Source of the DNA: Mobula hypostoma | Taxonomy: Eukaryota | Length of the DNA stretch: 64,000 nt | Direction: 5' to 3' | Assembly (NCBI RefSeq): GCF_963921235.1 | Contig: NC_086097.1 | Coordinates: 129,334,001-129,398,000 of the forward strand | Part shown: positions 1 through 64,000 of the stretch, piece after piece | Position numbering within the stretch: position 1 is the first letter of the stretch | Layout: each line of letters opens with the position of its first letter | The notes under the pieces: generated by a model | Databases searched by the model: none | Seen by the model: the letters and a program-made list of their open reading frames with translations, nothing else | Told to the model about the DNA's origin: nothing | Position numbers and translations under genes: made by a program

Positions 1-988
1 TGGCAGAGGGGAAGGAGCTGTACATCTCCTCTTCGCTGATGATCAACACTGGCACACAGCAAGGATGTATGCTTAGCCCACAGCTCTACTCTCTTTATAC
101 CCATGACCATGTGGCTAGCACAGCTGAATTGTCATCAATGTTTGCCAACGACACAACTGTTGCAGGCAGAATTTCAGACGGTGACGAGGAGGGATACCAG
201 AGTGAGATAGATCAGCTGGTTGAGTGGTGTCACAACAACAACCTTGTACTCAACGTTAGTAATTCGAAGGAATTGATTGTGGACTTCATGAAGGGGAAGT
301 CAAGGGAACACGTGCCAGTCCTCATCAAGGTATCAGATGTGGGATGGATGAGCAGTTTCAAGATCGTGGGTGTCAACATCTCTGAGGATCTATTTTGGAC
401 CAAACATATTGATGCAATTTCAAAGAAAACATGACAGTGGCTATAATTCATTAGAAGATTGGGGAGAATTGGTATGTCACCTAAAGGCACTACAAATTTC
501 TGCAGATATGCCGTGGAGAGCATTCTAACTGATTGCATTACCATCTGGCATGAAGGGGCCACTGCACAGGATCACAAAAAGCTTCAGAAAGTTGTAAGCT
601 CAGCCAGCTCCATCATGGGCACTAGTCTCCCAAGCATCCAAAGCACCTTCTAAGGGTGATGTCTCAAAAAGGCAGCATCCATCATTCAGGATATGTCCTC
701 TTCTCATTGCAACCATCAAGGAGGAGATACAGGAGCATGAAAACACACACACTGCATTTCAGGAACACATTCTTCCGCTCCGCCATCAGATATCTGAACA
801 GACAATGAACTCATGAACACCTCCTTGGTATTTTTTCTCCTTGTTTTGCACTACTTATTTAATTAAATAGTTATATATACTTCGTATTGTAATCTACGAT
901 TTTTATTACTATATACGTATTGCGATGTACTGCTGCCACAAAACAACAAATTTCACAGCATATCCTAGTGATATTAAGCCTAATTCTT
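1..988 (+). mobile_element. Rex1/Babar-type LINE, degenerate 3' part (RT domain to 3' tail)
   Basis: ORF 39-434 has the RT motifs QGCMLSPQLYSLYTHD, FANDTTV (FADD-like) and EWCHNNNLVLNVSNSKELIVDF. It continues in ORF 459-653 (NFCRYAVESILT..ITIW) after stops, then an AT-rich 3' UTR. Confidence 0.85.
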
Positions 989-1305
989 GTGGGTCTCCTC
1001 TGGTCCTTCTTCAGAGCCAACACATCTTTGCTTGTGGATACTGGTCCAAAGATTACTCAAATTATTCTAAATATGATCTGTCCAATGCCTTATAAAGCCT
1101 TGTAAGTCCCTTTGCAACTCCAATTTCTGGATTTTATCCCCAGTTAGTCTGTATTTTCTTTCCTCTTGAGTACATAACCCCACACTTCCCTACTCTGAGT
1201 TCCATCTTCCACTCCTTTGCTCATTCTACCAACCTGTTCAAGTCATTGTGCAGACTCCCTGCCTCTGTGACACAACCTGTCCCTCCACCTCTTTTGGCAT
1301 CATCT
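989..1305 (-). mobile_element. Old CR1 LINE fragment
   Basis: Degenerate similarity to the minus-strand CR1 copies in this window (ccaatgccttataaagcc, tccatcttccactcctttgctcattct). Confidence 0.6.
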
Positions 1306-1524
1306 TGGGTCTGCACCAGTACATTCAAACTAGAGCATGTAAGTCCAATGTAATTGTTTCACCTTTGTAGGCAATGACCATGATGAGAGGGTTGAGATCA
1401 TTCAGTGTACTGAGTCAGGAGAGAAGTCTTGTGGAAAGTCACAAGTCAGAGAATCAGTACTTTTCTCTCCCTTCATATGGAACAGGATGCACATTTAACC
1501 CCATTTCAAAATGACAGGTACACA

Positions 1525-1742
1525 AGAAAATATCTTGCATTTCTCCAGGACGATCCCAGAGTGTTTCATAGCCAATGAACTCTTGTGATTTAGGAAATGT
1601 GACTGTCAATTTGTGCACAGCAAGATCCCATATAATCATGATGATTGAGAGATAAATATTTGTGTCCAGGTCATCAGGGAGAACTCTGCCCGTTCTTTCT
1701 AATATTCCCCCAACTCTTATTCAAAATAATCCCATGAGATCA
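1525..1742 (-). mobile_element. DeuSINE/SacSINE1-like SINE fragment
   Basis: The reverse complement resembles the Deu-domain-like block (ttattttgaataagag...gagttctccctgatgacctgg..aaatatttatc) also seen at 3415 and 25095. Confidence 0.6.
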
Positions 1743-2089
1743 CATACATTGCCTTGGTTTACTCTTTTATGTTTGCACGAGTTCCAAATAAAATCATCAG
1801 TGTGTCATGGGGTTTTCATTTTGTCATTTTTCTCAGCTTCTTCCTTGTGTTGTCAACTCACTCAGAGCTCCAGTGATGAATGCCTCCTCTCAGGTGCTAG
1901 AGGATATTAAACAAGCATCAAAACCAATGCAGAGTTTCAACCCTGAAACATTGACAATTCCTTCCACCACAGACATTGCTCATCCCTCTGAGCTCCTCCA
2001 AAAGATTGTTTGCTACTCAAGATTCCAGCGGCGGCAAATTCTCGTACCTCAATGCACCAAAACCAGACCAGCCTCACAATCAACAGGCA

Positions 2090-2216
2090 AGAGTAAATCT
2101 GCAGATGCTGGAAATCCAAGCAACACACACAAAATGCTGGAGGAACTCAGCAGGCAGGCAGCATCTATGGAAAAATCTACAGTCAACGTATTGGGCCGAG
2201 ACCCTCCATCAAGACC
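2090..2216 (-). mobile_element. Penelope pLTR-derived short repeat with degenerate hammerhead motif
   Basis: tctgcagatgctggaaatcc...atgctggaggaactcagcagg.caggcagcatct, a block recurring about ten times in the window. Minus strand 2181-2216 reads GGTC-TTGATGG-AGGGTCTCGGCCC-AATA-CGTT-GACT. Confidence 0.75.
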
Positions 2217-2594
2217 TTTGAAATCTGAAATAAGAATAGAAAATAATGGAAACACTCAGTAAGGCAGACAGTTGAAAGAGAAGCAGGGTTAATGTTCCAA
2301 GTCTGAAATGTTTATAGTTCTGAAGATGGTTTTTGGATATGAAACATTATTTCACCTATGCAGGGATTTATTTGCAGGAATAATATTGGCAAATAGAGAA
2401 AGAAAAATTCGTATTTAGCTCAACTCATCCATGACAATGATTTTTTTTAATCATTAGTGTAACTGTGGCCTCATATTCACATGCTCACAACAAGTAGATC
2501 AGGATTACATGCACACCAAACTTTAGTGGTGCCGTTGAGAAAACAACACCAGTCAAAGAAAACTGCATAATATTTAACTCTGTAATATTGTGTG

Positions 2595-2985
2595 CAATTC
2601 CGATCACCAAGTTAGAGGAAGGATGTGAGTCTTTGGGAAAGGTGCTGTAGAAGTTTACCAAGGTATTGCCTGGCTTAGAGGATATGAGCCATAATGCGAT
2701 GTTGGACAAACTTGGGTGTTTTCTCCGGAGCATCAGGGGTTGAGGAGAGACCTGAAAGAAATTTATAAGATTATGAGAAGCAGAGCTTAGGTGGACAGTG
2801 AGAATCTTTATCCCATGATAGAAATGTCAAATACTAGAGGACGTGAATTTAAGAAGGGAGACACAAATATGCAAGGAAGGAAGGAATATGGATCATAAAA
2901 AGGCAGAAAAGAATTAGCTTGCTGTGGAATCATTTTTAGGGCAGATATTGTCAGCCGTAGGACCTGTTCTTGTGTTGTACTTTAA
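2595..2985 (+). mobile_element. CR1 LINE 3' fragment
   Basis: Matches the CR1 ORF2 C-terminal DNA (agaagtttaccaagg..ttgcctgg, gaggagagacctga.agaa.tttataa) and the typical tail. Confidence 0.7.
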
Positions 2986-3414
2986 TTTTTTAATAAAATA
3001 TAGTTCACTAGCACAGATTGAAATAAAGTGTACACATGCATAAATTGTCACTCTGCTAAAATTGTTTATTCTAGTTCAAAATAGTGCGATTGGATCTTTC
3101 ATGTTTACCTGAGAGAACAGAGAGTGACTTGCTTCAAATCTTCATGTATAAAATGCATGTCCAATTATGCAGCATTCTCTATCTAACATACTGGAATACC
3201 GGCTGAAATTATCTGCTTTATTGTGAGGTGAAATTTGATGCATGCCAGGGCAAAGGGCAGGTGTTCCCTTGGAAAACCTTTCCGGTGGATGCTCAGTAAG
3301 TGTGGAATATGGGGTTGAGATCAATATGATGCAAGGATTCTTAGTCACTTTGGTAAGAAAACGGTACAGCCCATCTCATTGGACAGACTAACATAGGTGG
3401 ACATAACTAAACAT

Positions 3415-3630
3415 AAGGCACTATTTTGAGGAAGAGCAGGCAAATTTTCCCTTGTCTCCTGATCAATGTTTATCCCTCACTCCATATCTCTAAAGCAAAT
3501 TGTTTGGTCATTGTTTCAGGGAGCTTGTTGTGTGCAACTTGGCTGCTGTAAGATGTACATTGCAACAGTGACTACCTTGAGGAAGTGCTTCAATGGTTGT
3601 AAATTGCATCCAGAAACTTACTATGTAAAT
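3415..3630 (+). mobile_element. DeuSINE/SacSINE1-like SINE fragment (a second, minus-strand piece lies at about 3065-3205)
   Basis: ggcactattttgaggaagagcagg...tcctgatcaatgtttatccctca...gggagcttgttgtgtgcaacttggctgctg. Confidence 0.6.
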
Positions 3631-4534
3631 GTAATTTGAGCTCTGCCTTTAATGTCTGACTTGATGACTCAATGACGTTTTGTACAATATTTCGGAAAAA
3701 TCTGGTCTGTTAAGTTGAGAAATGGGTTGGGACATATTTCAAGTAAACACCTTTTGCTTGGAAGTGAAAAATGCGGATGCAAAACCACATGCAATCTCCT
3801 GTGTGTATGTGGTGAAATGCTGGCTGTAGGATCCAACATCTTGCCCAAAGGAACAAGGTCCAGGAGATGGCAATGCTATATTGTCACTAAGTTATCAGTG
3901 CTGGCTCAGATTAAGGCAAATGCTTCGGTGTTCAGTTTGTTAGTTTCCCAAACTAAAACAGCCGCCTTAAAATTTTCACCCTGCCTTGTGCTTAACAAAA
4001 GAGGTCAGGGAATTCAGATCCCAAAACCAGAACTAGCTATTAATATCCACACAGTAAATGCTAATCTTGTCATAGCAGAAAATCTCTCCAAGAGAGAAAA
4101 ACTACTGCAAAGATTGATGTATGAAACCCTGTGTTTATCCCCCATGTGAGTGAAACTAATTAAATAACTCTCTTTCCTGCTTTTTGAGACAAGCCTTTCT
4201 AACAGATGAATTGACAACAATCGTTGCATCACAGGCTGTATTCCATTCTTGGGACTAGAGTGACAACTTGCTTGCATCTCTTTTCCTCACAGGCATAGGA
4301 TGAAAGAGAAAGCCTCTTGAATTATTTTCTTAATAATTTCACTGATTTTAGCTAAACTAGTGAAGGAATGGGAAAATCATATATAGATTTCCTATTGATA
4401 ATTCTGGCTGGGAGTTGGTTAAGGCCAAATATGTCATGATGTTTCCAGAGTCAAACAGTTTGCCTATACTTGGGCTGGAGACAGCAACTGAATGAGGGAA
4501 ATAATGCTTCTGTTTTTTTTATTAATACTTAAAA

Positions 4535-4893
4535 TATTAGACTATGAGAACACTCAGTCCTCGTTTATTGTCATTTAGGAATGCATGCATGCATTAAGAA
4601 ATGATACAATGTTCCTCCAGAGTGATATCACAGAAAAACAGGACAAACCAAAGACAAATACTGACAGAACCACATAGTTATAACATATATATTTACAGCA
4701 GTGCAAAGCAACACCATAATTTGATAAAGAACAGACCATGTGCACGGTAAAAAGTTCTCAAAGTCCCGAGTCGATCAACTCCCGAGTCCCCGATGGCAGG
4801 CGGCAAAAGGGAGAAACTCCCTGCCATAAACCTCCAGGCACCATCAACTTGCCGATGCCTTGGAAGCATCCGACCACAGCTGACACTGAGTCC
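4535..4893 (-). mobile_element. 3' end of a retroposon with aataaa-gaggactg tail (same family as 29528-29795)
   Basis: Reverse complement aligns by eye with 29550-29760 (catggtctgttctt...gctttgcactg...tgcatgcatt..taaatgacaataaa.gaggactg). Confidence 0.75.
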
Positions 4894-5215
4894 AGGTTGA
4901 AATGTCTAATACTAGAGAGCATGCATTTAAAGTGAGAAAGGGAAGTTCAAAGAGGATGTGCAGGGCAAGCTTTTTACCCAGAAAAGCCGGAATGTGCTGC
5001 GAAGGATGGTGCAGAGGTAGATATGATAGATGTGTTCAAGGGGCTCTTAGTAAGGCACATAAATGTCCAGAGAATGGAGGAATATGAGCACTGTTCAAGT
5101 AGAAAGATTGGTTTAGTTAGATGTTTAATTAATAGTTAAATTAGCTTGCCACAACATCGTGGGTTGAAGGGCTTGTTCCTGCACTGTACTGTTTTACATT
5201 CTGTTCTACGTTCTG
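4894..5215 (+). mobile_element. CR1 LINE 3' tail fragment
   Basis: aatactagagagcatgcatttaaagtgaga...gggttgaagggcttgttcctgcactgtactg, the typical CR1 end. Confidence 0.65.
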
Positions 5216-6300
5216 AGAATCTGCCTGTGATGCCAATTTTACACTGTGCTGTACCTCACTATACTTGTACGTATAACAATAAAATTGGTTAGACATTACT
5301 TGGGGTGCCCATCTCACCACTTAAACCAATTACTGCTGAACTGACTGCAGAGAGCCAAAGGAAAATTTGCAGTCCGTGTTGCTATTGTTGGCACCTCCTG
5401 CAATCGTTACCTTTCCCTCTGAATTTAGCTGTGGGCTGAAAAGAGGGAGCTTGAGGGAATCTGCTTTCCAGGCATTCCACATTAAGGTGGGGTTATTATC
5501 TGCCACCTGAGAGACAGTCTCGGCTTGGATTGCTGATGAGACGCAATGCAAAAGAGGCCTTTTGTGAGCCACTGGTTCGTGCAATCAGTCATCCTGGCAG
5601 GGTTGCCGTGCAGGTGTGTGCTTACACCTGCCCATGAAGCCTTGAGACTCAGGCCTCGCTCTTCTCCCTGAGCCCCATCCATCTGTCCAAGTGTTATTTA
5701 TTATCATTTCATGAGTTGTTCAACCTGCCAATTAAAAAAAAAAGTTTTACAGCAAGAAAAAAACATTTCTTTCAATATTTTCATTAAGTTTCCCGAGCGT
5801 TAATGATTGCTCTGTTCCCTGGGAAAGGATGATGTCCTGAATAATGAAAGCTCATCAGTTCACCACAGAATGCTTGTTAATTCAAATGATGATATTAAAA
5901 CTATAGTAGCCTTTAGCAGTAGAGTGATTTCTAGCATACTTTATCATGTATCAATATATACTCTGTTTGTCAAAATTGCCCAAGGCCGACACTGACATTC
6001 TCGATGCAAGAGTGTAGTGCTTCAAGAGCTATTCAATACACTAAGGTGACAACTTATGGAGACCATGCCTTCAGGAAGAGAAAGGGTGAAGCTAAAAGTG
6101 TCTTTTTTTTACTTTTGATGATTATATCTATGTTCATTTTGGCGCTAATTCATTTTTTTGCCTGCACCTCATTTTAAGAATGTTCTGTGTTGGGTGTTGA
6201 TGAATTATTTTGTTGTGCCCTTTCAACATTTGCCCTCATAGGTTATGAGTGGACAGGGTCCTAATATATTGAGAAAACAAATTCTGGGCATTTTGCCACA

Positions 6301-6301
6301 T

Positions 6302-6332
<31 letters not shown>

Positions 6333-6402
6333 ATCTATTTATCTCTCTCTCACTCTCTCCCCCTTTCTCTCTCTCTCTCTATCTATCTCTCTCTCTCTCT
6401 CT
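6301..6402. repeat. Interrupted (CT)n microsatellite
   Basis: Directly visible. Confidence 0.95.
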
Positions 6403-9111
6403 TCCCCCCTTCCCTTTCAAATATTCAGTTGCCAAGCCTAGAGCACAAAAAATATGGATATGTCATTAATTTGCAGAGAATGCTGCAGCCAGACTCTTGT
6501 GACATGATGTACCAGTGTAACTGGTTTTACACACCCAGGAAAGAAATGACAGCTCTTTTGTAAGCTGCTGAAGTCATAAATACAAGCTGCCTGCACGCCC
6601 AAACCTGCCCTTAAAGAAATGCCTGAGCACCCAATATGGCAGGGATCACTGAGGAAATAAATCAGCTTTTAGACAACTGGTCATAAAACAGGCTGGAGGT
6701 ACTTCACAGGCCGTACAAGCTATGTATGTCCTGCCTAACCTTGTTTCCTTAGTGTAATAGGCAAAAAGATCAATAGATCCCCATTCTTTTCTCCATTCTC
6801 TGCCAGCATGGCTTTGCAAAGGGAAACTCATTGCTTGAAAAAGGCAACAGGATGTTTGAAAGTTTCCCAGAGGTGAAACAGCCAGCTGTATTTCTTAGAC
6901 AGGCTGCTAAAAATGAAATTGTTTTGAAACCAACTCTCATCGAAACTTGCTGCTTTTCTTCTGTCCTCTGTGTCCTTGCCCAGAAAACTTGCCTGTAGTT
7001 AGATGTAGAACAGGCGTTCTATTCGCTTTCTCCCCAGGCTCTCTTTTCTTATGCTTGGATTTGTAACATAGCTTTGCATTTGTGCATATGTTTCTTTTAG
7101 GCTATGCTTTACTCTCCCAATATTACCACACCTCAGCATTATGCACATTATAGTGCACAAAAGCCTTTACCGAGAAACCTCTACTGTAACATTTTCAGAG
7201 GTAAAATCATTCACCATGACTTTCATTCCTTTTTTGGAAAGAAGAAGCACAAGAAGAATTTTTTTTGTCCTTTGATCATGAATGTATGCGCTAGACCATG
7301 GAAACACATTTATCACACCCTCTGTTTACAAGCCAATATAAGAGTCTTGTCAAATATTTTAGAAAGATTGCACTCCTTTGAAAATACACAAAAGGTATGT
7401 TCCGTTTCTCTTCCTTTCCATTCAGTACTTAGTCCACATCAACGTAGAGCAGTACTGGGTAACATCGAGGCATGGGCCGTGAAGTGGCAGCCCAAAATGT
7501 CAAGCAATCGCAATTGCTTATCAGAACCAGCCTAAGCATTAACAATGACCTTTATTTCCTAAACCATCGGCAGATCTACCAGACCTTTTTTTTACAGCTA
7601 ACTCATGTGGGTCACTAGTTACCAGCAACTCAACCAGACTCAAATAACTTCATTTAATATACTTACAGTATTTTGTGACAATTTGTTTAAAGTAATGAAT
7701 AATATAAATGGGGAATCACAAAATCCCTAAAAATCTTTAACTTCCAAGGGGCTTGAGAATCATCAAACTAAATTAGCAGACCACTTCACAAATTTACCGA
7801 TAAGATCTTCTCTACTGTAATATTCCTTGTACTACAGAGAAAGGGTGGTGGGGTAGAAACTAGGTCTTTGTCATTGGTACTAAATGTACTCCTCTCCTGA
7901 AATTGATGTACAGTAACTAAAGTGGACAGCGCACTTGAAGTGGAGCATGATACTTAATCATCGCTAAACCTCACATGGGTGGTCAAGCTGAAACTCTTGC
8001 TTCTGTGGACTTTGTATTGAGCGGCTAACTTCCTGGCCCCTTACAATTTCCCCAGTATCAACAAGGTATCAGTTATAATTGTGCTGAGAATCTCACTGAC
8101 AACCTGATGACAACACCTACTAAAACCTTCAGGTGGAGTTACTTCAGCCAAGATGTAACAATTTGCTTGATTTGCTTTTGTCCAAAGGGAAAGGAAAATG
8201 GATTATTCATAGAGTACACTCCTGCAATTCACCAGACTTGATTCTAAAGCACTTCCCTTCCTTACAGCCTTTATCTTTGGGTAAGAGGACCTGCAATGGA
8301 ATCAATGGCACTGAATTTCAGAAACAAAACAGGATTCCACACAACAACTGACCACATTGCATGGTTAGCACTCATAGCAGAGATCTGGTTTCTCCTTCAC
8401 TACTTCCTAAGGGAATGGGTATCAGAGAACACAGATTTAAGATAAACAGGGAAGGAACTGGGAAAAGAACCAGCATAGAGTTTGGGGGTGAGGAGAAACC
8501 TTTCTAAGTTGTGAGGTTTTCCAGCAGGATCCACCACCAGAAAGTGCTGGGGATGCAGATTCAAAGTGGAGTGGGATAAATACCAGAAAAGGGGTGCTGG
8601 AAGAAGGGAAGGTGGTGAGGGGGGATAATTTGATTGATATCACATCTACTGTATGAGGTACGCTGAGGCTGTTACTGTGATATTCTATTTTATGAAGCAG
8701 AACCAGCAATAAAATGGGGTAGAATGAAGAAAGAATATGGTGCCTTGGGTGTAAGGGTGAATGATTTTAAAAACCAGAAGATAATTGCAGACTCTGATGC
8801 TCCTGCAGAGATGAATTATCAAAAACAACAGTTTGCTTTAAAGTTACAGCTGAGGAAGACACTTAATACCCCTGGTGCTATTGGTTAGTGATTGTTGTCG
8901 ATGTTTAACTATTCACACAGTATGGGAATAAATTAAACTTGTTCAAAGTATTCATAACTCAAAAATCCAAATGCTATAATAGATCCGACAGCCACTTCCT
9001 TGGTGCACAAGCGTCCCTATCCCTGATCTCTTCGCTTCGTTTACAACTTTCCTGCAGGTTGCATAGGTTTATGAAATTATCTGTGCAATAGTAAAGGATT
9101 AATTAAAGAAT

Positions 9112-9440
9112 TTAAGTCAAGTTTATTGTCATATGCACAAGTACAGTGAGGTTTAGGTTACCTGCCTGCAGCCGCATCACAGGCACGAAGATTCAGACAA
9201 CACAGAGAACATAATTTATACACTAGTTATACTCAAATGATACAAGACAGAGAAGAAGAAAAAAAGTGTATCAAAAAGATATCAGTGCAAAAATAACACA
9301 TTCAGACAAGTCCATGGTGGTGCAAGAGGCAGTCTGAGGTAGGATTAAGGTTGTGCAGGTCGGTTCAAGAATCTGATGATTGTAGGAAAGTAGCTTCCTC
9401 TGGAACTGATTGTATAGGATATAGCACGCTGTTTCTTCCT
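9112..9440 (-). mobile_element. Rex1/Babar-type 3' tail fragment
   Basis: agtcaagtttattgtcatatgcacaagt is the reverse complement of the tail at about 36490-36520. Confidence 0.6.
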
Positions 9441-10109
9441 ACAGTGCAGAGAATTATAGAAACTAATGTTATGGAATGCTGAGCCAGCTCTTTGAAAGAG
9501 CTTCTAATTTCGCCCACACCCAGACTCTTTAACCTTCTCAGTGCAAATCAGTCATGTTCAAGCATATGCCCTTTGGAAACTGATTTCATCCCTTTTTCTT
9601 ACAGGTTATGCACTCTAGGTCACAACCACCTTCTGTTTGAAGAATCTTTTTTTCATTTCTTGTGCCAATTACTTTCATCTACAACCTATGGTAACCACCT
9701 CTCATATTATGGCTTCATAACAAAAGAGGGAATGATGTGGTTACCCTACTGGCAGAGCACAGGAACATCTGTTAAATCCTTACCCAGTAGGAGAAGACCT
9801 CACTTTTAACACTACAACAGTAAGATATATCTTCTGAGCACCATCAACATAGTAAACCACCACAAATGTTTGTCGAAAGATTGTAACAAACTCACATGCC
9901 CAAGGTTATCAAAACCAGAGGTGATCCATGCAACATCTGTTACTTCACTGATGAACACTAGGAAAGCTCGATGAAAGGTTATATTAAACTGGGATACATT
10001 TACGCTGATTAGGTTGACTGCTCATCGTATTGATACTTCCGACTCTCTGCTTTGACTTGTTAACGCTCAATCTGAAACAAAGTACAAGTTTTTTTTAACT
10101 TTGTTCAAG

Positions 10110-10330
10110 GTTGTGGTAGTGTTGTGGTTATGTGGCTGGATTAGCAACCCAGCAATCTAGGTTAATGTGAGTTTAAAAATGTTCTTAACTATCTGAAAAC
10201 TGAGCTAAAATAACACAAATTAAATTATGATTATAAGAACCAAATAGGTTTTCTGAAACCCTTCGGGAAATAAAATTTGCTGTCACTGAGAGGTCTATAT
10301 GTGCAGCACTATTCACAATAAAGTGGTTGT
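10110..10330 (+). mobile_element. Old SINE (related copies at about 13020-13260 and 39470-39715)
   Basis: tRNA-like head (gtggttatgtggctgga..agcaacccag) and a shared internal block (cttcgggaaataaa..tt.gc) across the copies. Confidence 0.5.
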
Positions 10331-10989
10331 TTCAGTAGAGGTACTCTACCTTTAGTGTGTACAAAATTTGCAATGTAGCATATCATGTCTTGAACTGTGC
10401 TTCTGAAATTCAGTTCTGTTGCTATCGAAACAACCAAATTTCTTCATCACAGTACAAAATATGGACATTAGTGCTTCTTACATTGGCCAACGCAAATCAT
10501 CATGGATGAATTTCTACCTTAGTATTGAGTCTGGAAATTTAAGATGAGAGTGCACTATCATCAACCCATAGGAAATTAGAAATGCAATTAACGTCAGTCA
10601 TTCTAGTCACACCTCTCAAACATCACTCCCCACCATTGAGCATATTTACGTGGAACGATATTGCAGGAAAGCCATATCAGAGACCCCCATCATCTAGGCC
10701 ATACTCTCTTTTCACTTCTACATCAGAAAGAAGGCACAGGAGCATCAGGATCCAGACCGCCAGGCTCAGGAACAGTTACTACTCCTCAACCATCAGGCTC
10801 CTGAACCAAAGGGAATAAATTCACTCACCCCATCACTGAACTGTTCCTACAACCTATGGATTCACCATAAAGAACTCTTCATCTCATGTTCTCGATATTT
10901 ATTGTTTGCTTATTTGTTTGTTTGTCTGTTTATTTGTCTATCTATTAATTTGTATATTTGTTTGTTTATATCATTGTTATTATTTAGTT

Positions 10990-11656
10990 TTACTTTTTCT
11001 CAGCTCAAGCTGGTAAAACCTGATGTACAGGCATAACCAAGCACACTCACTTCTCAATTGCTAGGATCTTTCAGATGGTGTTTAGTATTGTGGCTTCCTG
11101 AAGGTTTACGGAAATTTTGCTGTGTAGGCCTTACTGTTTAATGCTATCATGACTTCGTGTGATACCACCTGTAGGTATTATTACTGGGACAACATATACC
11201 CTGTTCATGTTTTATAGTCTTTCAATATCATATTTTAATTCGGCATATTTGTGATGTCTTTTACTTCTTGATTTCTATATGTTATGAGTGTTTGTAATGG
11301 CCAGATCAATTAAGTAGGTTGTTCTTGCTTGTTATATCCTGTAATATTATATCTAGACAGTTATTATGGTTGCCTTATCTGTAAAAATAGATTGGTTGTA
11401 ATATAATTTGCAAGACCGTGCCCCAAAACTGGAACAGGCTTGTATTTATACTAAAGTATGGTGCCTTTCATGAATTTGCATTTTAAAACAAGATTTTGGT
11501 GAATGATGTTTCCCTTTGATTGTGCCTGTGTGGACAATCAGATTGAGTTAAACTGCTACAGGTTCCGGTAATATGTTGGATTGTTTCTGGTTTCTCTTGC
11601 CATTTTCTGCATTTATCATCTTGAATTTGTTGGTCTTTTATCACGTATTTTGTTAG
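10990..11656 (-). mobile_element. R4/Dong-like RLE non-LTR retrotransposon, 3' fragment (copy 1)
   Basis: CCHC-like knuckle DKCRKWQEKPETIQHITGTCSSLTQSD..HRHNQ (ORF 11483-11737), followed by a degraded PD..D restriction-like endonuclease region (ctagatataatattacaggat). Confidence 0.75.
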
Positions 11657-11680
11657 TATTATTATTATTATTATTATTAT
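11657..11680. repeat. (TAT)8 microsatellite between the two R4/Dong copies
   Basis: Directly visible. Confidence 0.9.
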
Positions 11681-11682
11681 TT

Positions 11683-12600
11683 CTATGTTTTTTAAGCTCG
11701 TAAAACCTGAGGTATGGACATAGGCAAGCACACTCATTTGTCAATTGTTAGGAACTATCAGACTATTCTTGTGGTGTTTAGCATTGTATAGTAAGGTTTG
11801 ATATCTTTTATGACTTTACATTTTAAAGCAAGATTTTGATGAATGATGCTTGCCACTTGATTGTGCCTGTGTCAGTAATCAGATCGAGTTAAACTGTTAC
11901 AGGATCCTGTAATGTGTTCGATTGTTTCAGATTTTTTCTTGGCATTTTCTACATTTGTCATCTTGAATTTATTCATCTTTTATTATGTATCTTCGATAAT
12001 TTTTTGTGTTAACTACCTGGTCCTGCATTGCCACAAGCAACCTTTCTGTTTCTGGGAAGAGATCTCCAACTCTGAGCCAGGCGTTCGATGCTTCTTTGTT
12101 GACATCTAGTCTACTCAGATCCTGGGGATGCCTCATTAGTTAACTTTTTCTTCAATAGTGATAATGTCTTCATTTTTCTGAGTTGTGTTCTCATTTAAGT
12201 TTAGTGGTGTGTACTTCTTATCAAAATTGCATATGCACACATTGAGTGCTGATTCCTGTTCTTGCTGGAGAAAGAATATCCTCAGAGGTTTTTGCTGACT
12301 GTTGTGTAGATTTTTACAGTGTGTTATTCCTCTTCCTCCTTCTGTCCTAGGTAGTGTTAATCTAAGTCTATTCAAATGTATGTAATATTTTCTGCAATTT
12401 GTCTTTTCAGTTCTTATTTTTCTCTGTAAATTTTCCAGATTGATTTCGGACCAAGATATTATGCCAAAAGAATACATTAATATAGGTATAACAAATGTGT
12501 TTATTGCCTTTGTTATATTTTACTGTTGAGCTCTGTTTAGCAGATTTTCTTAAGTTTTGATTTAGATTCTGTCAAAAGTTTTTCCTTTATCGTACTATGA
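11683..12600 (-). mobile_element. R4/Dong-like RLE retrotransposon, 3' fragment (copy 2)
   Basis: ORF 12136-12477 YSFGIISWS...RLTLPRTEGGRGI (thumb region), a second CCHC region at about 11840-11970, and the same 3' end as copy 1 (taaaacctga.gta..g.cata..caagcacactca). Confidence 0.75.
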
Positions 12601-14284
12601 TGTATTTTCTTTCATTATTATTATTATTATTATCCTTCTTTTCCTTTTCGTATTTGCACAGTTTGTTGTTTTTTTTTCACATTGGTTGTTGGATGCAGTC
12701 CTGTTACGTACAGTCTTTCATTTATTCTGGTATTTTTTGTATTTACTGTAAATGCCCACAAAAAAATGCATCTCTGGGTTGTAAGTAGTAACGTATATAT
12801 ACTTTGATAATACATTAACAGGAATACCTCAGTGTTAAGTAGTGCTGCTAAAATTGTAATAGAGATTTTCACCTGATTAATTATAATCCAGAGTGTTAAT
12901 CTAAACTCCATTCTGTTGATACATAGCTGTAGAGAGCAGCAGATTGAGTATAGTTTACTTATGTTTTTTTTAAACTTAATATTCAAAATATGGGATAGTT
13001 CTGACTCTATCTTATTGGGTGTAGTTGTGGTTAAGTTACTGAACAAGTAGCAAGATGCTTGGGCCTTGATCCAAGACACGTGTTTGAATAGCATTCGGTG
13101 TAGAATTGAAATTTAGATTAAAGCTGGAATAAAAATGTTAATTTCCATACTGATGATCATGTAATCATTAAATTCTTGTAAATGTACATCACTAATGCCT
13201 TCGGGGAAATAAACCTTCCATTTTCATTTGCCCTTGCCATAAAGCTTCACACCCCACCAAAGTTTACAGACCTCATGCAGGTAAAGAGATAACATAGACA
13301 GGGTGGGCAACAGCAGTTGTTTCTTCGTTGTGTGATCTATGACTCTATGATTTTGAAGTTGCCAGTACTGTCAGTAGTCCTATGTGCCAGCCATTCCAAT
13401 AATTTTTTGATTGCATGATTTGTTGATATTGTCCAACATGTTCTATCAAGGAGCTGAAAATCTCCAAAGAACCCTTGTTTCAACTGTAATGTTGTTTTAG
13501 ATGTTTAAAGGATCAAAGCCATTGTACCAGTAAAACAAGTTTTATCTTTTTAACTTAGAAATGTTCTCATTATTTGTAATTTTTGGATTGATAGCCTCTG
13601 TGTAGACAAAGGCTCTCACTGCTTACTTGCTTTCCTATTCACTTCTATTCCAGTCCATGATCCTGTACTTTTCATCTGGGCATGAAATATCTGATGATGT
13701 GTTTCAGTATGAAGTATAGGCAATTTCAGTGGCCCCTCTCACACCAAGATCAACTTCCCAGCTGAACTTCAAGAGAATAATTTCCAAACAACATGATACA
13801 TTTAAGTTGTATCGTAGTTTTTTAAAGTCTGTTTTCGCTAAATTAAGACTGATCTTTAAATTTGATCATTCATCACTTCATTTTGAAGCATAGTCAAGTT
13901 ACTTAACACACAAGAAGCTTGCACAGAACAGCAATGTAACGGTGCCACAACAAAATAGCATTCCCTCAGCAGTGTGTTGGAGCATCAGAGACCTTCGACC
14001 ACATTTTTAGAATGAAACATAAATTTCTGACTTCAAGCCTTGGAGATAAAAGTGTTACCATCTCTTGCTGCTTTCATGTTAATAATGAAATGGGAATTAT
14101 GTGCTTACTGGTTTGGTGCATTGTACCTCTGCAGATTCTTTCAAGGCCCATATAATAGAACCCACCTGCAACTTCGAATTTTCTCCCCTTGACTTATTCT
14201 AAGGCATTAGTACCGAATCTACTCAATACATTCTGTCAGGTAGTGAATAGCAATTCTGCATGAAGGAAATAACTGATCACATTT

Positions 14285-15295
14285 GGCACTGTGGAGCAGC
14301 TGTGAAGTGGCTGCCTCACTGCTCCTGGGAACCAGGTTCAATTCTGAGTTTCGGTCTACATGTGTGGAGTCTGCACGTTCTCCTCGTGACCTTGTGGGTT
14401 TCCACTGGGTGCTCTGCTTTCCTAACACATCCCAAAGAGATGTTGGTTGACAGGACTAAACACATCTATATTCACGTCATTCTACAGATGTGCAGTGGAT
14501 AGCATCCCTAACATGCTACATCATGGCATGGTACAGAAAGTGTTCTGCATCAGACAGGAAGGCTCTACAATAAGCAACCAATACTGCTTAACACATCGCC
14601 AGGCACCAACCTACCCGCCATCAGTGACATACATATATACAGAAAGGTGGCAGAAAAGGGTCATTAATGTCATGATGGATCCCACCCAGCCTGCTCATGG
14701 ACCATTTGTCGCACTCCCACCAGGAGGAGGCTACGTAACTTCCACGCTAGGACCACCAGACTCGAAAACAATTACTTTCCCCAAGCAGAAAGGCGGATCA
14801 ACATCTCCACCCACTAACCCACCCTTCCACTCCCCCCCACCATCACTACTTTATCATTTCCAGTCAGTCACCTTATGTACAAACACTCCTGTACCTAGTG
14901 TCTCTTTATGGATGTACAGTACATTAAAACTATGTATATAAGCTACCTTATGTATTTATATTTTCTGTTATTTTTATTTTTGTGTTCCTTATCCTATTGT
15001 GTTTTTGTAATGCTGCATTGAATCCAAAGCAACAATTATTTTGTTCCCCTTTACAGTTGTGTACTGGAAATGACATTAAACAATTTTGAAGCTTGAATCT
15101 TGAATCTTAATTGGCTACTGTAAGTTGCCTCCAAGTGTGAAGGCAAAAGGCAGAGTGTAGGAGGGAATTGATGGGAATGTGGGGAGGATAAAGAGAAAAG
15201 GGTTAGGGTAGGATTAGTGTTAAAATGAGTACTTAATGGTTGGTACAGGCTTGTTGGGCCAAAGGGACTGTTTCATGCTGTACCCTTCTCTGATT
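14285..15295 (+). mobile_element. HE1-type V-SINE interrupted by a Rex-type insertion
   Basis: tRNA-like head, then the V-domain gtgtggagtctgcacgttctcctcgtgaccttgtgggtttcc. Resumes at about 15108 (ttaattggctactgtaagttgcc) and ends in a CR1-like tail (gggccaaagggactgtttc). Confidence 0.8.
14452..15107 (+). mobile_element. Rex1/Babar 3' fragment nested in the HE1 SINE
   Basis: TSFYRCAVDSI motif (ORF 14447) and a 3' tail ending in ttgaatcttgaatc. Confidence 0.75.
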
Positions 15296-15999
15296 TCATG
15301 GCCTTTGCTGCCTCAGAAGGTGGTAAATACAAAGAACCACAGCATATTCAAACAGTACCTGGATATGGATTTGAAGGACTACGACTTCATACCTATGGAC
15401 CCATGCTATCAGACCTTCAGATACTGAAGGATGAGCTCTAGTTCATGATTCCCCAATCATGAACACTTTTGTTGTCTTCTTGTACTGCTCATTCTGTAAT
15501 ACTATATTAGGCTAAGGTAGCTCTTTTTAGAACAGCACATGGATAAGGGGCAGAATGGTTTCCACCTGTGTGATTACGTTGTTGTATGCCAAGTACCCAA
15601 CCAACTCTTCTGCAACCCGAAACAAGCTCAGCTACCATAAGAGGAATGGAAGATTTCCTTCTTGGTCTTTGGACGTGACTAATCTTTCATCACATTTCTC
15701 TCTGATGCCCTTGTGGAGAACTTTTAATCTGCAGATGAAACAAAAGACGCACTATTCTATCAGAAAAATGTGCGTGTTGTCCTCACCCACTCAGTGATGT
15801 TGTCGTACAGTGTCACAAGCTGTCAAGTTCCATGCCCTGGGAGACAATTATCTCTCAATTGTGTGTCGAAGTTACAAATACAGCGACATAAGCAAGACGA
15901 GTTCTGACTCTTAAATTTTAGTTGAATTTTGTGTCAGGTTTATATTATTGTGGAAGGCGATAAGCCCACAAGAGTATTAATGAATGTAACACTCACTTT

Positions 16000-17047
16000 A
16001 TGCTTATGACTGTGAGGCTAAGCATGGCTCCAATGCCAAACTTGAGTTTGCTAACAACACCACTGCCGTTGGCTGAATCAAAGATGGTGACAATTCTGCA
16101 TATAGGAGGAAGATTGAAAATCTGGCCGAGTGGTGCCACAACAACTCAGTAAAACCAAGGAGCTGATAATTGATTATAGGAGGAAGAAACTGCAGGTCCA
16201 TGAGTCAGTTCTCATACGGGGATCAGGGGTGGAGGGAGTCAGCAACATTTAAATTCCTCAGCGTTATCATTACAGAGAGTCTGTCCTGGGTCCAGCATGG
16301 CAGTGTCTTTACAACAAAGGCACAGCAATGTCTCTACTTTCTTAGAAGTTTGCCAAGATTCGGTATGTCATCTAAAACTATGCCAAACTTCTATAGATGT
16401 ATGGTGGAGAACACATTGATTGGCTGCATCATGACTTGGTATGGAGACACCAATGCACTTGAACAGAAAAGCCTACAAGAAGTAGTGGATGCAGCCCAGT
16501 CCATCACAGGTGAAGCCCACCCCACCGTCAAGCACATCTACATGGAACGCCGTCACAGGAAAGCAGCGTCCATTATCAAGGAGCCCCCACCATCCAGACC
16601 ATGCTCTCTCGTCCACTGCTGCCATCAGGAAGGAGGGAGAGGAGCCTCAGGTCCCACACGAGCAGGTTCAGGAATAGTTATTACCCCTCAACCATCAGGC
16701 TCTTCATTCATGAGGATATCTTCATTCAACTTCACTGAACTGATACCACAAACTATAGACTCACTTTCAAGGACTTTTCAACTTCTGTTCTTATTGCTTA
16801 TTTATTTATTTGTTTATTTATTTATTTATTTACTTATTGTTACTATTTTGGTCTCTTTCTCTCTTTTTGTATTTGCACAGCTTGCTGTCTTGTGCATGTT
16901 GCTTGTTTGTCTTTGTTGTGTCCTGTTTGTCAATGATCCTGTTGTGTTTCTTTGTATTTATTGTGAATGCCCACAAGAAAATGAATCTCAGGGTTGTGTA
17001 TGGTGACATATATGTACTTAGATAATAAATTTACTTTGGACTTTGAA
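16000..17047 (+). mobile_element. Rex1/Babar LINE 3' fragment
   Basis: FKFLSVII..SLSW..H...TKAQQCLYFLRSL..F...NFYRCMVENTLIGCIMTWYG (ORF 16170); tail gataataaatttactttggactttga. Confidence 0.85.
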
Positions 17048-18653
17048 ATTTTTAACTTAATACTTCAGAACCCAACCATTGCTTTATATGGTTAATATCA
17101 TAGTTTCAAACTCTCTGCCAGAAGGTTGGCAGAAGTCCCTGGTGAAATGGCATAAATGGCAGAGCTATTTCCATCCTGCCTCTCAGTGCTGGAGTGGTCT
17201 CACTGATCTTATAGAATGAGATCAGAAGAAAAAAGAACAAGTCTCTGTCATATCCCGTTCTAGTAAATGAATTGCTCAAGCTAAATGCTACTTGACATGC
17301 ATAAGAAAACACTTTGCTACCTCAGTGTTGAAGCTCTCTTTGCTCACAACACCTCTGAGCATGACGTTAGTGGCTGCCCTCACAGGTCACCCTGGGCCTC
17401 ATTGTCAGATTATGTTGCTAATGCTCCTTTTGATCTTCTGTTATGTTAAATAGATAAATAGAGAAAAAGGAAAAGAAAAGAAAATCACAAAATGAGGGGG
17501 TGATTTTACACAAAATTTAATCTAATTAGTTAACCTTACTGTAGGTAAGTCCAAGAAAATCAAAGATCTAAAAGAGACTGTAACAATTTTTAGATGTACC
17601 TGATGGCCAAAGACATTTTAAAAACCATTAAAATGGATCTAATTCCCTGTAAGCTATCAAAATATTATTTTTAAAATTAAACTGAAAACCAACAAGTAAT
17701 TAAAATGGTAAGCGTACATTTGACTCCATTCAAATGTATGGGCCCACTGTGCAGAAACCAGCCCTCCACTGCATAAAGTTGAGAGTGGAGGTGCACTGAA
17801 CTGGGTCCTCTCCTCTGCATGGTAGTGCTTTATCACTGGGCTCTATGGTAAGTCTAGCTGGAGAGGACCATCCCATCTGTGTAGAAGTCTGAAATTTCCT
17901 AAAGCATGAATGGCTGCCAATCGAAAGTTCCCCAATGACATTTAGTCACCCTCACCAATTTCCTCCAGAAAGGTTTGCAAAAATATCCTCTATTTTGGAC
18001 AGAGGGTATTGATCTACTTTTAGTACTGGGTTGATGGTGACCTTAAAATCCACCACAGGTCCTGACAAACCCATTCATCTTAGCTACTGAAACCACTGTC
18101 ATTCCCCCTGGGCTTCACTTAACCTAAGAAGGAATACTTTCAGCCTCCATGCGACGTTGAAATTTTGTTCACACCCACTTTCATTCCTGACTGTATTTCA
18201 ATTGTTTCTCTGTCTGCTGTTTCCATTGGTACAGTAATTTCAACTGCTCGTTTAAATGTTAAGTTTTGCTTCAGTTAGGAGCCATTTTTGAATACTTTCC
18301 TGTAAGGTTCCACAAACTAAGCAATCTCTCAGTGCATCATTAAGCCCATTACCAAACTGACAATGATCAGACAACTTTTTCAATTCAGCCATGTATGCTC
18401 AAATGGACTCCACTTCCTTTTGATTCCTTTTATGAAACCTAAAGTGTTCTGCAATCAACAATGGTGTCAGTTCTAAATGTTCCTGCATTACTTTCATTTT
18501 GACCAGTTTGGTTGAATCATTCAAACTTCAAAGCAAACTGTTAATTTTTTCACCCAATGCACTCAGCAAAACTGGCACTCACTTTTCATTTGCTTCAAAA
18601 TACTGCTCCATTTGTTCTGTATAAAGCAGCCAGTTATCTTTTGTGTAATCAAA

Positions 18654-19203
18654 TAGAAACATAGAAAACATAGAAAATAGGTGCAGGAGTAGGCCATTCG
18701 GCCCTTCGAAGGGCCATATCTAACTCCCTCTTAAATATAGCCAATGAACTGGCCTCAACTGTTTCCTGTGGCAGAGAATTCCACAGATTCACCACTCTCT
18801 GTGTGAAGAAGTTTTTCCTAATCTCAGTCCTAAAAGGCTTCCCCTCTATCCTCAAACTGTGACCCCTCGTTCTGGACTTCCCCAACATCGGGAACAATCT
18901 TCCTGCATCTAGCCTGTCCAATCCCTTTAGGATTTTATACGTTTCAATCAGATCCCCCCTCAATCTTCTAAATTCCAACGAGTACAAGCCCAGTTCATCC
19001 AGTCTTTCTTCATATGAAAGTCCTGCCATCCCAGGAATCAATCTGGTGAACCTTCTTTGTACTCCCTCTATGGCAAGGATATCTTTCCTCAGATTAGGGG
19101 ACCAAAACTGCACACAATACTCCAGGTGTGGTCTCACCAAGGCCTTGTACAACTGCAGTAGTACCTCCCTGCTCCTGTACTCGAATCCTCTCGCTATAAA
19201 TGC
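18654..19203 (-). mobile_element. Young, 5'-truncated CR1 LINE inserted in Gypsy gag
   Basis: IARGFEYRSREVLLQLYKALVRPHLEYCVQFWSP...LRGDLIETYKI; about 98.5% identical to 27241-27735; (TCTATGTTT)-like tail. Confidence 0.95.
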
Positions 19204-19474
19204 ATCTATGTTTTCAATGTAGCCAGCCATTTCTGCTTATTTAAACATTTATTATTATTATCGCCTGGTACACACTGTTTATAAACCTGTGAATTCATCT
19301 ATATTCTGCCTGGTTTTTTACTCTAATGTCTCTGTCCATTCCCAAAGAAGCACGTGTTGCACTGTTTTTTCACTCATTCATTTCTTGCTGCGCTTTCTCC
19401 AAACTCTTTCATCTCACTGTGCGACAACTGGTACATAGTCATCTTGGGTTTGTTTAAAACTTCTTCATTGCCAC

Positions 19475-19719
19475 TGTTATGTTTTGTAACTCCAAACATA
19501 AAGCTAATTGAAAATGAAAACATGGAGCCAGGAGCAATAGAATACATTTCATTTTTACTTTAAGTGAGACGTGCACATATGACCTGGTCATGTGATGACA
19601 TATGCCATTCACATACTTTTATATACAACCCATAATGAATTATTTAAATGAACACTAATGCTAAATAAAACAATAATATTACTCAAATGCAGTATTTCTG
19701 AAATATTAAATACACAACA
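19475..19719 (-). repeat. Gypsy 5' LTR (about 245 bp)
   Basis: TG...CA termini with a short inverted repeat (tgttgtg...cataaca), immediately followed by a PBS-like sequence. Confidence 0.75.
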
Positions 19720-20069
19720 ACATACAGCTACCAAAAGGGACTGCAGATGATGGGAAACTGAAACTGTTGGCATTGCTCAAGTAATAAACCCTAGTCAGGA
19801 CATCATGAACATTACCTCTGCGTCTTTAGAAGACCCATTTGTGAGAACAGGCAACTCTAAACCTTCATCCTCTTTAATGGCAACACCATCAATACTGCAG
19901 TCCTGCAGTGTTGCAGACGAGGATCACGTGATCTGATCCTTGAACATGGAGCCTTCTGATTCAGCCATAAGATATTTTAGCAAGGCTGAAAAAGAAGCAA
20001 TTGTACCATCAATGAGATAAAAGAACAGAAATGCCTGGTGTTTTTTATTGCTACTCTAGATCACAAATA

Positions 20070-20380
20070 TAATCACTCAGCCTTCAGCCTAACCCACCAA
20101 TGCGACCAAGGTCCCTTTCTGGAGTAGACCTGTTTGGCCCATAACCCTCCAAATCTTTCCTATCCACGTACCTATCTAAATGCTTTAAGTATATATCTCC
20201 CTCCACCACTTCCTTTGATAGCTCATTCCATATACCCACCACCCACTGTGAGAAAAAAGTTGCCCCTGTGGTCCCTTCTAATATTTTCCCCTTTCATCTT
20301 AAATAGCCTTTGAGACCATCCACCCTACCCATGCCCCTCATGATTCTATAATGTCAACACTCAGCCTCATATGATCCATC
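20070..20380 (-). mobile_element. CR1 3' fragment
   Basis: ttggcccataaccctccaaatctttcctatccacgtacctatctaaatg...cccaccacccactgtgagaaaaaagttgcc. Confidence 0.65.
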
Positions 20381-21424
20381 ATCAAAGCTATTCAAGAAAT
20401 ATGTTCATTAAAACAGTGCTCATGTTTCCTTAACACTGACTCTACCATCTCTTTGCATCAAGGTTAAATAAGAAAAATCAATTCATAATAATGTTCTGTT
20501 AAGCATAAAATCAGTTCATCTTGAAACTGTCCTTCCCTGTGAAATCTCTGGGACCAATTCTCATAAAAGCATGTATGAGGATTTTCCACCTTCCAAAATT
20601 ACTGAAGTAAAAATAACCGAGTCTGTCTCAGTAATTTCCTGTTTGGGCCTTTAATCTGAATACTTAACTTCACTGCTCTGAGATTATTCCACAACACTTG
20701 CTTGCAAACTTGCAGAACTCTTGCCAGAGGTGGATTTTCCCAGCGAAACACATTAAGGCCTTAACAAGAACTCACTGGAGATACATTAAGGGCTGGATTT
20801 TCCAACAATTTCTTAATTTTTAAATCACACAAAAATAATAAAAATTCCCCATCCTGTTTCTTCCAATCCACAGACACATTAAAACCCCTGGCTAAACTGG
20901 CACCCCTCTCTGCCCTACCTGTTGCATGCAGATGTGATTCATTAATGAAATGGCATTCTCTAAAGAGGTGCATTCCAATTGATTGGTTCCCACAGTTAAG
21001 TAATTAATCACAGTGAGTGAAACAGGCATACCCTTGGAACTGCTCCAGGAAAGCATGATGATGATATTGGGTGTCATAGTCGGAAGCAGTTGAACTGGAT
21101 GTGATATATGATAGTTTCTAAGCTGCTTAGCCTAAAGAATATGCGCACAAAGGATAGGAAGTAACCTAGGATGCGTAAAGCCATAAATAATAACATTCAA
21201 TTTTAATGTAACTAGTCATCCCCAGGAACATTATCAATTTGTATACATTAGTCAAAAAGGAAGCTTCAATGGAATGCAATAGGGGAGGAAAGAGAGCAAC
21301 AGAGTTTGGGGAAGGGCTTGGAGGGAACGTCCAGAGTTTGAGTCTTAGGTACCTTTGAATCTAACAAAAGCCAGCAACCACGAGGGTAATGAGTGAATGG
21401 AACTTAGTATGGCAGAATTTTAGA

Positions 21425-21860
21425 AGACCATAAGATATAGGAACAGAATTAGGCCATTTGGCCCATTGCATCTGCTCCACCACTTCAACATGGCTGGTAC
21501 AATTTTTCTCTCAGCCCCAATCTCCTACCTTCTCCCCATATCCCTTCATTCCCTGACCACTTCAAGAATCGATCAACCTCTGCCTTGAATATACATAGAC
21601 TTGGCTCCACAGCTGCCTGTGGCAGGAATTCAACAGATTCACTACTCTCTGGCGAAAGAAATCCCTCCTCATCTCCATTCTAAAAGGATGTGCCCCGCTA
21701 TTCTCAGGATGTGCCCTCCAGTCTTAGACTCTCCACCAGAGGAAACATCCTCTTCACATCCACTCTATCAAGGTGTTTCACCATTCAATAGCTTTCAGTG
21801 AGGTCACCCCTAATTCTTCTGAATTCTAGACCCAGATCCATCAAATGCTCTTCATATGAC
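21425..21860 (-). mobile_element. CR1 3' fragment
   Basis: gaccataagatataggaacagaattaggccatttggccc tail plus ORF2 C-terminal DNA. Confidence 0.8.
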
Positions 21861-21975
21861 TGGGGGGGGGGGTTGGAGGGGGGAGTGTGCTAAGCAAGTG
21901 CTACAATTCCCCCAAGGGTGACCTGTAGGCTAGCAGAAGGAAGGAGCACCTTACTCCTGCTTTGGTAGAGATGTA

Positions 21976-22458
21976 TGAGGGGTGATTGATAAGTTCATGG
22001 CCTATGGTAGAAGGAGTCAATTTTTAAAAACCTAGCATATTCATTTTTCAACATAGTCCCCTCCTACATGTACACACTTAGTCCAGCGGTTGTGGAGCAT
22101 ACAGATCCCTTCTTTGTAGAAGTGGTCCACAGCAGGGTGATTGATAAGTTCGTGGCCTAGGGTAGAAGGAGATGAGTTATACAGCTCTCGTTACATGCAC
22201 GTGCAGTTCAACTCTTTGAGTGAAAATGCAGAAAGTTTGAAGTTTCTCCTCATCTTCTTCTACTTTAGGCCATGAACTTATCAAACACCCCGCTGCGGAC
22301 CACTTCTGGAGGTCCAAGACGCCGACTTCTACAAAGAAGGGATCCGTATGCTCCACGACCGCTGGACTGTGTGTGTAAATGTAGGAAAAATAAATATGCT
22401 AGGTTTTCTAAAATTGACTCCTTCTGCCTTGGGCCACGAACTTATCAATCACCCCTCG
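21976..22458. mobile_element. Mariner-derived palindromic MITE with TA TSD
   Basis: TA|tgaggggtgattgataagtt ... aacttatcaatcacccctcg|TA. The arms encode a mariner transposase C-terminus (FYKEGI.MLH.RWTKCV.VGGDYVEK*). Confidence 0.9.
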
Positions 22459-22744
22459 TATCTCCACCCCACCACCTGAAGATATAGTAGAGAATATAAT
22501 TGGGCAATCAACAATACTGTCCATAGTAGAGCAAAGTGACAATTCACTTGGAGAATATAGTATGTGCAAGAAACTGAAACTACATGAATTCCTCCAAATG
22601 AAAGCAAAACAATTTCTACATAAGAAAGCAATGAGTGATAATGGTCTATAAATAGTATGAATAAACCCAATCCCAGTCATGTACAGCAATACACATTAAA
22701 ATTATGTCTAATTGATGAGTCATCTGCTCACTAAAGAGCTAGGA

Positions 22745-23240
22745 AACAAATGTTAAGCAACCTCTTTGGTGAGACCACTCCTGGAATTATATATGGCAAT
22801 GGCAACAGAAGGAGAGCAGAAAAGTTTCACCAGAGTAAATCCTAGAGTGGAGGAATTCTACTCTGATGAAAGAGAAAAAAAAGGAGATTTCTTTGAAACT
22901 TATGATGTTCCTTGGGTGGTTGATGGGGTGGAAAGAGAGTTGATATTTTCCCTGGCTGAGTCATATAGAACCAAGGATCTTGTTTACAACTTAAGGGTTG
23001 GCAACTCAGCAATGAGGTGAGAAGGAACTTCCTCACCCAGAAATTGGTGAATCTTTGGAATTCTCAGCCCAAAGGCTTGTGGAGGCTCAAGTGTGGAGAA
23101 CAAACAAAAAGATCCAAGACTTTATGATATTAAACAAAACTACGTATTTTGAAAGTGGCATAGATAAAAGATTAACGGTAATATTGGAGCAGGTACAAGG
23201 GGCCAAATGGCCTCATCCTGCATCATACTCTGTGCCTACT
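22745..23240 (+). mobile_element. Old CR1 3' fragment
   Basis: LVRPLLE motif, aggtgagaaggaacttcctcacccag, and tail ggggccaaatggcctcatcctg. Confidence 0.7.
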
Positions 23241-23269
23241 ATGTTAACCAGTTTTCATTCAAAGCCTTC

Positions 23270-23875
23270 GAACAATAAACTCTTCTCAGGCTTCTAGCTG
23301 GGTACAGGTATTAATTATAAATGATGTTTCAATGACAGACTCTGCCATCTTCATCAAGGATGATCCCTGGGCATGTCTAGTCCGGTGGTATTTATGCCCC
23401 CATAGTCCTTCCCTCCTGGTTGGTTAGTCCTCATCCAATCAGGTTTCCGGTCTCCCATCTTGTTTACAATCGACTTCTAGTCCTTACGTAGAGAGAGATC
23501 TTTGTCCTTGTTAAAATTCTTTTCCTCTGGTTTTATTTCAATGGCTTCCTTCACCAGGCAGTCCCAAAACCCATTGGCGCGGCACAGTAGTCTTGTGCCA
23601 TTGAAGTCAATCCTATGGCCAGTGTGAATGCAGCCTTCTGCTACCACTGATTTCTCTAGGAAACCCAAATGGATACACCTCCTGTGCTCCTTAATGCGGG
23701 TTTTTGCCATTTGTCCGGTGTGGCCGAGATACACTGCTCCACATTCACAAGGAATCCTGTAAACGCCAGCTGACCTGGGTCCCAGGCCATCTTTGATCCA
23801 CATAAGCTGTGATTTGAGCTTCCTTACGGGTTTGTAGATAGTATTAATCCAGTATTTCTTCAGGATCCTGACAAT
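23270..23875 (-). mobile_element. Penelope-like element (Poseidon-type) 3' end: GIY-YIG endonuclease plus pLTR
   Basis: ORF 23477-23803 GVYRIPCECGAVYLGHTG...RIKEH...VKEAIEI...NFNKD. A hammerhead-like core lies downstream at 23322-23357. Confidence 0.9.
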
Positions 23876-23884
23876 ATAATTTGT

Positions 23885-24550
23885 ATTGGTATTAGAATTG
23901 GTTGATTATTGTCACATGTACCAAGATGCAGTGAAAAGCCTGTCTTGTACACTGTTAATGTAAATCATACAATGCATTGAGTTAGAATAAGGTAAAACAG
24001 TAACAATACCCAATAAAGAGTGCAGTGAAAGTAAATTACTGTAAGTAAATGATAAAGTTCAGATCATAACAAGGGAGATTGTGAGGTCAAAAATCCATCT
24101 TATCGTACAAGGGGATCCATTCAAGAGACTGAGAACAGTGGGATAGAAGCTGTTCTTGAGCCTGGTGGTGTGTGCTTTCAAGCTTTTGTATCTTCTGCCC
24201 GATACGAGGGGGGAGAAGAGAGGATGTTCAAGGTGGATGGGGTCTTCAATTATACAGGCTGATTTACTGAGGCAGCGAGAAATATAGACAGCCCGTCAGC
24301 TGGTTCCTGCCATTTCCACAGCTTTCTGCAGTTTCACGTGCAGCACATGCTTCAGAATAATTTTATCAGAGGTGCTGCAGCCTTTCGTCACTAACTGCAA
24401 TCTATTCATCAGAAAGTCAAGGATCCAGTTGCAGAGGGAGGAATTAACTCCGTGTTCAGAGCCTGGTGGTGAATTTTCTTGAGATAGTAGTGTTGAAAGC
24501 AGAACTGTGGTCAATAAACAATATTCTGACATAGGTGTCTTTACTGACCA
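23885..24550 (-). mobile_element. Rex1/Babar-derived deleted fragment
   Basis: SSLCNWILDFLMNRLQLV (ORF 24296-24532) joined to 3' end sequence and a (attggt)-like tail. Confidence 0.75.
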
Positions 24551-25009
24551 AACACCAGCATGCCCAGCATTACAACAACATCAGATCTGCAGAAGAAAGC
24601 ACAAGAAACTACCAGAAACGACCCAGAGCAAACCAGGCTGAACTGGTTTAAATACACTGCCATTGACTAAAATGACAGATATAAATAATCTCCTGGAGCT
24701 GGAAAATGTTCTGTTCCATAAAGACCAATGGTTCTTGTAAATATAATGAGACCTATAGTAAAAAAGAAAGTACTTTTTAAGTGACTGTAGTAAAACAAGG
24801 CTTATGTAAAAATAATGCATTGGAGCGGATACTTATGAGCGATTAAAATCAAAATCAGAATCACTGCAGCTAGCTGAACATATCTCAGCTTCCTGTTTAT
24901 CAAGTAGAAAATGAAATCTGTCAGCAATCATGGGTATTGCTTTAAAATCTGATATTCTTGAATATTTTAACATGAATTTTAACTCTTAGTTGGCATTGAG
25001 TTACTAGCC

Positions 25010-25530
25010 CTTCAGATGGCCTTCAACCACCCAGTCTGAACAGGCTCTATTCGATGAGATGCAAGACCCTCTCCTCTGAAGTATTGAGAATCCTTTCCAC
25101 TACTTTGAAGAAGAGCAAGGAGGTTAGATACCATGGTGACCAGATCATTATTTAACACCCAGCCAACATTTCTTATAAAGATTATCTGGTTGTTATCATA
25201 TTGCTCATCAGATCACAAATGAATTCATGATCTCTCCATCTGCCTCCCGATTGCCCTTACACCTTAATTGTCTACCTGTACTTTCTGTATAACTGCAACA
25301 CTGTATATTCTGCATTGTGTTATTGTTTTTTCCTTCAATGCATTTACTGTGCATTCGGAATGATCTGCTTGGATGGCTTGGAAAACAGAGCTTTCTCTGT
25401 ATCTTGGAAAATGTGACCATAAAAAGCAAATTGGGAGCTTGCTGTGCACAAAGCAACTGCCTTGTTTTCTGCATTAGGCCAATGACCACATTTTCAAATG
25501 TATTTCACTGGCTGTAAAATTCTTTGAAAC
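25010..25530 (+). mobile_element. DeuSINE-like SINE split by a Rex-type tail insertion (about 25215-25420)
   Basis: cactactttgaagaagagcaaggag...gattatctggttgttatcatattgct | insert | tgggagcttgctgtgcacaaa. Confidence 0.6.
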
Positions 25531-25534
25531 TGGG

Positions 25535-26420
25535 GAAGAGGATAAGTGGTGAACTTATGGAGATGTACAAAATCACAAGGAGCAGAGAAAGGTTGAATTC
25601 ACAATAGTTTTTTCCCAGAGTTAATCAAGAATTAGAGGGTATGGGTTTAAGGTGAGAAGGGAGAGACTTAACAGGAAACTGAGAGGCAACTTTTTCTCCC
25701 AGGGAGTGCTCAGTATATGGAATGAGCTGTCATAGGAAATGCACCAGGAATGTACACTAACAACATTTAAAAGGTGCACCTACACAGATAGGAAAGGCTT
25801 AAAGTTTAAAGTAAGTATATTATCAAAGTACATATATGTCACCATATAAAACTCTGAGATTCATTTTCTTGTGGGCATACTCAACAAATCGCTAGAATAA
25901 TAACTATAACAGAATGGATGAAGACCACCCAACTAGGCTGTTCAACCAGAGTGCAGAAGACAACAAACTGTGCAAAGGCAAGTATCAATAAATAGCAATA
26001 AATAATGAAAACATGAGATGAACCATCCTTGAAAGTGAGCCCATTAGTTGTGGGAACATTTCAAGTGAAGTTGAGTGAAGTCATTCCCTTTCGCTCAAGA
26101 AGCTAATGGTTGAGAGGTAATAACTGCTCTTGGACATGGTGGTGTGGGTCTTGAAGCTCTTGTACCTTCTTGCTGATGGCAGCAGTGAGAAGAAAGCATG
26201 GCCTGAGTGGTGGGGGTCCCTGATGATGGGTGCTGCTTTCCAAAGACAGCATCTCATGTAGATGTGCTCAATGGTTGGGAGGGCTTTACCTGTGAAGGTC
26301 TGAGAAGTATCCACTGCTTTTAGAGAGATGTGGGCCAAATGTGGTCTTAGATGGGAATCTTGGTTGGCATGGGCCAGTTGGGTCAGAGCCTATGTTTCCA
26401 TGCTGATGACTTTTATGAAT
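25535..26420 (+). mobile_element. CR1 3' fragment split by a Rex insertion
   Basis: gataagtggtgaacttatggagatgtacaaaatc...gataggaaaggctta | insert | tagagagatgtgggccaaatg...tgtttccatgctg. Confidence 0.7.
25803..26320 (-). mobile_element. Rex1/Babar 3' fragment
   Basis: ORF 26081-26338 LPTIEHIYMRCCLWKAAPIIRDPHHSGHAFFSLLPSARRYKS, plus the tail. Confidence 0.85.
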
Positions 26421-26492
26421 TGTTGCTACTGAAATATAATTTTTGATCCTATTACCATCTAATTATTTTTATATTTTACAGATTTAAATTTA

Positions 26493-27049
26493 CTTTCTTT
26501 CTTTTTAAATCTTTTTATTGAATAAGTATACAAAAAGGTAAGCCATATAAACATTAATACAATGTTAAAGTATAATAAAATTCCAGAAGGTATCAATACC
26601 AAAAAAAATACTACAAACAATGTAATTTAAACATAAGAAACCAAGATAACATAATAGTATACTAAATTTTATATATATCAATGGAAAAAAAGAAAAAAAA
26701 ACCCCAAAAAAAACCCACCGTGCAACTAACTAAAAGCAAAGCAAAGCAATGGGCTAACTTGAAACCAAACAGAGTTAAACTTAAAATCACGTCCTCAATC
26801 CCGACCTCCATTAAAAACAGTGAAAAAAAACAAGAAGGGTATATATTACATTAAATGAAAATATCGAATAAAAGGTCCCCAAATCTGTTCAAATTTAAAT
26901 GAAGAATCATAAAGGTTACTTCTAATTTTCTCCAGATTCAAACATAAAATCGTCTGAGAGAACCAAAAAAAGGTAGTTGGAGCATTAAGCTCTTTCCAAT
27001 GTTGTAAAATACATCTTTTCGCCATTAAAGTAAGAAATGCAATCATTCT
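26493..27049 (-). mobile_element. 5'-truncated L1/Tx1-type LINE with 13-bp TSD
   Basis: ORF2 C-terminus IAFLTLMAKRCILQHWK...W...LNLEKIR...F.QIWGPF, and an A-rich tail caataaaaagatttaaaaagaaagaaag. TSD agatttaaattta at 26480-26492 and 27050-27062. Confidence 0.9.
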
Positions 27050-27100
27050 AGATTTAAATTTAGAGATATTAATGAGATTAAATAATTCTAGCAATGTGTA

Positions 27101-28163
27101 TTAGAAACATAGAAAATAGGTGCAGGAGTAGGCCATTCGGCCCTTCGAGCCTGCACCGCGATTTATTATGATCATGGCTGATCATCCAACTCAGAACCCC
27201 GCCCAGCCTTCCCTCCATACCCCCTGACCCCCGTAGCCACAAGGGCCATATCTAACTCCCTCTTAAATATAGCCAATGAACTGGCCTCAACAGTTTCCTG
27301 TGGCAGAGAATTCCACAGATTCACCACTCTCTGTGTGAAGAAGTTTTTCCTAATCTCGGTCCTAAAAGGCTTCCCCTCTATCCTCAAACTGTGACCCCTC
27401 GTTCTGGACTTCCCCAACATCGGGAACAATCTTCCTGCATCTAGCCTGTCCAATCCCTTTAGGATCTTATACGTTTCAATCAGATCCCCCCTCAATCTTC
27501 TAAATTCCAACGAGTACAAGCCCAATTCATCCAGTCTTTCTTCATATGAAAGTCCTGCCATCCCAGGAATCAATCTGGTGAACCTTCTTTGTACTCCCTC
27601 TATGGCAAAGATGTCTTTCCTTAGATTAGGGGACCAAAACTGCACACAATACTCCAGGTGTGGTCTCACCAAGGCCTTGTACAACTGCAGTAGTACCTCC
27701 CTGCTCCTGTACTCGAATCCTCTCGCTATAAATGCCAGCATACCATTCGCCTTTTTCACCGCCTGCTGTACCTGCATGCCCACTTTCAATGACTGGTGTA
27801 TAATGACACCCAGGTCTCGTTGCACCTCCCCTTTTCCTAATCGGCCACCATTCAGATAATAATCTGTTTTCCTATTTTTGCCACCAAAGTGGATAACTTC
27901 ACATTTATCCACATTAAATTGCATCTGCCATGAATTTGCCCACTCACCCAACCTATCCAAGTCACCCTGCATCCTCTTAGCATCCTCCTCACTGCTAACA
28001 CTGCCACCCAGCTTCGTGTCATCCGCAAACTTGGAGATGCTGCATTTAATTCCCTCATCCAAGTCATTAATATATATTGTAAACAACTGGGGTCCCAGCA
28101 CTGAGCCTTGCGGTACCCCACTAGTCACCGCCTGCCATTCTGAAAAGGTCCCGTTTATTCCCA
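27101..28163 (-). mobile_element. Young 5'-truncated CR1 LINE with an uninterrupted RT C-terminal frame
   Basis: ORF 27172-28218: SGVPQGSVLGPQLFTIYINDL, KFADDTKL, LVRPHLEYCVQFWSP, with no stops; 3' stem-loop gggccgaatggcct and short repeat tail. Confidence 0.95.
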
Positions 28164-28439
28164 CAAATTGTATTGCTTTTAAAGTTGAACTGGATATAAC
28201 CTGATTGGTATAATGCAAGGAGCGAATAACATCAGAGCAAATTGGGAAGGCAGTGAGTTGAGACTATATAAAAATAAAATCAGAATGTAATGAAAATGCA
28301 TAACACGGCAGGCAGCAATGGTAGAGGGAGAAAGATATTTTTGCTCAATGACTTTTCATCATAACTAGGAAATGTGGGAAATGAAATAAGATCAAAGTTG
28401 CAGTGAATGAGATCGAAAGAGGCCTGTGAGAGGGTGGAG

Positions 28440-28552
28440 CAACACAGCCGACGCACCTCCTCCTAGAGATACTGCCTGGCCTGCTGCGTTCACCAGCAAC
28501 TTTGATGTGTGTTGCTTGAATTTCCAGCATCTGCAGAATTCCTCATGTTTGC
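28440..28552 (+). mobile_element. Penelope pLTR-derived short repeat (second subfamily)
   Basis: gatactgcctggcctgctgcgttcaccagcaactttgatgtgtgttgcttgaatttccagcatctgcaga. Confidence 0.7.
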
Positions 28553-28799
28553 GTGGGAAAGGGTGGAGACTGGGTACAATGCTGACGGAGAGAGTGATGA
28601 CTAGCTCAAGGTGTGACAGAGCGATGAGCAAGGAGGAGGCAAAGAATGCAATCTCAACATATCAGGAGAGGGAGTCAATAAAAGGAAATGTGAAATACAG
28701 ACTGGAATGACTGCTCTTCAGAAACTGCAAAACTGTTGAATCCAGCAGCTGTGATGTACCGAGTCCAGAGATGACATACAATTCATTGAGCCTACATTG

Positions 28800-29092
28800 A
28801 CTTAGAATAAGTCATTTGACCATTCCAGTCTATCCAAGCTCACAGATCTCCCGCCAATTTTGCCTGAAATGTTTTCTTTCCACAATCCCATCAATTCAAA
28901 CACCCACTGACACCAGGGGCAAGGTTACATTGGTCATTTAACCCAATGTGTGATGTGTCAGGAAACAGGAGCGCCTGGAAGAAACACACGCAGGCACAGA
29001 GAGAATGTGTGACCTCTGTCTACACAGCAGTGGGGGTCAGGATTGGATCCATGTTGCTGAGCTGTGAGATGGCAGCTCTCCTAACTGTGCCA
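28800..29092 (-). mobile_element. HE1-type V-SINE, degenerate
   Basis: ggaaacaggagcgcctggaagaaacacacgcagg.cacagagagaatgtg is the reverse complement of the V-domain. Confidence 0.7.
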
Positions 29093-29199
29093 GAGCTCGA
29101 TCCTAAACTCTCTCTTCATCGGGGAACTACACACCGATCTCCCACATTTCAGTGGAGATTCCAGCCACCAAACTATCAATGAACCTGGAGGCCAAAGAC

Positions 29200-29850
29200 A
29201 AAGAAGAAAGAATGAGAGTAGATTGAATAATTAAAGTGACAGGTGAGGAGCCACTGTAACATCAGAAACAGGTTATTGGGGTTGATAATGTGATCACCAG
29301 CCCTTTATCCATCTTGGGCCCTCAACATCCGCTGTTGTTTATAAAGAAAATAACGGAAGTGGAAGAGCTAACAGGGAGTGTAGAAGGAACTATCCCTGAC
29401 ACATTTTGAAAGGAGAGGTGATGTTGTGTCTGTTGTTGACATCACTTTGAATGTGTCTGGAATTATGGAAGATGATTTTTTGAACATGGGGGCTAGTCAA
29501 TTGGAAGTGAGCGCAAGGAAAACCCTGATGGGACTTTCGAGAGACTTTGAGACTTTACAGTGCCCATGGTCTGTTCTTATGAAATCACGGTATTGCTTTG
29601 CACTGTTGTAACTATATGTTATAATTATGTGGTATTTGTCAGTTTTTCAGTCTTGGTTTGTCTTGTGTTTCTGTGATATCATTCTGGAAAAACATTGTAT
29701 CATTTCTCAATGCATGCATTACTAAATGACAATAAATGAGGACTGTGTGTCCCCATAATCTAATCTAATCTAATCTAATCTAATCTAATCTAATCCTTGC
29801 TCTGGATGGGAGGATAGTTGGTGGGGAGGCAGGGTGAGAATAGAACTGCA
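29200..29850 (-). mobile_element. Degenerate Penelope-like (Neptune-type) RT-to-endonuclease linker fragment
   Basis: Minus strand reads like RVFLALTSN..APMFKKSSSIIPD; the aaccct|atccttg junction is split by the 29528 insertion. Confidence 0.5.
29528..29795 (+). mobile_element. Retroposon 3' end with (TAATC)n tail
   Basis: aataaatgaggactgtgtgtcccca followed by about 8 TAATC units; homologous to 4535-4770. Confidence 0.8.
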
Positions 29851-29851
29851 G

Positions 29852-30062
29852 GAGCACACACAAAATGCCAGAAGAACTCAGCAGTCCAGGCAGCATCTAT
29901 GGAAAAAAAGTACAGTCGATGTTTCGGGCCAAAACCCTTCCGCAGGACTCAGTGGCCCAAATGTCGACTGTACTTTTTTCCATAGATGCTGCTTGGCCTG
30001 CTGAGTTCCTCCAGCATTTTGTGTGTGTTGCTCGGATTTCCAGCATCTGCTGATTTTCTCTT
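29852..30062. mobile_element. Palindromic pair of Penelope pLTR-derived repeats with central hammerhead-like motif
   Basis: The left arm cacacaaaatgccagaagaactcagcag..ccaggcagcatctatggaaaaaaagtacagtcga is mirrored by tcgactgtacttttttccatagatgctgc..ggcctgctgagttcctccagcattttgtgtg. Confidence 0.85.
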
Positions 30063-31279
30063 GTTTGTAGGACTGCAGGAAATGGATTTGAAGCATTTGA
30101 GAGGTCTGCTAGCCATGGCTGAAGGGAAGCACACGAATGAGACCTATCGGAAGCACCGATGTAGAAGGTGGGATTGTAAGGACAAATGGAATATGAAAAA
30201 CCAGGAGAATGGACAATTGATCTTACAAGCCACAAACCATGACCACAGCATCAGATGTTTAATTCTAGTGTGCCTGCCATGTTTCCAAAGCCACCTTTTA
30301 CTCTATGCCATACCTGAGCTAAGAAAGCAACAGGTGGTGGTCTGTGGAAGATTTCTTTAAGAAATATTGCACCCGGGTAGACAGTTCCTGCTCTCTGGCC
30401 TGGCTCTTGGATTTTGTTAACCTGCAGTGTATGCCTTCTTGACAAGTTCCTCTTCAGCCATGCAGCCAGCACCTTTCTCTGTTAACACGATTAGCAAAAC
30501 TGGTACTTTCATTATCTTCCTCACCCACATAAGAGTTTAACCTGGAAAGTTAGTGGCACTCATAAACGCACATTATCCCATCACTGACTGGCAGGACGAT
30601 GCACTCTGTGGATGCCGGTCCACAGCACCCAAAGCCCAAGGTTTCTGACTTGTGGAGGACTTCCCTTCACGTGCTGCATCAACGCAGAACAGAGGACAGG
30701 TAAATCTGGGGCTGGCACCTGGGTCGAGGGATCATGTAGGTAGGTGCAGTGACTTAGATATCAAATGGCGTTTCACAGCAAGGCATACCTGCCATCCCTC
30801 TAAGGTAGTTAGGATTTCAATGAGTGTTGGGGAGGGAGGAGTGGATGCGAGTCAAGGAGAGTGCTGAATGAGTTGAGATTATCTGGACAAAAGAATGATT
30901 GGTGAGAGTGGCTTGCATTACTGAATCAGGGGTCTGTGATTGGGTTGAGCCAGGAGATTGTGGTTGAGTGAGTAGCAACATGTGCATGTGAATCAAAAGA
31001 TTGGTGGGTTGTAAAGATATGTATTGGAAGAGGGGATTGAAATAGGCTGGGTTCCTGAAAGCGTAACCAGGTATCTCTGTGAGTGGGGTCCAGGATGTTT
31101 GTGACCTTCCCAAGGAGACTCCTAGAGTCAGAAGCACTCTGAACTTTGCATTGGGTTGTGATCAGCCAATCACATGCAAGCCTCATACAAGCTGGATTAA
31201 CTTCACCTGTTAATTCAAAATGGGGTCATTTTGTGGGGTTCTAATGCAGGAGGCATTATTTGCAGTGGTAGATGCCGGA

Positions 31280-31730
31280 GTCACAAAGTCATACAGTGTA
31301 GTGTCAGGCCCTCCAGCTTGCCAATCACTGCAGCCATACAAATTCCATTGACATACATTCAGTCCATAGCCTCCCATGTCTTAGCAATACAAGTACTCGT
31401 TTACATGTTTCTTAAGTATTGTCAGGGACTCTGCTTTGTTGTTTCCTTAGGCAGCATGTTCCAGACTTCAACCACCTTCTGATGAAAATCGTTCCCCCTC
31501 AGGCACCCTCTATTCTTCAGTACCCCCACCATGGGAACAAATTCTAATGGAATACATTATCTATCCCCCGAATAATTTTGCATACCTGTAACAGGTTGCC
31601 CTCGGTCTCCTCCATCCTAGGGAAAACAAATCGAGTCTATCCAGACTCTCTTAATAACTGAAATGCCCAGTGAAGGAAACATCCTGGTGAATCTCCTTTG
31701 CCTTGCCTGTCACTCCATAACCAGCCTTGG
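31280..31730 (-). mobile_element. Old CR1 3' fragment
   Basis: ggcagcatgttccagacttcaaccacc...aacatcctggtgaatctcctttgc. Confidence 0.65.
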
Positions 31731-31849
31731 CCCTATCCTGCCTTGTCAGCTATATTTTCCTTCTGGAAAATGGACAATGGGCAACTCAAAGTTCAATTTA
31801 CACCAATGCTCTAATAGTTGTATACTGTTATTATTCATTAATTCAATTC

Positions 31850-32996
31850 AAATTCTATTAAACGTTGGCTTTGTGGGAGAAGCCAGCGAGTGGTAGTAAA
31901 TGGTTGCCTCGCTGACTGGAGGCCTGTGACTAGTGGTGTGCTGCAGGGATCCGTGCTGGGTCCATTGTTGTGTGTTATCTGTATCATGGATCTGGATGAT
32001 AATGTGATTAACTGGATCAGCAAATTTGCAGATGACACCAAGATTGGAGCCATTGTGAACAGCAAAGAAGACTATCGGAGCTTGCAGCGGGATCCGGACC
32101 AGCTAGAAAAAAACGGGCTGAAAAATAGCAGATAGAATTTAATACAGACAAGTTTGAGTCGTTGCACTTTGGTAGGACCACCCTGGGTAGGTCTTACACA
32201 GTGAACGCTAGGGAACTGAGGAGTGTGGTAGAACAGAGGGATTTGGGAATACAGTTCCATAATTCATTGAAAGTGGCGTCACAGATAGAAAGGGTTTTAA
32301 AGAAAGCTTTTGGAACATTGGCCTTCATAAATCAAAGTACTGAATACAGGACGGGATGTTATGTTGAAGTTGAATTAGGCTTTGGTGAGGCCTAATTTGT
32401 CGTATTGTGTCCAGTTTTGGTCACCTCCCTAAAGGAAGGATATACATAAGGTTGAAAGAGTACAGAAAAAATATACAAGGATGTTGCTAGGGCTGGAGGA
32501 CCTGATTTATAAGGAAAGATTGAATAGGTTAGGACTTCCCTTATAACTCAGGTTCTCCAGTCCCAGTAACATCCTTGTAAATTTTCTCTGTAGCCTTTCA
32601 ACCTCATTTACATCTTTCCTGAAATTTAGAAGATTGAGGGGAGAGTTGATAGATGTATACAAACTATGAGGGGTACAGATAGGGTAAATCCAAACAGGCT
32701 TTTTCCATTGAGGTTGGATGGGACAACAACCAGAGGTCATGGATTAAGGGAGAAAGGTGAAAAGTTTAGGGAAAACTTCTTCGCTCAGAGGGTGGTGAGA
32801 GCTGCCAGTGCAAGTGGTGCATGCAAGCTTGATTTCAATGCTTAAAGGAAGTTTGGATAGGTACATGGATGACAGTGGTATGGAGGACTCTGGTCCGGGT
32901 ACAGATCAATGGGACTAGGCAGTTTAAATGGTTTGGCACAGAATAGATGGGCTGAAGGGCCTGTTTCTGTGCTGTACTTTTCTGTGATTCTATGAT
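31850..32996 (+). mobile_element. CR1 LINE 3' fragment with internal inverted duplication
   Basis: VTSGVLQGSVLGPLL, KFADDTKIG (ORF 31890) and MHFGRT...QRDLG (ORF 32162), with frameshifts; tail gggctgaagggcctgtttctgtgctgta. Confidence 0.9.
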
Positions 32997-35669
32997 TATT
33001 ATTTGAGCTCCTAAGAGCAGTCCATCAGAGAGAAAGAAAAATGTGAAAGGATGAAGTCATTTGATATCCTTCCTGGTAGTAGATTCGTCAGTTATGTTTA
33101 TTCGATTACTCTGGCCCATAGTTTCATAATATTACAACTTCAAACAAGTTTGAAAGCTTTAGTATGTTATCAAGGTATATTTGTTTCTGTTATCAAGTGC
33201 TTCTATAGTAAATCCGGTTCCATTTAAAATGAATGTCTTTATTGAACATGACCTAGCGTTAATGGGGAACCTGAAGACAGTTGCCTGGAAAGCTGACGAT
33301 TGTGTTAGTGATGATCAAGCTCTGAAGAACACCACCACTCTGGTGGGCCTGCCAACTATCTCTCCATTCCTGTGTTGAGAAAAACTGAAAGGTGCCCTGG
33401 CTCAAATCTCTTGAGGTTATATCTGGCTTTACTCAAGTCAGTACTTGCCGCACATTTAGAACAAAAGCCTGGTAAACAGGTGTTAGCTAGGGCTGGGCTG
33501 AAGCTCATGTGGAGCATTAGCCAATAAAAACCATTCGCCTGTTTCAGTGCTATAAATTGTACACAATTACGGACGGCCGGCTCTGGATCGCATGGCTGTG
33601 TCAGTGTAAATATCTGCCAGGTTTCCTCCCTTAAAACATTGAAACTACTTGAATGCCGTCAAAGGCCCAATTGCGTTCAGCAGATTAAGTAAATGCAGAA
33701 ATTCTTTCTTTCTTACTATCGTGCATTATTTTGCTTCTGTGCATTTTAAATATATTTAGGTTACTGAAAGGCAGAGCAGACTCGAAGGGCCAAATGGCCT
33801 ACTCCTCCTCTTTTCCATCTCCCTACATTGGACATTAGTTAGGCTACATAAGTTAGGACGATACAGTCTGTCATTGTTCCCTGGTCAGTAATCAGGCTCA
33901 ATATCAGACTCAGAAACATTACTCATGACTGACAAGGAGTAACCCCCAATAAAGCTGGCTGCCATAATGTTTTTTTTACCATTTTGTGTCCATTTCAAAA
34001 TAAAATTAATTCACTCTCTCCCCTAAATAGAAGAGAACTGAGTGATAATGGTAATTGAGAAACTCTCCCTGAAGTGACGATGTTAAGATTGCAGTTAAAA
34101 GAAACGGTGTCTAGCTGCCTGTCATGGACTGAACATCACACTACCTAATATTTAATAGAATAAATAAGCACACCGTACATCCATTTAGCATTAGCTGTGA
34201 ATGTGTACATCACATGTCATAGAGTTCAAGCTCTTCTCTAATGAAAAATAACAAATTGTCCCCTATTTCAGTAAATACTTGTTGAATAATATATTCAATA
34301 TTGATTTATTGATGGCCTCCACTGTTCATTCATTAACATGCATCTACAATACAGTGATAAATGCACTTTCTAGGTTGCAGAGATACATATTGAACTTTAA
34401 ATTAACTTCTGTTTTCTATTCCAAAGAGATTTCAAACATGGAAAAATAAAATCATCACAGAATTCATCAATTACTTCTGCCTGCGCTATATAAAAGAAAA
34501 GAAAATCATCAGAGTGTGTGTTAATATAGTAACATCATAACAATATCAGCATGTTACTGATATCAATGTGCCTTTCTGAATCTGTCTGCTGGACAGAATA
34601 ATCGTTCTTTTACAGTAAGGAAACAATTTTAGAACACCTTTTCCGATAGATCTCCTTATTTCTTTCTTGGAATTATGAATAGAGCAATTAGCACAATGTG
34701 AAATTAAAAATGATTTTACAAGGAACTGGCACTTGGCTTTAAACATACAAAATCTAAGAGCTGCTGATTTTCTTGGTGTGTCCCTTATGTCTTGCACTGA
34801 AACATGGGCCACTGGGGGATGGGAGCAAAAGGGATTGGTTGACGGTGGCGGGGGGGTGGGGGGGTCATATCTGCAACAGTTTCTGTGGCACACAATTGAG
34901 GGCATGGGAGATGGGCAGGTGTCCACATTCTGGATCTGTGTCAGAGATCTGTGCACATGTTCACACTCAGGCAGCTGACAGGCCAGCTGGGGTGGGAGAG
35001 AAAAGTGGAGTGGGAGAGCAATGATATATGGATATTGAAATTGAAGGCATGGCTCAAAGAAACTAGAACAGGTTGTTTCTAATAAAACTCTTCAGCCATC
35101 AAATATAAGGTAGCAATGAATTAATTATGCTGTCCCAATGATATTTCATCAGAAGCATTAGCTGTATAACCCAGATGTTATGTCTAAGGCACTCCCATCA
35201 GAAAAAATTGCATCTATGCCACAAAATACTGGTTGACATCTTTTACAGACCTTCTCAAACTGCAGCTGAAGCCTTGGAGAATTACAAGCTATGGCCCATT
35301 TAACACAATTCAACCTTCTCTAAGTGGCAGAGGCTTGAATAAAAATTGATCCAACCTGTTACAAGGTGCTCAACATAAGGCAAGCCACTCCAGCTACTTG
35401 GCTTAGAAATAACTGGTGGTGCCTGTGAGGCTCACTCCATTCTGCTGCAAAGCCTCCCTGAGAGGGCAAGCTCACCAGTCCCAACAGATGGCAGGGTGTT
35501 TGTGACTCCAGTATTGAATCGATTCAAGATAGGTTCTACCTCCATCTTCTGAAGGGGAGAGAGATGGGCAATGAATTCCGAGCTTCACATAGCTCCCACA
35601 TGTTAAAAGTGAATAATAACTATTTATTTGGAAGAGCAGTCTTCGATCTTGTGTTGCCATTCATGGCAG

Positions 35670-36522
35670 CCAATTGGTAAACAGTAAGTGGTGATGAGTA
35701 GGCATACAGGAGCAAGGCAGGACACCTGGCTGAGTGATGCTGTAACAACAATCTCTCACCAACATCAGTAAAATTAAGAAGTTTATTGCTGACTTCAGAA
35801 AAGGGAAAGAAAGTGAACATGTGCCAGTCTACATGGGGGCAATTGGCATTGGAGAGAGTAAACATTTTAAATTCCTGGGCATTGACAATTCAGTTGGCCT
35901 GAACTGGACCCAGCACATAGATGCATTTACAAGGATGAAGTACTGGCATCTTTACTCTTTCATCAGGTTATGGAGTTTCATCTTACCACCGAACACTTTA
36001 ACAAACTTCAACAGATGTACTGCTGAAAATACCTTGACTGGTTGCATCATGATCTGGTACAGCAATTCGAATACACAAGAACATAACAAGCTGCAGAGTA
36101 GTGGGCTCAGCCCAATGTGTCACAGGCACATACCTACCCACCATCAAGGGTATCTACAGGAGGTGCTGCCTCAGGGGAGGTAACATCAATCATCAAAGAC
36201 CCCACCACCTTGCCACTTTCTCGCTGCTACCACGGACCCCTGAAGTCCCACCCCACCAGGTTCAAGAGCAGCGATCTCCCGTCAACCATTCCATTCCTGA
36301 ACCAAACTGAATAACTCCAATCACTCTGTGACCACTTTGAATGAAAATTGACATTTTTCTATTCTAATTGCGATGTTTCTTGTAAAAATTGCGCATAATT
36401 TGTTGTTTAATTCATGCTTTCTTGTGAATGCTGCTTATATGATGTCATATGATGCTGAAAGTGAGTATATCCTTGCACTCGTGCCTATACACACTTGTGT
36501 ATATGACAATAAACTGACTTTG
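35670..36522 (+). mobile_element. Rex1/Babar 3' fragment
   Basis: HFKFLGI...LNWTQHID...TLTNFNRCTAENTLTGCIMIWY (ORF 35821). Confidence 0.85.
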
Positions 36523-37339
36523 AAGAATATACATGGGTGAAGACAAGACAGACAACCGAGTTACACTCAGGGAAAGCAGACGGTCCCACTCAAAGCAGCT
36601 AATATTAATTGGCACCCTGTAGATAGCACTAAGAATAAAAACTCCAGTTGCAAGCAATTCCAATATAAACAAGATAGCATTAAGTGGGATTCACTTACTG
36701 CAGTATAAATACATTCATGATAAGAGTAAGCCTACTGTTAGCAAAATAATAACATCAAAAACAATGTTTTATCACAGTGTGAATTGCAACATGGTGGACA
36801 TATCAGAGATTGAAAGAGAATAACTGCAGTCAAGAAATACAGTATCATATTCTGAGACTGAATAAACTAACAATATGTAATAATATAGCAGAATGTGTTT
36901 GCAAAACAGTAACTAATATTTGTTCCACGATGTGATTATACATTGTGATAGACAGTATCATGTAATGACAGTGATGTATTGTATAAATAGTATTTGTGTA
37001 ATAGCTTTCAATCATTGTATAAATAAATACACAACTCTATTGATGCTTCACCTTGACAAGACAGACAAAAGCTGAGAGTGTGAAATAGGCATGTCTGAGA
37101 TCAATTCCTGGTTGATATCATGCTGGGAGACCACAAGTGACTATAATGTCCCTTTTCTCAAGAAATGCCTCCTGCTTAGGATTCATCCGTCTAACCACTT
37201 TCTGTTAACTGCGGCTGCAAATGTGGCCATTGGATGAGTTCAGAGCTAGGGATCAGCAAAGGGGCTGTAGCTGCCGAACAGCCTCAGGAGAATCATCACC
37301 CAGGAACATGCACAGAAAATGATAGTTCACTGAAGCAAA

Positions 37340-37745
37340 CATAAGGTGCTTGGTATGGCAAATGCTCTGCCCAAGAACGCAAGAAGTTGCAGAATCTTCT
37401 GAATACAGCCTGGTCCATCAGAGGAACCAGCCTCGCCTGTATTGAAGCTATCCCAGTGCCTTGGGGAAGCAGCCCACATAATCGCGAATCCCTCCCATAC
37501 CTGGTCATTCTCGCTTCTCCCCGCTCCATCAGGTACAAAAGCTTGTGAACAGGCTCAGGGATAGCTTCCACCCTGCTATTATAAAGCAGATTTCTTATAT
37601 GACAAAGAAGAACTAATGATTGCCCAGTCTACTTTGTCATGGTCCTTCCATTTTATTGTTTTCCTGCACTACACTTTCACTGCAACCAACACTATCATCT
37701 GTATTCTGTTTTTTTTTCCCATTTTTGTACTAACTTGATGTACAT
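37340..37745 (+). mobile_element. Rex1/Babar 3' fragment
   Basis: tggtatggcaaatgctctgcccaagaacgcaagaagttgcaga (WYGKCSAQERKKLQ) plus 3' UTR. Confidence 0.7.
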
Positions 37746-37759
37746 TTATTTACTTATTT

Positions 37760-38010
37760 ATTGAGATACAGTGCAGAATAGGCCCTTCTGGCCCTTCGAG
37801 CTGCACTGCCCGGCAACTGCGATTTAATCCTAGCCTAACCACGGGACAATTTACAATGACCAATTAACCTACCGACCAGTACATCTTTGGACTGTGGGAG
37901 GAAACCCATGCAAACATGGGGAGAACGTATAAGCTCCTTACAGACAGCAGCGGGAATTGAATCCTCATTGACTGTACTGTAAAGCGTTGTGCTAACCAGT
38001 CACCTTGACG
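37760..38010 (-). mobile_element. HE1-type V-SINE
   Basis: caattaacctaccgaccagtacatctttggactgtgggaggaaaccc...gggagaacgtataagctcc...gggaattgaatcc. Confidence 0.8.
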
Positions 38011-40204
38011 CCAGGATGGTTGAAGGAGAAGATTGAGTGAGGGGAAGGAAAGTGGACACTGAAGTAGGATACACCGGATGTAAAAGTCTCCACATTTGAC
38101 AACAAAGACAGAAACAAATGGTGCATGTATGAAATAATATAATCTCTTTGAAGGAATATAAAATTTCTCAGAGACTACTGGTTATTTCCTTGGTCACTAT
38201 CAGTGCACATAGCTATGTGGGAATATTGTAGCATCCATAGAGACTGAGGAGCACTTCTGATAGGTGAGATTCTTGATTCAGAATGTGTCATTAGAAACAT
38301 GACTCTCATGAGGTAATAATAACATTTTTATATATCAGGTGGCTGCCTTTTCCATGTTACAAGTTTTCCTGTGCTCCTTAATGCCACGAGGAATTTGGTT
38401 TATTTATGAAAGGACAGAAATATCCACTTGTGGGCTTCTTAATGCCAAGGCTCCTTGCTTGAAACATGCATCATAAAATTTCTTCAGATACAATGAGATT
38501 TCATTCTAAGTAAAACTACACAAAATTTTGAGTTGAGGTGGCATGGATAACCTTGGAGTAACTTTCCCATGAAGCTGCAATGGGTTATGTGGCATTGATC
38601 TTTACTTGGCAAAAAGAGCTTCTTTCAGATACCTTCTGTTGGGGGGGGGGGGGGTAGCTGCAAGAACAATATAATCAAGTTGGCAGGGCAGCCAGCCACA
38701 TTGAAGAAATTAATGCAAAATTAAAATCAATTTGTTTCATTAGCCAGTTAGGGTAAAGAATACTAAATGATAGCAAGCTAGTAAGTAAAATAGTTCCACC
38801 TGAAATATTTTTTAATCATGCTCTAAAGTTCTAAATAAAAATTGATGCTTACGCAGGCACTTAGGCAGAAACTAAAATTATATAATAATTTGAAAAAAAC
38901 ACTGCTTAAAACTTTGAAATAATGATTCTGGATGGAATCAATGGTAGATGTAAAGCTGAACCTTTTAGGACTAAAGGGTTGTTCAACAATAATTATGACT
39001 TCCTATCCCATTGCAACAAGAAACATTTTCAATGGTGTTAATCTATAAGGGGCTGATGGGCACATCAGGTGTGGGACATTCAGATGCATTCAAAGTCTTT
39101 GATGTTTATAACAGTTTGCAGATATAAGGGTTTTAGTAGTCTTCACTATTTTAGATTGGGATTTGAAGTCAAAAATCAATGTGAGATAAAATGGTGCATT
39201 ATCAAGTCACCTGTGATTTGATTACTTATTGTGTCACTCAAGCAATGATTCACAAGGCAGGGAGATGATTTACGTCTCAAGTGAGTCATATTCTTGTAGG
39301 AAACATTTGTTTGCAAACCTCCTGACAGATGAGAAATTTTGCTCAACATGCACCATGTTTTAAATAAACAAGGGAAGTGAATCATTCTTTGTAAATCCTG
39401 TGGATTATTAACGTGGGGAATGTTCCTACTAGTTGAAATGGAACAGGCTTCATCAGAGTTTGACTGCATAATGTTTTAATTACTGGACCAGTAATCCAAA
39501 AATATTGGCCTTAATCCAGAATCATGAGGTTGAAATTGAGGAAACTAAACTCAATTAATTAATTACAGTAAGTATGACAGTAAAAAACCTAGTACTAGTT
39601 ATCAGAAACAAAAGATGACAATGTTATCATAAAAATTCATGTGCATTTAGGGAAGGGTATCTATCTACATCACATGGTCTATCTTAAATGTGACTCCAGA
39701 CACATAGAACTAGGCTCATAGGGAAATACAACATGGAAATAGGCAACAGCAATTGCTTGTTTTGCAAGATGGGAGTTCGCTAAAGGCGAAATAATAAAAG
39801 TTGGAAGTGAGGCTAAGGTTACTATGTCTAACCAGGAGCAAGATTGACAGAAAATACAGAGGTAGGGCTGGGGGTCTGGTGACAAAGATGAACGGCTACA
39901 AATTATGAGTTACTTGGAAACAAATCATTGCCTTTGTTCCTTCACAAAGAGTGTTTCAAAATCTTTTATTTTGGAGACCTCAGTTCAAGAAATTATGTCT
40001 ACAGGTCTCCAAGCAAAGCTATAGAAAGAATCCATATGAGGAGTGATGTAAAGATTTACTTGTTCAAAGGAAATGAGCATAGCTGGCAACACCAGTCTTT
40101 GATGCCCATCCCTTGTTGTGCTAAAAACTGATGGGTTGCTGTGCTGAAAATTGGTGGCTTGCTGTCACTTCAGAGCCAAACACACTGGGCAGCTGACTCT
40201 GAGT

Positions 40205-40800
40205 TTCCTAGGGAGAGCACCTCCACTCCATCTACAAAATATGGATTTTCCTGATGGCCACCCATGCTAATTCGTGTTCTCATTCCTGTTCTGACATATT
40301 GGTCTATGGCCTCCTCTTCTGCCATGATGAGACAACTCTCAGGGTGGAGGAGCAACACCTCATATTCTCCAGCCTGATGGCATGAGCATCCATTTTCCCT
40401 TCTGGCAAATTTTGGCTTTCCCTCTTTTCTTTTCTTCTATTCCCCACTCTGGCCTCCTAACTCTTCTCCTTACCTACCTATCACTCCCCCGGTGCCCCTC
40501 CTCCTCCCCTTTCTCCCATAGTCCACCCTCCTCTCTTATCAGATTCCTTCTTCTTCAGCCTTTTGCCTTCTCCACCTATCACCTCCCAGCTTCTTACTTC
40601 AACCCTGTCCCCCACCCACCTCGCTTCACCTATCACCTTCAAGCTTGTCCTCCTTCTCTACCTAACCCCTCTCTTGCCACCTTTCTATTCTGGCATCTTT
40701 CTCCTTGCGCCCCAGTCCTGGTGCAGTCCCAAAATGTTGATTGATTCACTTCCGTAGATGCTGCCTGACCTGCTGAGCTCCTCCAGCATCTTGTAAGTTT
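40205..40800 (+). mobile_element. Penelope-like (Neptune-type) 3' end: endonuclease C-terminus, pyrimidine tract, pLTR repeat
   Basis: YGLLFCHDETTLRVEEQHLIF-like coding remnant, then a CT-rich tract, then agtcctggtgc...gatgctgcctgacctgctgagctcctccagc. Confidence 0.75.
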
Positions 40801-41274
40801 TGTTCCTCGGGATGTACCAGCTCGCTGTCACATCCCAAATATGTTCATGTAGGTCAGTTAATTGGCTACTGTACATTGTAGATGAGTGGTAGAATCTGGG
40901 AGGGGCTGAGGAGAATGTGGGGAGAATTTACTCAGCTGTGAACTTACTCGACCGAGCTGTATAGACCTGAGAGTTCATTGTTCCTCTACAGTTTGTGGTG
41001 CACTGGCTGCTCACAGGCATTAGGTGATAAAGGAATGCTGTCCCGGTCTTCTGCAAATCAGGACGCACAAGAGACTGCACATGCTGTGTCTCAGACCAAA
41101 ACATTGACTGTCCACTTCCCTCTGTAAGTGTTGCCAGACCTGTTGAATTCCTCCAGCATCAACTCGGTTGCACCACTCATTTCTTTCCAGGAATATAAAT
41201 ACGATAGTTGTGCTTAAGTGGAAACAGATATAAAAGTGGCGTTTAAGAAGCTATTGAACATGAGGATGCAAGGA

Positions 41275-41442
41275 ATTCTGCAGATGCTGGAAACCCAAAG
41301 CAGCACACACACAGCATGCTGGAGGAACTCAGCAGGTCAGGCAGCATCTGTGCAAATGAACAGCAGTTGGCGTTTTGGGCCGAGACGCTTTCCATAGATG
41401 CTGCCTGACCTGCTGAGTTCTCCCAGCATTTTGAGTGTGTAC
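41275..41442. mobile_element. Palindromic pLTR-derived repeat
   Basis: atgctggaggaactcagcaggtcaggcagcatct ... agatgctgcctgacctgctgagttctcccagcat. Confidence 0.8.
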
Positions 41443-41725
41443 GTGTGTTGCTTTCAACATGCAGGGAATGGAAGGATCTTGTGCAGGCAAAAGGGATGTA
41501 GTTTAAATTGGCAGACGTTGTTGGTCAGAGGGCATAACCTGTGCCCTGCTGTACTGATTTACATTGGATACCTGCTGAAAACTGCACACAGCAGGGCAGT
41601 GTAAGCCCCAAGGGCATTGTTTTAAGGTGAGGATATGGTTTTAGAGGGTGTCTGGGGAGGTTATTTTTCACCCAGAGTGATTGGAACCGGCAGCATCTGC
41701 ATTAGAAGGTGGTAGAGGCAGATAC

Positions 41726-42617
41726 CAAGACGGAAGCGGTTTGCCAGTTGAGTACCAGTGTCCCACCCACTCTACCTGCCTTCACTGTTGGTGATGAAAA
41801 GCTGCCAGTAGTGCCATCTTTCAAATATCTGGGGAGCATTCTCTCTGAGAATAGCGGCATTGACAACGACATCCAGAGCCATATTAAACAGGCATCAGCT
41901 GCCTTTGAGATACTTCGGCGTAGAGTTTTTCAGAACAGGAGCCTTCATCCCTCCACAAAGGTCACTGTATACTAAGCAGTCTGTGTCACCACCCTCCTTT
42001 ATAGCTGTGAAGCTTGGGTAATCTACAGCCGTCACATCAAGTTCTTGGAGCGCTTCCACATAAGCTGCCTCCAGCGCATCCCGGGAATTACCTGGCATGA
42101 GCGGGTGCCTCACACTGAAATACTTGTAAAGACCAACTGCGGGAGTATTGAGGCCATGATCACCCAGCGTCAGCTGCAGTGGCTGGGACACGTGATAAGG
42201 ATGCCCCCATATCAGCTACCCCGCAGAGTGTTATACAGCCTGCTGCATCATGGTCGACGCTCAGCTGGAAGTCCGAAGAAGTGCTATAAGGATCAGATGA
42301 AGAATGCTTTAAGGAAGTGCAAGATCAGACCCGAGGACCTGGAGGAAGTTGCTGCTGACCGTACCACTTGGCGACAACTGTGTAGGGACAGGGTTTGTAT
42401 TCTGGAGATGGAAAGAACAACCAGAAGACACCAGAAGAGAGCCAGGAGAAATGCAGCCATGATTGCCACCACTACCACATATACATGTCCCACCTGCAAT
42501 AGAGCTTGTGGGTCCAGGATAGGACTGTATAGTTGTCAAAGATCTCACTGTTAAAGGAGTGGACATCGTCATCGGATTTCGATGGACAACCGAAGAAGAA
42601 GAAGAAGAAGAAGAAGA
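41726..42617 (+). mobile_element. RTE-clade LINE, 5'-truncated, (GAA)n tail, 12-bp TSD
   Basis: VPSFKYLGSIL..., LERFHISCLQRI, QLQWLGHVIRM and a C-terminal CPTCNRACGSRIGLYS..RSH. TSD agaggcagatac at 41714-41725 and 42618-42629, inside an old CR1 fragment. Confidence 0.92.
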
Positions 42618-44029
42618 AGAGGCAGATACGATGCAGCTGGGTAAGAACCTGAAACAACAATGCAGAGCAGGGTAAGGATTAAGAGCTAGTATGAGGGTCT
42701 TGTACTGATTGGGAATGGATAATCGCAGGCATAATGGGCCAAAGGGACAGCTTCAGGCTGTATGATTCTGTGACTCTAAACTTACTATGTGGCAATCATC
42801 TCTAATGGAATGTTTCACTCAACAAACAAAATCTACGTTTGGATATAAAGGCAGCAGAAGGCATTTCTTGACAACAGATCCAAACTTGAGTGCATGCCCC
42901 ATTACCACCACCTTTTGCATGCACATCATCTGTTTAGTAGTTTCTTTTTTATTTTTCCTTTCTGCACATCATGTCAGACCTTCTCTCTTTTTCTTCTTAT
43001 CCACAACCCCTTCCAGACTACGGATTTGATTAAGGCTATGGCATCTCCAACTACCCTTATTTCTAATGAATGGTCAGTGACTGGCAAAGGGAGAGTACAG
43101 TATTACAGTCCTAGTTGTTAACGCTGAATGCTCTAAATAATCCCAGAGAGGTAGGTTCAATGGAGTATCCTGATTGAGGAAAATGAGGGACAGAGAGAAG
43201 GGCAGAGGCAGACGTATAGATGGATAGGCAGACAGCAACAGAGAGGAAGAGGTTTAAGCAGGATATGCTAGAGTCTGTGGCCTTGTCAGCTGACAGCAAG
43301 GCCACCAATATTGTGAAATTAAAGTTGAGCAAGAGGCCAGAATTGAGAAGAGTAGAGATCTCAGAGAGTTGCCAATAGCTGCAGAAAATTACCTTCACCT
43401 CCATTCATTAGAGAAAGAGAACAAGCAGTATTCCCATCTGCTTTCATCTGCTCTTCCCCAAAGGAAAAGAACAAGTTTGATCATATTGCCTTCCTCAGTC
43501 ACATAAGCTACCGCTTCTCCCAGCTGTGGTTGACCTAACCCGGACCAGTCTAGGTGAACTAGACTGGTACACACGGAACAGAAGAGTCAAAATACATACA
43601 AAACAAGCAAGGAAAAAAGGCATTTTGGCTAGAACCTATCATTTGGAAATCTTACCTAAAGTATTCAGCTCATCTCCTCTCTTACTCAGAGGCTGGCCAA
43701 TCTGTCATTTTCTTTTGGCAGTTTAGGGGTTTCCATGCTTCTTTATGACAGAGAATGTGGCCATTTAGCCCATTGTGTCGCAGATCAATCCTTTTCCCCA
43801 TACTAGCTTTGGCTGTAACTTATTCTTCCTACATTGCCATCGACTCCCCCCTATTATTAAACTACATTCTAAGGGAAATGTATAGCAAACAACTAACTGG
43901 CACTGCAATAAGCAGGAGTCCTCACACAGGCCTTCAATCTGAATCAGCAACCATTCTTTTCTCCCTCAGATTCTGCTCGACAATAAGTTCTGCCTGTAGA
44001 TAGTTTATTGGTTTCCAGCGCCTGTATCC

Positions 44030-44210
44030 TCTTCTATACCAAATTGCATGTCTTTGAAATTTGGGAGGAAAGCAGATCATCCAAAGGAATTCCACATGGT
44101 CACAGGGAAAACATGCAAACTCCTCACGAACAGTGACAGAGGTCAGGATTGAACCCATGTCTCCAGCACTCTAAGGTAGTGGTTCTCCTAGCTGTGAACA
44201 ATGTGCTAGT
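44030..44210 (-). mobile_element. HE1-type V-SINE fragment
   Basis: gggaggaaagcagatcatccaaaggaattccacatggtcacagggaaaacatgcaaactcc...aggattgaaccc. Confidence 0.75.
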
Positions 44211-44568
44211 TTTCCAGCACTGATTGTTGTTTCTGCTACATAATGAACACAAAGGGGTGACCTAGTCATGATGTATAAAATCATGAAGGGCATAGATTAT
44301 TCCTAATGTTGGGGTACCACAAGCTAGAAGACATAGATTTGTTATTTTTAATACTTTATTTTCATCACACGCAGAGAAAAACTTCACTTTTGCGTGCCAT
44401 CTATAGAGATAAGACCAGAAGCTCAAAAAACACAGGGGCAGAATTACACCAGTCAGCCCATCGTCTGTTCTGCCATTCCATCATGGCTGATTTATTTTCC
44501 CTCCCAACCTCATTTTCCTCCCTCCTCCCCATAATCTTTGATACCCTTACTAATAAAGAACCTATCAA

Positions 44569-46683
44569 TAGACAATAGACAATAGGTGCAGGAGTAGGCT
44601 ATTCAGCCCTTTGAGCCAGCACCGCCATTCACTGTGATCATGGCTGACCATTCACAATCAGAACCCTGTTCCTGCCTTCTCCCCATATCCCTTCACTCCG
44701 CTATCTTTAAGAGCTCTATCTAACTCCTTCTGGAAAGAATCCAGAGAATTGGCCTCCACTGCCTTCTGAGGCAGAGCATTCCACAGAACCACAACCCTCT
44801 GTGTGAAAAAGTTTTTCCTCAACTCCGTTCTAAATTGTCTACCCCTTATTCTTAAACTGTGGCCTTTGGTTCTGGACTCCCCCAACGTCGGGAACATGTT
44901 TCCTGCCTCTAGCGTGTCCAATCCCTTAATAATCTTATATGTTTCAATCAGATCCCCTCTCATCCTTCCAAATTCCTGTGTATACAACCACAGTCGCTCC
45001 AATCTTTCAACATATGACAGTCCCCGCCATCCCGGGAATTAACCTCGTGAACCTACACTGCACTCCCTCAAAGACTAGAATGTCCTTCCTCAAATTTGGA
45101 GACCAAAACTGTACACAATACTCCAGGTGTGGTCTCACCAGGGCCCTGTACAACTGCAGAAGGACCTCTTTGCTCCTATACTCAACTCCCCTTGTTATGA
45201 AGGCCAACATGCATTAGCTTTCTTCACTGCCTGCTGTACCTGCATGCTTACTTTCAGTGACTGATGAACAAGGACACCTAGATCTCGTTGTACTTCCTCT
45301 TTTCCTAACTTGACATCATTCAGATAGTGATCTGCCTTCCTGTTCTTGCCACCAAAGTGGATAACCTCACATTTATCCACATTAAACTGCATTTGCCATG
45401 CATCTGCCCACTCACCCAGCCTGTCCTAGTCACCCTGCATTCTCATAACATCCTCCTCATATATCACACTGCCACCCAGCTTTGTGTCATCTGCAAATTC
45501 GCTAATGTTACTTATAATTCCTTCATCTAAATCATTAATTTATATTGTAAATAGCTGCGGTCCCAGCACCTAGCGGTACCCCACTAGTCACTGCCTGCCA
45601 TTCTGAAAAAGACCCATTAATCCCTACTCTTTGTTTCCTGTCTGCCAACCAATTTTCTATCCATGTCAGTACCCTACCCCCAATACCATTTGCTCTCATT
45701 TTGCCCACTAACCTCCTATGTGAGACCTTATCAAAGGCTTTCTGAAAGTCCAGGTACACTACATCCACTGGCTTTCCCATGTCCATTTTCATAGTTACAT
45801 TCTCAAAAAATTCCAGAAGATTAGTCAAGCATGATTTCCCCTTCATAAATCCATGCTGACTCGGACCTATCCTGCTACTGCTGTCCAAATATGCCGCTAT
45901 TTCATCTTTTATAATTGATTCCAGCATCTTCCCCACCACTGATGTCAGACTAACTGGTCTATAATTGCCTGCTTTCTCTCTCCCTCTTTTCTTAAAAAGT
46001 CGGATAACATTAACTACCCTCCAATCCACAGGAACTGATCCTGAATCTATAGAACATTGGAAAATGATTACCAATGCATCCACGATTTCTAGAGCCACCT
46101 CCTTACGTACCCTGGAATGCAGACCATCAGGCCCTGGTGATTTATAAGCCTTCAGTCCCATCAGTTTAATGCCATTTTCTGCCTGATGCGAATTTCCTTC
46201 CGTTCCTCTGTTACCCTTGGTCCTCTGGCCACTATTACATCTGGGAGATTGTTTGTGTCTTTCCTAGTGAAGACAGATCCAAAGTACCTGTTCAGCTCAT
46301 CTGCCATTTCCTTGTTCCCCATAATGATTTCACCCGTTTCTTTCTTCAAGGGCCCAACTTTGGTCTTAACTAATTTTTTCCTCTTCACATACCTAAAGAA
46401 GCTTTTACTATCCTCCTTTATATTCTTTGCTAGCTTACCTTCGTACCTCATCTTTTCCCCCGTATTGCCTTTTTAGTTATCTTCTGTTGCTCCTTAAAAG
46501 TCTCCCAATCCTCTGGCTTCCCATTCATCCTTGCTATGTTATACTTCCTCTCTTTTATTTTTATACTGTCCTTGACTTCCCTTGTCATCCACGATCGCCC
46601 CTTTCTCCCCTTAGAATCTTTCTTCCTCTTTGGAATAAACTGATCCTGCACCTTTTGTATTATTCCCAGAAATACCTACCATT
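44569..46683 (-). mobile_element. CR1 LINE, about 2.1 kb ORF2 remnant, 9-bp TSD
   Basis: KSPGPDGLH, GNYRPVSLTSVVGKMLE, QHGFMKGKSCLTNL, VDVVYLDFQKAFDKV and LVRPHLEYCVQFWSP over several frameshifted ORFs. TSD acctatcaa at 44560-44568 and 46684-46692. Confidence 0.93.
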
Positions 46684-46707
46684 ACCTATCAACCTCCACT
46701 GTAAATA

Positions 46708-46962
46708 CGGTGCCTATAAAAAGTATTCTCCACCCTTGGGAGGTTTCATGTTTTTTTTTTGTTTCACAACATTGAATCACAGTTTGATATTTGTAATTAA
46801 TTTAGAGCACTTTGTAGAGATCTGTTTTCACTTTGACACGGAAAAGTCTTTTTCTGTTGATGTGTGTCAAAAAAGACAAATTAAATCCACTGTGATTCAA
46901 TGTTGTAAAACAATAAATCATGAAAACTTCCAAGGAGGGTTGAATACTTTTTATAGGCACTG
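46708..46962. mobile_element. Tc1-like non-autonomous DNA transposon (MITE), TA TSD
   Basis: TA|cggtgcctataaaaagtatt ... aatactttttataggcactg|TA, with inverted arms of about 70 bp (caacattgaatcacag / ctgtgattcaatgttg). Confidence 0.9.
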
Positions 46963-46964
46963 TA

Positions 46965-48895
46965 TTACTGGGAAGTTAGAGAATTGGGAGCTTTTAAAAA
47001 CCAACAGAAGGCAACTCAAAATTCATTAAGAAGGTAAAGATGCAATGTGAAAGTAAGCTAGCCAATAATATTAAAAGAGATACCAAAAGTTTCTTCAGAT
47101 ACATAGTGTAAAAGTGAGGTGAGAGTGGACATTAACCAACCAGGAAATGATGCTGGAGAGGTAGTAATGAAGGGCAATGAAATGGTGCATGAACTGAATA
47201 AATATTTTGCATCAGTCTTCACTGTGGAAGACACTAGCAGTATGGTGGAAGTTCCAGGTATCAGGGAGATGAACTGTGTGAAGTTACCATAACCAGAGAG
47301 AAGGTCTTGAGAAACGAAAAGGTCTGAAGGTGGATAAGTCACCTGGACCAGATGGTGTACACCCCAGTGTTCTGAAAGGGGTGGCTGAAGAAATTGTGGA
47401 GGCACTGGTAATGATCGTTCAAGAATCATTAGATTCTGTCATGGTTCCAGAAGACTGGAAAAGTGTCACTCCACTCTTCAAGAAGGGAGAGAGGAAAAAG
47501 AAAGGAAATTAAGGCCGGTTAGTCTGACCTCAGTTGTTGGAAAGATGTTGGGATTAGTTGTTAAGGATGAGATCTCAGGGTTCTTGGAGGCACATGATAA
47601 AATTGGCCGTTATCAGCATGGTTTCCTCAAGGGAAATCTGTTGGAATTCTTTGAAGAAGTAACAAGCAGGATAATCAAAGGGGAATCAATTGAAGTTGTG
47701 TACTTGGATTTTCAGAAGGCCTTTGACAGGGTGACACACGTGAGGCTGCTTAACAAGCTACAAGCCCCTGGTATTACAGGAAAGTATGGATAAAGCAGTC
47801 GCTGATTGACTGGAGGCAAAGAGTGGGAATAAAAGGAGACTTTTTCGACTAGCTGCTGGTGACTGATGTCGTTCCACAGGGGTCTGTATTGGGACCGATT
47901 CTTTTTACGTTGTATATCAATGATTTGGATGATGGAATTGATGGTTATTGTTGAAAAGTTTGTAGATGACATGAAAATAGGTGGAGGGGCAGATAATTTT
48001 AAAGAAGTAGAGGGACTATAGAAGGACTTAGACAAATTAGGAGAATGAGCAAAGAAATGGCAGATAGTATATCATGTTGGGATGTGTATGGTCATGCACT
48101 TTTGTAGAAGAAATGAAAGGGTTGACTATTTTCTAAATGGAGAGAAAATGCAAAAAACTGAGGAGCAAAGGGACTTGGGAGTCCTTGTGCAGGAGTCTGT
48201 GGTGAGGAAGGCAAAAGCAATGTTAGCATTCATTTGAAGAGGACTAGAATATAAAAGCAAGGATGTAATGTTGAAACTTTATAAAGCACAGCTGAGGCCC
48301 CTTATCGTAGAAAGGATGTGATGAAACTGGAGAGGGTTCAATGGAGGTTCACAAAAATGATTCCAGGATTGAATGGCCTGTCATATGAAGAGTGTTTGAT
48401 GGCTCTGAGCCTCTATTCACTAGAATTCAGAAGAATGAGGGGTGACCTCATTGAAACCTATTGAATGGTGAAGGGCCTTGATAGAGTGGATGTGAATAGG
48501 ATGTTTCTTATGGTGGAAGAGTCTAAGACCAAAGGACACAGTCTCAGTATAGAGGGATGTCCATTTACAATGGAGATGAGGAAGAATTTCTTTAGCCAGA
48601 GGGTGGTGAAGCTGTAGAACTCTTTGCCACAGGCAGTTGTGGAGGCCAAGTATTTATGTATATTTAAGGCAGAGGTTAATAGTGCACTTGTGTGTTTATA
48701 ACGCTACCATGACAAGTTTCCTTTGGGATCGATAAAGTATCTATCTAGATTCTTGATTGGTCAGTGCATGAAGGGATACAGGGAGAAGGCAGGAGATTGT
48801 GGCCGAGAGGAAAATTGGATCAGCCATGATGAAATAGTGGAGTGACTCAATGAGCCAAAATGGCCTAATTCTGCTACTATATCTATACCATAAGA
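46965..48895 (+). mobile_element. CR1 LINE ORF2 remnant, degenerate
   Basis: DKSPGPDGVHP, VVYLDFQKAFDRV and the 3' tail aatggcctaattctgct; a small foreign tail insert lies at about 48683-48745. Confidence 0.9.
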
Positions 48896-49814
48896 TATAG
48901 TCTTATATAGACAATGACTTGGCCTCTACAGCCATTCATAGCAATGAATTCCACAGATTCACCACCCTCTAGTTGAAGAAAGTCCTCCTCATCTCTGTTC
49001 TAAAGGGATGTCCTTCTATTCTGAGACTTTGCCCTGTAGTCCTAGACTCCCACACTATAGGACACATCCTCCCAATATCATCCACTCTATCTAGGCCTTT
49101 CAATATTCAATTGGTTTAATGAGATCCCCTTCATTCTTCTAAACTTCAACGAGCACAAGCGCAGAGCCATCAAATGCTCTTCATACGTTAACCCTTTCAT
49201 CCCTGGGATCATTCCAGTGACCCTCCTCTGGGCCCTCTCCAAGGCCAACACAACTTCTCTTAGGTAAAGGGCCCGTAACTACTCACCATATTCCAAGTGT
49301 GCTCTAACCAATGCCTCATAAAGCCTCAGCATTCAATCCTTGTTTTTATATACTAGTTAGTCCTTTTGAAATGAATGGTGACATTGCATTTGTCTTCCTT
49401 ACTACCAACTCAACCTGTAAGTTAGACTTTAGGCAATCCTGCACTAGTCCCTTCACACCCCTGATTTCTGAAATCTCTCCCTGTTTAGAAAATAGTCTAC
49501 ATGCTCATTCCTTCTACTAAAGTGCGTGACCATGCACTTCCCTACACTGCACTCCATCTGCCACTTCTTCGACCATTCCTCTGATCTGTTCAAATCAAAT
49601 CCTTCTGCTGACTCCGTCCTGGCCCTTCCACCTATCATCTGCAAATTTTTTGCTGGTGCGTAGTTTGTGTGTGTCCAATCTCAACAAATCTGAAGAAAGT
49701 TGCTTCAGCAGGCCTGTGTCTTTGTGCATCTTACACACACAAGCACACCCTGGTGGGCACAGACAGCTCCTATGTGATCTGTGCTGCCATTTCGTCATAT
49801 CACTACATCAAGAG

Positions 49815-50130
49815 AGTAGAAGAGGAAAGTAATAACAGTATACAGAATAAAGTGTTACTGTTGCAGATTAAAGTGCTGTGCAGGCAGATAATCAGTTGCA
49901 AGGCCACCGAGATTGTGAGGTCAAGTGTCCATCTTGTCATACAAAGGGACTGTTCAATACTCTCATAACAGTGGGACAGAAGTTCATCTTGAGTCTGGTG
50001 GTATGTACTTTCAGGCTCTTGTTGTTTCTGCCCAGTGGGAGTGGGGGAAAGATAGAATGTTCTGGGTGGCTGGGGTCTCTCATTCTGTTGGATGCTTGTC
50101 GGAGGGAGGGAGAACCGTAGGTAGAGTCTA
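49815..50130 (-). mobile_element. Rex-type 3' tail fragment
   Basis: Homologous to 23990-24290 (gagattgtgaggtcaa..gtccatctt.tc.tacaaggg). Confidence 0.7.
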
Positions 50131-50905
50131 TGGAGTGTGATATGAGAGAGGGAAGATTCAAAGGAGACCTGACAAACAAGATTTTCTACACACAGGGTGA
50201 TGGCTATATAGAAAGATCTAGAGGAGGAAGGAGTAGGGTTGGTACAGTTACAACATTGAAATGATATCTAGACAAGAACATTGATAGGAAAGGTTCAGGG
50301 GAATGTGAGCCGCATGCAGCCCAATGGAGATGTATGAACTGGCTGTAAGACTCTATGACTCTTTACTGAGTGTGGGCTGGCATGGACACAGTAGACCATG
50401 AGATACAGGAGCAGAATTAGGCCATTTGGCCCATCGAGTCTGCAGCCCCTCTGCCTGTGAAATTTCTGTTGCTTGGTGACAATACAATGGCAAAACGATG
50501 CACAACTGTCTGGTCTCAATCTGCAGCAGCTGTGAGGTTCCTGATACAGCAAATCAAATAAACTCTAGACCAAGAACGACAGAACTAGATGTTGCGTTGG
50601 CTGGCAGAGTCAGTGAATTAACAAATGTCAAGTTAAGCTCCCTGAAATACAGAAAACAAATGGCACGCTATTATAATAGGATCATTAGTTTATTGAGGGC
50701 TGTGTGGTGTCTGGTGGTGCGTGGAGTGTAGAAAATGGCACTGCAGAATTCTCCAAATCTATATCCACTCCCAGCATTCAGCAGGGTGACACATTTTAGC
50801 CTCAGGACACAGTGCTCGTCATCAGATGTTGCCACCCAACCTTTACTCCTTGCACTCTTGGGAAAGCAAATATCAGCCCAGATCACATAGGACCTCGCTG
50901 TGTCC

Positions 50906-51079
<174 letters not shown>

Positions 51080-52261
51080 TTTCACAAAAGGAGCACAAAG
51101 ATACAAGCCTGCTGATGAAACAGATGCAACTTTCTCATCCTTTTGTTCAGCTGGGATTGGGCACACGCAAACTACGCGCCAACAAAAAATAAATAAATCA
51201 AACGGAACTTGCTGTCATTTTCGCCACCTCTCCCTGCCGCGCCAGCCTAAGGGAGCCGATGTTTTATTTTAAAACAGGGATTGGCATAAACACTATTGTC
51301 TGATTTCTCATAGCTAAGTACCTCTGTGAACTCAACGTCAGCATCTGGTTGGTATTACACGCTGACAGAGGGAGTAGCGGGGAGGGGGTAGTGGGTTCGA
51401 ATATAACAGGGCTCCAGCGTTACCACGGCGTTTCTCTGACAGACAGGAATACAGGAGCCTGTTCCAAAACACACCATGGGTATCCTAGCCAGGGAAGGGA
51501 CTCAGTGCAAGTGTTTTTTTCTCCCCAAGGCAGATGAAGAAATGTGTTAACAGTGCTAATGGTGCCAAGTATTATGCTTCGTTAAAAATTTAATCACCTG
51601 CAAGTGCGAAGCAAGTGCAAAGCAATCATGTTGTAATTAGCACAGCAATTAACACATTTTTTCCCTGATACCGGTCTGCATTATAAAGAAGTGCATGATT
51701 GCCATACTTAATGCTTTTGACAGATTTGAGTTTCCTATCAGGAAGTATTAATTTTGTCAAATTGAAATTCGGACTTGGTGACTGATGTCAATTTTGACTG
51801 CGCTACGCTACTCCACGTGTAACAGTGCACCAAGAAGACATGAAAATTCATTTCAAGAACAGAGGAAATCGTAAATGAGTTTCTTTCTCTCTCTCTCTCT
51901 CTCTCTCTCTTGGCCCCCCCCCCCCCCCGCAGTCCTTGGCCTGCTTTCTCCCAGGTCTATGGTGGGAGATGAGGTTAGTGCAGGGACCACTTTGCGACAG
52001 GTAGGGAAGGTGATGCTAGACAGGAGCAGCCAGGTGGGTTGGTTCTTCAATGGAGCTATTTCCATATTTTTCATTGGACTCCACTTGCCTCCATACAGAC
52101 TCGCGATCCTCTCTGCCTCCAGGCCTGGGCTTCCCATGAGTCAGTGAAAATACTATAGCTTGTTCAATGAGACTTTGAGAACATCTCTGATGCAAAGAAA
52201 TACAAAGACAGTAGGACTCTAATTAACTGTCTTTCTACCAATAAACAATACAGTTTATAAA

Positions 52262-52432
52262 GACACACAGGGAGAGTGCCGATGCTGGAATCTAGAGCAA
52301 CAAACGATCTGCTGGAGGAACTCAATGCATCCAGCAGCATCTGTGGGAGGAAAGGAATGAGCAGGTTTGACAATTCCTTTCCTCCCACAGATGCTGCTTG
52401 ACCTATTAAGATCTTCCAGCATATTGCTTGTT
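52262..52432. mobile_element. Palindromic pLTR-derived repeat with a perfect 26-bp inner stem
   Basis: agcagcatctgtgggaggaaaggaat (52333-52358) / attcctttcctcccacagatgctgct (52373-52398). Confidence 0.85.
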
Positions 52433-52440
52433 AATGAATT

Positions 52441-52505
52441 TTATAAATGTTCCCGTGGAAGAGAATTATAAATGTTCCTGTGGAAGAGAATTATAAATGT
52501 TCCTG
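52441..52505. repeat. 25-bp minisatellite, about 2.6 copies
   Basis: ttataaatgttcc(c/t)gtggaagagaa repeated. Confidence 0.9.
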
Positions 52506-52805
52506 CTTTAGATAGGCACAAATATGCATCAATAAATCCAGGAAATTTTTGTTTTTACTTATTGCTGTTGCAGTTACCCGCCATCCTGCTCTGGTGAAGA
52601 TTTTGGGACCTCAAGACCAGGAATTTAGGTTTGACCATGTTTAGAAGGTGTTTAAGCACATACATTTTCTTCCTGGGGACAGGGGAGTCTGCAGATGCTG
52701 GAGTCCTGGTGCTGGCATTGAGCTGAAATACCTACCCTCCTTCACCCTCTACAGATGCTGCCTGACCTATTGAGTTCCTTCAGCAAATTGTATTTTCCCA
52801 CATTT

Positions 52806-54651
52806 TGTAATGGTCCAGTCCGTGAAGTCTGCATTCCAGTTCCTGGTCCGGTCCGTGGATTCCGTATTCCAGCTATTCCTTTCTCCCCTTATTCCGTTGG
52901 GCGCCTTAATTGAGGCACCTGATTCTCGTTTCGGGCTGGCAACATGAATAGCTCTGGGGTCCAGTGATTCCTTGCTGGAACATCCTCGTCAGTAACCTCA
53001 TCAGTAGCCTCCTCCGAATCCCCGTCAAGTTAACCCGCCGCATCGAGGGCTTGATGCTTCTTGGAGCCTTTTCGTGTCAAGATAAAGAACAGTCTATTGT
53101 TGTGTGGTTTTTTCTGTCCGTGTTCACTCCTCCGCTGGGTAAGTCCAGCCCCTGAGCGGGGAGTGGTCTCAGTGTTTTGTGCCCAGTATCTAAGAAGAAT
53201 CTCGGCTCTATGTCCTGTGTCCAAAGAGGAGCCCTGGCTCAGTGTTCCATGTCTTGTGCCTAAGTCAAGTTTGAGCCTAGTCCAAGCCGAGAGTCAAGTT
53301 CCAAGTCCAAGCCAGGTCTGATTCAAGTCCAAGCCAGGTCAGAGTCAAGTCCTAGCCAAGTCCGAGTCCTAGTCCAAGTCCAAGCCAAGAGCCAAGTCTA
53401 GACCCTGGTGCCCAGTCCCCGCCAAAATCCGAATCCCGAGTCATGACCTGTGTTCCCTGTCAAGTTCAAGTCCCAAGTCCAAGTCCAGGTTTCCTGTTTG
53501 TCACTCTTCGCCTACCTTCATGTTATCATTTTGTCCTCGCTCCTTGGCTTCCCTAGCATTCTTAATAAACATAGTCCAGTTCCTATTACTTCAGTGTCTG
53601 TGTCTCGCATTTGGGTCCGCTTCCATCGCCCCCTTACGACAGAACAGCCCAGTCAAACATGGACCCAGCGACACAGACACTGTCGGTAAACTCTCACCAT
53701 TCAGGGTTCCCTCTTGTTGAAAACACCCCACCTGCCCAGGTCCTTGATAATCCGGGAAAGCCTGTTGGGGGGGAGGTACTGTCATGGTCTGATCCATGAA
53801 GTCCACATTCCGGTTCATGGTCCAGTCCATGGATTCCGTATTCTGGCTATTCATTTTTTCCCTTGTTCCGTTGGATGCCTTAATTGAGGCACCTGATTTT
53901 CATTTCAGGCTGGCAACATAAATAGCTCTGGGGTCCAGTGATTCCTTGCTGGACCGTCCTCGTCAGTAACCTTGTCAGAACACCCGTCAAGTTAACCTGC
54001 TGTGTCAAGGGCTTGCTGCTTCTTGGAGCCTTTTCATGTCAAGATAAAGAACAATCTGTCATTGTGTGGTTTTGTCTCTCCGTGTTCTCTCCTCCACTGG
54101 GTAGGTCTGGCCATTTGCCACTACCCTGAGGGGGAACGGTCTCAGTGTTTTGTGCCCTGTGCCTCAGAAGAGTCCCAAGTCTATGTCCTGTGTCCAAGGA
54201 GGAGCCCCAGCTCCGTGTTCTGTGTCCTGTGTCTGTCAAGCCTGAGCCTAGTCCAAGTCGAGAGTCAAATTCCAAGTCCAAGTTGAGAGTCAAATTCCAA
54301 GTCCAAACCAAGACAGAGTCACGTGTCAAGTCCAAGCCAGGTCAGAGTCAAGTGTCAAGTCCAAGCCAGGTCAGAGTCAAGTGTCAAGTCCAAGCCAAGA
54401 GCTAAGTCTAGACCCGGGTGCCGAGTCCCTGACAAGGCCTGAGTCCTGAGTCATGACCTTTGTTCCCTGTCAAGTTCAAGTCCCAAGTCCAAGTCCAGGT
54501 TTCCAATTTGTCACTCTTCGTCTACTTTCATGTTATCATTTTGTCCTCGCTCCTTGGCTTCCCTAGCATTCTTAATAAACATAGTCCAGTTCCTAGTACT
54601 TCAGTGTCTGTGTCTTGCATTTGGGTCCACTTCCATTGCCCCCTTATAACA
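52806..54651 (+). mobile_element. Non-autonomous Gypsy (sushi/chromovirus-like) element: two LTRs around a 138-bp internal region
   Basis: LTR1 52806-53641 and LTR2 53780-54651 both TG...CA, with a TATA-like cataaata and aataaa. The internal part has a gag-like start ATGGACCCAGCG (MDPA) and a PPT gggggggaggtac. Near-TSD cattt / cactt. Confidence 0.88.
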
Positions 54652-55089
54652 CACTTTCCTTTTGGATAGTTATTGATCATCCCCTATACATGCGTACTGG
54701 CATGTACTTTTGTGTCTGTACATGTAGGTGCAGGTGTGCATTCATGAGTGTGTGCATTTGTGTGTTCATAATAAGTGGAACTAGATAAGGGTGAGATAAT
54801 GAGCAGCTGGAAGTGGTGGAGGGGGAGTGGAAGGGGAGAGGAAAGGTAGGCCAAAGGAAAAGAAAGATGGTATTGACAATATAATGTTGGTGAATTGGTG
54901 GTTACAGCCCAGTGGTTGTGGGTGGAATGGGAGACATTCTGTGAGTAGTTTGTGCACCAGCTCAATGTTATCCATGAGGGATATGAGCATGGGCTTCCTG
55001 CAGATTGGCACACAAATACCACCAGGAGATATTCATTTGTACCTACTACCACCCCCAAATAAAGATGAGCATAGAATAATACAGCAACG

Positions 55090-55610
55090 GAATAAGCCCC
55101 TTGGTCCATAATGGGCAACCATGATGCCAATTTAAGTTGCATATCTGCCCACATGTGGTCTATATCCCACAATTCCCTGCTGCTTCATGTGTCGGTCTAA
55201 ATACTTCTTAAAATATTGTTATGTTATCTATTTCCATCCCTTCCCCTGAAAGGTTGTTCCAGAAAACTCTGTATATAAAAAAAAACTTGCCGGGGAAATA
55301 TCTTTAAACTTTCCTCCCTCTCACTTTAAACCTATATCCTCTTAATCTGACACTTCCATCCTGAGAAAAAGAGTCTGACTAAATAACCCCTCATAATTTT
55401 ATAAGCTTCATTCAACCTCTAATGCTCCAGATAAAACAATCCAAGTTTGTCCAATGCCTCCTTACAGCAATTACTCCCTAATCCATGCAACTTCCTAGTA
55501 AATCTTATACACCCTCTCCACAGCCTCCTCATGCCTTCCTGTGCATTGACCAAAATTCCATTCTCTAAATGAGGCCTAACCAAAGTTGAATACAGCTGCA
55601 ACAATATGCC
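55090..55610 (-). mobile_element. Old CR1 3' fragment
   Basis: LLQLYSTLVRPHLE...LDKLGLFYLE (ORF 55419-55652). Confidence 0.75.
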
Positions 55611-56284
55611 TTGAAATACTCTAAAAGCATTAACAAACACTTCAATAAACATGTCTAAACATTTAAATGTCTAAAAAAAATGGTATTAGCTAACTGCTAG
55701 CACTGACTGCATTGATACTTACAAGTCTGATTTTGAAATTACAAGATGCAACTATGTAAACATTGGCAGCTTGCTATTAGAAAAGAGTGCACAGTAGGGA
55801 TCTACGTGACAAAAATAGTCTGGAAATTGATCTTGTAGGGACAATGGAAGGTTTCATATTGCACATATGGATATAAACGTACTTATCCAAAAATACACCT
55901 TGCAGAGACACTAACTCATGGATAGCAAATCAGTGGATAAGAAGAAGTGAGTGCAGGCAGCTCCATAGGTATGGAGAGGTTGGACGAACTCGGTACCAGG
56001 CCTTGCCTAAATTTAGAATTTTGGAGATGGCTTATTGATAATCAAAATCTTAAATTTCTTTGACACTTTAAGCTAAAGGTGTCAAAACATTCCGAGATGA
56101 TCCATAGGAGCGTTGTCAATTTAAACCTGACATTGAGCCATGTAAGGAGATAGTAAGTACTATATCCTTCATAACTCAATGTTAATTTTGTGGCTTCAAA
56201 TCACAGATCTTTTTTCTTTTGTAGAGTTGGTGAAAATAATTGCTCGGGTGTTGCCATTTACCTCTTCACTCTATCCCCTGCAAC

Positions 56285-56830
56285 AGCCAGGATCTCCCTG
56301 AGGCCAGTTACATTAATTCCGTTTACCACTCCTACACCAACATGCTTGTTCATGGCCGCCTCTGCTGTAAAATTGAGGCTAGACACAGATTAGAGGAACA
56401 ACACCTCATATTCCACCTGGGTGCTCTCCAACCCAGTGTATGAACATCAATTCCTCTAACTTCCAGTAACCACTCCCTTCTGTCCATTTCACCACCTTCA
56501 CCCATTGCCCTTTGTTTTCTCTTATCCCACTGGCCCCACCAATCCATCTGTTACCCCTCGCCTGCCCCTCAACCTGCCATCACCCACACATTCCTCTCTT
56601 TATTCCATGGCCCACTCCTATCAAATTCCACCTTCTTTGGCCTTTTGATTCTTCTATGTATCACCTCCCCAATTCCAGCACTATTTCAGCTATCCCCGGC
56701 CCCATCTGCATATAACCACTCTTCATCTGGATCCACCTATCACCCACCAGCTCACACTTTTACACTGCTTCTCTCCTCTTTTACCTTCCAGTCTTGATGA
56801 GGTGTCTTGATGAGGTGTCTTGACCAAAGC
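56285..56830 (+). mobile_element. Penelope-like (Neptune-type) 3' end
   Basis: QDLPEASYINS..HSYTNMLVHG...RHRLEEQHLIFHLGALQP (ORF 56240), a pyrimidine tract, then agtcttgatga (hammerhead-core-like). Confidence 0.75.
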
Positions 56831-56834
56831 ATTC

Positions 56835-57890
56835 CTGGCCACCAAGCTAGTCCCAGTTCCTTATGTTCAGCCCAGACCTCTCTGAGACCTGCCCTCCATG
56901 CACGGGATCTATCTAAGTACTTTTTAAATTATACTATTGTACTTGTGTCAACCACTTCCACTGGCAATTCATTACAAAAACACATCAGCCTCTGCATGAA
57001 AAAGTTGACCCATAGGCCACCTTTAAATCTTTCCCTTCTCACCCCTATGCTCACTAGTTTTCAAGTCCCCTGCCCTGGGAAAAGACTGTTACCATCTTCC
57101 CTATTTGTGCCTTTGATCATTTTAAACATTTCTAGAAAGTCGCCCTTCATTCTCCTTCGGACCAAGCAAATAAAGAGCCTGGCCAACCTCTCCCTATAAC
57201 TCAGACCTTCTGGTCCTGGCAGCATTCTTATAGATCTTCTCTGCACTCTTTCGATCTTAACCACGTCTTTTCTATAACCATAGCCATACACGGTACTCCA
57301 AATGCAGCTTCACCAACAACTTACACAAGTGCATCATAATACACTTTTACTACTTTTAGACACGGACATTGACATTGACACAGACTACAGCACAATTTTC
57401 AGCTCACAATGTTGTGCCAACCCTTTAACCAACTCCAAGATCAATCTGGCCCTTCCCTCCCACATAGTCCTCCATTTTCCTTTCATCAATGTGGCTATCT
57501 AAAAGTCTTTTAAATATCCTGAATGTATCTGCCTCTGTCACCAGCCCCGGCAGCAAATTCCAACCCCTCTATACAAACACCTTATCAATATGTTCCCTCA
57601 TATTAGCCAATTCCACCCTGAGAAAAAAAATCTCTGCCTGTCCACTCTACCCAGGCCTCTTATCTTCTTGTACATCTCTATCAAGTCATATCTCATCCTC
57701 CTTGTCTAAAAAGAAATGCTCAAACTATCCTCACAAGAAATACTTTGTAGCATCCTGTTAAATCTCCTCTGTACCCTCTCTAAAACTTCCACATCCTCCC
57801 TATCGTGAGGCAACCAGAACAGTACAAACACTCCAAAGCGTCGCCTACCCAGAGTTTTATGGAGCTGCAACATGGCTCATGGCTTTTGAA
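56835..57890 (-). mobile_element. Two adjacent old CR1 3' fragments (about 56835-57330 and 57375-57890)
   Basis: YRKDVVKIERVQRRSIRMLPG.EGLSYRERL (ORF 57061-57291); the second copy has aaatctcctctgtaccctctc. Confidence 0.7.
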
Positions 57891-58129
57891 CATTTGTCTC
57901 TCAATCTCGCCTCATTTCCATTCTATCGCCACCCCCTGTTTCTGTTCCTTCTTCTCGGTTTCTATCCCACTACCTTCTCCTCACTTCAATAAAAACAGTT
58001 CATTTTCCAATTCCCCATCTGTTTCGACTTCAACCTTTTTAAAAATTTTTGCATGGCTAATCCCCGAATGGGTGCGTACAGTAAGCAGATCCTACTTTCA
58101 TTAGGCGAAATGTTTGAGAAGGCAGAAAC

Positions 58130-58735
58130 AAAAACAGAAAAAGCCAGAAATACTCAGCAGATCAGGCCGCAGCTTCGAGAAGGAAAACAGGGTTAGCACT
58201 TCAGGACTTTCACCAGGACTGAAAAGGAGACAAATGAGGTTTGTAAAGCTGCGGCAATACACAAAGTGCCAGAGGAGTTCAGTGTGCCAGGTAGCCTGGA
58301 CACTTGACATCAAGACCCTTCAGCGGACTGAAAGAAAGAGAAGAGATACCCAGTTTAAAAAGATGGAGAGAATGGTTGGCAGGCGATAGATGGATCTAGG
58401 TAAGGGAAATGATGTGGCTAAGGGAGGAGTATATTTCAAAATGATGACAGAAGCAGGGACTTGATAGGTGGAACTGAGAAAGGGTTAAAGATGATGAAAT
58501 CTGATAGAATTGGAAGAATGAGCATGGGATAAAGGGTGGGGAGGGAAACCAGTGAGGGGAGTGTGTGAGGGTGGGGGGCAAATGGAGAGGGTGGGTGGGG
58601 AAAAGAGAGGTTGGCAGTGGGAGATTATTGAATCAGGAAGAGAACGAAAAGAAAAATGTGGGAAAAGGGGCAGAGGGAGAGCACTTACGCATAGTTAGAG
58701 AATTCAGATTTCATGCCACCAGGTTGTAAAGCTGC
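58130..58735 (-). mobile_element. Penelope-like 3' end/pLTR, degenerate
   Basis: Purine-rich mirror of 40350-40800 (agttagagaattcagatttcatgccaccaggttg; gacccttcagcggactg). Confidence 0.65.
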
Positions 58736-59679
58736 AGCGAGGGTGGGAGAAGGGAAGACTAAACCACAGTTAGGCACGTAGTTTTACTCCTCATCTTAAA
58801 GTACGGAAGAGAGGTCAAAATTTTACAGGGAATATTGCAAATCTTAACCAATGGGCTGGCGTAAGCCAATGGTTACAATTGGACTCAAATGTGGTCAAAT
58901 ATTCTGGAACGAGTGTTTGAGCTCAGAAGCAAAGAAAACTTTTGTAGTTTTCCTAGGGAACCCTTCGGGGTTAAGGAGGAATTGTTTCCACTCCAGTTCT
59001 GTTGGTTGATAAGGTCAGTGGGTTAGGAGGTGCTGGATGGAGCAAGATGTGTAGGCATTCTTTCACAATGAAGGACTGATATTGGCTTTGAAGAAAGAAG
59101 TCATTGTATTTGAGAGAGAAAATCAAAGATTTCACTTTTGTGAAGAAAGTGGAGATTGAATGAACACAAAACACTGCAGGAAGTCAGTGTGTCCAGCTGC
59201 ACCTATAGAGGGATATGAACAGTTAATGTTCTTCCTACACCAAAGTAGGATCATGCAGGATTTACAAACTTTCTGACATTGTGATAGTATCTAATGTGAA
59301 ACTATTTTAACTGGCAGGTGGGAATGTAAACACAGACTAAGGGCACTTAGCGAAAGAGCAGAGACTTCCCCCAAGGTTGAGGAGTCCACAACTGGGAGGC
59401 AATAGGATTAGGGTGAGAGGGAAAAATTTGGAAACGGTGGTGAGTTTTTGAAATGAACTGTCAGAGAAAATGGTTAGACAGGCACATAGAATCATCTAAG
59501 AATCCTTTGGATAGGTACATGAAAGGGCGGAGCTTAGAGGCATATGAACTGAAGGCAGAAACCTGAGACTGGACAGGTGGGCTCCATGGTTGGCATGTAT
59601 GGGTTGGGTAGAAACGTCTGCATCCATGCTCTAAATCATATCTGTGCTGTATTGTTCTACGACTCACTAAAATCACTAG

Positions 59680-60920
59680 AATCTAGAATGGTTCCGGAAG
59701 ACTGAAAAATTACAAATATCGTCCCACTCCTTAAGAAGGGAGGGAGGCAGAAGAAAGGAAACTATGCCTTTGACAAGATGTAGCACATGAGCCTGCTGAA
59801 CCAGATAAGAGTCCAAGTGTTATAGGAAAGATGCTAGCAGGGATGGACGATTGGCTGACTGGCAGAAGGCAAAGAGTTGGAGTAAAGGGGGCCCTTTCTG
59901 GTTGGCTGCCGGTGACTAGTGGTGTTCCACAGGGGTCAGTGTTGGGACCACGTTTTTTCGTGATAGATATGAATGATTTTGATGATGGTATTGAAGGCTT
60001 TGTGGCCACGTTTGCCGATGATACAAAGATTGTTGGAGGGGTGGGTAGAGTTGAGGAAGCAGGGTGCCTACAGGACTTAGACAGATTGGGAGAATGGGCA
60101 AAGAAGTAGCAGATGGAATATAGAGTAGGGAAGTATATGGTCATGCGCTTTTGTAGAAGCAAAAAAGGCATAAACAATTTTCCATATGGGGAGAAAATTC
60201 AAAATTCAGAGGTGCAAAGGGACTTGGGATTCTTTGTGCAGGAGTCCCTAAAGGTTATCTTGCAGGTTGAGTCAATGGTAAGCAAGGTAAATAAAATGTT
60301 AGCATTAATTTTGATAGGATTAGAATATGAGAGGAAGGATGCCATGTTGAGGCTTTATAAGCCATTGGTCAGGCTGCACGGAGTATTCTGAGCAGTTTTG
60401 GGCCCACATCTTAGAAAAGGTGTGCTGACATTAGAGATGGACCAGAGGACGGTCATAAGAATGATTCTTGGAATGAAAGGGTTAACATATTAGGGGCATT
60501 TGATGGCTCTGGGCCTGTATTTGCTGGAATTTAGAAGAATGAGGGGGGATCTCATTGAAATCTATCGAATATTGAAAGGCCTTGTTAGAGTGTATGTGGA
60601 AAGGGTGTTAGTTTAGGACTAGAGGGCACAGCCTCATAATGGAGGAACGTCCATTCAGGATATAGATGATGAGGAACTTCTTCAGCCAGAGGGTGATGAA
60701 TCTGTGGAATCCATTGCCACCGACAGCTGTGAAGGCCAAGCCATTCAGTATATTTAAAGTGAAGGTTGATAAGTTCTTGATTACTAAGGGCTTCAAAGGT
60801 TATTGGGGGGAGCCAGGAAAATGGGATTGAGAGGGGTAATAAATCAACCGTGATGGAATGGCAGAGCAGGCTCAATGGGCTGAATGGCCTAATTTTGCTT
60901 GTATGTCTTATGGACTCAAG
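59680..60920 (+). mobile_element. CR1 LINE ORF2 remnant with internal deletion
   Basis: WLTGRRQRVGVKG...SGVPQGSVLGP, FADDTKIVG (ORF 59831) and tail atgggctgaatggcctaatt. Confidence 0.9.
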
Positions 60921-63900
60921 ACTCTACGTGGTAAGGGAGAATAACTTGTTATAATTGGGGCTACACTGCCTGAAAGGATGATGGAATAAACCAATAAAGA
61001 AATCAATAAGGACTTCCAAAAGATTATTGGAAAAATATTTGAAAATCAGAAATATATCCCTGGGCTATGAATAATGGGAATAAGTGGATAGTAGTTTTGA
61101 GAAGCCAGGCCGCTCACAATGAACTGAATGGCCTCTTGCTATGCTATGTGTTGGACCAGAAGTGTTTGCCAGTTTGGATCATTTATTTGTTGCATCTAAG
61201 ACCTGGTGGTAATCACTGCTGCCAGGCTGATTGGGGGATACGCAAAGCATTACCAATGCTCATCTGCAAGACACAATGCAGCAAAGCGGAGCAAATTAAT
61301 GAATTAATGTTTTGCAACAGTTTCACGGGCCATGATCACAACACAAGTACAGCTACAAACTGTTCCATCAGGGCCTTCCGTTTGGAAGGTCCTGTTACTG
61401 CACTGGCACACGACGTGTTACACATGGGGTGTTTTTCTGCTTCCCTCACTTCTTCATTTCCTGTGATCTCTCGACATCACTCTGACTACCATATTGTGTG
61501 ATAAAAATTTGTCAACACCTCTTTCTCTTTCTGTGGCAATGAAATTGCCCTGTATAAATGCCATGTCTTTGTTAAAATACCTTCTGGTGGAATGGCCCTG
61601 TATGTGAGATATCAAAGCCTCAGCGTGGGATAGAAAGCGAAATGTGTTAATCTTAGTCCCCGACACCAACCCTAACCTGACAGACAAGTTACACTCTTTG
61701 TGAGTGCATGCTCTGTGTATTGTATACAATCGGCACTGTGGGCACATCATCTGTTTTGTATGTCACCAACGAAACACCCCTTTCTAGAAACCTTTGACAT
61801 TAGTTAATTTAATTGCATAGCAAACATGAAATGCCTGGGAAGTGGTAATGTTTTGTAGCAGTCGTTTAACACTCATTCATTTATCACAAACGTGTAAAAC
61901 CCAAGATGTTTCACTTTCCTACCAAATTAAGACATACTCTCACAATCATTTAGGAGGATTAGTCACAGATATAACCTGCCTACAATGATACGGGATCTGT
62001 GTATTTGTTCACACGCAGCCTCGTTTATTTTCCAATTGAACAAGCTTGGGTCTATTGTTGGATAACTAGCAAAGATATATATTTTTAAATTATTTGATCT
62101 AACATCAATTTATTTTAAATCCAATGCACATCTTGCTTTAAGGCAGCTTCCATGTGGCACTTGACTATATTGTTTGCACTATCTCATCTCTCAAATCTGT
62201 AAATTCCTAGATAGAGAATGCAGAGCTGATTGCATAGTATGACGGCTTCAGCCTTCTCAGAATTAGTGTAACACAGAATCATAGATTCACCATGACTACA
62301 GAAGGCCATTCAGCCCATTAAGCCCATGCCATGTCTTTGCAGAGCAATCCAGGTATTGGGAATCCATTCAATCCCATGGAGACACATGCTGGAATCTGGA
62401 ACAACAAACAACCTGCTGGATGAACTCAGCGGATCGAGCAGTATCTGTGGCGGGAGAGGAAAAGTTGACATTTTAGGTCAAAACCATGCATCAGTTCTGG
62501 TTGGAGAGAGCAGGAAAGCCACGTCATGGTCACCATACCTCGAAGAGACCTCACAGAGGAGTAGCATAATGGATTTACAAGAGACTGAAGGTGCTGAATT
62601 TGGAGCAACGATCATTCTGTTGAAAGAACTTGACTGATTGCACAGCCTTTGTGATCCTCAAACCTTGAACTATTCAACTAGGGAACAGCTTCTGCCTGTA
62701 CATTCTGTCTAAAATATTCATAAATGTTTAGGTGAAGGGTCTTGATCTGAAATGTCCACTGACCTGCTAAATTCCTCCAGCATTTTTTTTTGCACCATAT
62801 TCCAGTATCTGCTGTCTCCTGTTCCATCATGACCATGAGCACTTTTGTCAAATCTCCTCTAACCTTCTATGGTCCAAGGAAAACTAACCAGAACTTTTTT
62901 TTCCCCATTATTTATATCTTGGGTTTTATTCATAAATATTTGTTCCTTTTAAGCACTGGATCTTTACATGAGTCCTCATTAGGATGTGTTATTGGCAACA
63001 TATGCAATGGAAGGAAGAAAAAAAAATAATCATATAAAAAATGTTGTAACATTTTAAATGAACTTTTGAATATTGGATAATAGCACTTACTGCTGTGTTG
63101 CAGTAATTTTCATTTTTTTCTGTATCTAATGACTTGCTGATAGCTCAACTACTCTGTAGGGACACCAAATGATTATAGTAAGGATGAGTGATCTTTGTAG
63201 GATATGACTGATTGGTATGGTAATACACAGGCTGGGCTGTAAGCTGTTATAGACAATCAATTATACCACTGTGTGGAACTCCAATACATACTTCATTCAC
63301 AGTTTGTCAACTGGGATTATGGTATTACATTATAGCACTTAATTTTACTTAACATTCAACTCAAATTATACACAACAGCTAAATAGTTAATACGTTTGGC
63401 TACAAGACATCTTTATGGATAAAATTCAATCGAATCAAGAAGAAGCTGATTTCCTGGCAATTTGTAGCAGTTTCCAGAGGAAGTATTATATCAGTGGAAG
63501 AAAGGAAAGTTCTCAAATATTTAATTATATTATTTCAAAGATCAGTGAGAAAAGTTGGGACATGCACTCTACATTAATCAGACCATGCTGCAATATTAAC
63601 TGATAGAGCAACTGTAAAATATGAGACAAGGATTGTGTAATATTTTATAGCTTTTTATGCAAGATTAGATTAATAAATTTAAATTAGTCCAATAAAGCCA
63701 TTTAGGAACATATTATAGCCAGATAAAATGCAACAGTTATCAATTAGCATGTTCCATCTCATAAGGCCAGACATCTGATTTATTCAGTGTATCATTTAAA
63801 GGAACAAGTAAAGCGATATTAAACATAGACTCATGTCAGAACAGTTTACATTTCTGCACAATCACAATCTGTGCAAGTTCCTGCCAATGATTACATTTAT

Positions 63901-64000
63901 TACTGAATCTTCACTGTGCTCTGCTCTTGATCAGTAATGGTAAAGTTAATCAATGTTAATCAGGCACTTTGATTCACCAATATCTGTTTTTATGCTATTA

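Follow-up and report, generated by a model that had tools for sequence, protein, structure and literature searches.

The locus at positions 29914 to 29949 raises the question whether a short, very common repeat of a ray genome descends from a self-cleaving RNA, which element carries it, and whether that RNA is cut when the element moves. We analysed it within the whole 64,000-nt stretch of Mobula hypostoma contig NC_086097.1 that surrounds it (hereafter the window) and in the 3.48-Gb genome.

The focal insertion and its relatives in the window

A first-pass annotation had read the minus strand from 29949 to 29914 as a mutated minimal type-I hammerhead. The letters are as claimed, and our sequence analysis confirmed the motif as a decayed minimal type-I hammerhead, a predicted ribozyme, in the pseudo-LTR (pLTR) of a Penelope-like element (PLE). 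Its core carries A6>C at 29942 and G16.2>A at 29920, the latter destroying the ACGU palindrome; the bond 29918/29917 matches the predicted cut site. Overlooked at first was that the motif belongs to one arm of an inverted insertion, 214 nt long and flanked by a target-site duplication (Table 1). When 240 nt around this insertion were folded, a single hairpin of about -140 kcal/mol was predicted on either strand, in which most of the motif is sequestered. Because of the two core changes and the folding of the arms into one long hairpin, the focal copy is predicted to be inactive.

Table 1 Features assigned to the element family in the window, from sequence comparison and HMM matches (positions are those of the window)
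Feature	Positions	Strand	Remarks
Target-site duplication, left copy	29841..29853	+	13 bp, 1 mismatch
Insertion arm 1	29854..29949	-	from first base of stem I to about 63 nt beyond the cut site (short tail end)
Decayed minimal type-I hammerhead	29914..29949	-	stem I AGUC/GACU, mutated core, stem II, GAAA, broken palindrome
Arm junction, 4 nt	29950..29953	.	final G directly before stem I (minus strand)
Insertion arm 2, inverted pLTR end	29954..30067	+	truncated within stem II; ends about 101 nt beyond the cut site (long tail end)
Target-site duplication, right copy	30068..30080	+	13 bp, 1 mismatch
Sister copy, mutated core and tail	2084..2218	-	sequence, HMM
Young-type tail-only copy	28449..28553	+	starts approximately at the cut site
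Sister copy	40212..40813	+	GIY-YIG C-terminal remnant 40212-40396, pyrimidine-rich pLTR body, damaged motif near 40714
Old sister copy	41086..41159	+	HMM
Second inverted pair	41248..41458	.	41391-41248 minus, 41372-41458 plus
Third inverted pair	52253..52433	.	tails only
Old sister copy	52698..52795	+	HMM
GIY-YIG C-terminal remnant and half motif	56264..56825	+	remnant 56264-56434, then 5' half of motif at 56790
Two old sister copies	58128..58340	-	HMM
Old sister copy	59163..59230	-	HMM
Old sister copy	62383..62508	-	HMM
Sister copy with internal deletion	62728..62817	+	sequence, HMM

The four sister copies that had been read beside the focal one hold up at sequence level. An HMM of motif and tail, trained partly on window copies, gave 18 matches in the window at E<=0.05 and none in each of five shuffles. 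A family-agnostic descriptor of minimal hammerheads detected 18 intact motifs across 550 kb of other genomic stretches but none in the window or in any of ten shuffles, and a stricter version returned two matches in 614 kb. An Rfam search of the window at E<=5 yielded no hammerhead match; the 13 matches to other families were all under the gathering score. The claim that every copy in the window is core-mutated and probably inactive thus needs to be narrowed: the descriptor indeed detects none that is intact, but several copies are truncated rather than mutated, and inactivity does not extend to the family. Endonuclease remnants lie upstream of the copies near 40714 and 56790; the remnant belonging to the latter shows 58% identity over 57 residues, and this copy contains a 13-bp tandem duplication.

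In some old copies, CUGAUG-C-A or CUGAUG-U-A replaces CUGAUGA-A (for instance 62455-62500, minus strand, and locus L186), which may represent a core variant subfamily or decay. The window also contains LINE reverse-transcriptase remnants, which we take to be CR1/L2-like, at 18649-19236, 27172-28263 and 45535-46263 on the minus strand and at 16170-17006 and 41976-42554 on the plus strand; the stretches 18709-19203 and 27241-27735 are 98.6% identical. Degenerate AGTCCA-type tandem repeats at 53274-53398 and 54234-54399 sit in a duplicated block (52806-53636 versus 53780-54646, 81% identity).

The carrier element and the hammerhead consensus

The earlier assignment of the repeat to a PLE pLTR is borne out by physical linkage to a Penelope-like ORF, also inside the window. 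At all 20 loci chosen on ORF DNA alone, the motif follows downstream on the same strand, with an intact hammerhead core in 17; in three of the first 30 loci, a GIY-YIG C-terminus was found upstream of the motif. Open frames of 937 residues (L167) and, flank included, 1,084 residues (L171) were recovered. The latter contains P0001, an uninterrupted frame of 1,031 residues comprising reverse transcriptase (RT) and GIY-YIG endonuclease, the first ~24 residues of which stem from flanking DNA; the likely ATG lies ~140 nt beyond the cut site. P0001 displays YIDD, a CX4CxxC linker and a CCHH-type GIY-YIG domain with an internal CxxC and two His. Pfam matches were all under the curated cut-offs (RVT_1 with E 1e-5 and 6e-5, GIY-YIG with E 0.045), the best Atlas matches were RVT_1/GIY-YIG clusters (score 0.98), and a PDB sequence search with P0001 gave no match at E<=0.01.

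As expected for a PLE, a single ORF thus encodes RT followed by GIY-YIG. Direct pLTRs from partial tandems and inverted 5'-truncated copies were also found: two direct motifs 3,396 nt apart flank a decayed ORF at L166, 22 of 30 ORF starts follow an upstream pLTR, and inverted pairs occur. Tandem units are present as well (ORF starts 3,516 nt apart, L282 and L283), so that two motifs can share one transcript. The CX2-5CxxC linker and the CCHH endonuclease that define the Neptune clade (Craig et al. 2021) are both found in P0001, and judged by these motifs the repeat appears to be the pLTR of a high-copy Neptune-type PLE. The term 'pLTR derivative' used before is correct as to pLTR origin, which ORF linkage supports, but not as to a separate non-autonomous derivative: what we examined are for the most part insertions, 5'-truncated or inverted, of an element that is autonomous and was recently active.

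The repeat had been called very common, and the genome-wide counts agree. Two non-overlapping exact patterns match 57,914 intact-core motifs, 12,484 with C11.1 (closing pair G10.1-C11.1) and 45,430 with U11.1 (G-U instead), and the reversed control of each gave none; another exact motif pattern had 2,814 matches, again with none for its reversed control. The HMM found 161 motif or tail matches in a non-random 550-kb sample of 55 stretches of 10 kb (177 in total minus 16 in the window), from which we extrapolate roughly a million such pieces genome-wide. Several young copies are identical across the aligned stretch, suggesting recent activity of the element. Since the family passes the descriptor and such identical copies exist, the window copies appear to be mostly truncated insertions of a recently active element. 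Among exact intact motifs, stem II is closed by G-U 3.6 times as often as by the canonical G-C, and the identical young copies are of the G-U type, perhaps through a CpG-type change that became fixed in the latest master element. A G-U closing pair also occurs among published PLE motifs (PMC4209133).

The proposed consensus could be reproduced in all its parts (the two catalytic boxes, stem I, stem II and the ACGU palindrome), and a compensatory change was detected between subfamilies. CUGANGA, GAAA, U16.1 and H17 are together present in 17 of the 20 ORF-selected copies and not in the focal window copy, and the family matches the minimal-hammerhead consensus described for metazoan PLEs (Cervera and de la Pena 2014, PMC4209133). 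We compared 20 young copies with 30 old-type copies, the latter collected by an exact pattern in which five positions were free and most letters of the core and stems were fixed. At the positions left free, the stem I pair 2.1-1.1 is mostly U-A in old copies (22/30) and mostly C-G in young ones (18/20). At pair 10.1-11.1, old copies have A-U (14/30) or G-U (9/30), young copies G-C (6/20) or G-U (14/20); U predominates at position 17 in the old set (24/30) and C in the young set (19/20). The palindrome positions 15.2-16.2 are C-G in 15 of 20 young copies; the 30 old ones carry CA (11), TG (14), CG (2) or TA (3), which is the decay pattern of CpG starting from CG, within a search permitting Y-R only.

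In a joint alignment of 47 distinct rows, which are related and partly preselected, 93.9% of cells pair compared to 91.4% after shuffling (reached in 0 of 500 shuffles). Only one pair is changed on both sides, and shuffles reach as many in 477 of 500 cases. The covariation probably reflects one or two evolutionary events; as judged from these sequences, its support for selection on the fold is modest but real. Clustering of 462 copies on the tail alone, with part of the input loci preselected by motif, resolved eight groups with 7% to 28% divergence. Both boxes are retained in the majority lines of these groups, weakly supported in the oldest ones, while N7, loop II, position 17 and stem pairs vary from group to group. 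We abandoned exact searching for the old subfamilies, as it returned mostly decayed young copies; the old type was resolved only by the tail-clustered consensus and a one-mismatch search (198 matches). Cluster 7 (L093, L182, L203, L229 and others) is a separate, fairly young subfamily of 17 copies with 11% tail divergence, U17, loop UCCG and a possible 6-bp stem I.

Copy ends, predicted cleavage and a candidate start site

The ends of the copies inform about the state of the RNA that was copied. Downstream of the cut site, 3' ends fall at +62 to +75 in 12 of 35 copies and at +99 to +103 in 21 of 35, that is in two clusters ~35 nt apart, in accordance with the optional 30-40-bp tail of PLEs. 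Of 30 ORF-start copies, 22 extend through the upstream hammerhead and the other eight start at +6 to +107; none has its 5' end at the cut site. Because no copy begins there and most read through, we infer that the templates were mostly uncut. Any copy that keeps the 3' motif would likewise have been reverse transcribed from 65-100 nt downstream through an uncut hammerhead.

Among copies with a break near the cut site (2,062 matches), 33 of the first 100 listed start exactly there by hand count, which could hint at some cleaved templates. Inspection of 30 such loci showed mostly inversions or deletions, with microhomology of GAC or GACT. A genomic footprint of cleavage is thus doubtful at best: the excess at the cut site is largely microhomology inversion in the inspected loci, and it has no counterpart in the 30 ORF-start copies. 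Two perfect palindromes, at G000:C1:69869169-69869216 and C1:73982128-73982175, are centred on the cut-site hexamer and lack the 5' half of the ribozyme. Double-ended inverted insertions with both arms ending at tail sites occur at L116 and L120 and in the window at 29841-30080, 41248-41458 and 52253-52433, with 13-bp duplications at L116, L120 and the focal locus; they fit extension on both strands of one cut.

Folding predictions disfavour the active hammerhead form. For young monomers, a mispaired core (-13.5 kcal/mol) is preferred over stems I and II alone (-8.7 kcal/mol), the predicted lowest-energy dimer is an extended duplex instead of a double hammerhead, and the predicted probability of stem I is 0.01 in its 190-nt context. 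The prediction of a slow ribozyme agrees with the low in vitro cleavage rates described for minimal hammerheads (PMC4209133), and with the protein-assisted cleavage and uncut template of PAc, the Poseidon element of Anolis carolinensis (Frangieh et al. 2024, PMC11167929).

We therefore consider it very probable that the focal motif is a decayed PLE pLTR hammerhead whose intact relatives are slow and conditional, likely dependent on dimers or protein, and that most transposing RNA is uncut. As in PAc, the protein of the element would nick the target and prime reverse transcription internally, at either of two sites a short way 3' of the hammerhead. RT would then copy through the uncut ribozyme and usually stop early or invert, and such events would yield the mass of short motif-plus-tail copies. 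The focal locus would be one of them, a double-ended inverted insertion. Cleavage after GUC is predicted for a minority of transcripts, via ACGU:ACGU pairing of two motifs or with help from protein.

But why do so many short insertions begin exactly at the first base of stem I? This base is possibly a transcription start. Complementing the explanation above, the hammerhead might occupy the extreme 5' end of a capped mRNA, an idea that we put forward tentatively and consider rather doubtful. Thousands of 100-135-nt insertions would then be run-off, full-length cDNAs of the mRNA 5' end, some of them carrying a G derived from the cap, and the ribozyme, by cutting off a capped leader of 32 nt now and then, would serve as a decapping or turnover switch and not as a unit-length cutter. 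Breaks right before stem I were found in 2,056 copies compared to 496 at a control position three bases on, which is the only control and was searched with one extra filter (~700 if corrected). By hand count, the base before the break is a G in 51 of the first 100 copies versus 19 of 100 at the control, but the stem I pattern itself imposed a purine at the junction. Among 30 stem I-break loci, 15 are inverted, where microhomology can supply the G, and 15 are not; 11 of the latter are flanked by 7-15-bp duplications. Extra bases are present in six of these 11 and end in G in five, but in the other five the duplication abuts without any extra base. The focal copy likewise begins at stem I after a G, and an internal promoter has been reported for the corresponding region of the D. 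virilis Penelope. On the other hand, a pyrimidine tract ending in AG lies at this position, and a splice acceptor or an RT pause could give the same pile-up; furthermore, 14 of 32 young copies sampled without bias extend at least 190 nt upstream. If transcription does start at stem I, the genome would record the start site, both RT start sites and low cleavage in vivo in tens of thousands of young copies.

Relic, retrozyme and comparison with known systems

Given mostly uncut templates, a dominant G-U variant and folding that disfavours the active form, the motif might also be a catalytically dead relic or a protein-binding hairpin that is passively copied beside the start of reverse transcription. 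Hammerhead mutants of PAc still insert in vitro (PMC11167929), and no cleavage was reported for eight of nine Xenopus dimers (2026 preprint). We nevertheless regard a dead motif as unlikely, as both boxes persist in the consensus lines of the tail-based clusters and as the subfamilies, spanning 7% to 28% tail divergence, differ at tolerant positions (N7, loop II, H17 C/U) or by pair-preserving changes. Less probable still is a separate non-autonomous retrozyme or SINE-like family amplifying via circular RNA: short motif-plus-tail inserts with their own duplications do occur and non-LTR retrozymes are reported from one chondrichthyan (10.64898/2026.07.22.740005), but the 5' ends here are widely spread and grade into the ORF, the 3' ends match the PLE tail signature, and the window contains no tandem array of short non-coding hammerhead units, the examined copies being dispersed.

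A slow PLE hammerhead carried by mostly uncut RNA remains our preferred reading, and by every testable feature of its sequence the motif is assigned to the PLE minimal hammerheads. It shares with those of metazoan PLE pLTRs CUGANGA-H, the purine-pyrimidine closure of stem II, GAAA, a palindromic 15.2-16.2 without helix III, a stem I of 4-5 bp, mostly solitary truncated copies and presence in both pLTRs; in contrast, its stem II (4 bp in young, 5 bp in old copies) is shorter than most of those listed (PMC4209133). With animal non-LTR retrozymes it has in common a type-I hammerhead related to PLE pLTRs; the retrozymes are tandem short non-coding units, whereas the copies here are dispersed truncations of a coding element (Li et al. 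2026, 10.64898/2026.07.22.740005).

As this class of motif is already known, its occurrence here is no surprise; the value lies in scale and youth. The ~58,000 exact intact motifs (at least 57,914) are several times the counts described for coelacanth (~4,000) and Xenopus tropicalis (~9,000; PMC4209133), and they come with identical young copies and near-intact ORFs. Genome data of this scale and youth can thus address whether PLE hammerheads cut in vivo and to what purpose; the copy ends point to mostly uncut templates and mark the foot of stem I as a candidate start site. Supplement file 2 of PMC4209133 makes no mention of 'shark', 'skate', 'Callorhinchus' or 'Leucoraja', and among titles and abstract openings of the literature on hammerheads and Penelope/Neptune elements in sharks and elasmobranchs we found no paper on this ray family.

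A close mechanistic parallel is PAc: reverse transcription starts at two internal sites 3' of its hammerhead, which results in an optional tail, both strands are extended, the main template is uncut RNA, and no reads end at the cut site (PMC11167929). PAc differs from the ray element in belonging to Poseidon and in having an ATG that overlaps stem II, in contrast to the distant ATG and the CX4CxxC linker found here. Protein-assisted cleavage was demonstrated for PAc, whereas for the ray element it is a prediction. The C-terminal CCHH GIY-YIG domain, the CX2-5CxxC linker, partial tandems, inverted 5'-truncated copies, the 30-40-bp tail and the pLTR hammerhead are all shared with the Neptune clade of EN+ PLEs (PMC8557442). 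That clade is described as targeting microsatellites, whereas the copies examined here are flanked by ordinary 7-15-bp duplications.
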